DNA of 64,000 bases from an uncultured Candidatus Rokubacteria bacterium (GCA_963747235.1 CAVVEU010000033.1:338728-402727); one strand, 5' to 3'. Positions 1 to 64,000 are shown, counted from the stretch's first letter. A program made the numbers and translations. Notes: generated by a model from the sequence alone, not told the origin.

Positions 1-315
1 CTCGCGTCGGCGGTGCTCTTTGCCCTGCGCGGCCGTATCATCACGCTGGCGGCGGAGCTCGGGCTGCCGGCGATGTACCAGTGGCCGGAGACCGCGGACG
101 AGGGCGGACTGATCGCCTATGGTCCGAGCCTTCGTCGAGCCTTCCGTCAGGTGACCACGCTCGTCGACAAGGTTCTCCAGGGTGCCAGCCCCGCCGACCT
201 CCCGGTCGAGCAGCCCACCAAGTTCGACCTGGTCGTCAACCTCACCACCGCCAAGGCCCTCCGATTGGCGATCCCCCCGTCGCTGCTGCTACGGGCGGAT
301 CGGGTTCTCGAGTGA
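1..315 (+). CDS. ABC transporter substrate-binding protein (ABC_sub_bind type), 3' part only
   Basis: C-terminal signature GGLIAYGP...ADLPVEQPTKFDLVVNLTTAKAL...LLRADRVLE; 5' end lies outside the window. Confidence 0.85.
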   Translation, partial: LASAVLFALRGRIITLAAELGLPAMYQWPETADEGGLIAYGPSLRRAFRQVTTLVDKVLQGASPADLPVEQPTKFDLVVNLTTAKALRLAIPPSLLLRADRVLE

Positions 316-1395
316 TCCGCAGCGACGTGATCGGGAGCCTCCTCCGGCCGCCCGCCCTCAAGGAGGCCCGCCAGCGCCTGGAGCGCGGCGAGCTCTCCGC
401 CGCCGCGTTCAAGCAGGTCGAGGACCGCGCGGTGGACGACGCGGTGCGCCTGCAGGAGGACGCCGGCCTCGACGTGGTCACCGACGGCGAGCTGCGCCGC
501 TACGCCTTCTTCGGCCATCTGATCGACGCGCTCGACGGCTTCGACAAGCTGGGCGGCTGGGCCATCCCGTTCCACAACGAGCAGGGCGAGCGGCTCGTCT
601 TCAAGCGCCCGGTGGTCGTCGAGAAGCTCCGCTGGCGCCGCAGCATGTGCACCGAGGAGTTCGTCTACCTGCGCGCGCGCACGACGCGGCCCACCAAGGT
701 CACGCTGATCAGCAGCCAGCAGGCCGCCGCCTACTACGATCCCGAGAAGTCCACCGGCGCCTACCCGACGCGCGACGCCTACCTGGCCGACATCGTGGAT
801 CTCACGCGGCGCGAGGTGGCCGGAGCTGGTCGCGCTCGGCTGCACCTACATCCAGATCGACGCGCCCCAGTACGCGGCGCTGCTCGATCCCGAGCTCCGC
901 GAGGGCTACCGCCAGCGCGGCAGCGATCCCGACCGCCTGATCGACGCGTGCATCGAGATGGATAACGCGGTGATCGGCACGCACCCCGGCGTCACCTTCG
1001 GCCTGCACATCTGCCGCGGCAACAACCAGTCCATGTTCTACGCCAGCGGCGGCTACGAGCCGATCGCGCGCGTGTTCACCCGGAGCCGCTTCCAGCGCTT
1101 CCTGCTCGAGTACGACGACGCGCGCTCGGGCGGCTTCGAGCCGCTGCGCGCGATGCCGGACGACCGCACGGTGGTCCTCGGCCTCGTGACGACCAAGATG
1201 CCGCGCCTCGAGTCGGTGGCCGAGCTACGCGCCCGCGTGGAGGAGGCCGCCCGCTACCTCCCGCTCGAGCGGCTCGCGCTCAGCCCGCAGTGCGGCTTCG
1301 CCTCGACCATGGAGGGCAACCGGATCTCGCCAGAGGAGCAGCGGGCCAAGCTCCACCGCGTGGCCGAGACCGCCCGATCGATCTGGACCGCCTGA
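312..1395 (+). CDS. Cobalamin-independent methionine synthase II (MetE C-terminal-like) family protein, one frameshift near 820
   Basis: RSDVIGSLLRP, DVVTDGELRR, YIQIDAP, LHICRGN, LEYD, LALSPQCGFAS motifs; GTG overlaps the upstream TGA (GTGA). Confidence 0.85.
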
Positions 1396-1424
1396 TTCCA
1401 CGCATCGACTTCAAGGAGACCAAC

Positions 1425-2606
1425 ATGAGAATGCTCGCCCTGCTCGCGCTCGCCCTGCTCGGCCTCGCTCCGACCGCCGTCTGGGCTCAGACCGTGAAGA
1501 TGGGTGCGGTGGTCCCGCTCACCGGCCGCTACGGCGCGGGCGGCGCCCAGATCCGCGCCGGCTACGAGATCGCGGTGGAGCAGATCAACGCGGCCGGCGG
1601 TATCACCGTCGGCTCCGCCAAGCTGCCGATCGAGCTGATCCTGCAGGACGACGAGTCCGACGCCACCAAGACTGTCGCGCGGCTCGAGGGCCTGGCGGCC
1701 CAGGGCGTGGCGGGCTACCTCGGCGGCTTCGGCTCCGACCTGCACGCGGCCGCCGCCTCGGTGGCGGAGAAGAACCGCGTGCCGTACCTGGGCGTGGCCT
1801 TCGCGCTGCAGAAGATTCACCAGCAGGGCTTCCGCTATCTCTTCTCGCCGTTCTGGAAGTCCCCCGATATCGGCCAGGCCACCCAGGGGCTGCTCGGCCT
1901 CATCCCGGCGGCGGAGCGGCCGAAGACCGTCGCGATCTTCCAGGAGAAGACCGACTGGGGCCGCGAGATGGCGGCGGCGTGGACGGAAACGGGCAAGACC
2001 GCCGGCTACCAGGTGGTGGTCACCGGCGAGTACGCGCCGGGCGCCAAGGACTTCTCCGACATCATCCTGAAGGCCCGGACCGCGAACGCGGACGCGGTGC
2101 TGGCGCTGCCCACCCCGCCCGACGGCATGACCATCGTCAAGCAGATGAAGGAGCTCGGCTACACGCCGAAGCTCGCGCTCTTCATCCGCGCCCCGGACGC
2201 CCAGATCTGGGCGCAGAACCTCGGCAAGGACGGCGACTTCATGGTGCTCGCGGCGGGCTGGCACCACGCCATGACGGGCGCCGGCGTGAAGGAGCTGAAC
2301 GACGCGCACCAGAAGAGATTCAACCGCCCGGCCGATCCGCTGGTGGGCCCGGCCTACGCGTGCGTGCAGATCCTGGCCGCGGCGGTCACGCGCGCGGGCG
2401 GGGCCGACCGGGAGAAGATCCGTGATGCCGTCGCCGCCACCAGCATGAACACGGTGATCGGCGCGGTGAAGTTCCGGCCGGACGGCACCGGCATCGTGCC
2501 GCAGGCGCTGCTGCAGTGGATCAACGGCAAGCAGGAGCTGGTGTGGCCGAAGGACGCCGCCACCGCCCCGCTCGCCTTCCCCGCGCCGCCCTTCGCGAAG
2601 CGCTAG
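1425..2606 (+). CDS. Branched-chain amino acid-type ABC transporter substrate-binding protein
   Basis: AAGGAG RBS, signal peptide, KMGAVVPLTGRY, EQINAAGG, DDESD motifs. Confidence 0.9.
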   Translation: MRMLALLALALLGLAPTAVWAQTVKMGAVVPLTGRYGAGGAQIRAGYEIAVEQINAAGGITVGSAKLPIELILQDDESDATKTVARLEGLAAQGVAGYLGGFGSDLHAAAASVAEKNRVPYLGVAFALQKIHQQGFRYLFSPFWKSPDIGQATQGLLGLIPAAERPKTVAIFQEKTDWGREMAAAWTETGKTAGYQVVVTGEYAPGAKDFSDIILKARTANADAVLALPTPPDGMTIVKQMKELGYTPKLALFIRAPDAQIWAQNLGKDGDFMVLAAGWHHAMTGAGVKELNDAHQKRFNRPADPLVGPAYACVQILAAAVTRAGGADREKIRDAVAATSMNTVIGAVKFRPDGTGIVPQALLQWINGKQELVWPKDAATAPLAFPAPPFAKR

Positions 2607-2607
2607 G

Positions 2608-3624
2608 GTGCGGACGCTCGTCTTCCTGGAGGCGGGCCGGCTCGAGTGGCAGGAGGCGCCCGACGCGGCGCTCGAGACGGCGGATGACGCCCTCGTCCGG
2701 CCGCTGGCGGTGGCCGCCTGCGATCTCGACGTCGCGCTGCTGCGCGGGCTGACCCCGTTCCAGGGGCCGTTCCCGATCGGCCACGAGTTCGTGGGCGAGG
2801 TCGCGGCGGTGGGCTCCGCGGTGACCGGCTTCGCCCCCGGCGACCGCGTCATCGTGCCGTTCCAGATCGGCTGCGGTGCCTGCGCCTGCTGCCGCTCCGG
2901 CCGCACCGGGAGCTGCGAGAGCGTGCCGCCCGTGTCCATGTATGGCTTCGAGCCCCTGGGCGGCCGCTGGGGCGGGGCGCTGTCCGACCTGGTGCGCGTG
3001 CCCTACGCCACGCATATGCTCGTCCGCCTGCCCGCCGGCCTCGATCCGGCCACGGTGGCCAGCATCAGCGACAATGTCGCCGACGGCTGGCGCGCCGTCG
3101 GCCCGCCGCTCGCGGAGTACCCGGGGGCGCGCGTGCTGGTGCTGGGCGGCATCGGCAGCGTCCCGCTCTACGCGGTGGCCTGCGCCCTGGCGGCCGGCGC
3201 CGCGCGAGTGGACTACGTGGACCCCAATGGCGACCGCGCCGCGGTGGCGGAGGCCCTCGGCGCGAGCGTGAGCCGCCGGCCGCCCACCACGCGCGAGACC
3301 TACCCGATCACGGTGGACGGCAGTAATGATCCGCGCGGCCTGCGGCGCGCGCTCCAGTCGCTCGAGCCCGAGGGCATCTGCACCAGCGTCAGCATCTACT
3401 TCGGCGGGGACGTTCCCCTGCCGCTGCTGTCCATGTACACGCGCGGCGTCCGCTTCGTCACCGGCCGGGTGAACTCGCGCGCCGCGCTGCCCCGCGTGCT
3501 GGAGCTGGTCGCGAGCGCCGGGCTCCGTCCCGAGCGCGTCACCTCCGAGATCATCCCGTGGGACCGGGCCGCGGAGGCGCTGGCGCGGCCGTCGCTGAAG
3601 CCGATCGTGGTCCGCGGCGCCTGA
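2608..3624 (+). CDS. Zinc-dependent alcohol dehydrogenase (MDR family)
   Basis: ACDLD, GHEFVGEV, CGACACC...C structural zinc motif. Confidence 0.9.
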   Translation: MRTLVFLEAGRLEWQEAPDAALETADDALVRPLAVAACDLDVALLRGLTPFQGPFPIGHEFVGEVAAVGSAVTGFAPGDRVIVPFQIGCGACACCRSGRTGSCESVPPVSMYGFEPLGGRWGGALSDLVRVPYATHMLVRLPAGLDPATVASISDNVADGWRAVGPPLAEYPGARVLVLGGIGSVPLYAVACALAAGAARVDYVDPNGDRAAVAEALGASVSRRPPTTRETYPITVDGSNDPRGLRRALQSLEPEGICTSVSIYFGGDVPLPLLSMYTRGVRFVTGRVNSRAALPRVLELVASAGLRPERVTSEIIPWDRAAEALARPSLKPIVVRGA

Positions 3625-3630
3625 GCGGGC

Positions 3631-4368
3631 GTGGCGCTCCTGGAAGTCGAGCGGCTGTCCAAGGGCTTCGGCGGCGTCCTCGCGGTCAGCGACGTCAGCT
3701 TCACGATCGAGCCCGGCGAGCTGCTCGGCATCATGGGGCCGAACGGCTCCGGCAAGACCACGCTCTTCAACCTGATCGCGGGCGCCCTGCGGCCCGATCG
3801 CGGGCGCATCCGGCTCCAGGGCCGCGACGTGGCCGGGCTCGCTCCGCACCGGCTCTGCGCGCGCGGCGTGGCCCGCACCTTTCAGCTCGTCCGGCCCTTC
3901 GCCGGCCTCTCCGCGCTCGATAACGTGCGCGTGGGCTGCCTCTACGGCCGCAAGCGCGGCGGCGGGAGCGCGGGCGCGGAGGCGGCGCGCCTGCTCGCGC
4001 TGGTCGGCCTCGAGGGCCGGGCCGCGACGCCGGCCTCCGCGCTGACCCTGATGGATCGCAAGCGCCTCGAGCTGGCGCGGGCGCTGGCCACCGGGCCCGA
4101 GCTCCTGCTGCTGGACGAGTTCATGGCCGGGCTCAATCCGGCCGAGACGGCGGCCGCGATGGCCCTGATCCGGCGCCTGGTCGCCGACGGCCTCACCGTG
4201 CTGATGGTGGAGCACATCGTGTGGGCGCTGATGGACCTCGCGCAGCGGATCATGGTGCTGAGCGCGGGCGAGAAGATCGCGGATGGCTCGCCCGCCGTGG
4301 TGGCCGCCGACGCCCGCGTGGTGGACGTCTACCTGGGGGCCGCGCGGCCGCCCGACGCGCATGCGTGA
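3631..4368 (+). CDS. livG: Liv-type ABC transporter ATP-binding protein (LivG-like)
   Basis: Walker A GPNGSGKTT, ARTFQ, LLLLDE. Confidence 0.88.
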   Translation: MALLEVERLSKGFGGVLAVSDVSFTIEPGELLGIMGPNGSGKTTLFNLIAGALRPDRGRIRLQGRDVAGLAPHRLCARGVARTFQLVRPFAGLSALDNVRVGCLYGRKRGGGSAGAEAARLLALVGLEGRAATPASALTLMDRKRLELARALATGPELLLLDEFMAGLNPAETAAAMALIRRLVADGLTVLMVEHIVWALMDLAQRIMVLSAGEKIADGSPAVVAADARVVDVYLGAARPPDAHA

Positions 4369-4376
4369 GGACGCGC

Positions 4377-5096
4377 ATGCTTGAGATCGAGGGCCTCGAA
4401 GCGGCCTACGGCGACGTCCGCGTGCTCTCCGGCGTGACGCTCTCGGTGCGGCCCGGCGAGATCGTCGCGCTGCTCGGCCCCAACGGCGCGGGCAAGAGCA
4501 CACTGCTGGCCTGCGTGGCCGGCCTCGTGCGGCCGCGCGCCGGCCGCATCCGCTGGGAAGGCGAGGACCTGCGCGCGGTGCCCGCGCACCTGATCGTGGA
4601 GCGCGGCCTCGCCATCGTGCCCGAGGGCCGCCGGCTCTTCGCGAGCATGACGGTGGAGGACAACCTGGAGCTGGGCGCCTTCTCCCCGCGCGCCCGCGCC
4701 GCGCGCCGCGAGAGCTACGAGCGCGTCTACGCGCTCTTCCCCGCCCTGCGTGAGCGCCGGCGGCAGATCGTGCGCGCGCTCTCGGGCGGCCAGCAGCAGA
4801 TGGTGGCGGTGGGCCGCGCGCTGATGGCGAGCCCGCGCCTGCTCATGCTGGACGAGCCGTCGCTCGGCATCGCGCCCCAGCTCGTGCGCGCGATCCTGGA
4901 CGCGCTGGCCGAGATCAACCGCGCGGGCGTGGCGATCTTCCTGATCGAGCAGAACGTGCGCGCGGCCCTCACTCTGGCCCACCGCGCCTACATCCTCGAG
5001 GGCGGGCGGGTGGCGGGCGAGGGCGGCGGCGCCGAGCTGCTGCGCGACCCGCACGTGCGACGCGCCTATCTGGGGCCGCTCGCGGTCGGCGAGTGA
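4377..5096 (+). CDS. livF: Liv-type ABC transporter ATP-binding protein (LivF-like)
   Basis: GPNGAGKST, VPEGRRLF, LSGGQQQM, LDEPSLG. Confidence 0.88.
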   Translation: MLEIEGLEAAYGDVRVLSGVTLSVRPGEIVALLGPNGAGKSTLLACVAGLVRPRAGRIRWEGEDLRAVPAHLIVERGLAIVPEGRRLFASMTVEDNLELGAFSPRARAARRESYERVYALFPALRERRRQIVRALSGGQQQMVAVGRALMASPRLLMLDEPSLGIAPQLVRAILDALAEINRAGVAIFLIEQNVRAALTLAHRAYILEGGRVAGEGGGAELLRDPHVRRAYLGPLAVGE

Positions 5097-5986
5097 TGGA
5101 CGGGATCGCGCTCACCGTCCTGGCGCAGCAGATCGTGCTCGGCCTGCTCCTGGGCGGGCTCTACGGCCTCGCCGCCGCGGGCCTCTCGCTCGTCTTCGGC
5201 GTGCTCAAGGTACTGGACGTGGCCCACGGCGAGCTGATCATGCTGGGCGGCTACGGCACCTACTGGCTCTTCGCCCTGCTCCGCATGGATCCCTTCGCGT
5301 CGCTGCTCGTGGTCATCCCGGCCACGCTCGTGCTGGGGGCGGTGCTCTACGCCGTCCTGTTCGGCTTCGTGGTCCGCGCCCACGAGGAGACCCGCATCAA
5401 GAACTCGCTGCTGGTCGGCTTCGGCCTCGCCCTGGCCCTGCACGCGCTGGCGCTCCAGCTCTGGACCGCGGACGATCGCTCGGTGACCACGGCCTACAGC
5501 GGCGCGGTGCTCCACGTGGGGCCGCTCGCCGTCCCGGTGATCCGGCTGGTCAGCCTGGCCGTCGCCTTCGCGCTGATCGCGGGGCTCCATCTGCTGCTCG
5601 CCCGCTGGCGCTGGGGCAAGGCCATCCGCGCCACCGCGGAGGACTGGCAGGCCGCGCTGCTCACCGGCATCGACGTGCGGCGCGCCTACCTGCTGGCCTT
5701 CGCCATCGGCACCGCGCTCGCGGGGGCGGCGGGCACCCTGGTGAGCGTCGGCTACTCGATCAGCCCGGCCATCGGGCTCGAGTGGACGCTCAAGGCCCTG
5801 ATCGTGGTGGTGCTGGCCGGCCTCGGCTCCATGCTGGGCACCTTCGCGGCCGGCCTGTTCGTGGGCGTGGCCGAGGCGCTCAGCGCCGCCGCCTTCGGCG
5901 GCCCCTATCGCGAGGTCGTGGGCCTGGTGATCTTCGTCGTGGTGCTCGTGCTCAGGCCGCAAGGCCTGTTCGGGAAACCTCGATGA
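5093..5986 (+). CDS. livH: Liv-type ABC transporter permease (LivH-like)
   Basis: GLSLVFGV..AHGE, GKAIRA, RPQGLFG; multiple hydrophobic segments. Confidence 0.88.
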   Translation: MMDGIALTVLAQQIVLGLLLGGLYGLAAAGLSLVFGVLKVLDVAHGELIMLGGYGTYWLFALLRMDPFASLLVVIPATLVLGAVLYAVLFGFVVRAHEETRIKNSLLVGFGLALALHALALQLWTADDRSVTTAYSGAVLHVGPLAVPVIRLVSLAVAFALIAGLHLLLARWRWGKAIRATAEDWQAALLTGIDVRRAYLLAFAIGTALAGAAGTLVSVGYSISPAIGLEWTLKALIVVVLAGLGSMLGTFAAGLFVGVAEALSAAAFGGPYREVVGLVIFVVVLVLRPQGLFGKPR

Positions 5987-6924
5987 CCGGTGAGCGCGCG
6001 TGGACAGTGGGGATACTCTTGGGCTTCGCGGCGCTCGCGCCGTTGCCGCTGCTGGTCCGCCGCGACGACGTGCTGAACTTCGTGCTGCTGGTCCTGCTCT
6101 CGATCACGATGGCCCAGAGCTGGAACATCATCGCGGGCTACGCGGGCCAGGTGAACCTGGGGCACGCCGCCTTCTTCGGCCTGGGCGCGCTGACCGCGCG
6201 CACCCTCTGGATCGCGGGGACGCCGATCCCGCTCGCGATGGGCGCGGGCGCGCTGGTGGCCGTGGCCCTCGCGCTGCTCATCGGCGCGGCCGCCTTCCGG
6301 CTCCGGGGGGCCTACTTCGCGATCGGCACGCTCGCCCTGGGGGAGATCCTGCGCACGTTCGTGAGCAACACGCTGCCCGAGATCTCGACGCTGCCCGCGG
6401 CCAGCATCGCGGGCTACCGGCTCGCGCCGCGCTACTACCTGGCGCTGGCGCTGGCCGCGCTGTCGGTGGTGGCGGTGGCCGCGCTCGCCGGCTCGCGCCT
6501 CGGACTCGGGATGCAGGCCATCCGCGAGGACGAGGACGCGGCGGAGGCCAGCGGGGTCGCCGCGCTGGCCCTCAAGCTGCGGGCGCTCGTGCTCTCGACC
6601 GCGCTGGCCGGGCTCGCGGGCGGCTTCTTCGCCTACTACCACATCAGCTACTATCCGTCGCATCCGTTCGGGCCACACTGGACCTTCGAGGCGCTGCTCA
6701 TGACGTTCATCGGCGGCGTCGGCACCCTGCACGGCCCGGTGCTGGGCGCGGTGCTCTACGTGCTGCTCAAGGAGTACCTGACCGTGCGCTGGGTGGACTT
6801 TCACCTCTTGATCTTCGGCGTGCTCTTCATCGCCATCGTGCTGATCTTCCCGGGCGGCCTCGTGCAGGCCACCGAGGGCGCGCGGCGGTGGCTCGCGCGC
6901 CGACGAGGAGCTTCCACGACATGA
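5983..6924 (+). CDS. livM: Liv-type ABC transporter permease (LivM-like)
   Basis: SWNIIAGYAGQVNLGHAAFFG, RLRGAYFAI, AIREDE. Confidence 0.88.
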   Translation: MTGERAWTVGILLGFAALAPLPLLVRRDDVLNFVLLVLLSITMAQSWNIIAGYAGQVNLGHAAFFGLGALTARTLWIAGTPIPLAMGAGALVAVALALLIGAAAFRLRGAYFAIGTLALGEILRTFVSNTLPEISTLPAASIAGYRLAPRYYLALALAALSVVAVAALAGSRLGLGMQAIREDEDAAEASGVAALALKLRALVLSTALAGLAGGFFAYYHISYYPSHPFGPHWTFEALLMTFIGGVGTLHGPVLGAVLYVLLKEYLTVRWVDFHLLIFGVLFIAIVLIFPGGLVQATEGARRWLARRRGASTT

Positions 6925-7310
6925 CCGAACGCATTCCGCTGCTCCAGCTTGGCTCGCTCCAGAGTCGCCTGCCCGAGCTCATCGCGAAGAAGGGCGCGCC
7001 GCCCTGGTCGGAGGCGGTCGTGCTGACCGACGACATCCAGGCCTTCCTGATCTGCCACCCGCCCGGCCAGCCCAACGACACCCACTACCACCATCACGAC
7101 GAGTGGTGGATCGTGCTCCAGGGCGAGATCGACTGGTACATCGAGGGTGAGACCGCGCCCATTCACGCGCGCGCGGGCGACTTCGTCTTCGGCCCGAAGC
7201 ACCTCTGGCATCATCTGGAGCCGGTGGGCACCACGCCCAGCATCCGCGTCGCGATCAACGCGCGGGGCGAGTTCCACCGCTACGACCGCCCGGGCTGCAA
7301 GCCTCTCTGA
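6921..7310 (+). CDS. Cupin domain protein
   Basis: HYHHHDEWWIVLQGE and GDFVFGPKHLWH cupin motifs; ATGA coupling with livM. Confidence 0.8.
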   Translation: MTERIPLLQLGSLQSRLPELIAKKGAPPWSEAVVLTDDIQAFLICHPPGQPNDTHYHHHDEWWIVLQGEIDWYIEGETAPIHARAGDFVFGPKHLWHHLEPVGTTPSIRVAINARGEFHRYDRPGCKPL

Positions 7311-7318
7311 CGCCTGGG

Positions 7319-8252
7319 CTAGGCGGTCGCGTCCGAGGGCTTGCCGACCGCGGCGGGAGCGGGCCCGGCGTGGGATCTGCCGGCGCCGGTCACCAGGCGC
7401 AGCACGGCGGGCGAGAGCTTCGGGTCCAGCGTGTCGCGGATGCCGTCGCCGAGCAGGTTGAACGCGAGCACGGTGACGGTGATCGCGAGGCCGGGGAAGA
7501 GCACCAGCCACCAGTGGGGGCACGAGGCCGGTGATCGCGTCCGCCAGCATGTTCCCCCAGGTCGGCGTGGGCGGCGGGACGCCGACCCCGAGGAAGCCCA
7601 GGGCGGCCTCGATCACGATCGCGACGCCCAGGTGGGTGGTGGCGAGGACCAGGTAGGGCGCGATGCACTGGGGCAGCACGTGCAGCGTCATCACCCGGAG
7701 CTGCGAGGCGCCGGCGGCCCGGCCCGCCTCCACGAAGGGCATCTCCCGCACGCTGATGGCCACCGACCGGATCACCCGCCCGCCGAACGGAATGCGGGTG
7801 ACCGCGATGGCCGCGATGACCGCGGGCAGACCGGTCCCGATGGCCATCGAGATCGCCATGGCCAGGATGAGATCGGGGAACGCCTGCAGGACCTCCATGA
7901 TGCGCTGGCTCACCAGATCGAAGCGCCCGCCCAGGTAGCCGCAGGCCACGCCCCAGAGCGAGCCCACCGTGGTGCCGAGCAGCACCGCGGAGAACGCCAC
8001 GAAGAGCGAGGTGCGCGCCCCGTACATCACGCGGCTCAGCGTGTCGCGGCCCACCTGGTCGGTGCCGAAGAAGGACTGCGCGTCGGGCGGCTTGTTCATC
8101 CGCCGGAAGTCCGCCTTCAAGGGCTCGCGCGGGGCGATCCAGGGCGCGGTCAGCGCGACCAGCACGACGAACAGGCCCACGAGGCCGCCCACGACCGACA
8201 GCTTGTTGCGGCGGGCAAAGCCCCCGAGCTCGCGGAGCGCCTGATTCGACAT
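7319..8252 (-). CDS. Peptide/nickel ABC transporter permease (DppC/OppC-like), frameshift near 7515
   Basis: [42 protein letters not shown]. Confidence 0.88.
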
Positions 8253-8262
8253 GGGCGGACGC

Positions 8263-9219
8263 CTACTGGTACCGGATCCGGGGATCGAGCCAGGCGTAGC
8301 TCATGTCCACCAGGACGTTGACCAGCACGAAGATCCCCGCGTAGAGCAGCACGAGGTTCTGCACCACGACGATGTCGCGCTCGACGATGGCCACCACGAG
8401 GGCGCGGCCGAGGCCGGGCACCCCGAAGGCCTGCTCGACCGCCACCGAGCCGCCGAGCACGAAGCCCAGCAGGACGCCCGAGATCGTGATGACGGGCAGG
8501 AGCGCGTTGGGCAGCGCGTGCCGCATCACCACCGAGCGCTCCAGCGTGCCCTTGGCCCGCGCGGTGCGCACGTAGTCCTCGCGGATCACCTCCAGCAGGC
8601 AGGAGCGGGTCATGCGCGCGATGTAGGCGCCCTGGGCCAGCCCGAGCACCATCGCGGGCCCGATGATGAGCTGGAAGTTCTGCCAGGGGTTCTCCCAGAG
8701 CTGCACGATGATGATCGGCGCCTTGTAGCCGAACCAGAAGAGCAGGGCCAGCACGATCAGCAGGCCGAGCCAGAAGCCGGGCACCGCGATGAAGAGCACC
8801 GAGAGCGAGCGCACCATCGCGTCGGCCCAGCCGTTGGGGCGGATCGCGCTCAGGATGCCGACGGGCAGCCCCACCAGCCACGAGATGACCAGGGCGAGGA
8901 TCGCGATCTCGGCGGAGAGCGGCCCGCGGTGGAGGATGAGGTCGCGCACGGTGTCGCCGCGAAAGAACGACTTGCCGAGCTGCCCGGTGGCGATGTCCCG
9001 CATCCAGCGCGCGTACTGCACCGGCAGCGAGTCGGACAGGCCCAGGTCGTGCATGATGGCCGCGCGATCCGCCGGCGCCATCTTGGCGTGGCCTTCCACG
9101 CCGAGGATGGCCACCAGCGGATCGCCCGGCAGGATGCGCAGCACCACGAAGATGATCAGGGAGACCCCGATCAGGGTGCCCAGGGCGAACAGCGCCCTCC
9201 GGAGCAGGTACTTCTGCAC
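8263..9219 (-). CDS. Peptide/nickel ABC transporter permease (DppB/OppB-like)
   Basis: LPGDP, EDYVRTARAKG, HALPNAL, LDPRIRY. Confidence 0.9.
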   Translation of the reverse strand: MQKYLLRRALFALGTLIGVSLIIFVVLRILPGDPLVAILGVEGHAKMAPADRAAIMHDLGLSDSLPVQYARWMRDIATGQLGKSFFRGDTVRDLILHRGPLSAEIAILALVISWLVGLPVGILSAIRPNGWADAMVRSLSVLFIAVPGFWLGLLIVLALLFWFGYKAPIIIVQLWENPWQNFQLIIGPAMVLGLAQGAYIARMTRSCLLEVIREDYVRTARAKGTLERSVVMRHALPNALLPVITISGVLLGFVLGGSVAVEQAFGVPGLGRALVVAIVERDIVVVQNLVLLYAGIFVLVNVLVDMSYAWLDPRIRYQ

Positions 9220-9246
9220 GAGCGAAGGCTCGGGTCTGGGGCTACC

Positions 9247-10926
9247 CTACCCCACCCAGACCTGATCCCAGCGCACCACGTCGTAGATCCCGAAGTACTT
9301 GCTCGGGTTCTGACCGTGCACCTTGTTGTACCAGGCGTCGTAGATCTGCTCGTAGGCCACCGGGATCAGCGGCGGGTCGCTCTCCAGGATGTCCTCCGCC
9401 TGGCGGATCATGGTCTTGCGCTTGTTGTCGTCCACCTCCCGCTCGATGTTCCGGGCGAGCGCGTGGAACTGCTCGTTGGTCCAGCCCGCGTAGTTGTTCG
9501 GGGCGTCCTTGCCATACCAGGACGAGAAGTAGTCGGACGGGTCCATCAGCGCGGACACGATGGCGGTGATCCCGAGGTCGAAGTTGCCGGCGGCCGCCTC
9601 CTCGAACCACTGGGAGATCTGGACCACCCGGAGGTTGCACTCGATGTTGAGGTGCTCCTTCAGCATGGCCTGGATCGCCACCGCCCAGAGCTTGAAGGTG
9701 GCGGCATCGCGCACCAGGAAGTCGAGCCCCTTGATCCCCTGGCCGTAGCCGGCCTCCTGCATGAGCTTCTTGGCTTCCTGGATCGCCGCCTTCGGGTCCT
9801 TCTGATAGCCGAGCCGCTTCTCCAGCTCCGCCTTCGGGGTGGACGCCTCGTGGAACGGGTACACGAAGCCGCCGATCTGCATGGGCGCGGTGTCCTTGAC
9901 CACGTCCACCAGCACGTGCCGGTCCATGGCGAGGTGAATCGCCCGGCGCACCCGCACGTCCTGGAACGCCTTGACCTTCTTCTGGTTCATGTAGACCGCC
10001 TGGATCACGGACTGGTTGAAGGCGGCCGCGGTGACCCCGGGCATCTCCTTGGCCTTGCGCCAGGAGACCGGATCCAGCAGCCGCGCGTAGTCGAGCTTGC
10101 CGGACAGGAACGACGCGCCCAGCTCCGGCGAGAACGGCGGCATGTGGTAGACCTCGAGCTTGTCGACGTACGGCAGCCCCTTGTTCCAGTAGTTGGGGTT
10201 CTTCTCCATGTTCCAGACTTCCTTGTCCTTCCGCGAGACGTGCCGGAAGGGCCCGGTGCCCGGGTAGTTCATGACCTGCCGCAGGTTGCCCTGGTTGTCG
10301 TCGAGGGTCTTCTTGCGGACGATGATGTTCCAGCCGCTCGCGAAGGCGCCCAGCATGAAGGCGCGCGGCCGCGGCTCGGTGAGCCGGAACTCGATGCGGT
10401 GCGGGTCCAGCACCACGATCTCGCTCACCGCGGTGAACAGCGACGAGCGCGGGATCAGGATGCCCTTCGGGGGCCGCACGATCCGCTCGTACGTCGCCTT
10501 GACGTCCTCGGCGGTGAAGTCGGCGCCGTCGTGGAACTTGACGCCCTTCCGGAGATGGAAGGTGTACTTCTTGCCGTCCGGCGAGACGTCCCACTTGTAG
10601 GCCAGATCCGGGATGATCGTCTGCCCGTCGCGGGGGTCGCGGCGGATCAGCGTGTCGTACATCGGGCTCTGCGCGCCGATATTGGCCACCGTGCCCGACT
10701 GGTGCACGTCGAAGTGGGCGGGCGCGGTGTGGACGCCGTAGCGCAGGGTGCCGCCCCGCTTCGCGGCGGGGTCACGGAACGGCGGGTCTCCTGCGCTTCC
10801 GCGGTCGAGCGGAGGAACGCCGGCGCGGTGCTCGCGGCACCGGCCACGCCAATGGTCTTGAGGAAGGAGCGGCGGCTCACCCCACGTCTTGCGGGCTCTG
10901 GACTTGTCAGGAACCGAATCGGCCAT
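9247..10926 (-). CDS. Peptide ABC transporter substrate-binding protein (family 5) with Tat signal; compensating frameshifts in the 5' part
   Basis: AGGAGG RBS; SRRSFLK twin-arginine motif in the adjacent frame; KRGGTLR, FHLRKGVKFHDG, GTGPF. Confidence 0.88.
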   Translation of the reverse strand: MADSVPDKSRARKTWGEPPLLPQDHWRGRCREHRAGVPPLDRGSAGDPPFRDPAAKRGGTLRYGVHTAPAHFDVHQSGTVANIGAQSPMYDTLIRRDPRDGQTIIPDLAYKWDVSPDGKKYTFHLRKGVKFHDGADFTAEDVKATYERIVRPPKGILIPRSSLFTAVSEIVVLDPHRIEFRLTEPRPRAFMLGAFASGWNIIVRKKTLDDNQGNLRQVMNYPGTGPFRHVSRKDKEVWNMEKNPNYWNKGLPYVDKLEVYHMPPFSPELGASFLSGKLDYARLLDPVSWRKAKEMPGVTAAAFNQSVIQAVYMNQKKVKAFQDVRVRRAIHLAMDRHVLVDVVKDTAPMQIGGFVYPFHEASTPKAELEKRLGYQKDPKAAIQEAKKLMQEAGYGQGIKGLDFLVRDAATFKLWAVAIQAMLKEHLNIECNLRVVQISQWFEEAAAGNFDLGITAIVSALMDPSDYFSSWYGKDAPNNYAGWTNEQFHALARNIEREVDDNKRKTMIRQAEDILESDPPLIPVAYEQIYDAWYNKVHGQNPSKYFGIYDVVRWDQVWVG

Positions 10927-11091
10927 GGCGTTCCCCTCCTTTGGGGTCTCCACTTCGGGACGATCTGGGTCCGGACCGAGGGCGTTAAGTCCACGGAACA
11001 TACCACGACCCGCCGGGTCCCTGGCAAGACGCTTTCTGCTAGACTCGGCGCTAACTCACGCGCCTACCGCCCCCGATCGGAGGACCCCCGC

Positions 11092-12168
11092 ATGGAATTC
11101 GGCGTCCTGTTCACGTCGCACCCCAACCACGCCACCGAGCCCTACCCGCACCGCGCCGTCCACGCGCGCGTCACCGCCGAGATCCAGGCCGCCGACCGCC
11201 TGGGCTACGACACCGCCTGGGTGGCCGAGCACCACTTCTCGAACCAGTACGGCATCATGCCGGACGTCTTCACCTACATGGGCTACCTGGCTGCCCAAAC
11301 TTCGCGCATCCGCCTGGGCACCGCGGTGGTGACCGTCCCCCTCTACGACCCGATCCGCGTCGTCGAGAACATGGCCTTCGTGGACATCCTCTCGGGGGGC
11401 CGCGTCGTCCTGGGCCTGGGCTCGGGCTACCGCCCGTACGAGTTCGAGGGCTTCGGCCGCGACTTCGACCGCCGCCGCGACGTCCAGGAAGAGGCGATCG
11501 ACCTGATCCTCGAGCTCCTGCACAAGCGGCGGACCCGGCACGAGGGCCCGCACTTCCACTCGGTGATCGAGGGCGACTACGAGATCTTCCCGGTGAGCCA
11601 GCAGGAGCCGCACCCGCCGCTCTTCATGGCCGGCGCCACCGACCGCTCGCTCGGCTACGCGGCGCGACATGGATTCGGCCTGATGCTCTCCACGCTGCCG
11701 TCGGCCGAGACGCTGGCCAAGCAGATCGGCCTCTACAAGAGCCACCTGAAGGACGCGCCGGCGCCGCTCGACCGCAACCCGGCCTTCGGCAAGGTGGACA
11801 TCGCCCGCTGGGTCTACGTGGCCGACACCGACGCGGCGGCCAAGCGCGACACCGAGCAGGGCATCGTCCGCCACATCAGCCACTTCATGGGCGCGGGCAC
11901 CGCGGGCTACCTCGGCAATGTCTCGGAGAAGAACCGCGCGGAGGGGCTCACCTACGACGACCTGGCCGCCACCACGCTGCTGCACGGCTCGCCCGCGACC
12001 GTGATCGCCAAGCTGCGCGAGCTGCGCCACAAGACGGGGCTCACCTCGCTGCTGCTCCACTACCCGCCGTACTACGGCCACGACAACGCGATGCGGAGCC
12101 TGCGGCTCTTCGCGGAGAAGGTGATGCCGGAGTTCCGCCCGCCCGCGAGCCGATCCGCCGTCGCCTAG
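11092..12168 (+). CDS. LLM class flavin-dependent oxidoreductase
   Basis: WVAEHHF, TSRIRLGTAV, DILSGGRVVLGLGSGY, LFAEKVMP. Confidence 0.9.
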   Translation: MEFGVLFTSHPNHATEPYPHRAVHARVTAEIQAADRLGYDTAWVAEHHFSNQYGIMPDVFTYMGYLAAQTSRIRLGTAVVTVPLYDPIRVVENMAFVDILSGGRVVLGLGSGYRPYEFEGFGRDFDRRRDVQEEAIDLILELLHKRRTRHEGPHFHSVIEGDYEIFPVSQQEPHPPLFMAGATDRSLGYAARHGFGLMLSTLPSAETLAKQIGLYKSHLKDAPAPLDRNPAFGKVDIARWVYVADTDAAAKRDTEQGIVRHISHFMGAGTAGYLGNVSEKNRAEGLTYDDLAATTLLHGSPATVIAKLRELRHKTGLTSLLLHYPPYYGHDNAMRSLRLFAEKVMPEFRPPASRSAVA

Positions 12169-13378
12169 CCGACCATCTCCGAGTGCCGCGCGAGGCGGCG
12201 GACCGGCGAGGCCAGGATCACGATCGCCTGGATGAGGAAGCCCGCCGCCGCGACCACCAGGCCGGTCTCCGCGCCGTAGAGGCCGCCCACCAGCGCGCCG
12301 AGCGCGGCGCCCAGCGGGCGCGAGCCGTAGGTCGCGATGTTGATCGCGGAGACGCGGCCGAGCAAGCGCGAAGGCGTCACCATCTGGCGCAGCGTGGTCG
12401 TGCCGATCGTCCAGAGGATCGGGCCCACGCCCATCAGGAAGAAGCTGAGCCCGGCCAGCACCGGCGTCGGCATCCAGATCGTGGCCACCATGACGAGCGC
12501 GGCGGCCAGCCCGACGAGCGGACCGATCACGATCACGACGCCGAACGGCAGCGCGCGGATGAGCCGGCCGGCCAGCAGCGCACCCACGACCATCCCGATG
12601 CCGTAGACGGCCAGCGTGACGCCCACGCCGGAGGCGGAGAGGCCGAGCCGGTGGACGGCATAGGGCACGTAGACCGCCTGCAGCACGAAGAACGCGGTGT
12701 TGAACACGAACTGGGTGATCGAGGATCGGCAGCAGCAGCCGGTGGCGGAACACGAAGCCCGAGCCCTCGCGGAGATCCTGCAGCGTGTGGCTCGGGGGCG
12801 CGGGCGCGCGCGGCGGCTCGCGCAGGCCGGCGAGCAGGAACACCGCGCCGATCGAGAGCGCGGCCGCGACACCGAAGGCGGCGCCCGCGCCCGTCCAGCC
12901 CACGAGCGCGCCACCCAGCGCCGGGCCGCCCACGAAGGCCACCGTGCGCGCCAGCTCGAGCCGCGCGTTCGCCGCCGCGAGCCCGGCGGGCGGCACCAGG
13001 GCGGGCACGAGCGCGGGCGCGGCCACGCTGTAGGCCACCGTCCCGCACGCGCCCACGAAGGCCAGCAGCGCGAGCAGCGCCAGGGTGAGCCGGCCGGATT
13101 GCGCGAGCGCGAGCGTGACCACGAGCGCGAGGGCGCGCACCGCCTCCGCGCGCGGCCATGAGCCGCCGGCGCGGCATGCGGTCGGCCAGCACGCCGGCGG
13201 GAATGGCCAGGAGCAGGAACGGCAGCGTCGCCGCGGTCTGGAGGAACCCGGTCTCGCCCGCCCCGGCGCCGAGCGCGAGCACCGCGACGAGCGGCGCCGC
13301 GGCCAGGCCGATCTGCTCGGCCGACTGCGCGGCCAGATTGGACCACGCCAGGCGGGGGAATCCGGATGCCGTGTTCAC
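12165..13378 (-). CDS. MFS transporter (macrolide-efflux/MFS_3-like), two frameshifts
   Basis: AGVLADRMPRRRL motif A, ANARLE, TTLRQMVTP..LLGRVSA spread over three frames. Confidence 0.8.
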
Positions 13379-13438
13379 GTACGGGTATACGGGCGCGGAC
13401 GGTGAACGGGCGGAGACTGGATCCCTCACCCTCGACTA

Positions 13439-13473
13439 CCCCTCACCCTGCCCTCTCCCCTGAGGGGAGAGGG
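13439..13473. repeat. REP-like palindromic element
   Basis: CCCCTCACCCTG-CCCTCTCCCC-TGA-GGGGAGAGGG, perfect 10-bp hairpin; near-identical copies at 47536-47615. Confidence 0.8.
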
Positions 13474-13474
13474 T

Positions 13475-14179
<705 letters not shown>

Positions 14180-14183
<4 letters not shown>

Positions 14184-14935
14184 CGCGAGGCTCCCAGGTA
14201 GGTCTCCTGCACGACGCGGTTGGCACGGATCTCCTCCGGCGTGCCGTCGGCCAGCACCTGGCCCTGGTGCAGCACGGTGACGCGGTCGGAGATGCCCATC
14301 ACCAGCTTCATCTTGTGCTCGACCAGCACCACCGTGCGGGCGCGGGCCAGCTCGCGGATGAGCACCATCGTCTCGTCGGTCTCCTCCGGGCTCATCCCCG
14401 CGGTCGGCTCGTCCAGCAGCAGCAGCACCGGATCGGAGGCGAGCGCGATGCCGATCTCGAGGTGGCGCTTCTCGCCGTGGGAGAGGTGCGCGGCGAGCTG
14501 CTCGGCCCGGCGCGACAGGCTCACGGTGGCCAGGAGCTCGACCGCGCGGTCCTGGCAGGCGGTCAGCGCGTCGGCGCGCGACCAGAAGTTGAACGAGCGC
14601 GCGTAGCCCTGCACGGCCACCCGCACGTTCTCGAGCACCGAGAGATGCGGGAAGATGTTCGTGATCTGGTACGACTTGGCGATGCCGAGCCGGCACACCC
14701 GGTGCTGCGGCAGCCCGGTGATGTCGGCCTCCTGGAAGAGCACGCGCCCGGAGGACGGCGCCATCTCCCCCGACACGAGGCGGAAGAACGTGGTCTTGCC
14801 CGCCCCGTTGGGCCCAATGATGGAGCGGAGCTCCCCGCGTCGGACGGTGAGCGAGACCGCGTTGACCGCCACCAGGCTGCCGAAGGCGCGGGTGAGGTTC
14901 TCGGTGCGGAGCAGGACCCCGTCGGGTCCGCTCAT
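14180..14935 (-). CDS. livG: Liv-type ABC ATP-binding protein (LivG-like)
   Basis: GPNGAGKTT, LSHGEKRHLEI, LDEPTAGM. Confidence 0.87.
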
Positions 14936-15597
14936 ACGGTGGCGAAGAAGCGCGCCGGCGCCCCCTCGGTGCCCGCGATCTTGTAGAAGGGCGCGGCGAA
15001 CTCCACCCGGCGCCGGGGCAGCGCGCCCAGGTTCGTGAGCCCCTCCATGATGACCACGCCCGCGCCCAGGATCACCCGGTGCATCGCGAAGTCCTCCGAG
15101 GTGAACTCGGGCAGCCGCGCGCAGTACTCCTCGAAGAAGTCGAACCCGATGTTCTTGGGCCCGCGGTCCACCAGCCACTGCGCGACCTCGGGCGGGAAGT
15201 AGGGCGACTGGGTGAAGTAGTCGGGCCAGCGCCCGTACATCGTGTCGGTCCACCCGGTGTGCAGCAGCACGATGTCGCCGCGCTTGACGTCGCCCGCGCC
15301 GCCCTTCTTCAGATCGTCGATGGTGATCGAGTGGTTGGCGCCGACCCAGGAGAGATCCACCACCAGCGCCTCGCCCATGACCTGGTCCAGCGTGATCTCG
15401 GCGGTGGTGATGCCGTTCTTGAACACGTGCAGCGGCGAGTCGATGTGGGCGCCGGTGTGCAGGCTCTGGTTCACGCTCGAGACCTGCCAGAAGCCGGGGC
15501 CGCGGCGGTGCGGCGTCACCTCGAGCTTCATGTTGGTCGAGGGCGGGCTGAAGGTGTTCTCGTCCACCGTCACGGACAGGTCGATGAATCGGCTCAT
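14932..15597 (-). CDS. Cyclase family protein (kynurenine formamidase KynB-like metal hydrolase)
   Basis: IDLS, HTGAHIDSPLH (HxGTHxDxPxH-like), GDIVLLHTGW, EGLTNL, GAPARFFA. Confidence 0.85.
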   Translation of the reverse strand: MSRFIDLSVTVDENTFSPPSTNMKLEVTPHRRGPGFWQVSSVNQSLHTGAHIDSPLHVFKNGITTAEITLDQVMGEALVVDLSWVGANHSITIDDLKKGGAGDVKRGDIVLLHTGWTDTMYGRWPDYFTQSPYFPPEVAQWLVDRGPKNIGFDFFEEYCARLPEFTSEDFAMHRVILGAGVVIMEGLTNLGALPRRRVEFAAPFYKIAGTEGAPARFFATV

Positions 15598-17025
15598 GGC
15601 TTCGTCCTGGGTAGGTTGGCGATGGCGCGGGCGGGCCCGGTCAGCTCCACGATGTGCAGCCCGGTGTCGGCCCGGTCCGCCAGGTAGATGTAGCCCCGGT
15701 CGTCCACTTCCACGTTGTTGGTCTGGATCGCGGTCTTGCAGCGCGGGATGCCGGCCACCTCCACGCAGCGCTTGTCGGTCTTCGGCGGTGACGTCGGGGA
15801 TGAAGAAGGCCGCCTCCACCGGGTGGAACGGATCGCGGATGTCCACCGCGCGCACGCCCGCGTTGAAGTAGGCGAGGAACACGAGGCGGCCGTAGAAGAC
15901 CGGCGTGAACGACTCGTGGCTCGAGTGCGGGCCGAAGCGGCCGCCCCGGCGGCAGAAGTCGCCGGTCGGATCGGGCACCTCGAAGGTGGCCACCGAGTAG
16001 GGCGTCTTCTCGGTGGTGACGTCCACCATGAAGGAGAGCTGGCGGACCTCCTGGCACTCGTTGCGGAGCGACTCCGACACCAGCAGCACGAAGTCGCGCG
16101 TGCGCCCCGGCACCCCGGGCGCCCAGTGCGGCACCCGCACGCCCAGCACCGGGAGGCTCGTGTGCCCGCCCCAGGCCGGCGACATGTCGAGGCGGCCGAT
16201 CTGCGGATAGAGCAGGTTCTCCACGGTGGGCGCGAACTTCTCGCGGGCCTGCGGATCGCCCGCGAGCAGCTTCTCGCGGTCCACGATCTGCAGCACGCCC
16301 TTGGCGCCGGTGCCGTAGGCGAAGTAGACGCGATTCTTGTACGCGATGGGCCCGTGCACGCCCTCGGGCGCGGGGCCGGTCGCGCCCGGCTCCTGGCCGG
16401 GCAGCCCGAAGTCGCGGATGAAGCGCGGCTGCGCGGGATCGCTCAGGTCGTAGATCGTCGTCATCCGGTTGGTGCGCCAGCCGCGCGGCGCGCCGTCGGA
16501 GACGAGGTAGGCGATGCCGGTGTCGCACTCCCACCAGTTCTTGTGCGTGCTCTTGAGCCCGTCCAGCACCGTGGTGAGCCGCGCGGGCTTCGCCGGATCG
16601 GTCACGTCCCAGATCTCGTGGGCCAGATTGCCGAGCGTGCGCAGGAGATAGGTCTTCTCGCGCGCCCCGCGCGGCAGCGTCTTGCCGTCGCAGACGCGCG
16701 CCATCGCCGCGCCGCCCGCCTCCGCCTCGCCCGGCGCGCCGGGGATGTGGTGCAGGTACTTCGGCTGCTTCGGATCCGTCACGTCCACGATGGAGGTGCC
16801 GTTCTGCTCCATCTGGCCGGTCAGCGGGTTCATGCGCAGGCCGCCGTGGTGGCCGACGTAGGCGATGAAGCGGCCGCCCTGCTGGTGGATCACGGGCTGG
16901 TAGGCGGAGCGCGCCTGCAGATCGTGGGCGCCGACCAGGCGCATGTCGTGCTGCTCGGCGGCCCGCGCCGGCGTCGGGACGAGCGCCAGCAGGCCCATCA
17001 GGAGGGCGATTCGCCACGCGCTCAC
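15594..17025 (-). CDS. Secreted LVIVD-repeat beta-propeller protein, frameshift near 15780
   Basis: Signal peptide; repeats SIVDVTDPKQP, IWDVTDPAKP, IYDLSDPAQP, AVDIRDPFHP; GRFGPHS; stop overlaps the cyclase ATG. Confidence 0.8.
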
Positions 17026-17140
17026 GGCCCGGTCTCCGTCGGCATCGACGCCCCCTCCGCTGGCGGCCCCCCAGCCTACCCGGGGCCCCAGACGGGCGGT
17101 CAATAGCAATCCCCCCTCTCCCTGTGCTATCTCCTGCACC

Positions 17141-18025
17141 ATGACGATCGGACTGGTCGGCGTGGGGCTCCTGGGCACGGCGGTGGCCGGGCGATTGCTC
17201 AAGGCCGGGCATCGTGTGGTGGGCTTCGACATCGCGCCCGATCGCGGGCGGACGCTGATCGCCATGGGCGGCGAGGTCGCCGCCTCCGCGCGCGCGGTCG
17301 CGCTCGCCAGCGAGGCGGTGTGCACGCTGCTGCCCACCCTGGCCGCGGTCGAGAGCGCCATCCTCGGGCCCGACGGCGTCGCGGCGGCCGGGAAGCCCGG
17401 CCAGGTCGTCATCCAGATGAGCACGATCTCGCCCGCGCTGAGCGTGCGGCTCGCGGCGGAGAGCCGGGCGCGCAGCCTCGACTTCCTCGACTGCCCGGTC
17501 AGCGGCACCAGCGGCGTGGTGGCGCGCGGCGAGGGCATGCTCTTCGTGGGCGGCGAGCGTCGGGTGTTCGAGCGCTGGCGCCCGCTGCTCGAGGCCATGC
17601 TCCCGCGCGCGGTCTACATCGGGGCCGCCGGGCAGGCCATGGTGCTGAAGCTCGTGGCGAACCTGCTCGTGGGCCTGCACAGCGCCGCCGCCGCCGAGGC
17701 GCTGCACCTCGCGCGGCAGGCCGGGCTCGACCCCGCGGTGGCCCTCGAGGTGCTGACGGGGAGCGCCGCGGGCTCGCGCATGCTGGACATCCGAGGGCCG
17801 CTGATGGTGCGCGGAGAGTATCCGGCGCAGATGAAGCTCGATCTCTTCTTGAAGGACCTGCACCTGATCCAGGACGCGGCCGCCGCCGCCGGCGCCGCCC
17901 TGCCGCTCACCGACACCGCCGAGCGGCTCTATGCCGCCGCGGCGGAGACGGGCCACGGCAAGGAGGACCTCGCGGTGGTGCTGACCGCGCTGGCCGCGCT
18001 GAGTCCGCGCCGACGGGAGGCCTAG
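17141..18025 (+). CDS. NAD(P)-dependent oxidoreductase, 3-hydroxyisobutyrate dehydrogenase family
   Basis: GLVGVGLLG Rossmann motif, MSTISP, DCPVSG, KLVAN, KDL. Confidence 0.9.
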   Translation: MTIGLVGVGLLGTAVAGRLLKAGHRVVGFDIAPDRGRTLIAMGGEVAASARAVALASEAVCTLLPTLAAVESAILGPDGVAAAGKPGQVVIQMSTISPALSVRLAAESRARSLDFLDCPVSGTSGVVARGEGMLFVGGERRVFERWRPLLEAMLPRAVYIGAAGQAMVLKLVANLLVGLHSAAAAEALHLARQAGLDPAVALEVLTGSAAGSRMLDIRGPLMVRGEYPAQMKLDLFLKDLHLIQDAAAAAGAALPLTDTAERLYAAAAETGHGKEDLAVVLTALAALSPRRREA

Positions 18026-18056
18026 CCGGCGGCCAACCGGCGGTTACAATCACCGC

Positions 18057-19606
18057 ATGGCCCAACCGCCGAACCCCGCCCCCACCCTGCGGTTGATCAG
18101 CGCGACCGGCAATCTCCTCGGCGCCGTCGTCGCGTTCCTGTACTTTCGCGTCGTCGACCCCTCGACGACCGGCGGGTCGCGGCCCGGCCTCCCCGAGATC
18201 GTGTACTCGATCGTCATCTTCGCCGCGCTCGTCGGGATCGGCCAGGCGTTCAGCTCCCGCTGGATGGCTCCGCTCGGCCGGGCCGGCCTCGGAGAGCCGC
18301 TCTCACCCAAAGAGGCCGCGCTGGTCCGCCGGCGGGCGCTCCTCTTCCCCTACTTCCTGGCCGGGCTCACCTTCACCGGCTGGGTCATGGCCGGGCTCAT
18401 CTACGGCGTCGGGATCCCGTTCCTGATGGGCCACCTGACATTCTCCCAGGCGGCGCGCCAGGTCTTCGGCCTGACCGTGATCGCGGGCTCCGTGACCACC
18501 GCGTTCATCTTCTTCGCCAGCGAGCACGCCTGGCGCCGGCGCCTCCCGTTCTTCTTTCCCGAGGGAGACCTCCGCGCGGTGCCGCGCGTCCCCCACCTGG
18601 CGGTCCGGACGCGGCTGCTCGCGATCTTCCTGCTGATCGGCGTGATGCCGCCCGCGATCCTCGGCATCCTCTCCTACATGCGCGCCCTCGGGCTGCAGGG
18701 CGCGGACGCGGCGACCGCGGGAGAGATCGTCGCCACCCTGCGCGTGACCATCGTCTTCCTCGTCGGCGTCGGGATCGCGGCCGCCATCGGGCTCTCGATC
18801 TTCGCGGCCAACAGCGTGGCGGGGCCGCTGCGGCACGTGGAGGCCGCGATGGCCGAGGTGGCGCGGGGCCGGCTCGACGGGCGCGCGCCCGTCGTGAGCA
18901 CCGACGAGATCGGCGCGGTGGCCGAGGGCTTCAACCGCATGCTGCACGGCCTGCGCGAGCGCGAGATGGTGAAGGAGACCTTCGGCAAGTACGTCACGCC
19001 CGAGATCCGCGACGCGATCCTCGCCGGACGCGTGCGCGGCGAGGGCCAGCTCATCGAGGCCACCATCCTCTTCGCGGACCTGCGCGACTTCACCCCGTGG
19101 GTGGAGGCCACCGAGCCGCGCGAGGTGGTGCGCGACCTCAACGAGTACTTCACCGAGATGGACCGGGCCATCCGCGCGCACGGCGGCCTCGTGCTCCAGT
19201 TCATCGGCGACGAGATCGAGGCGGTGTTCGGCGCGCCGATCGCCGCCCCCGACCACGCCGGGCGGGCGGTGCACGCCGCGATCGAGATGCGGCAGCGGCT
19301 CCAGGCCTGGAACGCGCGCGCGCGAGGCGGCGGGCCGGCCCCCGCTGCGCAACGGCATCGGCATCCACACCGGCACCGTGCTGGCCGGCAACATCGGCGG
19401 CGCCGAGCGGCTCTCCTACGCGCTGGTCGGCGACCCGGTCAACCTCGCCTCGCGCATCCAGGGGCTCACCAAGGACTTCAAGGTGGACATCCTGATCAGC
19501 GAGGCCACCCGCAGCCGCCTCGACGGCGACGATCGCGGTCGAGGAGCTGCCCGCGGTGCGCGTCAAGGGCCGCGTGGAAGAGGTGAACGTCTACAAGGTG
19601 GTGTGA
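18057..19606 (+). CDS. Membrane adenylate/guanylate cyclase with HAMP domain, frameshifts near 19320 and 19530
   Basis: Six hydrophobic segments, HAMP DEIGAVAEGFNRM, ILFADLRDFT, FIGDEI, GIHTG, GDPVNLASRI, VKGR. Confidence 0.9.
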
Positions 19607-20571
19607 CGAGATGCCCGGCCGCGCCTTCCGCTTCGGGCTCGTCGCGAGGACGCTCGCGCCGGGCGAGACCTGGGCCGACAAGGCCCGCCGCGCCGAGCAG
19701 CTCGGCTACGCGGTCCTCACGATGCCGGATCACTTCCGGAACCAGCTCGCGCCGGTGCCCGCCCTGACCGCCGCCGCGCTCGCGACCACGCCGGCTGCGC
19801 GTGGGCTCGCTCGTCTTCGCGGTGGACTTCCACCATCCGGCCGTCCTCGCGCGCGAGGTCGCGGCGATGGACCAGCTCTCGGGCGGGCGCTTCGAGCTCG
19901 GCCTGGGCGCGGGCTGGCTGCGCGCGGAATACGAGGAAGCGGGCATCCGCTACGACGCCGCCGGCACGCGGATCGAGCGGCTCGCCGAGGCCGTCACCAT
20001 CATCAAGGGCCTGCTCACGGGTGAGCGCGTCACCTTCGCGGGCCGGCACTACACCATCACCGATCTGGAGGGCCGGCCCGGGGTCCAGCGCCGCGGCCGC
20101 CCATCCTGATCGGGGGCGGCGGCCGGCGCACGCTCACCCTCGCCGGGCGGGAGGCCGACATCGTCGGGCTCGTCCCGCGCGCGCGAACGGACGGCGGCGG
20201 GCTCGAGTGGGACGACTTCGGCGCGCGCCGCGCTGCTGGAGAAGCTCGCGTGGGTGCGCGAGGCCGCCGGGGACGCGCTTCGCCGCGCTCGAGCTCAACA
20301 CGCTGATCCAGGCCGCGGTCGTCACGGACGACGCGGCGGCGGCGGCCGATCAGCTCGCGACGCGGTTTCACACCACGCGGGAGCTGGTGCGGGACTGCCC
20401 GTACGCGCTGGTGGGGACGGCGGCGGAGATCGCGCGAGACGATTCAGCAGCGGCGCGAGCGCTACGGGATCTCGTACCTTTCGATCTTCGAGCAGGATGC
20501 GGAGGCGTTCGCGCCGGTGGTGGCGAAGCTCGCGGGTACGTGAGGGGTGGTTCGTCTACAAGGTGGTGTGA
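19588..20571. repeat. Exact 19-bp direct repeat pair CGTCTACAAGGTGGTGTGA (19588-19606 and 20553-20571)
   Basis: Read directly from the sequence; the first copy is the 3' end of the cyclase gene including its stop codon. Confidence 0.85.
19611..20543 (+). CDS. LLM class oxidoreductase, probable F420-dependent (TIGR03621-like); several frameshifts
   Basis: FRFG, ARRAEQLGY, PDHF..QLAP, LSGGRFELGLGAGW, PILIGGGG, RERYGISY. Confidence 0.8.
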
Positions 20572-21107
20572 GGACCACCCCAGAACCACTCGTCGAATCC
20601 GCGCCGGGCCACGAGGGGCAGGGGGATCCGCGCGGGCTGCTGGAACCACGCGAGCTCTTCACCGGCCGGCGGCGCGCCACGAGCCGCGCTCCGGCACGCG
20701 ACGCCATTCGCGCCGGCGTCCCAGGCCACGGCGCCGATCGCCTGACATCGCTCGTGCGGAACCGGCGTCCCCCCACCGCCATCCAATGGATAGGTCACGG
20801 GCAGGCCCGCCGCCACACAGCCGGCGTCCGTCACGACGTCCACGTAGTCCTCTTCGGCCACGAGCGTCTCGACGAGGATCGGCGCCGCCTCGGGATTGAG
20901 AAGCTCCGGCGTGTAGGGTCGGCCCGCGAATCGAAGCGCGACGTTCGCACGGGCCACCGCGACGTCGCGATTCAGGTACACGACCGGGAACGAGCGGGGC
21001 GGATTCCAGCGCCCGCCACGCTCCGCCGCATACCGCCCGTCCAGTGGGTCCCGCCAGTCCGGATCAGCGACGCGAACGTATGCCCCACCGCGCCGCACGT
21101 GCCGCAC
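20556..21107 (-). CDS. RES domain toxin (NAD+ phosphorylase/mART-like)
   Basis: DPLDG..AAERGGRWNPP..FPVVYL, CQAIG...GVACRSA; directly downstream of an Xre-type antitoxin. Confidence 0.8.
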   Translation of the reverse strand: MRHVRRGGAYVRVADPDWRDPLDGRYAAERGGRWNPPRSFPVVYLNRDVAVARANVALRFAGRPYTPELLNPEAAPILVETLVAEEDYVDVVTDAGCVAAGLPVTYPLDGGGGTPVPHERCQAIGAVAWDAGANGVACRSAARGAPPAGEELAWFQQPARIPLPLVARRGFDEWFWGGPHTTL

Positions 21108-21109
21108 CG

Positions 21110-21889
21110 TCAGGCCGCCGATGCCGCCCAGTCGAAGGAGGCGCGCGCGTCATCGAGCAGCCAGTCATGGCGATCGGCCGTGATGAGCTCGAGCATCGAT
21201 TTGCCCCCGTAGGCTTCGGCGGGCCGGCGCGCCACGCCTGGCAGGACACCGGGCCTCAGCTTGCGGTTCAGGAGCTCACCCGTCGAGAGCACCGCGGTCA
21301 GCTTCGCGGCCCGCTCCGGGGGGACCCCGCGCATGAGCCACTGCCCGACCGCCTGCCGTGACACGCCGAAGAGACGCGCGAGCTCCGTACGATCGAGCCC
21401 GAAGAGGTCCATCACACGCTCGAGGGGAGAGGATTCCAGCTCCGGAGCCACCTCGTGCACGAGCGCGTTGCGCAGCAGTCTCAGGGCGGTCCGGAGCTCG
21501 TCCGGCTTCGCCCATGGGCTCCACTCGACGCGGGGCGATCGGAGCGGCTCGGAGCGGGACACGAACGCGCGGAGCTCTGCAACCAGCCGCAGCGCGAGAC
21601 CTCGGCGCAGACCCAGCTCGGACACCCACGGAGAGAAGGCGGCGGTCGGAGCCGACTCGAGCAGGATCTCGAGCGCATACCGCTTGAGCTCGATGACGCC
21701 CGCTCGCTCGATCAGCCTGGCGGCGAGCTCGCTCCAGATGCGGAGGAAGCGGCGCGCGTCACCCGAGGATCCCCTCCCAGCCGCGTGCAGGGACGACTCT
21801 AACTCATCGAGTTCTCTACCAAAGTCAACCTCGAGGTGGTCCGCGAGGTGGGTAACTTCACCCTCCGCTAGAATCCAGTGGTCTCCCAT
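21110..21889 (-). CDS. Xre/MbcA/ParS-like antitoxin with long N-terminal extension
   Basis: HTH GLDRTELARLFGVSRQAVGQW and C-terminal RRPAEAYGGKSMLELI; paired with RES gene. Confidence 0.7.
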   Translation of the reverse strand: MGDHWILAEGEVTHLADHLEVDFGRELDELESSLHAAGRGSSGDARRFLRIWSELAARLIERAGVIELKRYALEILLESAPTAAFSPWVSELGLRRGLALRLVAELRAFVSRSEPLRSPRVEWSPWAKPDELRTALRLLRNALVHEVAPELESSPLERVMDLFGLDRTELARLFGVSRQAVGQWLMRGVPPERAAKLTAVLSTGELLNRKLRPGVLPGVARRPAEAYGGKSMLELITADRHDWLLDDARASFDWAASAA

Positions 21890-21895
21890 GCCGAG

Positions 21896-21936
21896 AGTAT
21901 AGGCGCAAGCAATACGCAAGGCAAGTGAAGCGCAAG
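21896..21936 (-). promoter_or_regulatory. Sigma70-type promoter of the TA operon (TTGCCT-17bp-TATACT), probably leaderless, overlapped by four CTTGC repeats
   Basis: -35 at 21924-21919, -10 at 21901-21896, ATG 6 nt downstream; GCAAG at 21905, 21916, 21921, 21932 on the + strand. Confidence 0.6.
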
Positions 21937-21964
21937 GGCCTCCCCCTCACCCTGGAGGAAGAGC

Positions 21965-23025
21965 TCATCTGAAGCGGGGCATGACCTCGCGGGCGAAGAG
22001 CTCCATGGAGCGGCGGACCTTGTCCTCGGGCAGGCCGCCGAAGTTCATCCAGCACATGAGCTGGCCCACGCCGAGCTGGCGCATCTGCTCGATGTGGCGC
22101 GCCACCGTGTCCGGCGAGCCGAACGCGAGCGTCTCGGCCACGAGCCCCTCCCACGTGATCTTCGAGAGCCGGTCCGCCATGGCGCGGAAGCCCGGCTGCA
22201 GCGCGGGATGGCTGTCCTCGATCCGGTCCGGGATGAGGAACTTCCGGAAGGATTCCTGGTACCACATCTCGGCGTCCTTGGCTTCGGCCAGCGCCTGCGC
22301 GTCGGTGGGCGCCACGTAGAACTGGCGCGAGACGCCCCAGCGGTCGAGCAGGGCCGCGATGTCGGCGGGGCTGCGCCCGGCCTTCTGCAGCGTCGCCACG
22401 TAGCGGTCGCGGCTGGCCACGAGCTGGTCGAGCCCGCCGAAGAGGAGCGAGTTGAGCATGGGCCAGCCGCGGAGCGCGGTGCCCTCGATGGAGTCCGGCG
22501 ACACGCACACCTGGTAGACCGGCGGGTGCGGCTGCTGCACGGGCTTCGGGATCACGCGCACGTTGTCGAGCTGGAAGAAGCGGCCGTCGTAGCTGAAGCG
22601 CTCCTCGGTCCAGGCGCGCACCATGATCTGCGCGATCTCGTCGAAGCGCTCGCGGCTCTCCACCTGCGGGATGCGATAGCCGCGGAACTCCGACGGCCGG
22701 TTGCCCCGCCCGATCCCGACGTCGAGCCGCCCCTTCGAGATGATGTCCACCAGCGCCATCTGCTCGGCGAGGCGGATCGGATCGTGGAAGGGCAGGATGG
22801 CGGCGGCCAGGCCGATGCGAATCCGGGAGGTCCGCGAGGCCACCGCGCAGGCCAGCGTGGCGGGATCCACCGAGAGACCGTAGTCGATGAAGTGGTGCTC
22901 GGTGAGCCAGACCTCGTCGAAGCCCAGCTCTTCCGACCACGCCATCTGGTCGAGCTCGCGCGCGATGATGTCGGCGTGCCGGTGGCCCGGCGGCGCCTGC
23001 AGGAAGAAGTAGGTCCCGAAGCGCA

Positions 23026-23026
<1 letters not shown>
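21965..23026 (-). CDS. LLM class flavin-dependent oxidoreductase
   Basis: MRFG, VWLTEHHF, TSRIRIG, SKGRLDVGIGRG, PKPVQQPHPP, SMELFAREVMP. Confidence 0.9.
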
Positions 23027-23710
<684 letters not shown>

Positions 23711-23721
<11 letters not shown>

Positions 23722-24455
23722 GGTAGATCTCCTTCACCTGCGGGTCGGCCTTCACCTGCTCGCGCGGGCCGTCGGCGATGACGCGGCCGTAGTGCAGCAC
23801 GGTGACCATGTCGGACAGCTCGAGCGCGATGTCCATGTCGTGCTCGATCATCAGCACGGTGATCTCGGGATCGAGCCGGCGCAGCAGCCCGGCCATCAGC
23901 CGCGACTCCGCGGGCGAGAGGCCGGCGGTGGGCTCGTCCAGCAGCAGCACGCGCGGCTGGCCGGCCAGGGCCAGCGCGATCTCGAGCTGCCGCTGCTCGC
24001 CGTGGGAGAGATTGCGCACGACCGCGTCGCCGAGCTTCTCCAGCTCGAGCCGCTGGAGCGCCGCCCGCGCGCGCTCGAGCAGGGCCGGGTAGCGCCCCAC
24101 CGGGCGGAGCATCGAGAAGCGCACCGGCAGGTGGGCCTGCACCGCGAGCAGGCAGTTCTCCAGCACGCTCAGATCGGGGAAGAGGTTGGTGATCTGGAAC
24201 GTGCGCGCCAGCCCGAGCGCCGCGCGCCGGTGCGCGGGGGCGTGCGTCACGTCGCGCCCGAAGAGCGCGATGCGGCCGGAGCTGAGCGGCATCGCGCCCG
24301 CGATGAGGTTGAAGAGCGTGGTCTTCCCCGCCCCGTTGGGGCCGATCAGCGCGCGGCGCTCGCCCGGGCGGACGGTCAGCGTCACGCCGTCCACGGCCTG
24401 GAGGCCGCCGAACGGCGCGGCAGACCGCGTCGAGGTGCAGCGCGAGGTTGGTCAT
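23711..24455 (-). CDS. livG: Liv-type ABC ATP-binding protein (LivG-like), frameshift near the 5' end
   Basis: GPNGAGKTT, ARTFQITNLF, LSHGEQRQLEI. Confidence 0.85.
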
Positions 24456-25393
24456 CGGCCGCCGGCGCTGCCGGAGCGCGCCGACGATGCCGGACGGGGC
24501 GAAGCAGGATCACGCCGATGTAGACGCCGCCCAGGATGAGCAGCCAGCGCTTGGTGTAGACGCTGACGAAGTTCTTGAGGAACACGATGACGCCGGCGCC
24601 CAGCGCGGGGCCGATCAGGGTGCCGGAGCCGCCGAGGGCCACCATCAGCAGCGTCTCCACCGAGGTGACGAGCTGGACGTCATTGGGGCTGACGAAGCCG
24701 TTGTAGTAGGCCCAGAGCGTGCCCGAGAAGCCGCCGAAGACGCCCGAGAGCACGAAGGCGGTGTACTTGTGCAGCCACACGTTGTAGCCGAGGGCCTGCA
24801 TGCGGCCCTCGCTGCCGCGGATGCCGCGCAGCCCGAGGCCGAACGGCGAGATCACGAGCAGGCCCATCAGCACCCACGCCAGCGCGGCGCACGACCAGGC
24901 AGAAGTAGTAGAAGGGCACCGGCGCGCTCAGCTCGAGGCCGAGCAGGCTCGGGCGCGGGATGCCCGCGATGCCGTTGTCGCCCTTGGTGAGCGACACCCA
25001 GCGATAGGCGAGCCCCCAGATCACCATGCCGAGCGCCAGCGTGATCATCAGGAAGTAGGTGCCGGTGGCGCGGATGGCGAGCAGGCCGAAGACGGCCGCG
25101 GTCAGGGTGGCCAGCGGCCACGCCGGCCGCGAGGCAGGCGAGCAGGCCCATCTGGTGCTCGGTGGTCATGATGGCGACCACGTAGGCGCCGACGCCGAAG
25201 TAGGCGGCGTGGCCGAGCGAGGAGAGGCCGGTGTAGCCCAGCAGCACGTCGAGGCTCATGGCCAGGATGGCGACGATCAGCGCCTGGGTGAGCACGGTGA
25301 GCGGGTAGGCCGACAGCCAGGGGCCGATCAGCGCGAGGGCCGCGATCACCACCGCGGCGAAGAGCGCGCGGCGCCCGATCATGCGCGGCTCAT
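24452..25393 (-). CDS. livM: Liv-type ABC permease (LivM-like), frameshifted
   Basis: LLGYTGLSSLGHAAYFG, MITLA, SPFG..LRGIR, ALGGSGTLIGP across frames. Confidence 0.82.
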
Positions 25394-26252
25394 ACGCGGC
25401 CGAAGAGCCCCGTCGGCCGGATGCGCCAGGATGATCGCCATCGGCGCGAAGAGCGTGAAGTAGGACAGCTCGGGGAAGAGCGCCTTGCCGAAGTTGTCGA
25501 GCAGGCCCACCAGCAGGCTCCCCGCCACCGCGCCGGGCAGGCTGCCGAGCCCGCCCACGATGACCACCACGAAGGCGTAGGGCAGCACCTCGAAGTCCGC
25601 GCCCGGGTACACGCCGAGGAAGCCGCCGCCGATCACGCCGCCCAGCGCGGCCAGCCCGGCGCCCAGCGCGAAGACGCGCGAGCGACACGCGCGGCACGTT
25701 GATGCCCACGCCCTGGGCCATCTCGGCGTCGTCCACCGCGGCGCGGATCATCGCGCCCACGCGGGTGCGGTCCATCGCGAGCCACAGCGCCAGGCCCACC
25801 ACCACCGCCACGCCCACGATGAAGATGCGGAAGATCGGGAACACCGCGCCGCCCATGCGCACGGTCCCGGTCAGCATCTTCGGGATCGGCACCGTGTACG
25901 GGTCGCCGCCCCAGATCAGCAGGGCCAGGTCCTGGAAGATCAGCGCGAAGCCGATGGTCATCAGCACCTGGCCGAGCACCTCGCCGCGCAGCCGGCGCAG
26001 GAAGAAGCGCTCCATGCCCATGCCGACCAGCGCGATGGCCACCGCCCCCGCGAGGCACGCCAGCGCGAAGCTCTTCGTGTACAGCGCCACCGAGAGCCCG
26101 ACGTAGCCGCCCAGCATGAAGTAGGAGCCGTGCGCGAGGTTGACGATGCGCATGACGCCGAAGATGAGCGACAGCCCGCTGGCCAGCAGGAAGAGGAGCG
26201 CGCCGTAGGAGAGCCCGTTGAACGACTGCGCGATCCAGAACTCGGCGCTCAC
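25390..26252 (-). CDS. livH: Liv-type ABC permease (LivH-like), frameshifted
   Basis: GLSLIFGVMRIVNLAHG, GAMIRAA, VIVGGLGSL. Confidence 0.85.
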
Positions 26253-26268
26253 GCCCCGAGCCCCGTCT

Positions 26269-27274
26269 CTACCGGAGGCGCAGCAGTCGGGCGGCGTTCT
26301 CGCGAATCACCTTGGCCTGGTCGGCCCGCGAGAGCTTGACGCCCTTGTCCCGGATGATGTCGAGGGGCCGCTCGTAGCCCATGTCGAAGCAGAAATCGGT
26401 GCCGAGCATCACCCGGTCCGCGCCCACCGTGTCGATGAGATACCGCAGCGCGCCCGCATCGTGGCTGATCGTGTCGTAGGTGAAGCGGCGCAGGTAGGCG
26501 CGCACCGGCTTCTTCGCCGCCTTGTTCGCCTCCGGCCGGACCTTCTGGCCGCGCTGCAGCCGCCCCCACACCAGCGGGAACGTGCCGCCCGCGTGCGGCA
26601 GGATCACCTGCAGCTTCGGCAGCCGATCCAGCACGCCGCCGAAGATGAGGTGCGCCGCCGCGATGCCGGTGTCGTACGGGTTGCCGAGCAGGTTGGTCAG
26701 GTAGTAGGGCCGCAGGCGCTCCGCCCCGTTGACGTTGAACGGATGCAGCCCCACCGGCAGCCCCAGCGCCTGGCAGCGCTCGAACACCGGGAAGAACGCG
26801 GGGTCGGAGAGGTTGCGGCCCTCGATGTTGGTGCCCATGTAGACGGCGCGCACGCCGGGCAGCCGCGCGGCCCGGTCCAGCTCGGCCAGGGCCAGCGTCG
26901 TGTCCTGCATCGGCAGCGTGGCGCAGACCACGAAGCGGTCGGGATAGGCGGTGTGCGCCGCGCTGGCGCCGTCGTTCCACTCGCGCGCCAGCCGCCGGCC
27001 GAGCTCGCCCTGCGCCCAGTAGACCATCGGCGCGGTGAGCGAGAGCGCCTGCACGGCCACGCCCTGCCGGTTCATGGAGGCCACGCGCTTGGGCAGATCG
27101 TAGTAGCGCGCCTCGAGCGGCGGGGTGCGCGAGCCCTTCACGTCGATGGCGGGCCCGGCCGGGCTCGAGCGGTCGATGCGGCCGCCGGAGGGGGCGCCGC
27201 CGTCCTCGATGGCGCGCGAGGAAGCGCTCGGGGAAGAAATGCGCGTGGACGTCGATGCCCAGGGGCGCTGCCAC
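26269..27274 (-). CDS. Amidohydrolase_2 family protein (ACMSD-like decarboxylase), frameshift near the 5' end
   Basis: IDVHAH, LPVGLHP, HAGG, YDT, DRVMLGTDF. Confidence 0.85.
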
Positions 27275-27287
27275 GGGCGGGATTCTA

Positions 27288-28547
27288 CTATAGAAGATGG
27301 GGCCTTGTGGGCGGCGAATCCGGACGCGCCGCAAGCCAGGCCGCGACGCTGGACCCCGCGACCGCGACAGCCGCGGCCAGGAAGGCCAACCCGTAACTGC
27401 CGGTGACGTCGAAGAGCCAGCCCCCGAGAAAGGGGCCGATCGCACCGCCGAGCCCGCCCCCGGCCTGGACCACGCCCAGGATCGTCCCCAGATGCGGCCC
27501 GGAGAAGACGGCGGCCGGGATCGTCGACAGCAGCGCGATGCGCATCCCGAAGCCGAAGCCGGCCGCCGTGTAGAGCAGGAGCAGCGGCAAATCCTGGGGC
27601 CCGCGCATCAGGGCGAAGCAGCCGATCCCGGCGATCGCCACGACCGAGCCGAGCACGAACACCCAGCCGCTGCCGACCAGGTCCGAGAGCCACCCGCCGA
27701 GCACATTGCCCGCCACCATGCTCAGGCCGCCGAAGGAGAAGAGCCACACCACCGTCGCGGGCTCGAACCCCCGATCCACCGCGTGGGCCACCTGGTGGGT
27801 CGCCATGATCTGGAAGCCGATCACGCCGAGCGCCATCATGATGAACGCGGCCCAGAGCCGGCTGCTTCGCAGGGCTCGGCGCAGGGTCCACGTCTCACCG
27901 GGCGCGCTCGACGACTCGGCGAATCGAGGGGCCGCGGCAGCCGCGGGTCCGCTCGGCGACGCGGACGGATCGCGGTAGAGCAGCGCGAGCGCCACGGTCG
28001 TCGCGGCGACAATGCACCCGAAGGCGACCAGAGCGCCCCGCCAGCCCAGCGTGACGATGAGCCAGGCGTTGAGCGGGTAGAAGACGACGGCGCTGGCCGG
28101 CCCGCCGGTGCTCAGCACGCCCATCGCGGTCCCGCGGGCACCCACGAACCAGCGCGTCACGATGGTCGTGGCCGGGATGATGATGCCGGCGATGCCCGCG
28201 GCGCCGAGGAGACCGAAGCAGAGGTAGTACTGCGGCAGCGAGGTCACCTGCCCCGTGCCCGCCAGCGCCAGCCCGAGCACCAGGCCGCCGATCGTCACGG
28301 CCGTCCGCGCGCCCCAGCGGTCGTACAGCCAGCCGGCCACCGGCGCCCAGACGACGAAGCCGAGCCAGCTCAGCGAGTACCCGAGCGCGGTCGGCCCCCG
28401 GCCCCACGCGAACTCCTCGAGCATCGCGACGTAGAACAGCGCGAACGTGGCGCGCGGGCCCCACGCCAGCGCGTTGACGGCGGTGGAGACGCCGACCACC
28501 ACCCATCCGTACGAGGCGGGTTTTTCGGTCACGCGACCGCGCGGCAC
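27288..28547 (-). CDS. MFS transporter
   Basis: GWLYDRWGAR motif A, RWF..RGTAMG, GGWLFDVTGSY; about 12 hydrophobic segments. Confidence 0.9.
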   Translation of the reverse strand: MPRGRVTEKPASYGWVVVGVSTAVNALAWGPRATFALFYVAMLEEFAWGRGPTALGYSLSWLGFVVWAPVAGWLYDRWGARTAVTIGGLVLGLALAGTGQVTSLPQYYLCFGLLGAAGIAGIIIPATTIVTRWFVGARGTAMGVLSTGGPASAVVFYPLNAWLIVTLGWRGALVAFGCIVAATTVALALLYRDPSASPSGPAAAAAPRFAESSSAPGETWTLRRALRSSRLWAAFIMMALGVIGFQIMATHQVAHAVDRGFEPATVVWLFSFGGLSMVAGNVLGGWLSDLVGSGWVFVLGSVVAIAGIGCFALMRGPQDLPLLLLYTAAGFGFGMRIALLSTIPAAVFSGPHLGTILGVVQAGGGLGGAIGPFLGGWLFDVTGSYGLAFLAAAVAVAGSSVAAWLAARPDSPPTRPHLL

Positions 28548-28649
28548 TCTACTCGAGTGGACACAACATTATTATGTCCACTCCGCAGCATCGATGTTTC
28601 ACGGACCGACGAAGTGAATAGGACGACAGCCCGCGGACCCGCCCGTCGC

Positions 28650-29912
28650 CTAGTCGGTCGTGCGGTACTGACTCGGCGGCACCAGGCGGTACTTGGCGGG
28701 TCCGCCTTCACCACCAAGTCGGCGTAGTCGCGGTCGAAGTTGCCGCGTTTGCCGGACGGGATGTGCTCGAGCACCTCGACGCCGCGGATGTAGTAGCTGA
28801 AGCCCTTGTTGGCGCGGTCGTAGGCCTCGCTCTGCCCGCGCGCGGCCGAGCGAAGGATCTCGCCGGTCTGGCGCATCTTGTTGGCGGCGTCCTGCATGCG
28901 GTCGCGCAGCATCTGCTGGTTGAGCGACCACGAGCGCCACACGTTCAGCATCAGCGCGAAGTCGCGCTGGAAGACGCCGTCGGGCGCGGCCACCGTGGAG
29001 TAGTAGTAGGCCCAGGAGTTGTTGTCGATAGGCGCGGTGTTGACCAGCCCGAAGTGGTAGTACGGCCGGCCGGCGATGCGCGAGCGGGCCAGGATATAGG
29101 CGGCCTGGCCCGCGCCGGTGGGCGGCGGCGTGTTGACAGCGCTCCAGCACCTCGACGTTGGTCGTTCCCTGCCCGCCGCGGGCCGCCGTCTGCTGCGAGA
29201 TCGCCTGGCTCACCACCGGCACGGCCGCGGCCGGGTCGGCGATGAAGGGCAGATAGATCGCGCCGGCGACCGGGCCCACGAAGGTGGGCCGCACGATGAT
29301 CGGGAGGTAGATGCCCACGTCCACGAGCTGGCCCTGCGGGCCCGCCACGTCCACCGCGCCGTTGGCGTAGCCGCTGATGCGCCAGCCCGGCGGCACGCCG
29401 ATGGCCGCCTTGCCGTCGGGCGTGGTCTGCTGCTGGAGCGCCACCGGCCGCTGGGCCGGCCCGCCGCCGGGCACCTGGATGCCGCCGAGCTGGCGGGCCA
29501 TGGCCGGGAACGAGCGGACGATGTCCGCGGGCCGGTCGAAGAGGATCGCGACGCCGCCCCCGCCGCCGTCGTTGAGCTGCACGATCACGGCACCGCGCAC
29601 CGGGGTGCCCTGCAGGCGCGCGTCGAAGAAGGCCATGATGCCGCGGTCGGCGGGATCGCCGACGGCGCTCGAGACCGCCGGCGCGCCGTCGAAGTAGCCG
29701 CGCAGGGCGCCCAGCATGCCGCCCAGGACCGCGGCGGCGGAGCGGGCGTTGCCGCTGAAGGTGCCGGCGAGGGTCCGGCCGCCGGTGGGGCCGTTGACGG
29801 AGGCGAAGCCCGAGGGCGGCGGCCGCTCCGGCAGGGACGCCGCGCGCACGATGGCCGCGGGGAGGACGAGGCCTATCGCGAGCACGGCGATGAGGAGAGG
29901 TTTGCTGGTCAC
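28650..29912 (-). CDS. Secreted hypothetical protein (compensating frameshifts near 29140 and 28700)
   Basis: Signal peptide, host-like codon bias across joined frames; PDG..IGVPPGW segment and helical C-terminus. Confidence 0.65.
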   Translation of the reverse strand: MTSKPLLIAVLAIGLVLPAAIVRAASLPERPPPSGFASVNGPTGGRTLAGTFSGNARSAAAVLGGMLGALRGYFDGAPAVSSAVGDPADRGIMAFFDARLQGTPVRGAVIVQLNDGGGGGVAILFDRPADIVRSFPAMARQLGGIQVPGGGPAQRPVALQQQTTPDGKAAIGVPPGWRISGYANGAVDVAGPQGQLVDVGIYLPIIVRPTFVGPVAGAIYLPFIADPAAAVPVVSQAISQQTAARGGQGTTNVEVLERCQHAAAHRRGPGRLYPGPLAHRRPAVLPLRAGQHRAYRQQLLGLLLLHGGRARRRLPARLRADAERVALVVAQPADAARPHAGRRQQDAPDRRDPSLGRARAERGLRPRQQGLQLLHPRRRGARAHPVRQTRQLRPRLRRLGGEGGPAKYRLVPPSQYRTTD

Positions 29913-29962
29913 GCTCGATCCGGGAGCGCCATCCTAGGACGGCGCTCCCGGCGAGTCAACGC

Positions 29963-32072
29963 CTACTCCTCGGCGACGGTGACCGGGACCACCTCGACCT
30001 CGGCGTACTCCGTGTCGCAGGTCGGCGGACCGATTGGCTCGAGGCCTCCCTCATTGACGACCTGCCGGGTGTGCCGGGCAGACACATCGCGCACGAGGCG
30101 TCCCACCACCTGTCCGACCCGGTTGACATCCTCGGCGACGAATCCGGCCCGGGGGTCCACACACCCGGACACGGTGTCCGCCCCACACAGGACTGTGTCC
30201 CGCCCGTTGTCGTCCCGGATGAACGTGATGAGATTGACTCCGTAGATCACTTGCACGAAGTCCGCCAGCCCGTTGCCCAGCGGAGCCGTCTGCTGGAAGA
30301 ATCCATGCGGCTGATGAGTGAAGAGCGGCTGCTCCGTGCATGCCTCGATGCGCTCCGGCCACGCCGCCAGGATCAGCGGAATCGGGATGGTCACCTGTCG
30401 CTGCGCATCGAGGTCCGTCGTCTGGACGATCCGGCCGCCCTCGATGCTGCTCGAGAACGTGCTCGCTCCCGCCCAGTACATCGGAAAGAGATTGACGGCC
30501 GGGATGAACAGCACCGTCCGACCGGGCTTCCAGGCCAGCTGGACCCGCCCATCCTGATCGGTCACACCCGAGCTCAGCACCGCTCCGCTCTGCACGTCGA
30601 TCGCCTGGACGGCGGCCTCCCTGATGGGGCGTCCCGTCGCTCCGCTTGACCAGGCGGGCCACCATCATCGGCTCGATGAAGACCTGCCGTCCCACGACCG
30701 CGTCTCGCTCGCTCCCGAGGGCGCCGCGGAACACCAGCATGTACTTCCCGGGCTCCTTCGCAGGCGGGCTGCTCGGCGCCGACGAGCCTGGAGATCCTCG
30801 ACGAATGCCGACGGCGCAAGCGACTCTCGTCCACTGCGCTCCCGGCACGGGGCGCCGAGTGTCGCTGCCGTCGTCGTAGTACAAGGTGAACGTCCCGTCC
30901 ATGGCCTCGTCACTGCCGTTCCGGAGCCCGAACGACAGATCGTTCCCGGATGCGACTCATGAGCCCACGGAAGAAGTAGTCGAGGAGGGCCGTCGAGTAG
31001 GCGACTGCTCGGGGCACGAGCCGCTGGGCATAGTCACGATAGACGGCCTCATCGAGCGCGGGGCTCTCCCGGAATCGCGTCCAGTCGAGGTTGAACTGCT
31101 GCTGATAGTCGCGGAGCAGCCCGACGGTGGCCAGGCGATAGCCAGTGGCGCCGTCGGCCGTCTTGACGAAGTACCGGCGCTTGACGGTCGCTCCCCTGAA
31201 TGGTCACGTCGAAGTCCTGCTCCGTCACACTCGATCGATTCGGGTACGGAAACCGCTTCAGCGGGTCGACGTCGTTCTCGGTGAAGATCCGATCCTCGCT
31301 GAAGAAGTTCGCGTTCGTGTACTCGGCCAGGCCGATGAGCGCCCCCGTGGTGACCGCTGGGATTCCCGCCGACGTATCGGTCGGTGTCGATCAGCCGCGC
31401 GGTGGCCACCGGTGCCAGCGGGTTGCTGTCGAGCGCCTGCCAGCCAGGATCGGGCACGCCGGGCGTGTCGGGTGAACCGGCAAGCCACGCAGCGAAGGTA
31501 CTCTCGATCTTGTCCGTCGAACCTGATCGACCAGCGACTCGTAGTTGTAGAGGGCGTGCGGGTCGTTCCGCGTGTGCGCGGGTGACGCCGCATCCTGGAC
31601 CAGATGCACCTGCCGGCCCAGGCCCTCGAAGGTTCTCGTCAGCCTTGCCTCCCGGTCGGAGCGAGTCGGCCTGGTCAGCGCATCGAAGTACGCGTTGCGC
31701 ACGTCCTGCCAAGACCAACCCGATAGGCTCGTGTTCTGGCCCCAAAGAATGGACGACTGACCGACGCTTCCCAGCAGGCCCGCCGCCGACCAGTCTGCGA
31801 GTGGGTTGTGGAAGTGATTGAGGAACCGAAGAAAGTTGTCCTCACTTCGCCCGCCTTGACCGAGCCAAGTCGGTCAACACTTGACCACGAATGGCTGTGC
31901 CAAGGCCGCCGTCAACCCAAGTCGGACGCGGAGAATTTCATCCAACGAAGAACGCCCACCAGCGATTCGGGTAATCGCTTCGTGTGTCGCAATCTCGTAC
32001 CCGCTCGCAGCGGTGGTAGTGAGCAAGGGATACCCCAGGCCGAGCATTGCCAGACATCACATTTCGTTTCAT
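29963..32072 (-). CDS. Secreted tri-zinc phospholipase C / S1-P1 nuclease-fold protein with C-terminal beta-rich extension; multiple frameshifts
   Basis: Reconstructed: signal peptide, AASG-YEIATHEAIT, EDNFLRFLNHFHNP, LGRQVHLVQDAASPAHTRNDPH..YE, GLAEYTNANFFSED, LVPRAVAYSTALLDYFFRG; GGAG RBS. Confidence 0.7.
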
Positions 32073-32074
32073 AG

Positions 32075-32671
32075 CTACTCCGGTGGAGACAGTGGTTCAA
32101 GGCCAATCGCGACTCTTTCCGCGTTGAACCTGCGCACGAAGCTCAGGAAGATCCTTGAAGGGCGTGTCCGAGTAGCTGTGCGGATCGAAGAGGAAGAGAT
32201 GCTTCCGTCGCTCCTCCCTCCCTCCGAGGCGTGGCAACTCGACGATCGCTCCCGGCCGTTCGAAGATGCCGCCGATGAATCCTGTTGGCGACACGTGGCC
32301 TCTCGGAAACGATCCATACCCGGGCTGAAAAATCAGGAACTCCGGATGGTATGTCCGGCCGGGAGCTCCCTCCTCCACGTCCTTGGCGTCCAGGACGAAC
32401 CGTCCTTCCGAATCGGTGACCGTCTCCCGAACGGCGTAGTGCTCGGACACCGAGTGAAACGGATACACGCGGTTCCGTCGCCAGAGCGCCACGACCACGG
32501 CACCGGCCAGCGGAGCCTTGGTCGCCGCGTCGATCACCTGCCCCCGGTACGGCCCGCGCGGGCGACCCAGGTACCGGTCCCTCAGCTCGGTTTCCTGCGA
32601 CCAGGCCGCCATCGGGCCACAGCCGTGACAAGCACGCAGCACAGCGCAACCACCCGAACCCAGGCCCTCAT
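32075..32671 (-). CDS. Secreted carboxypeptidase-regulatory-like domain protein (paralog 2), frameshifted
   Basis: GPYRGQVIDAATKAPLAGAVVVALW...ETVTDSEGRF...IFQPGY. Confidence 0.7.
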
Positions 32672-33271
32672 CGCCCACCCGGGGCAGCCGGCTTCATGGG
32701 CTTGCGCGCCGAGGCTCTCCAGCTCGAAGCGGATCAGCTCCGAGGTCTCGGGCAGCTCCGTCGGCGGGAAGAGCTGGGCGGCGCTGAGCATCGCGACGAA
32801 GGTGTTGAAGGCCTCGGCGCGATCCTCATAGTCCGTGACCGGCGTGAGCCGCGCCGATGCCCCCGCCTCGGCGAACCGCGCGGCGGCGACGCCGGGCGGG
32901 AAGAGCTGCGGCCGACTCGGCAACGGCGCGTACCCCGGCCGGAAGACCACGATGCGCGGGGCGAATGTCCGGGGCGGCAAGCGGCCCTCCACGCTCGCCA
33001 CGTCGTGGACGAACTCGCCATGCTCGTTCGTGAAGACCTCGCGCGCCCCGGAGAGGCGCCGCAGGCCCTGGATCTGGTCGTCGAGGCGCTGCCACAGGAT
33101 GATCACCGCGGCCGACGGCAGGGGCTGCCCGGTCTTGTCGTCCACGACCACGCCCCGATAGGGCCCCGCCGAGGGCCGAAGCGGCGTGTCGTCATCCTGC
33201 GCGGCGCTCCGCCCCGCGCCGACCAGCACCGTGAGCATGATCGCTGCGATCAGAACACGCGTAGTCGCCAT
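32668..33271 (-). CDS. Secreted carboxypeptidase-regulatory-like domain protein (paralog 1)
   Basis: Signal peptide; GPYRGVVVDDKTGQPLPSAAVIILW...EVFTNEHGEF...VFRPGY. Confidence 0.7.
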
Positions 33272-35811
33272 ACACCGTCCGTGTCGATGACGAAGAGAAC
33301 GTGGAAGGAGTAGAGAGTGCCCCGCTGGACCGCCTTCAGCTCGTACTCGGCCGCACGGTCGAGCACCTTGACCGGAGTGATGGCGCCGAGGGCAGCCGCC
33401 ACCTGCGGCAGCGCGCCGACGCCCGCCAGCGCGGTGAGCTGATCGCGGTAGGCGTCGCGGGAAGCGCCCGCGAAGAGGGCCACCGCGGCCGGCACGTCGG
33501 CCCGGCTCAGCGCGTCGCGGAGCCCGCTCCACCGTGCCTGGAGCAGCGTCTCGAGGGCGGCCGGGTCGAGCACCTGGACCAGCCCGGCGGCGGTGACGGC
33601 CGCGCCTTGATCGTCGACGACGCGCACGCGCGGGTAGAAGAGCCCCGGCGCGGTATAGGTGAACGTCTGGCCGTCGAGCGTGGGGCCGTCGAAGTCCATC
33701 TGCCCGTCGCCATCGAAGTCCAGCTCGATGCGCGCGGGAACGGGCCCGCCGATCAGAGAGAACGAGGTCGTCAGCGGCACGCCTCCTGTCCCAGGATGAG
33801 CGCGGAGCGCCAGAGCGTTCTCGCCGAGGTCGACCACGGTGACCGTGACGGCATGCGTGGCCGTGCCCCCCGACTCGGTCGTGGCCACGGCGGTGAGCGT
33901 GACCGACGGTGCCGTCACCGGCACCATGGCCGCGAACGAGCTCCCCTGCCTCGCCGCCACGACCCCATTGACGGTGACACCCACATCGATGCCACCAGGA
34001 GCGACCGTACCACGGACCAGCAGGAGTCCCGAAGGAACGGTCGCGCCGCCGGCCGGCTCCGTGATCGCCACCTGCACGCCGCCGCCCACCGTGAAGGTCC
34101 GGCGCGCCGGGGAGGGATCCTCGTTGCCCGCCAGGTCGCGCGCCTTCACCTCGAACGCGTGGGATCCCGAGCCGAGGCCGGCCAGCGTGGCGCTGGTGGC
34201 CGCGGCGAACGGGGTGAAGGCGCCCCCGTCGAGCCGCCAGGCGAAGGCCAGCCCGGCGGCCGCGGTCAGGTTGTCCGTGCCGACGAACGTGAACGTGGCG
34301 GACGGCTCGCTGACCGTGTCGACCGGCCCGCCGGTGATCTGCGTGTCCGGCGGGGTGTTGTCCACGATCACCGTCCGGCTCGCGGTCCCCGCGTTCTGCG
34401 CCTGGTCCATGACCGTCGCCGTCAGCGTGTGGATCCCGTCCGCCACCGTGGCCGTGTTCCAGGATGCGGTCGCGGTGATCGGGCTCGCCGGGGGTTGCGG
34501 CACGAGGGTCGCGGTCAGCTCCTGGGTGGCGCCACGCAGGGTGACCGTCGCCACCGCCCCGCCCGCGTCCGTCGCCAGCGCCTGGACCGTGACGGGGCCG
34601 CGCAGGTGCGCGTTGGCGGCGGGGGCCTGGAAGACCACCGCGGGCGGCTGGCCGTCACTCCGCGCCTCCGCCGCGCCGATGTCGAAGCGCGCCGGGCCGC
34701 CCGCGCTCCCGGCGGCCGGTCGCACCGATTCGCCGAGGTAGTCCGCCTCGAAGCGCGCGTTGAGATCGGGCGTCAGCACGGTGCGCGGATCGAGGCCGCG
34801 GTCGATCAGCGGCGACGCCGCCGCCGGGGTTGGATCGTCGTCGAGCGAGCCCGAGGCGTGGTCGGCGCCCGCCAGGTCCCGATAGACGAGCGCGGGATTG
34901 TCGCATCCGGGGCTCGCCGTCACGCCGGGGCCCTCGGACCCGCTGGGCGTGAGATTGGCGCCGTCGGCGCCGTCCAGCACCGGCCCGGCGATCTCGCCGA
35001 GCCGGTTGCCGCAGATCAGGTTGTTGCGGAGCACGATCGCCAGGGGCAGCGGCGCGGTCTCCCGCCTCACGCCCACCCGGCCGCCGGTGGAGCCCGTATG
35101 AGCCCCGTTGCCGGTGATGGCATTGTTGATGAGCAGGAAGACGTGCGACCGCGTCGCGCTGACTCCGTTCCAGCCATTGCCGTGGATCGTGTTCTGCACG
35201 AGGGTGTGCGGCCCGCCTTCTCCGTCGAGCGTCGCGATGCCGTTGCGGCCGTTGGCGAGCACGAGATTGTTGACGATCAACGTGCCGACGTTCCCGGCGC
35301 CGATCGTGATGCCGCCGTCGCACCCCGTGCCGCCGTTGCCCACGATGCGGTTTCGCTCGATGTGCACCGCGAGATTGCGATCGCCGCCGCCCGCCAGCGC
35401 GATCGCGGCGCCGCCGGCGCCCGTGATGGTCAGCCCGCGGATGGTGACGAAGCGCGATTGCCGGATCTGGATGGCGTGCCCGGCCGCGCACTGGCTGACC
35501 GCGCCACGCAGCACCACGCTGCCGACCGCCGCCGCCGGATCGGCCTGGATCCGGATGCGCGTCGCCGGATTCGTGGCGCTCGAGTTCTTGGCATTCACGC
35601 TGACCTGCTCGACGTAGCTGCCGGCCTGGATCTGGACCGTGTCGCCGGGCTGCGCGGCGTTCACCGCGGCCTGGATGCTGCCGTAGCAGGGCGCGGCGCC
35701 GCCGCAGGTGACGTCCGTGCGGTTGACGTGGCGAACGATGCCCGCCTCGCCCAGACCGGCGGCCGCAACCGTGAACAGGATCCCGTGGAGAAGCCCGATG
35801 ATGATGCGCAT
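33250..35811 (-). CDS. Large secreted protein: right-handed beta-helix + Ig-like repeats + PKD-like domain + helical/NTF2-like C-terminal domain
   Basis: Signal peptide; SIQAAVNAAQPGDTVQI and NN-rich PbH1 repeats; WNTATVADGIHTLTA, VDNTPPDT, FEVKARDLAGN; DFDGDG, FTYTAPGLFYPRVRV; C-terminal DTDGVWRLRVF. Confidence 0.75.
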   Translation of the reverse strand: MRIIIGLLHGILFTVAAAGLGEAGIVRHVNRTDVTCGGAAPCYGSIQAAVNAAQPGDTVQIQAGSYVEQVSVNAKNSSATNPATRIRIQADPAAAVGSVVLRGAVSQCAAGHAIQIRQSRFVTIRGLTITGAGGAAIALAGGGDRNLAVHIERNRIVGNGGTGCDGGITIGAGNVGTLIVNNLVLANGRNGIATLDGEGGPHTLVQNTIHGNGWNGVSATRSHVFLLINNAITGNGAHTGSTGGRVGVRRETAPLPLAIVLRNNLICGNRLGEIAGPVLDGADGANLTPSGSEGPGVTASPGCDNPALVYRDLAGADHASGSLDDDPTPAAASPLIDRGLDPRTVLTPDLNARFEADYLGESVRPAAGSAGGPARFDIGAAEARSDGQPPAVVFQAPAANAHLRGPVTVQALATDAGGAVATVTLRGATQELTATLVPQPPASPITATASWNTATVADGIHTLTATVMDQAQNAGTASRTVIVDNTPPDTQITGGPVDTVSEPSATFTFVGTDNLTAAAGLAFAWRLDGGAFTPFAAATSATLAGLGSGSHAFEVKARDLAGNEDPSPARRTFTVGGGVQVAITEPAGGATVPSGLLLVRGTVAPGGIDVGVTVNGVVAARQGSSFAAMVPVTAPSVTLTAVATTESGGTATHAVTVTVVDLGENALALRAHPGTGGVPLTTSFSLIGGPVPARIELDFDGDGQMDFDGPTLDGQTFTYTAPGLFYPRVRVVDDQGAAVTAAGLVQVLDPAALETLLQARWSGLRDALSRADVPAAVALFAGASRDAYRDQLTALAGVGALPQVAAALGAITPVKVLDRAAEYELKAVQRGTLYSFHVLFVIDTDGVWRLRVF

Positions 35812-36016
35812 GCCGTCCGCAAGAGCAGCGCGCGTGCCACGACACGCCAGGATCCGATCGGCAAGCGTCACAGGGGTTTGGATCGGCGCGGCGGACGCCA
35901 CTTCACAGCCGGCATTGCACTGACGCCCCGTTCAGTGCCCCGCGCGCAGGGCACTCGTCGGCGGTGGCCGAGCCCTGGCGCTTGCCGTACACTCCGCGAG
36001 GGAGGAGAGAGCCTCG

Positions 36017-36889
36017 GTGAAGCTACCCCGCGACCGCTTCGACTACTCGCCCATCGCCGCCCGCCCGCCGTGGTCTCTCCCCAAAGGCGCCCGCATCGCG
36101 GTGTGGACCATCGTCAACATCGAGGAGTGGGACATCGAGAAGGCGATGGCGCGCCAGTACCTCACCGCGCCCCAGGGCGTGGCCACCGTGCCCGACGTGC
36201 CCAACTGGGCCTGGCACGACTACGGGATGCGGGTGGGGTTCTGGCGGCTGCTGGACGCGCTCACCAAGCGGAAGATCCGCGCCACCACCGCCATCAACGC
36301 CCACGTGGTGGAGTCCTACGAGCCGGTGGCCCGCGCCATGCTGGACGCCGGCTGGGAGTTCATGGCCCACGGGGTCGTCCAGGGCGCGATGCATCTGCTG
36401 CCCGATCAGCCCGCCGCCATCCGCCAGGCCATCGAGCTCCTGCAGAAGTTCACCGGCAAGAAGCCCAAGGGCTGGCTCGGCCCCGGCCTCACCGAGACGT
36501 GGGAGACGCTCGACTACCTGGCCGCCGAGGGGATCGAGTACGTCTCCGACTGGGTGAACGACGATCAGCCCTACGAGATCCGCACGAAGTCGGGGCCGCT
36601 CGTCTCCGTGCCCTACACGCTCGAGCTGAACGACATCCCGATGATGGTGATCCAGCACCACACGTCGGGCGAGTGGCTGCAGCGCGCGAAGGACCAGTTC
36701 GACCGGCTCTACGCCGAGGGCGCCAAGAACCCGCGGGTGATGGCGCTGGCCGTGCATCCGTATATCTCCGGCGTCCCGCACCGCATCAAGTACTTCGAGG
36801 CGGTCTACGACTACATGCGCAAGAAGCCCGGCGTGTGGTTCACCACCGGCGAGGAGATCTACGAGTGGTACCGCCGCGGGCGCAAGTGA
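36017..36889 (+). CDS. Polysaccharide deacetylase family protein (PuuE/allantoinase-like)
   Basis: DYGMRVGFWRL, WEFMAHG, GWLGPGLTET, DDQPY, LAVHPYISG. Confidence 0.88.
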   Translation: MKLPRDRFDYSPIAARPPWSLPKGARIAVWTIVNIEEWDIEKAMARQYLTAPQGVATVPDVPNWAWHDYGMRVGFWRLLDALTKRKIRATTAINAHVVESYEPVARAMLDAGWEFMAHGVVQGAMHLLPDQPAAIRQAIELLQKFTGKKPKGWLGPGLTETWETLDYLAAEGIEYVSDWVNDDQPYEIRTKSGPLVSVPYTLELNDIPMMVIQHHTSGEWLQRAKDQFDRLYAEGAKNPRVMALAVHPYISGVPHRIKYFEAVYDYMRKKPGVWFTTGEEIYEWYRRGRK

Positions 36890-37985
36890 GCCGAGCCTGC
36901 TCGCGCTGCTGCTGGCGCTGCTCGCGTGGCCGGCCGTCGCCGGCGCGCAGAACGAGCCGCCGTTGAAAGTCCCCGCGGGCTTCGCCATCGAGGTGTTCGC
37001 GGCCAAGGTGGGCAGCCCGCGCTTCATGGCGCTGGACCCGGCGGGCACCTTGCTGGTCTCGGAGCCGGCGCGCGGGCGCGTGCTGGCCCTGCCCGACAAG
37101 AACGGCGACGGCAAGGCCGACGGCATCCAGACCGTGGTGGACGGCCTCGACCAGCCGCACGGCCTGGCCTTCAGGGACGGCGCGCTCTACGTGGCGGAGA
37201 ACGGCCGCGTGCAGCGCTTCCGCTACGACCCGGCCACGCTGAAGGCCACGCAGCCCACCGTGATCGTGCCGGGCCTGCCCGCGGGCGGCGGGCACTGGAC
37301 GCGCACCGTGGTCTTCGGCCCCGACGGCGCGATGTACGTCTCGGTGGGCTCCTCCTGCAACGTGTGCCGCGAGAGCGACAAGCGCCGCGCCGCGGTGCTG
37401 CGCTACAACGCCGACGGCTCGGGCGAGCGCATCTTCGCCTCCGGCCTGCGCAACGCGGTGGGCCTGGCCTTCCAGCCGGGCACCGGCGCGCTCTGGGCCA
37501 CCGTGAACGAGCGCGACTGGCGGGGCGACGACGTGCCGCCCGAGATGATCACCGAGGTGCGCGACGGCGCCTTCTACGGCTGGCCCGATTGCCTGACGGT
37601 GGGCGGCAAGGCGATCCCGGACGATCGCTTCGAGAAGGGCGCGCGCTGCGACCGCGTGACGCCGCCCACCGTGGAGATCCAGGCGCACTCGGCGCCCATC
37701 GGCCTGGCCTTCTACACCGGCACGCAGTTCCCGGCGGAGTATCGCGGCAGCCTCTTCGTGGCCTATCGCGGCTCGTGGAATCGCACCGTGCCCACCGGCT
37801 ACAAGGTGGTGCGCGTGCGCTTCCGGGACGGCAAGCCGGCGGGGGTGGAAGACTTCGCCACCGGCTGGCTCGAGGGCGCCTCGGCGTGGGGGCGGCCGGT
37901 GGATCTCATCGTGGGGCGCGACGGCGCGCTCTACCTGTCCGACCAGGGCGCGGGCCGCATCTATCGCATCAGCCACCGGACCTGA
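36886..37985 (+). CDS. PQQ-dependent sugar/sorbosone dehydrogenase family protein (frameshift in signal peptide)
   Basis: LKVPAGF, GHWTR, VSVGSSCNVC, GLRNAVG, YGWP, AHSAPIG, GRPVD. Confidence 0.88.
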
Positions 37986-38000
37986 CCGCACAATCCTTCC

Positions 38001-38387
38001 ATGACCCAGGTCCAGGTGGCGATCTCGCTCACCGCGTTCGGCTTCGAGCCGCGCCCCGCCACCGCGGTGGTGATCGAGCAGTCCACCGCCGAGCGCGTCG
38101 CCCGCGTCTTCACGGGGCTCGGCATGTTCTGGGCGCTGGCCCTGGGTGGCCTCTTCATCCCGATCGCGCACTTCATCCTGGTGCCGACCTTCCTCACCGC
38201 CGGCGTCATCATGGCCGTGAAGCGCTCGCGGGAAGACCGCCGGCTCGCGGAAGTGCGCGGCCCCTGCCCGCGCTGCGGCGCGCAGCAGACGTTCAAGGCG
38301 GGCGGCCGCTTCGAGACCGGCAAGAGTCTCGACTGCCCCGCCTGCCACGGCACGTTCGCGCTGGCCGTTCCGGACTCGGCCTCATGA
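38001..38387 (+). CDS. Hypothetical membrane protein with C-terminal zinc ribbon
   Basis: Two hydrophobic segments followed by CPRC...CPAC; ATGA coupled to the MFS gene. Confidence 0.7.
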   Translation: MTQVQVAISLTAFGFEPRPATAVVIEQSTAERVARVFTGLGMFWALALGGLFIPIAHFILVPTFLTAGVIMAVKRSREDRRLAEVRGPCPRCGAQQTFKAGGRFETGKSLDCPACHGTFALAVPDSAS

Positions 38388-39580
38388 GCGAGCGCTGGGC
38401 GATGCTGCTGGTGATCTTCTTCACCCGCACGTCGCTCGGCTTCCAGTTCCAGTCCATCGCCGCGCTCACCCCGTTCCTGGTCACCGCCTTCGATATCTCC
38501 TGGGCGCAGGTGGGGCTGCTCATGGGCCTCTTCATGCTGCCGGGCGTGGTCTTCGCGCTGCCCGGCGGCCTGCTCGGGCAGCGCTTCGGCAGCCAGCGCG
38601 TCGTCTTCGCCGGCCTCGGGCTGATGATCGTGGGCGGCATGCTCGTCTCCTACGCGGGCGGGTTCGGCAGCGCCGCGCTCGGGCGCACGCTGTCGGGCAT
38701 CGGCGGCGTGCTGGTGAACATCATGCTGGCGCGGATGGTGGCGGACTGGTTCCGCGGGCGCGAGCTGCAGACCTCGCTGGGCCTGATGCTGGCCGCGTGG
38801 CCCTTCGGCATGGCGCTCGCGTTGATGGTGCTGGGGCCGCTCGCGCTGATCGCCTCGTGGCGCGTGGCCGAGTACGCCACCGTGGTGGCGGCCGCGCTCG
38901 CGCTGGCGGTGATGGCGCTCATCTACCAGGATCCGCCGGCGGCGGCCGGCGCCGAGGCGGTGCGGCTGCGGCTCAACGTGCCGCGGCGCGTGTGGGTCCT
39001 GGCGATCAGCGCGGGCGTCGGCTGGGCGCTGCTCAACGCCAGCATCATCGTGGTGGCGAGCTTCGCGCCGAGCTTTCTCATGTCGCGCGGGGCCTCCGTG
39101 AGCCACGCGGGCCTGATCACCGGCGCCGCGCTCTGGATCAGCATCGTGTCGGTGCCGCTGGGCGGCCTCGTGGCCGACCGCGTGAACCGGCCGAAGCTGC
39201 TGATCGTCACCGGCTGCCTCGCGGCCGCGGCCAGCATGGTCGCCATCGCCTGCGCGCCCATGCCCGCGCTGTGGATGGTGGTGACCGGCATCCTGCTCGG
39301 CCTGCCGCCCAGCATCATGATGGCGCTGCTGCCCCGCGCGGTCCCCGCCGAGCACCTGGCCACCGCGCTGGGCGTGTTCTACAGCCTCTTCTATCTCGGC
39401 ATGGCCGTCTCGCAGACGCTGGCCGGGCTGCTGCGCGATCTCACCGGCGACCCCGCGGTGCCCTTACTCTTCGCGGCGGCGCTGATGGCCTTCACCGTGC
39501 CCGCCGTCGCGCTCTTCTGGCGCCTCGAGGCGCGGCCCGAGCGGGGCGAATCGCCCATCGGGGGTCACTCGGAGGTGTAG
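38384..39580 (+). CDS. MFS transporter
   Basis: About 12 hydrophobic segments, GGLLGQRFG, GGLVADR. Confidence 0.88.
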   Translation: MSERWAMLLVIFFTRTSLGFQFQSIAALTPFLVTAFDISWAQVGLLMGLFMLPGVVFALPGGLLGQRFGSQRVVFAGLGLMIVGGMLVSYAGGFGSAALGRTLSGIGGVLVNIMLARMVADWFRGRELQTSLGLMLAAWPFGMALALMVLGPLALIASWRVAEYATVVAAALALAVMALIYQDPPAAAGAEAVRLRLNVPRRVWVLAISAGVGWALLNASIIVVASFAPSFLMSRGASVSHAGLITGAALWISIVSVPLGGLVADRVNRPKLLIVTGCLAAAASMVAIACAPMPALWMVVTGILLGLPPSIMMALLPRAVPAEHLATALGVFYSLFYLGMAVSQTLAGLLRDLTGDPAVPLLFAAALMAFTVPAVALFWRLEARPERGESPIGGHSEV

Positions 39581-39590
39581 ACTGGCCGGG

Positions 39591-41034
39591 ATGCGCGAGC
39601 CCGGCGACATTCTCCTCGTGGCCTGCTACGAGATGGGCCACCAGCCGCTCGCGGTGGCCTGGCCGGCCGCCTTCCTGGAGCGCGCCGGGTACCGGCCGGC
39701 GCTGATGGACGTCTCGGTGGAGCCGCTCGACGCGCAGAAGCTCGCGCGCGCGCGGGTCATCGCCCTCTCGGTGCCGATGCACACCGCGCTGCGCCTGGGC
39801 GTGGAAGTGGCCGCGCGCGCCCGCGCGGAGAACCCGGGCGCGCACCTCTGCTTCTTCGGCCTCTACGCCACGCTCAACGCCGACTACCTCTTCGCCCACG
39901 GCGCGGACAGCGTGATCGGCGGCGAGGCGGAGACGCCGCTGCTCGCGCTGGTGGACGCGCTCGAGCGCGGCGACGCGGGGCCCCTGCCCGCGGTGGCGCG
40001 GCCGGGGCAGCCCGCGGCGCCGAATCTCAAGCGCCTCGACTTCCCGGTGCCGAGCCGCGCGGGCCTGCCCTCCATCAAGAGCTACACGCACGTCGAGCGC
40101 GACGGCCGCATGGACCTGGTCGCCTACGCGGAGTCGAGCCGCGGGTGCCTGCACCGCTGCCGCCACTGCCCGATCCCGCCGGTGTACGGCGGGCGCTTCT
40201 TCGCGGTGCCGCGCGAGATCGTGCTGGCCGATATCCGCCAGCAGATCGAGGCGGGCGCCCGGCACGTGACGTTCGGCGATCCGGACTTCCTCAACGGGCC
40301 CACGCACGCCCTCGCGGTGGCGCGCGAGCTGCACGCCGAGTGGCCCGACGTCACCTTCGACGTCACCGCGAAGATCGAGCACCTGCTGCGCCACCGCGCG
40401 CACCTGCCCGCGCTGGCCGCGGCCGGCTGCCTCTTCATCGTCTCCGCGGCGGAGTCGCTGAGCGACACGGTGCTCGCGCATCTGGAGAAGGGCCACACGC
40501 GCGCCGATCTCCTGACCGCGCTCGCGATCACGCGCGAGGCCGGCATCACGCTCCGGCCCACGTGGGTGGCCTTCACGCCGTGGACCACGCTCGACGATCA
40601 TCGCGCGTGGCTCGACTTCCTCGACGCGGAGGGGCTGATCGATCACGTGGACCCGGTGCAGTACGGCCTGCGCCTGCTGGTGCCGCCGGGCTCGCTGCTG
40701 CTCGAGACCGAGGCGCTGCGGCCGCACCTGGGCCCGCTCGAGCAGGCGACGCTCTCCTACCGGTGGACGCATCCCGACCCGCGCATGGACCGGCTCCAGG
40801 CCGAGACCGCGGAGCTGGTGGCCCGCGCGGTGGAGATGAAGGCCGACGCGCCCGCGCATCTTCGACCGCGTGCGCGCGATGGCGGCGGAGGCGGCCGGCG
40901 CGCCCGCGCCGGCGCCGGTGGCCCCCGGCATGGCCAAGGGCCGCAAGCGCCCGCCGCGGCTCACCGAGGCGTGGTTCTGCTGAGCGGAGCCCACCCGGGG
41001 CCAGTTGGCCCTGACGACTCGGCCGAGCCTCTAG
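39591..41034 (+). CDS. CUAEP/CCAEP-tail radical SAM selenoprotein (B12-binding-like N-terminus); Sec at 40981-40983; frameshift near 40858
   Basis: CYEMGHQP, SRGCLHRCRHC (CxxxCxxC), DPDFLNGP, tail PRLTEAWFC-TGA-AEPT, TAG at 41032-41034. Confidence 0.88.
40984..41011 (+). promoter_or_regulatory. Putative bacterial SECIS hairpin of the radical SAM gene
   Basis: GGGCC-AGTT-GGCCC stem-loop (40998-41011), loop about 19 nt after the UGA. Confidence 0.55.
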
Positions 41035-41900
41035 CCTCCGCGCAGACGCTCGAGCTCCTCGCGGATCACCCGACGGAGGCTCTGCCGCGCCGCGAAGACG
41101 ACTCGACGGCCGCCGAACCATACGCCCGCGACGGCGCCCAGGAAGGCAAACCCCGTCACCCCCCACTGGACCTCCTCGCGGTGAAGGTATCCCTGTTCCT
41201 TGTGCTTGATGTCGCAGTCCTCGCGCACGCGCTCGACGTCCGGGAATCCGGGGTGGATCCGATCCGCGGCGCTCATGTTCCGGTAGGCGCGATAGTGAAG
41301 ATCGCGGATGTAGAGGTCCACCCCATGGTTCCAGAGCCGGGTGAACATGCTGTCGCCCCTGGGCGTCACGCCGGCCTGGCGCGCGGCATCCTGGATGGTC
41401 TCCACGGGGATCAGGAAATTGAAGCCCTGGACGGTCTGCTCGCCCTGGAGCGAGGTGAACGTCGCCGCACCGATGACCTGCCCGCGATCGTCGAAGACCG
41501 GGCCCCCGCTATTGCCCTGGATGATGGCGGCATCGGTCTGGATCACGCGCTGGCCCCCGATGTCCTCCTTGAAGCCCGAGACGCGGCCGGTCGTGATCGA
41601 GGGCTCGTACTGCGTGGCGCGGCTGAGCAGCTCGTGCGAGGCCACGACGCCCGGAAACCCGATGACGAACAGCGCCTGGCCCAGGTGGAGGTCCGTGCTG
41701 TGCCGGGCCAGCCGCACGACGGGCAGCTCGCGGTCCTCGATCTTGAGGATGGCGACGTCACGCCCGTACTGCTTCCGGGGCGCGCCGGAGGCATCGGTGG
41801 ACGGTGCCGACGACGACGTAGGCGGGCGGGCTGTAGAACTTGACCTCCGCCGGGTACGCCTTGCCGTTGGACAGGCGGACCTCGAGCGTCCGCTCCGTGG
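41031..41900 (-). pseudogene. Trypsin-like (S1) serine protease with C-terminal membrane anchor, 5'-truncated
   Basis: GRDVAILKI, IGFPG, IQTDAAIIQGNSGGP; the N-terminal part with the catalytic His is not found before the opposite-strand gene starts near 41908. Confidence 0.7.
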
Positions 41901-41907
41901 ACGCACG

Positions 41908-42986
41908 ATGGCCCCGATCGACGGTTCTCGGGGACGCCGGGCGAGCGCCCGGATGCGCCGCGCGGCCGCCGCGCGGCCATCGTTTCGCATCGACGACTCA
42001 GCCTGAGCATCTTCGACGGCGAGACGCTCGTCATCCTGGGGCCCAGCGGCTGCGGGAGCTGCTCACAAGTCATCGCCGGCCGCTGACGACCGGCTCGGGC
42101 GAGGTCGCTACGACGGCGTAAGGTGGACGACGTGCCGCCGGGCGATCGGCGCGTCGGGATGGTGTTCCAGAACTACGCGCTGTATCCGCACATGACCTCG
42201 GACGAACATCCTGGCCTATTTCCTCTTCCGGAAGAAGACGCCGGAGATGGACGCGATGACGGGAGAAGTACCGGCGGACCAGCGAGCTGATGGGCGTGGA
42301 GCTCGAATACCTCCTCGACCGGCGGCCGACCACGCTCTCCGGCGGCGAGAAGCAGCGCGTCGCGTTGGGGCGCTGCATCACCCGCGACCCGGGCGTGTTC
42401 CTGCTCGACGAGCCCTTCTCCAACCTGGATCAGGCGCTACGGGAGAAGTACCGCGCCAACCTCAAGACGCTGCTGCGCCAGTTCAACATCTCCACGGTCT
42501 ACGTGACCCACGACCATGTGGAGGCGCTGATCCTGGCGACCGCATCGCGATCATGAACCAGGGCCGCATCGAGCAGGTCGGGACCTACGAGGAGATCTAC
42601 CGGCAGCCCCGGAACGAGTTCGTGGCCGGCTTCCTGAACCGTCACATCGGCACGCCGCCCATCAGCTTCGTCGACGCGCGCCACGTGGCGGACGCCCGGG
42701 ACCTGGGCGACGTGCGGGTAGGCGTCCGCCCCGAGGACGTCCTGGTGTCGGCCACGGAGCGCCCCGGGACCATCGCGGGCACCGTCGCGGAGACCCTGAG
42801 CCTGCCCATGATGAACGCCACCATGCTCGGCATCCGCGTGGGCGAGCACGAGGTGCACGCGCAGACCCCGGGCAGGCGCCCTCCGGCCCGGCGATCGGGT
42901 GTGGCTCAGCTTCAAGCGCTACCACTGCTTCGACCGGGCGTCCGGCGCGAGGCGCGAGACGCTACCCGGCCACCGACGCGGGCTGA
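41908..42986 (+). CDS. Sugar-type ABC transporter ATP-binding protein (MalK-like), heavily frameshifted
   Basis: [60 protein letters not shown]. Confidence 0.8.
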
Positions 42987-43489
42987 CCCGGCGCCACGTG
43001 CCCGCACTTGCCGCACGTGCGGTGCGCGGCGGAGCCGTAGAACTCCGCGTAGACCTCGGACACCGGATCGTCGCGCCAGTCGCCCACCTGCCGCACCGCC
43101 TGGTGGAGCGGCGCGTCGCACGCCGGGCAGTACCAGAGGAAGCGATCCAGCTCGCCCGCCCGCCGCTTGCGCTCCAGCACCAGCACGTAGGCGTCCGCGG
43201 GGAAGCGCGGCGAGTGCGGGGTGCCCGCCGGGCAGTGCAGGATCTCGCCCTCGCGGATCACCGCGACCTTCTCGGCCCCGTCGGGGGTGCGGTAGTGCAG
43301 GTTCATGTCGCCGCGGATCATGTACATGACCTCGTCGCTCGGGTCGACGTGGAACTCGCTCCGGCCCTCGCGGCCGCGGGCCACGAAGGCGATCGAGTCG
43401 TCCGTCTGCCAGAGCACGTTGACCGGCTTCGTGGCCGCCCCGATGATGGCGGTGATCTGGTCGAGGTCCAGCGCGCGCATGGCGTTCAT
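42962..43489 (-). CDS. nbaC: 3-hydroxyanthranilate 3,4-dioxygenase (3-HAO)-like cupin
   Basis: RSEFHVDPSDE, PHSPR, LERKR, WYCPAC...RTCGKCG rubredoxin-like iron site. Confidence 0.8.
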   Translation of the reverse strand: MNAMRALDLDQITAIIGAATKPVNVLWQTDDSIAFVARGREGRSEFHVDPSDEVMYMIRGDMNLHYRTPDGAEKVAVIREGEILHCPAGTPHSPRFPADAYVLVLERKRRAGELDRFLWYCPACDAPLHQAVRQVGDWRDDPVSEVYAEFYGSAAHRTCGKCGHVAPGQPASVAG

Positions 43490-43637
43490 GGTCCGTCCCT
43501 CCCGTTCGCCACCGTACGCCGCGGCTCCGCGAGCGTCAACATCACCAACCGGCTATACTTCCGGGCGGAGGGCCCACGCCATGCAGATTCGCCGCCGGCC
43601 AGACCTCGAGCAGCCGGGATGTGCCGCCGCGACGCCG

Positions 43638-43973
43638 ATGTCGGTGGACGAGCTCCTGGCCCGGTTTCCCGAGGTGCCCCGCGACCTGCGCGACGAGCCC
43701 ACCCTCCAGGAGTACACGCGGGCCTTCGGCCCCCTGCTGCGGCTGGCCGAGAAGCCCACACCCTGCATGGGTGCCGGGGCCGACGCCCAGCACGTGTTCT
43801 ATCTCCGGCTCGTGAACGACCTGGCCATCTACGGCATCGGCCTCGCCAAGCGCGATCGGACCCTGGCGCGGCTCGCGGCCCTGCTCGAGCAGCACCGCAA
43901 GCAGCCGGCCACCTTCGCCTGCACCCTCGTGCCCCGGCGGGCGCCGGGAACCCCCCGCGCCGGCTGCGCCTAG
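43638..43973 (+). CDS. Hypothetical protein (alternative start 43581)
   Basis: Host-like codon bias; three Cys; directly upstream of the Sec peroxiredoxin. Confidence 0.6.
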   Translation: MSVDELLARFPEVPRDLRDEPTLQEYTRAFGPLLRLAEKPTPCMGAGADAQHVFYLRLVNDLAIYGIGLAKRDRTLARLAALLEQHRKQPATFACTLVPRRAPGTPRAGCA

Positions 43974-44009
43974 ACACCGTCCCGCGCCGGCGGGTACCAA
44001 GGAGACCTC

Positions 44010-44444
44010 ATGCTCAACCCAGGAGACAAGGCGCCGGATTTCACCGGCCGCGATCACAACGGCAACCCGGTGAAGCTCGCGGACTTCAAGGGCAAGGCGG
44101 TCGTGCTCTGGTTCTACCCCAAGGCCGACACGCCGGGCTGAACCGCCGAGGGTTGCGGGTTCCGCGACCTCAAGGCCGAGTACGACAGCAAGAACGCGGT
44201 GATCCTCGGGGTGTCGTTCGATACCCCCGCCGAGAACAAGCAGTTCGCCGAGAAGTTCTCCTTCAACTTCCCCCTGATCTGTGACACCGACCGGACGATC
44301 GGCACCGCCTACGGCGCCAACGCGGACCCGCAGAAGGGCGCGCAGCGCGTCGGGGTGGTGATCGATCGGGACGGCAAGATCAAGGAGTGGCACGCCCGCG
44401 TGGATGCCCGCGCCTGGCCGGCCGAGGTGCTGAAAACGCTGTAG
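44010..44444 (+). CDS. bcp: Selenocysteine-containing peroxiredoxin (BCP/PrxQ family), Sec44 at 44139-44141
   Basis: AAGGAG RBS; MLNPGDKAPDF...WFYPKADTPG-TGA-TAEGCGFRD..ILGVSFD; frame continues after the TGA to TAG 44444. Confidence 0.9.
44148..44171 (+). promoter_or_regulatory. Putative bacterial SECIS hairpin of the peroxiredoxin gene
   Basis: GGTTGCGG-GTT-CCGCGACC 8-bp stem (one G-U pair), G-initiated loop 17 nt after the UGA. Confidence 0.7.
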
Positions 44445-44507
44445 CCTTGAACATCGGCGGGGTTCGCGACCGGCTTCTAATGTGATGGTCCTGATGTGGA
44501 TCGCGCG

Positions 44508-45591
44508 ATGAGACCGGTGGCCGCGGACGAGATCGAGAGCCTCGCCATCGGCGCCTGGATCCTGGGCACCGGCGGCGGCGGCAGCCCGTACCTCGGCGCT
44601 CCTCAACATGCGCCAGCTCTACCGGCGAGGGCGTCAGCGTCGCCGCTCATGGATCCCGCGGAGCTCGCCGACGACGACCTGGTGGCCGTGGTGTCGAACA
44701 TGGGCGCGCCGCTGGTCGGCCAGGAGCGCCTCACCGATCCCAAGCCATCGCGCAGCGCGGTGACGCATGATGGAGGAGCTACCTCGGGCCGGCAGTTCCG
44801 CGCCGTCATGTCGCTCGAGATCGGCGGCGGCAACTCGATCCAGCCCTTCATGGCCGCCGCGCATGCTGGGCCTGCCCGTGGTCGACGCCGACGCGATGGG
44901 CCGCGCCTTCCCCGAGGCGCAGATGACCAGCTTCGCCATCCACGATCTCCAGATGTACCCGCTCACGCTGGTCGACGTCCGCGACAACGCGGTGATCGTC
45001 GCCCGCGCCGCGAGCTGGAAGTGGATGGAGCGGATCAGCCGCAAGGCCTGCGTCGAGGTCGGCTCGATCGCCTCCACCTGCAAGGCGCCGCGCACCGGCA
45101 AGGAGGTGAAGGAGTGCGGCATCCTCTACACCACCACCAAGGCGATCGGCATCGGCCAGGCGGTGCAGGCGGCGCGCCGGCGCACCGCGATCCCGATCGA
45201 GGCGGTGCTCGAGGCCGAGGGCGGCAAGCTGCTCTTCAGCGGCAAGATGCACGACATCGCGCGGCGCACCACCGAGGGCTTCCTCCGCGGCACCGCGACC
45301 ATCGACGGCCTCGACGCGATTCCGCGGCCACACCTTCAGCTCGCCTTCCAGAACGAGTTCGCGGTCGGCTGGCTCGACGGCGCGCCGCGCGTCATGACGC
45401 CCGACCTGATCTGCGTGCTCGACACGCGTGTCCGGCGAGGCGATCGGCACCGAGACTCCTGCGCTACGGCCAGCGCGTCACCGTCATCGCCCTGCCCGCC
45501 CCGCCGATCCTGCTCACGCCCGAAGGGGCCTCGAGCACGTCGGCCCGCGCGCCTTCGGCTACGACCTCGACTTCCGTCGGTGTTCGCGTGA
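44508..45591 (+). CDS. DUF917 domain protein, frameshifted
   Basis: LGTGGGG, EIGGGNS, DADAMGRAFPE, FQNE, PDLICVLD, LRYGQRV. Confidence 0.85.
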
Positions 45592-47146
45592 GACGGCGCA
45601 TCGGCATCGACGTGGGCGGCACCAACACCGACGCCGTCCTGCTCGAGGACGACGCGGTGGCCGCGGCGGTCAAGACCCCCACCACCGCGGACGTCACCGC
45701 CGGGATCACGCCGCGCCCTCGCCGCGCTGGTGGAGCAGGCACCCGGCGCGCGCGCGAGGCCCACGCGGTGATGATCGGCACCACCCACTTCACCAACGCG
45801 GTGGTCCAGCGGCGCGACCTCGGCCGCGTCGCCGCGGTGCGCATCGGCCTGCCCTCGGGCGCGTCGCTGCCGCCCTTCGTGGACTGGCCGGAGGACCTGG
45901 CCGCGCTGGTGCGCGGGCGAGGTGGTGATGCTCGAGGGCGGCCACGAGTACGACGGCCGCCCGCTCGTGCCGTTCGACGCGCGCGGGCATGCGCGCGGCC
46001 GCGCGGCGGATCCGCGACGCCGGGCATCCGCTCGGTCGCGGTCGCCGCGGTCTTCTCGCCGCTGAACGCCTCGTGCGAGGAGGAGGCCGCCGCGATCCTC
46101 CGCGAGGAATGCCCGGACGTCGCGGTCACCCTCTCGCACCGGCTCGGCCGCATCGGCCTGCTCGAGCGCGAGAACGCGGCGCTGCTCAACGCCTGCCTCA
46201 TCGAGCTGGCCCGCGAAGACCACGCGGGCGTTCACCGCAGGCGCTGCGCGCGAGCGGCATCGCGGCGCCGCTCTACCTCACCCAGAACGACGGCACGGTC
46301 ATGCTGGCCGAGGTGGCCGAGGCGCTACCCGGTCTACTCCTTCGCGTCGGGGCCGACCAACTCGATGCGCGGCGCCGCCTTCCTGTCCGAAGCGCGACGA
46401 GGCCCTCGTCATCGACGTGGGCGGCACCACCACCGACATCGGCAGCCTGCGCCACGGCTTCCCGCGCGAGGCCAACAACGTGGTCGAGATCGGCGGCGTC
46501 CGCACGCTCTTCCGCATGCCCGATCTGCTCTCGCTGGGCCTGGGCGGCGGGACGCGTGTCGTGCCGACGCCGGCCGCTCACGATCGGGCCGGCCAGCGTC
46601 GGCTATCGCCTCACCGAGCAGGCGCTCGTGTTCGGCGGCGACGTCCTCACCGTCACCGACGTCGCGGTCGCCGCCGGGCTCATCGACCTCGGCGACCGCC
46701 GGCGCGTGGCCGTCGCTGCCCGCCGGCGCTGGTGGAGGAGGCGCTCGCGCGCATCCGCGCCATGATCGAGGAAGGCGTGGACCGCATGAAGACCGACGCG
46801 GGCGACGCCCCGCTGATCGCGGTGGGCGGCGGGTCGTTCCTGGTGCCGCCGCGCCTGGCCGGCGTCTCCGAGGTGCTCAACGTGCCGCACCAGGCGGTGG
46901 CCAACGCGGTGGGCGCCGCGATCGCCCAGGTGAGCGGCGAGGTGGACCAGATCTTCCAGGACCTCACCCGGGACGAGGCCATCGCGCGCGGCCCGCCGGG
47001 CCGCCGAGGACAAGGCGGTCGCGGCCGGCGCCGACCGGGCCACCATCAACGTGGTCGAGGTGGAGGACCTGCCGCTCGCCTACCTGCCCGGCAACTCGCT
47101 GCGCACCCGCGTCCGCGTCGTCGGCGAGATCGCCCGGCAGCCCTAG
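45588..47146 (+). CDS. Hydantoinase/oxoprolinase family protein, frameshifted
   Basis: IGIDVGGTNTDAV, IGTTHFTNA, LERENA, SGPTNSMRGA, DVGGTTTD, ANAVGAA. Confidence 0.88.
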
Positions 47147-47228
47147 CCGCCCTCCCGGAGCAATTGGCCCTGGGGCGCAAGTTCAGGTACAGTAAGGGCG
47201 TAGCGTGACAGTCCCGCGGAGGAGCCCC

Positions 47229-47507
47229 ATGAGCGACGATCTGATGACCAAGGTGCAGGACCTGATCGAGAACATGATCAACCCGGCCGTCGCCGGCCAC
47301 GGCGGGTTCGTCCAGCTCGTGGACGTCAAGGACAACAAGGTGTACTTGCAGATGGGCGGCGGCTGCCAGGGCTGCGGGGCCGCGGACGTCACGCTGAAGC
47401 AGGGCATCGAGCGGCTGATCAAGGAAGAGCTCCCCGAGATCGAGGAAGTGCTGGACACCACCGACCACGCCTCGGGCGACAACCCGTACTACCAGCCGTC
47501 GAAGTAG
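47229..47507 (+). CDS. NifU/NfuA C-terminal domain Fe-S carrier protein
   Basis: INPAVAGHGG, GGGCQGC, TLKQGIE, DTTDH..NPYY. Confidence 0.88.
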   Translation: MSDDLMTKVQDLIENMINPAVAGHGGFVQLVDVKDNKVYLQMGGGCQGCGAADVTLKQGIERLIKEELPEIEEVLDTTDHASGDNPYYQPSK

Positions 47508-47535
47508 CGCGGCTCTCGAGCCCCCTCGACTCTAG

Positions 47536-47615
47536 CCCCTCACCCTACCCTCTCCCCTCTGGGGAGAGGGTTTCGTTTCTCGCTCCCTCTCTGGGGAGAG
47601 GGCCGGGGTGAGGGG
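47536..47615. repeat. Inverted pair of REP-like elements (BIME-like)
   Basis: CCCCTCACCCTACCCTCTCCCCTCTGGGGAGAGGG (47536-47570) and an inverted copy 47585-47615 between convergent genes. Confidence 0.8.
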
Positions 47616-48211
47616 CCGCCGAGCGCGCGGCGGAGCCAGTCCCAGGCGCGGATCGCCATGAGCAGGATGAAGGCGGCCGCGTAGTAGTAGGGGTCGGGGT
47701 TCGCCTTCTTGGCCAGCCAGAGGTAGTGCAGCACCGCGCAGACCCCGATCACGTAGACCAGCCGGTGCAGCCACTGCCACCGCGTCCCGCCGAGGCGCCG
47801 GATCGCGCCGGCGGTGGAGGTGGCGGCCAGCGGGATCATCAGCACCAGGGCGGCCATCCCGACCGTGATGTACGGCCGCTTGACGATGTCGGCGCCCATC
47901 TGGCCCCACGCGAAGAAGTGGTCGAGCACGAGCCAGACCGAGAAGTGCAGCACGACGTAGAAGAAGGCGAAGAGGCCGAGCAGGCGGCGCAGCGCCACCG
48001 GCCAGGACCAGCGGAAGAGGAGCCGCAGCGGCGTCATGGCCAGGCTCACGAGCAGGATGCGCAGCGTCCAGTCGCCCAGCCAGTTGGTGATGAAGCTGAT
48101 CGGGTTGGCGGTCAGGTCATCGGTGGCCGCGCGATAGAGGAGCCACGCGAGCGGCGCGAGGCAGGCGGCCCACACCGCGACCTTCAGCGCGACGCGGCCG
48201 CGCCGGGTCAC
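47540..48211 (-). CDS. msrQ: Heme-binding membrane subunit MsrQ
   Basis: ANPI, LAMTPLR, RRLLGLFAFFY, KRPYITVG, LAATS, WQWLHRLVY. Confidence 0.9.
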   Translation of the reverse strand: MTRRGRVALKVAVWAACLAPLAWLLYRAATDDLTANPISFITNWLGDWTLRILLVSLAMTPLRLLFRWSWPVALRRLLGLFAFFYVVLHFSVWLVLDHFFAWGQMGADIVKRPYITVGMAALVLMIPLAATSTAGAIRRLGGTRWQWLHRLVYVIGVCAVLHYLWLAKKANPDPYYYAAAFILLMAIRAWDWLRRALGGPSPRPSPQRGSEKRNPLPRGERVG

Positions 48212-49176
48212 TAGTACTGCTTCTTCAGATCCATCCCGGAGTAGAGCCCCGCCACCTGGTCGTACCCGTTGAACATCAGGGTCTCGCGACGGCGGAACTC
48301 GCCGATGCGCCGCTCGGTCGCCTGGCTCCAGCGGGGGTGATCCACCTTGGGATTGACGTTGGAGTAGAAGCCGTACTCCTGGGGCGCCGCCTTGTTCCAC
48401 GCCGTCTTGGGCTCGTCGGCGGTGAGCCGGATGCGCACGAGGGACTTGGCGCTCTTGAACCCGTACTTCCACGGGATCACGACGCGGATCGGCGCGCCGT
48501 TCTGGTTCGGCAGCACCTGGCCGTACATCCCGACGGTCAGCAGGGTCAGCGGGTGGAGCGCCTCGTCGAGGCGCAGCCCTTCCGTGTAGGGCCAGTCGAG
48601 CCCGCCGAAGTTGAACAGGCCCTTCTTCTGGCCGGGGAACTGCTCGGGATCCACGAGCGTGGAGAACTCCACGTACTTGGCCGCGCCGGTGGGCTCGACG
48701 CGCTTCAGGAGCGCGGCGAGCGGGAAGCCGATCCACGGGATCACCATGGACCAGCCCTCGACGCAGCGCAGGCGGTAGACGCGCTCCTCGAGCGGCGCCA
48801 TCTTGAGGATGTCGTCCACGTCGAAGGTCGCCGGCCTGAGGGCCAGCCCGTCCACCTGCACCTTCCACGGCCGCGGCTTGAGCGTGCCCGCGAGCTGCGC
48901 CGGGTCGTCCTTGTTGACCCCGAACTCGTAGAAGTTGTTGTAGGTGGTCGCGTCCTGGAACTTGGTGGTGGCGTCCGCGAGGTCGAAGGCCTTGTTGCGG
49001 GCGGCCGCCAGGGGCTGACCGGCGGCGGGCGGCGCGGCGGCCCGGGCCGTCCGGGGCGTCAGGGCCAGCGCGGCGGCACCCGCCACCGAGCCCGTCATGA
49101 AGGCGCGCCGGTTCAGGTACAGCGCCTGGTCCGTGATCTCCCCGCTCTTGATGTCGCCGCCCCGCTTGATCAGCAT
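48211..49176 (-). CDS. msrP: Protein-methionine-sulfoxide reductase catalytic subunit MsrP
   Basis: Tat motif [50 protein letters not shown]. Confidence 0.95.
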
Positions 49177-49370
49177 GTCTGCCCGTCCTCCTGTTCCGTC
49201 GAGTGTAGCAGCCGGTGCCCGGCGGATGTCACGGGGGTGTGAACCCTTCGCCCCTACCCGGTGAGGGTGCCGCTGCGCCCCGCCCCCATCCGTGGGTCCA
49301 CCCTCGGGGCCGCCCGGGCTCCTTATTTCTGCGGGGTTGGCCCGCGCCGCCCTCTAACCTCTAACCTAAG

Positions 49371-50162
49371 ATGATGGCGCGGACCATGGGGATCCGGAGC
49401 GGCGTGACGGCGCTCGCGGCAGGCCTTCTGCTCTCGGCCTGCGCCTCCGCGCCCGAGGGCACCTACTATGCCTCGCCCGCCGATCCGACGACCGTCCGCA
49501 TGTCGCATATCCTCCACCGGGCGGCCATCGCGAGCGGCGACGACCCGCAGCGGTACGGGTTCGCCTTCATCAAGAGCCCCACCGCGGCCGCCTACAGCGA
49601 CGAGGACGCCACGTTCTACTTCACCGACGGGCTCATGCGCCAGCCGGCCCCGGTCATCGAGGCCGTGGTGGCGCACGAGGTGGCCCACGAGGTGCTGGGC
49701 CACGTGGGCACGCGGCGCAAGCTGTCGCTGTCGCTCACCGCGAGCTTCGGCGCCCTCGGCATCTTCGCGCCGGGCGCGGGGCTGCTCGACTTCGTGGTCA
49801 ACCCGCTGGTGGTGCGCGCCTTCGGCCGCCACCAGGAGCTGCAGGCCGACCAGAAGGCCGTCGAGATCCTGCGCGCGATGGGCCACGCGGCGCCCCGCCG
49901 GACGCTGGCCACCGCGCTCGAGGCCATCGCGGCCCACACGCCCCGGGAGCGCGAGGGGCTGGAGGGCTTGCTGGCCACGCATCCCACGATCGACGATCGG
50001 CTGGCCGCGCTGATCCCGCTGGAGGCCCGCGGCGAAGCCGGCGGCCAATCCGGTCGCGCGGGCGAAGCCGCCGCGCTAGGCGGTTCCCCTCTCCCCTCTC
50101 GGAGGGAGCTGTCTGGCGAGCTATGCCGGCGCGCTGGTCCCTGCCTGCTATCCTGCGGATGA
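49371..50162 (+). CDS. M48 family metallopeptidase, probable lipoprotein (true stop may be near 50079)
   Basis: LSAC lipobox, AHEVAH zinc motif, QELQAD, THP..DRL. Confidence 0.85.
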   Translation: MMARTMGIRSGVTALAAGLLLSACASAPEGTYYASPADPTTVRMSHILHRAAIASGDDPQRYGFAFIKSPTAAAYSDEDATFYFTDGLMRQPAPVIEAVVAHEVAHEVLGHVGTRRKLSLSLTASFGALGIFAPGAGLLDFVVNPLVVRAFGRHQELQADQKAVEILRAMGHAAPRRTLATALEAIAAHTPREREGLEGLLATHPTIDDRLAALIPLEARGEAGGQSGRAGEAAALGGSPLPSRRELSGELCRRAGPCLLSCG

Positions 50163-50687
50163 TGCCGAACCTATCGGACGGGCCAACGCCGCACCGCCAC
50201 GAGCAGGTCGCTCGGTCTTGCTCGTGCCATCGCTCCGGCCGGCAGCTCATCGCGCGGACGCCCAAACTCCTGAGAACGATGTATCGGGCACACTTGCGAA
50301 CGTGCCGCCGCGCGGGATGAACTAGTGGCGAACCGAGCCGAACAGGCCGGCCTCCGGGTCGCGGATGTCCCGCGCTCATCGCTGGCGAAGCTCGCCCGCC
50401 TGTACCGGCTCGACGACAAGGTGCGAGCGGGGTCGCGGCAAGCTCGACGGCGCGGACGTTCGCCAAGACCGCGGAGGACCGGCTAGACGGACGACCCCTC
50501 CCCTTCGGGCGACGGGCGGGCGGGCACGCAGATACAAGATGCCTCTCAGCGTAGGTTCGGACGCGCGGCGCGTCAATTCTTCAGCGCGAACAATGCCAGT
50601 TAGTTTGACCGCATTGCGTCCGAAGAAGCCTACGATGTGGGCGTACGTGCGGGGCTAGTAGTGCCACGGGATCGACGGGGGGCCGCC

Positions 50688-51362
50688 ATGGGGCGTATCC
50701 GGGCTGCCGGGTTCGATGCGAAGACCTTCCTGACGAAGGCCCGCACGGGACGAGCGATGGCCGTGTACCGGGGGAAGCAAGTCGTCTACGCCCAAGGAGA
50801 TCCGGCGGACGCGGTGTTTTACCTCGAGAGCGGGCAGGTCAAGCTGACCGTGGTCGCGCAACGGGGGAAATCGGCGGTCCTGGCCATACTCGGACACGGG
50901 GACTTCTTTGGCGAAGGGTGTCTCGCCGGCCAGCCCATTCGGACGACTGCCGCGTTAGCCATGACCGAGGTGTCGGTCGTGCGAGTCGAGAAGCAAGCCA
51001 TGATCGGGCTCCTCCACGACCGGTCGATCTTCTCCGAGTGCTTCATGGCGCACCTGTTGGCCCGCAATATGCGCTTTGAGGAAGACCTGGTGGATCAGCT
51101 GTTCAACCCGAGCGAGAAGCGATTGGCGCGGGTGCTCTTGTTGCTGGCCCGCTCTGGCAAGGAAGGGGAGCCCGAGCCGATGCTTCCGAAGATCAGTCAA
51201 GAAGTACTGGCGGAGATGGTCGGTACCACTCGATCGCGGATCAACGTGTTCATGAACAAGTTCAGAAAGCTCGGCTTCATCGAATACAAGGACGGCCTGC
51301 ACATTCATAGCTCCTTGCTCAACGTCCTGCTACATGAGGAAGCCACCAGTAGCATCGAATGA
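50688..51362 (+). CDS. Crp/Fnr family transcriptional regulator
   Basis: QGDPADAVFY, GDFFGEGCL, SEKRLAR, SQEVLAEMVGTTRSRIN HTH. Confidence 0.92.
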   Translation: MGRIRAAGFDAKTFLTKARTGRAMAVYRGKQVVYAQGDPADAVFYLESGQVKLTVVAQRGKSAVLAILGHGDFFGEGCLAGQPIRTTAALAMTEVSVVRVEKQAMIGLLHDRSIFSECFMAHLLARNMRFEEDLVDQLFNPSEKRLARVLLLLARSGKEGEPEPMLPKISQEVLAEMVGTTRSRINVFMNKFRKLGFIEYKDGLHIHSSLLNVLLHEEATSSIE

Positions 51363-51472
51363 CCCGAGCCGCTCGCAGACAGGCTGCGAGGCCGGGGCTA
51401 GCAACCCGCACAAGGGTCGCTGCTTCTTCGCGGGCGAGAGCCGCGCGCGCGGCTGAGTCCCAGCTACTCGGC

Positions 51473-51643
51473 TTACCGTTCGTTGGTCATCAGCGTCCAC
51501 TTCTGCCCGCCCTGATCGATGAGCTTCCATATGTTCCCGAGACTATCCAACGCATACAAGACAGTAACCATCGTCTCCCTCACCGTCCCCTGGTGTAGAT
51601 GAAGGGCAACCGAAGACATCTGGATAAACTGGCCATCAACCAT
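51473..51643 (-). CDS. Small hypothetical protein
   Basis: MVDGQFIQ...VLYALDSLGNIWKL...KW; protein-like composition in a lower-GC patch. Confidence 0.45.
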   Translation of the reverse strand: MVDGQFIQMSSVALHLHQGTVRETMVTVLYALDSLGNIWKLIDQGGQKWTLMTNER

Positions 51644-51954
51644 GGAGGCCTCCGCAATCATTCGAGCAGATCCGTTCACGGCACGCCGAGCGCCTCGCCA
51701 GGGTCGGGACGCCCGAAGGAGCTGCCTCACGAGGACGGCGCATCTCGCCTTCAGGTGCGGCCGCAGCACCCAGCTGCGCGGCGAGGAGACCCAGATGCTC
51801 CCGTCACATGCTCCGGGAGAGCCCCCGTCAGGTGACTCCCGAGGATCTCTCGGACACGAGCCTCCTGGGCGCGAGAGACATGCGAGGCAGTGACCAGCAC
51901 CTTCGCCTCGCGGCAGGCAGCACCTGGTGCTGCCCCGGCCTTGAGGAGAGAGGG

Positions 51955-52395
51955 TCAGGGGGAGGTGGTGATCGGCCGGGTGCCGGCCACGAAGTCGGAC
52001 AGCGCGCGCCGGTCGCGCGTGAACAGCACGAACAGCCGCCCGAGCCCGAGCGTGAGCAGGCAGAGCCCCCCGCCCACGCAGCGCAGCAGCGCCCGGCCGT
52101 AGCCCGCGGGGGCGCCGTCCCGGCGCACCACCGCGACGCCCATCAGCATCTTCCCGAGGGTCTGCCCGCAGCCACCGACCAGCACCGTGTGGTAGATCAC
52201 GTGGAGGGCCACGCCCAGCGCCAGGATCGCCAGGGCCAGGATGAGGCCGTCGAGCAGGTCGAGCGGCTTCGCGCGGAACACCAGCACCGCGACGAGCAGC
52301 CACATGGCCGCGAGGCTCCAGGCGATGACGCCCAGGAGCGCGTCGGCCATCGCGGCGGCGGCGAGCCGCCAGAGGGGGGCCGGCCGCGGGCCCAT
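51955..52395 (-). CDS. RDD family membrane protein
   Basis: APLWRLAA..AD, GQTLGKMLMG, RALLR, RRALSDFVAGT. Confidence 0.88.
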   Translation of the reverse strand: MGPRPAPLWRLAAAAMADALLGVIAWSLAAMWLLVAVLVFRAKPLDLLDGLILALAILALGVALHVIYHTVLVGGCGQTLGKMLMGVAVVRRDGAPAGYGRALLRCVGGGLCLLTLGLGRLFVLFTRDRRALSDFVAGTRPITTSP

Positions 52396-54431
52396 CAGGA
52401 CTGCTTCTCGCCGTACACCCGCTGGTACTCCTGCCACGAGAGCATCACGCGCTTCACGAACGCGCGCGTCTCGTTGTAGGGAATCTGCTCGACCCAGACT
52501 TCCAGATCGTCCGTCTTCCGGTTCGTCCACCATTCGCGCACGCGCGTGGGGCCGGCGTTGTACGCGGCGGCGGCGAGCCGCGCGTCGCCGAACTCGCGGA
52601 GGAGCCCGCCGAAGAAGGTCGTGCCGATCTCGAGATTGGTCACCGGCTGGTCGAGCACCTCGGCGTCCGGGAACGGGATCTGGCGGGCCTGGGCCACCGC
52701 GCGCCCGGTGTCGGGCATGAGCTGCATGAGCCCGCGGGCGCCCACGCGCGAGCGCGCCTGCGGGTAGAACGAGGACTCCTCGCGCACCACCGCCGCGACC
52801 AGGAACGGGTCGAGCGAGGACGCGGCCCGCCGCCGCGGTGAGGGCGTCGCGCCAGCCGAGCGGGTAGAACATCTCCCAGAACTCGCGGGGCGACGTCCCG
52901 CCGCTGCGGGCGGAGCCCTGGAAGCTCCGCCGCAGGATGCGCAGCGCCATGTGGTACCGCTCGTCGGCGACGTACGCGGCGGAGAGCGCGTAGAGCCGGC
53001 GGGGCTCGCCCACCGAGCGGCGGGTCAGCTCGTCCAGCTCCTCGTCGGCGAACTCGCGCAGGCCCACCTCGCGCAGCGCGACCGCGCGGTCGAAGCGCGG
53101 ATCGCCCTGCAGCCCCTCGCGCGGATCGGCCGGGAACGCGAACGGCACCGTGCCGGGCGTGAGCGGAACGCCGGGCGCCCGCTTGGCCGCGAGCAGGCCA
53201 TAGTAGGTGCGCGGCGAGTCCTTCACGAGCTGCGCGAACTGGCGGGCCGCCTGGTCGCGATCGCCACGCCGCTCCCACGCCCGGCCGACCCAGTAGGTGG
53301 CGGCCTCCCGCAGCGACTGCCCGCCGCGCGAAACCTGGAGGCGGGTCCACCGCGCGGTCGCCTCCACCTGATTGCCGCGGAACCACGCGATCCAGCCGAG
53401 CCGCCAGAGCGCGCTGGCCGCCTCGTCCTCGTCCGGGTAGTCGGCGGCCAGCTTCACGTAGGTCTTCTCGGCCTCGGCGGGCCGGGCCGCGGCCTCGAGC
53501 AGCTCGGCCTTCAGCAGGAGCGCGTCGGGCGCGTCGTTGCTCTTGGGATGCTCGCGCACCAGCCGGTCCAGGAGTGGTGAGCGCGCCCTCGCGGTCGCGG
53601 CGTTGCCGCAGGCGACTCAGCTCGAGCAGCCAGCTCGGACGGCGCTCGGCCGGCGCCGCGGCCAGGGCGTCGTTGGCGGCGGCCAGCGCGGCGTCGTCGC
53701 GGCCGAGCCGGCGGGAGGCGTTCATCAGCACCCGCCGGGCGCGCTCGAGCGGCTCCGCCTCCGGCTTCTCGGCGACCAGGGCTTCGGATTCCAGGCGGGC
53801 CCGCTCGATCAGCCCCGAGGCGAGCAGCCGATCGGCGCGCGCGGCCCGCTCCGCCGCGCTCGGCGGCGACGGCGCCACGCCGGCATCCGCCAGCGCCTTG
53901 AGCTGGCGCTCCGCCGCGTCGCCGAAGGCGGCGGGCGCCTGCAGCCAGAGCGCCTGGAACACGCGCGCCGCCTCCTTCTGGTCCCCCGCGGCGAGCAGCG
54001 CCTCGCCCAGCGCGTAGCGCGACCCGCGCCGCGTCCGGCGCGTCGGCCAGGCGGGTGAGCACCCGCTGCAGGGTCGTCACCGCGCCGGTCGGATCCCCTG
54101 CCTCGCGCCGCACGGCGGCCGCGCGCACCAGGGCCGAGGGCGTGAGGCTCTCGGGCGTGCGATCGGCGGCCTGCGTGGCGAGGGCCCGCGCCGCGACCAC
54201 GTCGCCCTGGCGGAGCTGGGCCTCGGCCTGGAAGAGCAGCGCGTAGTCCTCGAGCGGAGTCCCGGCCCAGGCGGGATCCGCGAACTCCCGGCCCGCCGTG
54301 GCCCAGTCGCCCGCCTTGTGGGCGGCGAGCCCGGCCGCGAACCGCTCCCGCAGGTCCGGGGAAAGACCCGCCGGCGCGGCTCCCACCAGCACCACGGACA
54401 TCAGGCACGCCGCCGCGGTCAACCGCCTCAT
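52395..54431 (-). CDS. Soluble lytic murein transglycosylase (SLT domain with TPR-like superhelix), frameshifted
   Basis: VREESSF, GARGLMQLMP, AAYNAGP, EQIPYNETRAFVKRV; signal peptide. Confidence 0.9.
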
Positions 54432-54471
54432 GCCTGCCAGTGTACCAGCCACCCCCGCGCCGGCCGCGCTA

Positions 54472-54506
54472 CCCGGTCAGTGCCCCGGTCAGTGCCCCGG
54501 TCAGTG
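54472..54506. repeat. 12-bp tandem repeat CCCGGTCAGTGC, about 3 copies
   Basis: Copies start at 54472, 54484 and 54496; overlaps the stop codon of the CDP-alcohol phosphatidyltransferase. Confidence 0.85.
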
Positions 54507-55091
54507 AAGGATCTGCTCCCGCGAGGCGGCCCGCCGCATGTAGAGGATGCGCTGGAGCGCGGTCAGGTTGGTGAGCACGGCGAGCGCGATCATGGCCGGG
54601 GTGAGCACGTTGAACGTGGCGCCCGCGATGAGCACGATGAGCCGCTCGGGGCGCTCGATCAGCCCGATCTCGCAGGGCACGCCGATGGACTGGGCGCGGG
54701 CCTTGGTGTAGCTGGTCATGATGGTGCCGACCAGGGCGATCATGGTGAGGAAGACGCCGGTGGTGTCGGCCGCGCGATGGTAGTAGAGCACCACCCCCAG
54801 CAGCACGACCAGGTCGGAGTAGCGGTCCGCCACCGAGTCGAGGAAGGCCCCGAAGGCGCTCACGCTGTTGGCGAGCCGCGCCAGCGAGCCGTCGAAGAAG
54901 TCGAAGAGCCCGGCCAGCGCCAGCAGCACCGCACCCACCCGGAGCTGCCCCTGGGCGAGGGCGCAGGCGGCCAGGATGCTGACCCCGAGCCCGACCATCG
55001 TGAGGTGATTCGGCCGGACGTGCGCCCGGAGCAGGGCGCGCGCGAGCGGGTCGCCGAGCCGGGTCAACGAGGCCTTGTAGTGGCTCAGCAT
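54501..55091 (-). CDS. CDP-alcohol phosphatidyltransferase family protein
   Basis: PNHLT, DFFDGSLAR...FGAFLDSVADR, SYTKARA, ERPERL. Confidence 0.9.
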   Translation of the reverse strand: MLSHYKASLTRLGDPLARALLRAHVRPNHLTMVGLGVSILAACALAQGQLRVGAVLLALAGLFDFFDGSLARLANSVSAFGAFLDSVADRYSDLVVLLGVVLYYHRAADTTGVFLTMIALVGTIMTSYTKARAQSIGVPCEIGLIERPERLIVLIAGATFNVLTPAMIALAVLTNLTALQRILYMRRAASREQILH

Positions 55092-57801
55092 CTAGAGCGG
55101 CTTGAGCAAGGCGTCTTCCAGGCTCTCGCGGACGCGGGCCATCGCCGCCTCGTCCTCGAGGCGACGGCCCTGCCGGTCGGTCACGTAGAACGTGTCGTAG
55201 GCCTGATCGATCTCGGTGGCGATCCGCGCGCTCGCGATGTCGAGGCCGTACCCGGACAGCGTGCGGGTGATGACGTAGAGCAGCCCGACGCGGTCCGGAC
55301 ACTTCACCTCCACCACCGTGCGGCTGTCCGAGATCTGGTTGTCCACCGAGATCTTGGGTGGGCCGGCCACGCCCTCGCCGCTCGGATGCACCGCCCGGCG
55401 CCGCGCGAGGAGATCCTCCACGCTCGCCTCGCCGCGCAGCACGCGCCGCAGCGCCTCGAGCGTGCGGCGCCAGCGCGCCTCCTCGGTGACCGCCTCGCCG
55501 AAGGGATCGTTCACCTGGAAGGTGTCGAGCACGATGCCGTCGGCGCGGGTGTGGATCTGGGCGGAGAGGATGTTGATCCCCTGGGACGCCAGCGTGCCCG
55601 CGATGAGCGAGAAGAGGCCGGGGACGTCCTGGGTGGCGACGACCAGCTCGGAGGAGCCGAGGTCGGGATGGTGGAAGAGCTCGGTGGCGAGCACGCCGCC
55701 GTCCGCGAGCCGGTCGAGCAGCCGCAGGTGCGCGGCGATGCGCTGGGGCGACGTGGTGGTGAGATAGCGCTCGGAGAGCAGGGCCAGGTGCGCGGCCACC
55801 GCGGTGCGCGCCACGTCGCCGCGCATGGCCTCGGTCACCCGCTGGGCCACCCCTTCGCGCGTGGGCCGCTCGCGCTGGCCACCGGTGAGGCGCGCGAGCA
55901 CGCGCGCGTAGAGATCCCAGAGGATCTGGGCCTGCCAGCCGGTCATGACGCCGGGGCCCACCGCGCGCATGTCGGCGCAGGTGAGCAGGTAGAGCATGCG
56001 CAGGCGCTCGGGCGTCTTGCAGACCTCCGCGAGGGTCTCGATCGTCTTCGGGTCGTCGATGTCGCGGCGCTGGGCGACGTGCGACATGGTCAGGTGGTGG
56101 GCCACCAGGAAGACCACCTTGTCGGCGTCCTCGGCGGGCAGGCCGATGCGCGCGGAGAGCGCCTCGATCAGCGGGATGCCCTTGGCCACGTGGCCGTGCC
56201 CCTTGCCCTTGCCGATGTCGTGCAGCAGCATGCCCAGCATCAGCAGGCCCGGGCGCTCCAGCTCGCTCACGACCTGCGCATTGCCCTCGGAGTCCGGCGA
56301 CTGGCCCGGCGCGAGCGCCTCCAGGTTCTGCACCGCGATCAGCGAGTGCTGGTCGGCGGTGAACTTGTGATAGACGTCGTACTGCACGAGGCAGGTGAGC
56401 GCGCCCCACTCGGGCAGGTAGCGGCCGAGCACGCCCAGCTCGTGCATCTCCCGCAGCGTCTGCGCGGTCCGCCCCCAGCTCCGGCAGATCGCCGAGGAAG
56501 AGCTCGCGGGCCTCCGGCGAGGCGCGGAAGGCGTCGTCGATCAGGTCGAGCGAGTCCTCGATGGCCCGCTCCACCTCCACGCTGAGCTCGAAGCCGAGCT
56601 GGTGGCTGTGCCAGAACACCTTGATCAGGCGCACCGGGTCTTCCCGGAAGGCCCGCCCGTCGGGCTGGGCCAGGTGGAGCTGCTCGTCGAGCACGATGAG
56701 GCCGTCGGCGAGCGCCTCCTGGCGCGCGCGGCGCTGCACGGAGGCGCGGCGCGAGAGGGTCTCCCGGCAGCGGGCGATCAGCCGCCGCGACACCCGGTGG
56801 ATCACGCGGGCGTGGAGGTAGTAGTCGCGCATGAACTTCTCGACGGGCAGCGACAGCTCGTCGCCGGCGTAGCCGAAGTTCTTGGCGATCTGCGGCTGGA
56901 TGTCGCGCGAGAGCACGTCGTTCTTGTGCCCGGAGAGGAAGTGCAGCTCGTTCCGCACCCGCCACAGGAAGGTGAGCGCCTCGTCGGTCGTCTTCTGCTC
57001 GCGCTGGTTGATCAGCCGCTTGTCGGCCAGCTCCCGCAGGGTCCGGGTGCCGAACTTGGTGGAGGCCAGCCACATCGCGGTGTGGATGTCGCGCAGCCCG
57101 CCCGCCGATTCCTTCACGTTGGGCTCGCCCATGTAGGGGGAGCCGCCGAACTTGCGGTAGCGCTGGTCGCGCTCGGTCAGCGTGGTCTCGAGGAACTGGG
57201 CGAAGTCCTTCTGGTAGACGTTCTCGGCCAGGACTTTCCGAAAGCGGTTGAACAGGCGGCGGTCGCCCACCAGGAAGCGCGCCTGCTGCATCGAGGTGCG
57301 GCTCGGGAAGTCGGTGCGCGCCATCGCCAGGCAGTCGGGCAGGCTGCGCACCGCGTGGCCGACCTGCAGGCCCAGGTCCCAGAGGGCGTAGAGCAGGCCC
57401 TGGGTCACCCGCTGCACGTAGGGGCCCATCTCGCCGTCGTAGATCAGCATGAGGTCGAGATCGGAGAGGGGGTGCAGCTCGCCGCGGCCGTAGCCGCCCA
57501 GCGCCACCAGCACCAGCGGGCTCGGCACCAGGCCCTCGCGCTTGGCGTCCTCCACCGCCAGCCGGTAGAGGGTGCCGAGGAAGGTGTCCATGAAGCCGGC
57601 GTAGGCGGCGACCGACTGCTGGCCGGAGGCGCCGCCCAGGTGGGCCGCGCGGAGGAAATCCACGTTGGAGGTGAGGTGCTGGCGCAGCACTTCGAGCCTC
57701 AGCCGTCGCCGGCGCTCCGCGCGCTCGGCCACGCTGCCGTCGAATCCTCTCTCCGCCTGTGCCTCGACGCGGCGAACCTGTCGAAGCAGTTCCGCAGACA
57801 T
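55092..57801 (-). CDS. glnD: [Protein-PII] uridylyltransferase GlnD, frameshift near 56490
   Basis: ALGGYGRGEL..SDLDL, EPNVKESAGGLRD, YHKFTADQH, LLHDIGKG, two ACT domains (DVPGLF, DRVGLL). Confidence 0.95.
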
Positions 57802-57888
57802 GGCGAAACGGTAGCCTGGAGTGGGAAGAAAGTCAAACTTGGCGCGAACTTGTATCGCAGTAACGATCGTAGTTACAATGGGCGCCCT

Positions 57889-58977
57889 ATGCGACGGCTC
57901 TGGCGTGACGTGCTCGACCGCGTGGACCCGTACGACGCCGGCAAATCACTCGAAGTGCTGGCGCGCGAGCTCGGACTGGACACGATCCTGCGCCTGTCCG
58001 CGAACGAGAACGCCCTCGGCCCCTCGCCGCGGGTGGTCGACGCGATCCGGCGGGAGGCCCCGCGCGCCCATCTCTACCCGGATGGCGGCGCCACGGAGGT
58101 GCGGGAGGCGCTCGGCAAGCGGCTCGGCGCGCCGCCCGAGTCCATCGTGCTCGGCAACGGCGCCGACGAGCTCCTGGCCATGCTGGCGCGCGCGGCGCTC
58201 GATCCCGGCGACGAGGTCGTGATCCCCCACCCCGCCTTCGAGCCCTACGGCACCGAGGCGACCCTGTCGGGCGCCACCGTCGTGCGGAGCCCGCTCAAGG
58301 GCTACGACCAGGATCTCGACGACATGCTCGCCCGCGTCACGCCGCGGACGAAGTGCGTGATCATCTGCACCCCGCACAACCCGGCCGCCACCATCGTGCG
58401 GCGCCGGCCGCTCGAGCGCTTCCTCGACGCCCTCGGCGGCGACCCGCCGCTCGTGATCCTCGACGAGGCGTACATCGACTTCTGCGACGACGACGACACC
58501 GCGGACGGCGTGGTGCTCCAGCGGCGATACCCGACGCTGATCTCCCTGCGGACCTTCTCCAAGATCGCGGGGCTGGCCGGGCTGCGCGTGGGCTACGCCA
58601 TCGCGCGGCCGGAGCATATCGAACGGTTGAACCGGGTGCGGGCGCCGTACAACGTCAACCGGCTCGCCCAGGTCGCGGCGGTGGCCGCGCTCGGCGACCC
58701 CGAGCATCTCGAGCGCACGCGCCGCGTCGTGCTGGAGGAGCGGCCGCGGCTGCAGGCCGCGCTGGCCGAGCGCGGCGCGCCGTCACCCCCCTCGCAGGCG
58801 AACTTCGTCCTGGCCAGGGCGGGTGATCGCGCGGAGGCGCTGCGGGCCGCGCTCCTCCGGGCGGGCATCCTGGTGCGCGACGGCGCGGGCGTGGGCTTCC
58901 CCGGGCACCTGCGCATCGCGGTGGGGACGGCGGAGCAGAACCGCCGGCTGCTCGAGGTGTGGGACCGGACCGCCTAG
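57889..58977 (+). CDS. hisC: Histidinol-phosphate aminotransferase
   Basis: LSANENALG, YPD, GNGADE, PHNP, DEAY, RTFSKIAGLAGLRVGY, SQANF. Confidence 0.92.
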   Translation: MRRLWRDVLDRVDPYDAGKSLEVLARELGLDTILRLSANENALGPSPRVVDAIRREAPRAHLYPDGGATEVREALGKRLGAPPESIVLGNGADELLAMLARAALDPGDEVVIPHPAFEPYGTEATLSGATVVRSPLKGYDQDLDDMLARVTPRTKCVIICTPHNPAATIVRRRPLERFLDALGGDPPLVILDEAYIDFCDDDDTADGVVLQRRYPTLISLRTFSKIAGLAGLRVGYAIARPEHIERLNRVRAPYNVNRLAQVAAVAALGDPEHLERTRRVVLEERPRLQAALAERGAPSPPSQANFVLARAGDRAEALRAALLRAGILVRDGAGVGFPGHLRIAVGTAEQNRRLLEVWDRTA

Positions 58978-59277
58978 CGCGGTTCTGGAGCTCGGGCCGG
59001 GCGCGCGGAGCTGGCGCTCGAGCTGGGTGATGCGCTGCTTGGCGAGGGTGGCCTCCGTGCGGAGCTTCTCGGCCTCGACGTAGACCTTCTTCAGCTCCGC
59101 GGCCAGCCGGTCGGCGCGCTCGCGGTTCTCGACCCACTTGCCCCAGAGCGTCACGGTCAGCCCCACCAGCAGGAGGCAGGCGGCGATCAGCATCCAGGGC
59201 CGTCGCGGCTTGATGCGCCGGGCGACCCGGTTCGTCGTCGCGGCGGTGCCGTGAAGGGCCATCCCATCGGGCCTCAT
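58974..59277 (-). CDS. Hypothetical membrane-anchored coiled-coil protein (3' end uncertain)
   Basis: One hydrophobic segment followed by a heptad-rich helix; the long tail overlapping hisC is probably a frameshift artefact. Confidence 0.55.
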
Positions 59278-59378
59278 GCCGGGAAGCCTACCACCCGGTC
59301 ACGACGAAGCCAAAGGTTTGCGCTATGATCCGCCGACGAGCGACCGTCTCCGCGAGGGAGATCTGCTAGAGTGATCCC

Positions 59379-59930
59379 GTGCAGAACGGGCTGCTTCCGC
59401 GCTTCTTCGAGAGCGTGACCCGACAGGCCTTCGGTGATCTGGCGATCGACGACGCGCCCGCCCTGCGCTACCTCACCGAGCTGCTGACCCGCTTCGTCCG
59501 CACCGAGGCCCTGCGCACGCTCCGCGAGCTGCCCGGCCGGCGCCTCGACACCGTCGCCGACTCGCTGCTCGCGATCCAGCACGTGTGGGACTGGCAGGCG
59601 CCCGGCTTCAACCCCGGCACCGAGCGGGTGCTGCGGCGGCAGATCGGCGACTACACGCTCTTCATGACCGGGATCTTCCGCGACTACGTGGACGGCCTCG
59701 CGGTCACCGGCTACTACGAGCACGAGGGCCGCCTCGCCTATCGCTTCGTGGCGGAGGTGGCGCGCGCGGGCGCCGAGCCCGACGCCTCCCTCTATCGCCG
59801 CCTCTCCGATCGCTTCGAGATGTACGCGGGCGCGCTCACCTACGCGCGCAAGGTCTACTTCCGGGCGAACGCCGTGCCCGCGGAGGCCTGGCCCGCCGAT
59901 CCCTTCTTCCGCGCGCTGCTCGCCGAATGA
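59379..59930 (+). CDS. Conserved hypothetical protein
   Basis: YLTELLTRF, RRQIGDYTLFMTGIF..YY..GR..Y; strong codon bias; -10 box 6 nt upstream. Confidence 0.75.
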   Translation: MQNGLLPRFFESVTRQAFGDLAIDDAPALRYLTELLTRFVRTEALRTLRELPGRRLDTVADSLLAIQHVWDWQAPGFNPGTERVLRRQIGDYTLFMTGIFRDYVDGLAVTGYYEHEGRLAYRFVAEVARAGAEPDASLYRRLSDRFEMYAGALTYARKVYFRANAVPAEAWPADPFFRALLAE

Positions 59931-60940
59931 CCGCGCCCGCGCCGCGTGACGAGGCGGCGGCCTGCCTGGCCGCCCTCGAGACCGCGCTCGCCGGCGGCGA
60001 CCCGCCCGCGCTGGCCCGCGTGAGCGCGGCCGCGCTCGACGACGCGCTGCGCGCGCTGGTGAAGCGGCACGGCGCCGCGGCGCTGCCCCTGCTCGAGCGC
60101 CTGGCCGACGCGGCGCCCGACAAGGACCACCGGCGCGCGGTCCGGCGCGCTCTCTACCGGCTCGAGCAGTCGGGCCTCCGCCCGCCGCGCACCGCGGCCG
60201 CCGCGCCCACGCGCCCGGTGGTGACGCGCGCGGCCGAGCATCCGGTGCGCGCCTGGCTCTCCGGCATCGACGGCAGCGGCTCCCGCGCCGCGTGGATCCT
60301 CTTCGAGGGCGGCCTCGGCGGCGGCCTGCGGCTCTGCTCGCTGATCCTGAACGACGAGGCGGGAATCATGGACGCCGCGGGCGGCCCCATCGCCCGCAAG
60401 CGGCTCGAGGCGGAGCTGCGCGGCCTGCGCGAGAGCCAGAAGCTGCCGTGGGTGGAAGTGGACGGCCACCGCGCCTGCGCCCTGGTCGCCGACGCCCTCG
60501 CGCTGCACGAGCGCCTCGGCACCGTGCCGCCCCCCGAGTTCGCGCGCTGGCGCGGATGGGAAGTTGACGGGTGACGCGGTGAAACCGAAGGCGAGCCGAG
60601 CGACGCAGGGCGAGGTGAAGCCGAAGGCGAGCCGAGCGGATACAAGAGAGAAGCTTCCCGCAGACATGCCCTCCCCGGCTGCGCCAGCCCCCACCCCAGA
60701 CACCTCTGTTCTCGCGCACTCCGCCACCCTCCTCGACCTCCCCGAGCTCATGGGCTGGTTCATCGACCCCGCGCGCGTGCAGCACGAAGCCCTCGCGCTG
60801 CTCCAGGTGCGCGAGAGCCGGCTCGTCGTCTCCGACCAGATCAAGGCCGAGCGCGAAGCCTCCATCGTGGACGGCGTCGTCGAGGCGCAGCTCCCCGCCG
60901 CGGCACGCCGGCGCTGGGCCGCGCGGCTGCGCGAGATGGC
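59927..60940 (+). CDS. Hypothetical protein containing an internal repeat insert; 3'-truncated at the composition break
   Basis: ATGA coupling; RRALYRL, SGIDGSGSR, LLDLPELMGW, RRRWAARLREMA; frameshift near 60556. Confidence 0.65.
60578..60638 (+). repeat. Two 25-bp direct repeats GGTGAARCCGAAGGCGAGCCGAGCG with 36-bp period inside a CDS
   Basis: 60578-60602 and 60614-60638, one mismatch; encode VKPKASRA twice. Confidence 0.8.
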
Positions 60941-61057
60941 GTCGCCCATCACCTCTCGGATTTCGACGTCGGTTTTGCCGATTAAATAATTGGCGGCTGC
61001 AAATCCCTGAAGGTCAGGGATTGTCTCAATGTCCCAAATTATGACGTTACCGTTCAT
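60941..61057 (-). pseudogene. N-terminal fragment of a PolB-like 3'-5' exonuclease (DEDD)
   Basis: VIIWDIETIPD Exo I motif; only about 39 codons before the junction. Confidence 0.6.
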
Positions 61058-61137
61058 GGCGCGAAATGAAGCCGTTCAAAAGAAGTTTAGATTTGGTTGT
61101 CCGACCCGAACAACCCTAACAGATGGAAACCCGTCAC

Positions 61138-61683
61138 TCACGGCCTCCGGTTATAGATGGCCACAAATAGGGACAGTAAATCAGCCGGAGGCTCGGGAAT
61201 GTTATCGACTACTTGCTTTGCCCAATCGAAATATTCTTGGCGGCGCGAGAGCGACCATTTGACGGGAGGACTGTCGGCAACGTCCCTCAAGTTTGCGATC
61301 TTATCGGCAAGCTTCACTGCGCGAGCCTTCGGGCTTAGATGAGCTGCGTGCTCGATCTGGCGCCGCTTTCGTTCAGCTTTCGGCAATCGTTTGTCATCCG
61401 TCACTTCCTGCACCAGCGAGGCAACTGGACCACCGAAGGCCTCGACTAACTCTTCGACCGATGTGTCCGTATCCTCAATGGTATCGTGTAACAGCGCGGC
61501 ACAGAGTGTATCTCGGTCATTTATACCGGCTTCCACGGCGAGGATAGATACGAGTGCTATAGGATGATTGATGTAGGGTGATGCATCTGCATCTTTTCGT
61601 CTCTGTTGGCTGTGCTTGCGTGATGCGAATGCGAGCGCCCGGACGAAATCTGAAAACACCTCGTGATGAAGTCCCTTACTCAT
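61138..61683 (-). CDS. HD-domain protein, Mesh1/small alarmone hydrolase-like
   Basis: FASRKHSQQRRK..PYINHP, AALLHDTIEDT, FG..VA.LV.EVTDDK, VKLADKIANLRD. Confidence 0.9.
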   Translation of the reverse strand: MSKGLHHEVFSDFVRALAFASRKHSQQRRKDADASPYINHPIALVSILAVEAGINDRDTLCAALLHDTIEDTDTSVEELVEAFGGPVASLVQEVTDDKRLPKAERKRRQIEHAAHLSPKARAVKLADKIANLRDVADSPPVKWSLSRRQEYFDWAKQVVDNIPEPPADLLSLFVAIYNRRP

Positions 61684-61898
61684 CTCATGCTGCCCCCAAG
61701 CAGCAGTGATATCGTACCGGGAACTTGAAACCCCGCAATGTCCGCTTCTGGCCCGTACGGCCATTCTTTGGGGGCAAAGCGAACAGATGCTTCCGATAAC
61801 AGATATCGGAGCCAATAATCTCGATTTCGCAGTAGAAACTCAGAACCGAAAGGTCGTATTTTTAATTTCGAAAAAAATCTCTGAGTTTGCCAAGGTTA

Positions 61899-62381
61899 TT
61901 ACACGCTCAGGCGATTTGAGACATCTATGACAACCAACTGCATTATGAATGCGGCAGCACGTCGGTGCCTTGCGGACAGGAGCGCAGCGGCCGTTCGCCG
62001 AATGCCGCGCAGCGTGGCTTTGACAGCCTCTACGTTTGTTGGCGGTTCGTGGCCGGCGAGCTTATGCGCATAACGAATGGCAGCCAGCCGGCGGCTAATC
62101 GTAGCGACCTTGGCACCGCGGTTTGCCTCGGCTGCCAAGAAGGCCGCAACAGCCTCCGGAGAAGCGGGTAGGGCAGCGACGTGTTTCGTCTCACACCAGG
62201 CTCGGAAGAGGCCAAAATCGGATCGATAGGCCCTCCTGGTCGCCTCCGCCTTCTCGGCACGGGCGTAGCCGGCCGCATGCTCGATCTCGGGGCCAAGCGT
62301 GGTCGGTAGGGCGCTCGCATCCGCTTTCACTAGGCTCCGAGAAGGGGAGTTATCGGAGGCAAAGCACTGCTCTTCCATCAC
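61899..62381 (-). pseudogene. Tyrosine recombinase/integrase N-terminal (core-binding) remnant
   Basis: KAEATRRAYRSDF..F..WC, LPA...VAAFLA, TISRRLAAI...H, LRGIRR; catalytic domain absent. Confidence 0.75.
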
Positions 62382-62451
62382 GAATTTCCAGGCTAGAGAA
62401 GCCGCAGCGACGTGATACGATCCACTTTAAGATTAATGTTAAACAAAAAAT

Positions 62452-62652
62452 ATGAAGCGGTCAATATCTGTTAAACAGAAAAGGAGGGGTCGCCCCCCAA
62501 CGGGCGTTCGTCCAGTAATTGGTCTTCGGCTCTCTGAAGACGACATAGCACGCGTCGACCGATGGGCGGCGGAAGCACAATCTAAGCCGGTCGGAAGCAG
62601 TACGAGTGTTGATCGAACGTGGTATCAAGCGCGGGTAGGCATGGGCCGGTAG
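62452..62652 (+). CDS. Ribbon-helix-helix (CopG-like) DNA-binding protein, frameshifted
   Basis: KRRGRPPTG...GLRL...VDRWA then LSRSEAVRVLIERG in the adjacent frame; divergent from the integrase remnant. Confidence 0.65.
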   Translation: MKRSISVKQKRRGRPPTGVRPVIGLRLSEDDIARVDRWAAEAQSKPVGSSTSVDRTWYQARVGMGR

Positions 62653-62941
62653 ACGCAGCCTTCTAAAAACGTTAGCCCAAAATTTGCCAAACCATTGACA
62701 TTTCAAGCTACTATAATGACTAAATCTTTAGTTTGGCTGTCGAGGAGCCACATAAAATCTTTGTGTGTTCCTTTACTTCCTCGCAAAGCGTAGCCAATTC
62801 AGCCTTCCAGGGCACCTTGCCGGTTCGAACCGCAGGTCTGGAGGAAGCGTTGTCTATAACCGAGAAAGTGAAACAAACGGGCTTGATCTTGGCACATTCG
62901 CTATCGAAGATACGCGCTGCTCGGGCGGGGGGAGCACTCAC

Positions 62942-63346
62942 ATGACGCACGTTCAGCTCATCGAAAAAGTAGACCTCCCCACACAAGTTTGGCTAACTTT
63001 TTGGGATCTCGACGAGCGAGCTCAATTGTCTATGGAAATTGGAAGCCCGGAAAACGCATACCGCGTCGGTGAGGTATTTGAATTAAACCGTGACGGTGGT
63101 TTTGAGAAACTAGCTCTTCGTCCCGTCGCTCTGACTAATATTGACACGAAGAAATTGCTCATTCCGCTTCCTAAGCAAATGAGCTCTCGACCAGCAAGGC
63201 AACGCCGGTTTCCGTCGAACATGGTGACCGTTTACAAAGTCACACTTGGACGTCGAGCAATTCGTTCTCGTAAAAAAACTGCCACGACCCCCTCCGTCCC
63301 GAAATCTCCTGAGCGCGAGCATGTCTCCCTATTGATGATTGACTAA
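62942..63346 (+). CDS. Hypothetical protein
   Basis: GGAG RBS before ATG 62942; open frame overlapping the next gene. Confidence 0.45.
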   Translation: MTHVQLIEKVDLPTQVWLTFWDLDERAQLSMEIGSPENAYRVGEVFELNRDGGFEKLALRPVALTNIDTKKLLIPLPKQMSSRPARQRRFPSNMVTVYKVTLGRRAIRSRKKTATTPSVPKSPEREHVSLLMID

Positions 63347-64000
63347 TTTAGCAGCGAACGATGTTTCGCGGAGCTCGCAATCCCCTTTAGTGCGAAAAAA
63401 AAATAATTTCGATTTACTCCCACAAATTTCAGCTGGCACGCAAACAACTTTAGTCGCTATTAGGGCTGAGGACCACTCAGTCACAATCAATATTCATGAT
63501 TTGCGTCCAGGGGACGTTTTTCTTCGACGCCCCGAGGGATTGGTGGCCGGTATAGCATCTCGCCTTGACGTAATCGTGAAATATCAGGCTGCAATTCTCG
63601 CACCAGAGAACTCACTCTGGCGGCATGTTGGAATACTCGACGATAATTACCAGGTTTGGGATGCGATGCCTAAACTGGACATCCGAGAAGTAGGCCTCTG
63701 CGAGAAGTATTGCGCGATAAAGCAACAATTACGATACGCCGTCCACAAGTGGAAATCGATCCAATTCGACTTCGCACGAGTCTCCTGAGCTTTTCTAATC
63801 ACGATTATCGAATATTCCGAATAGAAACGGGTGGACATCTGGCAAGCAGACTTCTCGCACGAACTTCGGGCACAAAGGTCGGTACTCCGACTGACGGTGC
63901 GGTAATTTGTTCGACATTCGTCTCTCACGTTCTCCGCCGTACAACAACACAACCGTTCTTTCGATCACTTCCTGTCGTCGTTCCGGGGGATTATGCAAGC
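63339..64000 (+). CDS. Permuted papain-like (YiiX/YebB, NlpC/P60 superfamily) protein, frameshift near 63688, runs off the window
   Basis: LRPGDVFL, WRHVGI (His first), then in the shifted frame AVICSTFV and VPGDY. Confidence 0.6.

Follow-up and report, generated by a model that had tools for sequence, protein, structure and literature searches.

The closest described relatives of the enzyme reported here belong to the superfamily of the zinc phospholipases C (Bacillus cereus PC-PLC, 1ah7; Listeria PlcB, 8cqm; the N-domain of clostridial alpha-toxin, 1olp) and the S1/P1 nucleases (5fb9, 8qjl, and 3w52; PF02265). In known zinc phospholipases C, the first mature residue is Trp, and in P1 nuclease only a short stretch separates the first mature residue from the first histidine. 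Pairs of an exported hydrolase and an accessory protein are represented by the T6SS Tle-Tli systems and by Pseudomonas PlcH-PlcR. Zhang et al. (2012; PMC3482391) predicted that a further domain, Het-C/Tox-HET-C, shares its fold and metal site with phospholipase C and S1-P1 nucleases and is a secreted hydrolase in conflict systems. Here, we analyzed a window of 64,000 nucleotides from an uncultured Candidatus Rokubacteria bacterium, which contains a cassette with an enzyme of this kind. The features of the cassette and its surroundings are listed below in positions of the window.

29963-35811, minus strand: the four-gene cassette, in the order scaffold-parB-parC-enzyme
33250..35811, minus strand: scaffold gene, 853 aa (ATG at 35811, TGA at 33250-33252)
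32674..33271, minus strand: parB, exported protein of ~199 aa (ATG at 33271; the low end is approximate)
32075..32671, minus strand: parC, exported protein of ~198 aa (ATG at 32671, TAG at 32075-32077)
29963..32072, minus strand: enzyme gene, ~700 aa if read through (ATG at 32072, TAG at 29963-29965)
about 30960-31999, minus strand: catalytic domain of the enzyme, tri-zinc PLC/S1-P1-nuclease-like by predicted fold
28650..29912, minus strand: gene of a downstream exported protein of ~420 aa, 50 nt past the enzyme stop
35812..35923, no strand assigned: 112-nt divergent intergenic region separating the scaffold gene from that of a PuuE-like polysaccharide deacetylase; presumed cassette promoter region

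The preliminary description had reported four minus-strand genes with overlaps or 2-nt gaps, a signal-peptide-like N-terminus on each, more A/T-ending codons in the enzyme and the adjacent paralog, and no T5SS, T6SS, T7SS, or RHS marker, and all of these points were borne out. The start of parB overlaps the end of the scaffold gene by 22 nt, the gap from the parC stop to the enzyme start is 2 nt, and signal-peptide-like segments were seen at the N-termini of all four proteins. The GC3 was 0.75-0.86 in parC and the enzyme pieces compared to 0.91-0.93 in the scaffold gene and parB, a contrast that was repeated in four congeners for parC and in five for the enzyme, and G+C in the neighbourhood of the window is at its lowest in this region. 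Pfam scans of the cassette and flanks returned no T5SS, T6SS, T7SS, RHS, or similar delivery families, and no mobile-element genes were seen in the cassette and flanking genes scanned. The flanking genes encode ordinary transport and metabolism functions (MFS, PuuE-like deacetylase, sugar dehydrogenase, and ABC transporter). The downstream protein of ~420 aa matched no known family, and its gene was found in only 10 loci, all from close relatives. This gene is syntenic within the genus only and lies outside the cross-phylum core described below.

The enzyme consists of a signal peptide, a catalytic domain, and three beta-sandwich domains, one of which is transthyretin-like. Its intact orthologs are 671-724 aa long, and the model of an intact ortholog (pLDDT 92.5, pTM 0.86) was compared against 48,161 structure chains. 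A tri-zinc phospholipase/nuclease fold had been proposed for the enzyme before, and the six best chains all belong to that superfamily, the seventh having a Z of only 8.5. The phospholipases C matched with Z of 17.2 (1olp, rmsd 3.2, 208 aligned residues), 16.2 (1ah7), and 15.1 (8cqm), and the S1/P1 nucleases with Z of 13.9 (5fb9), 13.7 (8qjl), and 12.7 (3w52), though the fold alone fails to separate lipid from nucleic-acid hydrolysis. As judged from this model, the N-terminal domain is a diverged member of the phospholipase C/S1-P1 nuclease superfamily. It comprises ~345 residues, including an insertion of ~140 residues with a beta-hairpin. Residue 22 of the model aligns to chain residue 1 of all three phospholipases, and in the enzyme alignment this position is Y, F, L, or W preceded by A, G, or S, which is the predicted signal-peptide cut. 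The candidate ligands H27, D75, H83, H153, D157, H163, D167, and H169 were kept in every non-gap row, and E74, H85, and E175 in 61/62, 60/62, and 62/63 rows, respectively. The candidate residues may map one to one onto the nine known zinc ligands.

At the sequence level, the enzyme family profile matched the Listeria phospholipase C with an E of 0.0029, and HMMER aligned the HxxxDxxxxxH and HF.NP blocks. PF00882 gave sub-threshold matches in 15 of 66 members (best E 0.0034) and no match at E<=1 in the intact ortholog, while PF02265 had no sequence match in the intact ortholog, the family profile, or the 66 relatives. None of the Pfam and NCBIfam models was above threshold on the enzyme-family members scanned. 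The family is very large, numbering 4251 representative clusters when the limit is E<=0.001 and 956 when it is E<=1e-30. The part conserved among the 4251 clusters is the N-terminal catalytic domain, and the tails are variable.

Compared with zinc phospholipases C, the enzyme shares the all-alpha fold over ~208 residues, a signal peptide with the predicted first mature residue aligned to their residue 1, the two sequence blocks, and a near-invariant candidate His/Asp/Glu set. It differs from them in that all family members stay below the Pfam threshold of PF00882, most members have Tyr and not Trp as the first mature residue, the insertion is added, the catalytic domain is extended by three beta-sandwich domains or by tails of another, variable make-up, and the gene lies beside two near-obligate neighbours in uncultivated diderm lineages. 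The short spacing from the first mature residue to the first histidine (Y22...H27) is as in P1 nuclease, and the superfamily fold is likewise shared with S1/P1 nucleases; however, the Z to these is lower than to phospholipases, a sequence match is absent, and the tails and operon context differ. No match to Pfam Het-C was found in the enzyme or 66 relatives. The Het-C motif given in the passages on that domain is HxxxDxxxH (PMC3482391), compared to HxxxDxxxxxH in the enzyme, and unlike Tox-HET-C, the enzyme domain is N-terminal and free of T6SS, PVC, or RHS carriers. As in Tle-Tli and PlcH-PlcR, a predicted exported hydrolase, active on membranes or nucleic acids, adjoins small exported partner proteins, but the families are unrelated, secretion-system genes are absent, and the scaffold tail is a third conserved component.

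In the scaffold protein, a signal peptide and a right-handed beta-helix head are joined to Ig-like domains and a conserved tail of ~270 aa. The tail combines a Glucodextran_B-like Ig domain with a PKD domain and, at its end, a domain of ~100 aa that is assigned to no family and closes with ...DGVWRLRVF. Pfam matches were obtained to Beta_helix (1.1e-9), Big_7 (3.1e-7), and NosD, and a weak PKD match was seen in the scaffold ortholog only. The heads vary from lineage to lineage. The small proteins parB and parC are paralogs with about 31-33% identity (E about 1e-18), and parB is 90-92% identical to the parB of congeners over residues 1-190. parB gave a weak CarboxypepD_reg match in Pfam, and PF13620 scored the small protein at 24.6 bits, below its cut-off of 32.3. 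In the model of a parC ortholog (pLDDT 90.7), a probable transthyretin-like (CarboxypepD_reg) beta-sandwich is followed by a helical C-terminal part; it matched 9hfj (Z 7.8), 5aq0 (Z 7.1), and 1qmu (Z 6.9), a range in which common arrangements also score. An alignment of the small proteins across phyla had 4 columns without variation and 9 that were nearly invariant. A lipobox-like cysteine occurs in about a third of the homologs elsewhere. parC is the canonical enzyme-adjacent partner of other phyla. The mean identity within the genus was 63% for par compared to 67-69% for the other three proteins, which by this measure means that par diverges about equally and not faster.

The order of scaffold, parB, parC, enzyme, and downstream gene is preserved in congeneric Candidatus Rokubacteria MAGs. 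The cross-phylum survey took the 80 top-ranking loci in named MAGs (Methylomirabilota, Nitrospirota, Desulfobacterota/‘Deltaproteobacteria’, Binatia, and others), and 78 of these loci contained a long enzyme match. A par ORF was located directly upstream of the enzyme on the same strand in 68 of the 70 loci with at least 700 nt upstream, and the scaffold tail was located upstream of par in 56 of the 59 loci with at least 1800 nt upstream. No other neighbour family was common to the surveyed loci. Conservation of the neighbourhood in other genomes had been proposed as a check, with a variable number of paralogs as a supporting sign; the homologs do co-occur across phyla with a core of scaffold tail, small protein, and enzyme, and the small proteins number 0 to 4 copies per locus. 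In the 61 related genomes, the enzyme and par were found together in 28, and most single matches were at contig ends. The exceptions were a pair of scaffold tail and par that lacks an enzyme within 4.8 kb (G059), two par genes on their own (G046 and G042), and a degraded enzyme remnant without par (G057). Some Nitrospirota loci have tandem units of par and truncated enzyme ahead of the full enzyme. No par-enzyme fusions were present among the longer par relatives, which comprised only 3 matches, all without the enzyme domain. The host MAGs come from soil, sediment, and groundwater, and none of the public RNA runs contains the stretch. The preliminary description knew of no characterised system of such composition. 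In public databases, the names seen for these proteins were all ‘hypothetical protein’; no published description of such an operon was found in the literature. Taken on conserved gene content and order, the cassette is a real, widespread, and unannotated module of three components, predicted to be an exported phosphodiesterase.

We lean, with modest confidence, toward the explanation that the cassette is a vertically inherited operon of Candidatus Rokubacteria (Methylomirabilota) encoding a Sec-exported three-component module that works jointly as a phosphodiesterase. The components would be a large protein, whose Ig-PKD-terminal-domain tail is conserved and whose ligand-binding head, here a beta-helix, varies by lineage; a transthyretin-like partner protein of ~200 aa in two copies here; and the ~700-aa enzyme with a diverged tri-zinc phosphodiesterase as its first domain. 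The enzyme may be active only once it is exported and freed of its signal peptide, and it would cleave a phosphodiester, a phospholipid head group being likelier than nucleic acid. We infer that it acts outside the cytoplasm with its upstream partner and the scaffold, whose head would pick the target or surface, while the small protein may hold, anchor, or restrain the enzyme.

The enzyme gene of the window had been described as shattered into ORF fragments, and indeed its coding sequence is spread across three frames: at least 6 frame changes were counted, and a TGA interrupts the frame at 31874-31876. In parB, a 1-nt insertion near 32705 loses the stop and the assembled frame continues to 32582; parC has frame shifts near 32600-32621 and near 32140, and the downstream gene has one near 29134. 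The scaffold ORF is unbroken, with zero indels relative to its ortholog in the comparison genome G013. It seems rather unlikely that the source strain carries the enzyme gene, and possibly also parC, as a genuine pseudogene in decay. For decay speak the frame changes and TGA within 2.1 kb, which is about ten times the mean break density of the window, the position of the enzyme indels outside long homopolymers, and the low G+C of the region; the low GC3, however, is also found in intact orthologs. Moreover, frame breaks hit many unrelated genes, both in the window and in a second few-contig MAG: 10 of 33 comparable intact ORFs of G013 are frame-broken in the window (18 switches), and in the reverse comparison 15 of 39 ORFs are broken. 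The enzyme pieces have 88% aa identity to G013, the same as the intact scaffold (88%), and therefore give no sign of relaxed constraint. Every candidate ligand motif is kept in the window fragments, which retain YEIATHE, EDNFLRFLNHFHNP, and HLVQDAASPAHTRNDPH...YE. The extra bases at 30622, 30781, 30821, and 30954 are absent from every covering related short-read contig, and that at 31199 is absent from some of them; the best public read run contained just 0.18 of the sampled window words. The broken enzyme gene is probably an assembly artefact, and the window serves as a warning that broken genes in the source MAG are mostly assembly errors.

The layout of a polymorphic toxin/immunity locus, as claimed in the preliminary description, was rejected, because the conserved catalytic domain directly follows the signal peptide and is not a variable C-terminal tip. 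The place of a downstream immunity gene is held by a genus-specific gene, and the conserved small proteins are upstream of the enzyme in 68 of 70 loci. That the enzyme acts in antagonism as an exported lipase or nuclease, with the small proteins as periplasmic immunity factors or inhibitors shielding the envelope of the producer and the large protein aiming or presenting the enzyme, is in our view unlikely. The nearest solved structures are membrane-damaging phospholipases, and the related Het-C domain was proposed as a toxin domain (PMC3482391), but the catalytic domain here is N-terminal and conserved and not a swapped C-terminal tip, and the cassette and its flanks lack secretion-system, RHS, and mobile-element genes. 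par shares the compartment to which the enzyme is exported, is translationally coupled upstream, nearly always present with the enzyme, and variable in copy number, which would suit an immunity role; yet its cross-phylum invariant columns and its ordinary divergence within the genus argue against this role. The tandem units of some Nitrospirota recall orphan cassettes, although orphan par genes are few. The variable scaffold heads and enzyme tails also fit antagonism, as do the short-read contigs of congeners, which often break within the cassette and suggest strain variation. An improbable extension of this reading is a widespread Sec-dependent antagonism or predation module of uncultivated diderms in Methylomirabilota, Nitrospirota, Desulfobacterota, and others, in which a scaffold with exchangeable target-binding heads delivers a zinc PLC-like enzyme to foreign membranes, and the transthyretin-like small protein, as a cognate inhibitor or immunity factor, disarms the enzyme in the periplasm of the producer. 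If this were true, the tandem units of small protein and enzyme would be a record of cassette turnover. Quite doubtful is the explanation that the enzyme, as an exported nuclease or phosphodiesterase, scavenges phosphate or nucleosides, with its neighbours merely co-transcribed envelope proteins. The S1/P1-type matches, the soil, sediment, and groundwater hosts, and the ordinary transport and metabolism genes at the flanks are consistent with it. However, phospholipases outscore nucleases in the fold search, and sequence-level matches were obtained only to phospholipase C. Separate roles are also hard to explain because the three genes co-occur near-obligately in strict order across phyla and share no other neighbour.

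With the module that we favour, a diverged tri-zinc PLC/nuclease-type enzyme plus two partners that almost always accompany it, thousands of ‘hypothetical protein’ entries acquire a function that can be tested. The lineages with this enzyme family live in soil, sediment, and groundwater, and cultured models of them are lacking. Should the partners turn out to control or direct the enzyme, diderm bacteria would have a new means of managing, in their envelope, a hydrolase that is active on membranes or nucleic acids, and this could touch phosphorus acquisition or microbial conflict in such habitats.

The cassette is an operon whose three exported proteins stay associated from phylum to phylum. 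Four genes, with the enzyme scattered over three frames, were seen on the minus strand at 29,963-35,811, so the coordinates and account of them in the preliminary description were correct. The MAG has 5.57 Mb in 42 contigs with about 71% G+C, and the relatives found by sequence are labeled Candidatus Rokubacteria or Methylomirabilota. The genes are as follows.

35811-33250, minus strand: scaffold, 853 aa with a signal peptide (Pfam Beta_helix 1.1e-9, Big_7 3.1e-7, NosD 3.2e-5)
ATG at 33271, minus strand: parB, a small protein, overlapping the scaffold end by 22 nt
ATG at 32671 to TAG at 32075, minus strand: parC, the second small protein
ATG at 32072 to TAG at 29963, minus strand: enzyme, in three frames, which changes frame at least six times and has a TGA at 31874-31876
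28650-29912, minus strand: downstream gene for an exported protein of about 420 aa, 50 nt 3' of the enzyme

The proteins ParB and ParC were about 31-33% identical. At least one frameshift was present in each of parB, parC and the downstream gene. The flanks of the cassette were ordinary (an MFS transporter, a PuuE-like deacetylase, a sugar dehydrogenase, a radical SAM protein and an amino-acid ABC transporter). Rfam gave no match on the whole window, and NCBIfam assigned no family to the enzyme, the two small proteins or the downstream protein, the last of which had no Pfam family either. Matches to the downstream gene were confined to close relatives, and its synteny held within the genus only.

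The enzyme is named 'hypothetical' in the source databases, and its catalytic part matched nothing in Pfam or NCBIfam. When an intact ortholog (from locus L016) was used as the query, exhaustive HMMER searching returned 4251 representative clusters at E ≤ 0.001, 2640 at 1e-10 and 956 at 1e-30. The common part of this family is the first ~455 residues, and the total length varies from about 400 to about 1100; nine long members scanned with Pfam gave zero matches. A PDB sequence search with a single enzyme sequence was also negative. The AlphaFold2 model, built on an alignment of 66 enzyme sequences, had a pLDDT of 92.5 and a pTM of 0.86. With the whole model, Foldseek matched nothing but the C-terminal domains, to generic beta-sandwiches. 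The catalytic fold became visible by exhaustive VIA-align, in which the top six chains belonged to one superfamily and the seventh row had a Z of 8.5.

Highest-scoring chains in the VIA-align comparison of the enzyme model
1olp, Clostridium absonum alpha-toxin, Z 17.2
1ah7, Bacillus cereus phospholipase C, Z 16.2
8cqm, Listeria phospholipase C, Z 15.1
5fb9, S1 nuclease, Z 13.9
8qjl, SmNuc1, Z 13.7
3w52, plant bifunctional nuclease, Z 12.7

The alignments to the three phospholipases begin with model residue 22 on chain residue 1, and residue 22 is the first past the predicted signal-peptide cut. Among 62 rows, this position was Y in 42, F in 9, L in 9 and W in 2, and position 21 was A, G or S in 60. 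The residues H27, D75, H83, H153, D157, H163, D167 and H169 were present in all non-gap rows of the enzyme alignment, while E74, H85 and E175 were missing from just one or two. The profile of this alignment matched one PDB sequence, the Listeria enzyme (E 0.0029), and was aligned to it at HF.NP and HxxxDxxxxxH. The single superfamily at the top of the VIA-align result, together with the profile match, confirms the tri-zinc phospholipase/nuclease fold proposed earlier from the sequence, the near-invariant residues being candidate metal ligands. Sub-threshold matches to PF00882 occurred in 15 of the 66 family members, and Het-C or S1-P1 Pfam matches in none. Zhang et al. (2012; PMC3482391) predicted a PLC/S1-P1 fold for the Het-C toxin domain; the present family has no match to Het-C. 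We place it as a distant and new branch, closer to the phospholipases than the nucleases are. Beta-sandwich domains follow the catalytic domain, with residues 463-563 transthyretin-like (Z 7-8.5).

No account of the scaffold-par-enzyme operon was found in our literature searches. Its conservation was evaluated in the 80 best among 270 confirmed loci, taken from one-genome-per-species contigs. These are the loci most like the query, so more distant members may depart from the figures that follow. A long enzyme match was found at 78 of the 80. A par ORF lay directly upstream on the same strand at 68 of the 70 loci with at least 700 nt of upstream sequence, in one copy at 53, two at 12, three at 2 and four at 1, with none at 2. 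The scaffold tail was present at 56 of the 59 loci with at least 1800 nt upstream, and tail and par occurred together at 55. The homologs do co-occur elsewhere and the number of small proteins does vary, two outcomes that the preliminary description had named as support for its reading. No other shared neighbor family was found among these 80 loci. In 61 related genomes, an enzyme fragment was detected in 33, the par profile in 34 and both in 28, the unpublished genome G029 being counted among them. Of eight odd places, four lie at contig ends that cut them; the rest comprised a scaffold tail with par and without enzyme (one), a lone par (two) and a degraded enzyme remnant (one). In the first of these, at L113 (G059:C22:105000-114000), the 4.8 kb after the scaffold tail and par had no detectable enzyme.

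Congeners keep the order scaffold-parB-parC-enzyme-downstream gene. No enzyme match was obtained in 11 of 20 congeners, and a patchy distribution was considered and rejected: in four of the five checked congeners without a match, the cassette begins next to the same PuuE-like gene and is then truncated by the end of the contig, and the contig of the fifth ends just past this flanking gene. It is thus likely that the genus carries the cassette generally. The short-read contigs of these five (L107-L111; congeners G001, G012, G003, G019 and G004) all stop within the cassette or at its edge, be it in the scaffold, within parC or immediately beyond the flanking gene, which suggests strain-level heterogeneity or assembly difficulty.

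Tandem units of a small protein and a truncated enzyme precede the full-length enzyme at L084:4807-11443 (a Nitrospirota MAG), L069, L085, L090 and L092. The truncated enzymes have 208-278 aa and carry the metal motifs as well as a signal peptide each, and the small proteins of the repeats hardly differ from one another, a pattern suggestive of recent duplication or of turnover of the cassette. The cassette is also carried by contigs labeled as a Klebsiella pneumoniae MAG (L050), Limnocylindria (L032) and Gemmatimonadales (L034). The enzymes of the last two are 68-69% identical to the Rokubacteria enzyme, and mis-binning seems more likely than transfer for these three labels.

In an alignment of 41 small-protein sequences, a signal peptide is followed by a block, VVDAETK.PIEGAVV ... 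E..TD..G.F ... F.IFKPGY, and a helical part with ELP.L..REER ... N.ER..LGL, and 4 columns are invariant and 9 nearly so. The model (pLDDT 90.7) is a transthyretin-like/CarboxypepD_reg sandwich with helices. It matched 9hfj (SusC N-terminal extension) at Z 7.8 and 5aq0 (the transthyretin-like domain of carboxypeptidase D) at Z 7.1, which is the Z range of common arrangements. A signal peptide that closes with [GAS]C, like that of lipoproteins, was seen in 13 of the 41 sequences and was absent from ParB and ParC of the window genus. A search for par-enzyme fusions gave three longer relatives, none informative.

Only the last ~270 residues of the scaffold are common across lineages. This tail contains a Glucodextran_B-like Ig domain, a PKD domain and a terminal domain of ~100 residues ending in ...DG[IL]W[RK]I..F. 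Its profile matched the Ig/PKD part only in the PDB, where no match with E below 0.5 covered the terminal domain. Zero Pfam matches at E ≤ 10 were obtained for the terminal ~100 residues of five representatives, apart from weak ones to unrelated families in one of the five; our guess is an NTF2-like domain. The scaffold head is a beta-helix in the window genus, an NHL/beta-propeller in other Rokubacteria and Methylomirabilis, and is built of fn3, TSP3 repeats, PKD, propellers or Lcl_C in Nitrospirota and 'Deltaproteobacteria'.

The third-position G+C content (GC3) was 0.67-0.79 in parC (four congeners) and 0.76-0.89 in the enzyme (five congeners), compared to 0.87-0.95 in the scaffold, parB and the downstream gene, which bears out the earlier remark that the enzyme and the adjacent paralog use more A/T-ending codons. 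This compositional seam inside one operon was seen at 29963-32671 of the window and in the orthologs at L013-L018, in each congener examined. In other lineages, moreover, the single par resembles parC, so that the parC-enzyme pair may, judged from sequence, have a different history from scaffold-parB. The mean pairwise identity among congeners was 69% for the scaffold, 68% for ParB, 63% for ParC and 67% for the enzyme, and the flanking PuuE-like protein was 87-96% identical. All of the cassette is fast-evolving, and par does not stand out.

The frame breaks of the enzyme gene are probably an assembly error. Open frames of 671-724 aa in six congeneric genomes are intact orthologs. Compared with G013, the closest of these six, the window enzyme has extra single bases at about 31358, 31201, 30957, 30821, 30791, 30781 and 30622, and other indels, while the 2.6-kb scaffold gene has zero. 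The search by tblastn with orthologs gave one low-identity HSP and left the frames unresolved, and the frame map thus rests on other comparisons, including the indels relative to G013. Breaks are not peculiar to the enzyme gene: 10 of the 33 window-matched G013 ORFs were frame-broken in the window (18 switches), and in reverse 15 of the 39 G013-matched window ORFs were broken in G013 (19 switches). Both genomes are few-contig assemblies. Such breaks were seen window-wide, for example in genes near 58300-52000, 45600-44400 and 29900-28650, so any 'pseudogene' in this MAG needs a read-level check.

Contigs from four soil metagenome runs, derived from relatives 90-95% alike and not from the source strain, were compared with the gene. 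The extra base was absent from every contig over 30622, 30781, 30821 and 30954, and at 31199 from one contig of run X3 and two of run X4; the contigs had no cover at about 31380-32400 and are hence uninformative there. The enzyme pieces were 88% identical to G013 at the amino acid level, as was the intact scaffold, and all motif residues were kept. True decay of the gene is less probable. It is retained as a reading because the break density in the enzyme is ~10 times the window mean and no public run has at least half of the stretch's sampled words (best 0.18).

The enzyme is a putative tri-zinc phosphodiesterase of a diverged kind; its first mature residue falls on the metal-binding N-terminus of the solved relatives. 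It would be inactive before removal of the signal peptide and would act on a phosphodiester outside the cytoplasm. A phospholipid head group is the favored candidate substrate, with a somewhat better than even chance; a nucleic acid or nucleotide is a distinctly weaker candidate, and another substrate weaker still. The polymorphic toxin layout of the preliminary description, in which the small proteins would be immunity factors, was not borne out: the conserved catalytic domain lies at the N-terminus, par, conserved as well, is found upstream, and delivery-system markers are absent from the locus. We consider a toxin-immunity function improbable. In complex prediction, enzyme residues 22-462 with the scaffold tail and par had a median score of 0.55, versus 0.69 for the control with a replaced enzyme, a result that favors neither binding nor its absence. 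In our preferred reading, of an exported phosphodiesterase with partners, the enzyme would work with the upstream small protein, which may anchor, chaperone or inhibit it, and with the scaffold, and the exchangeable scaffold head would select the surface or substrate.
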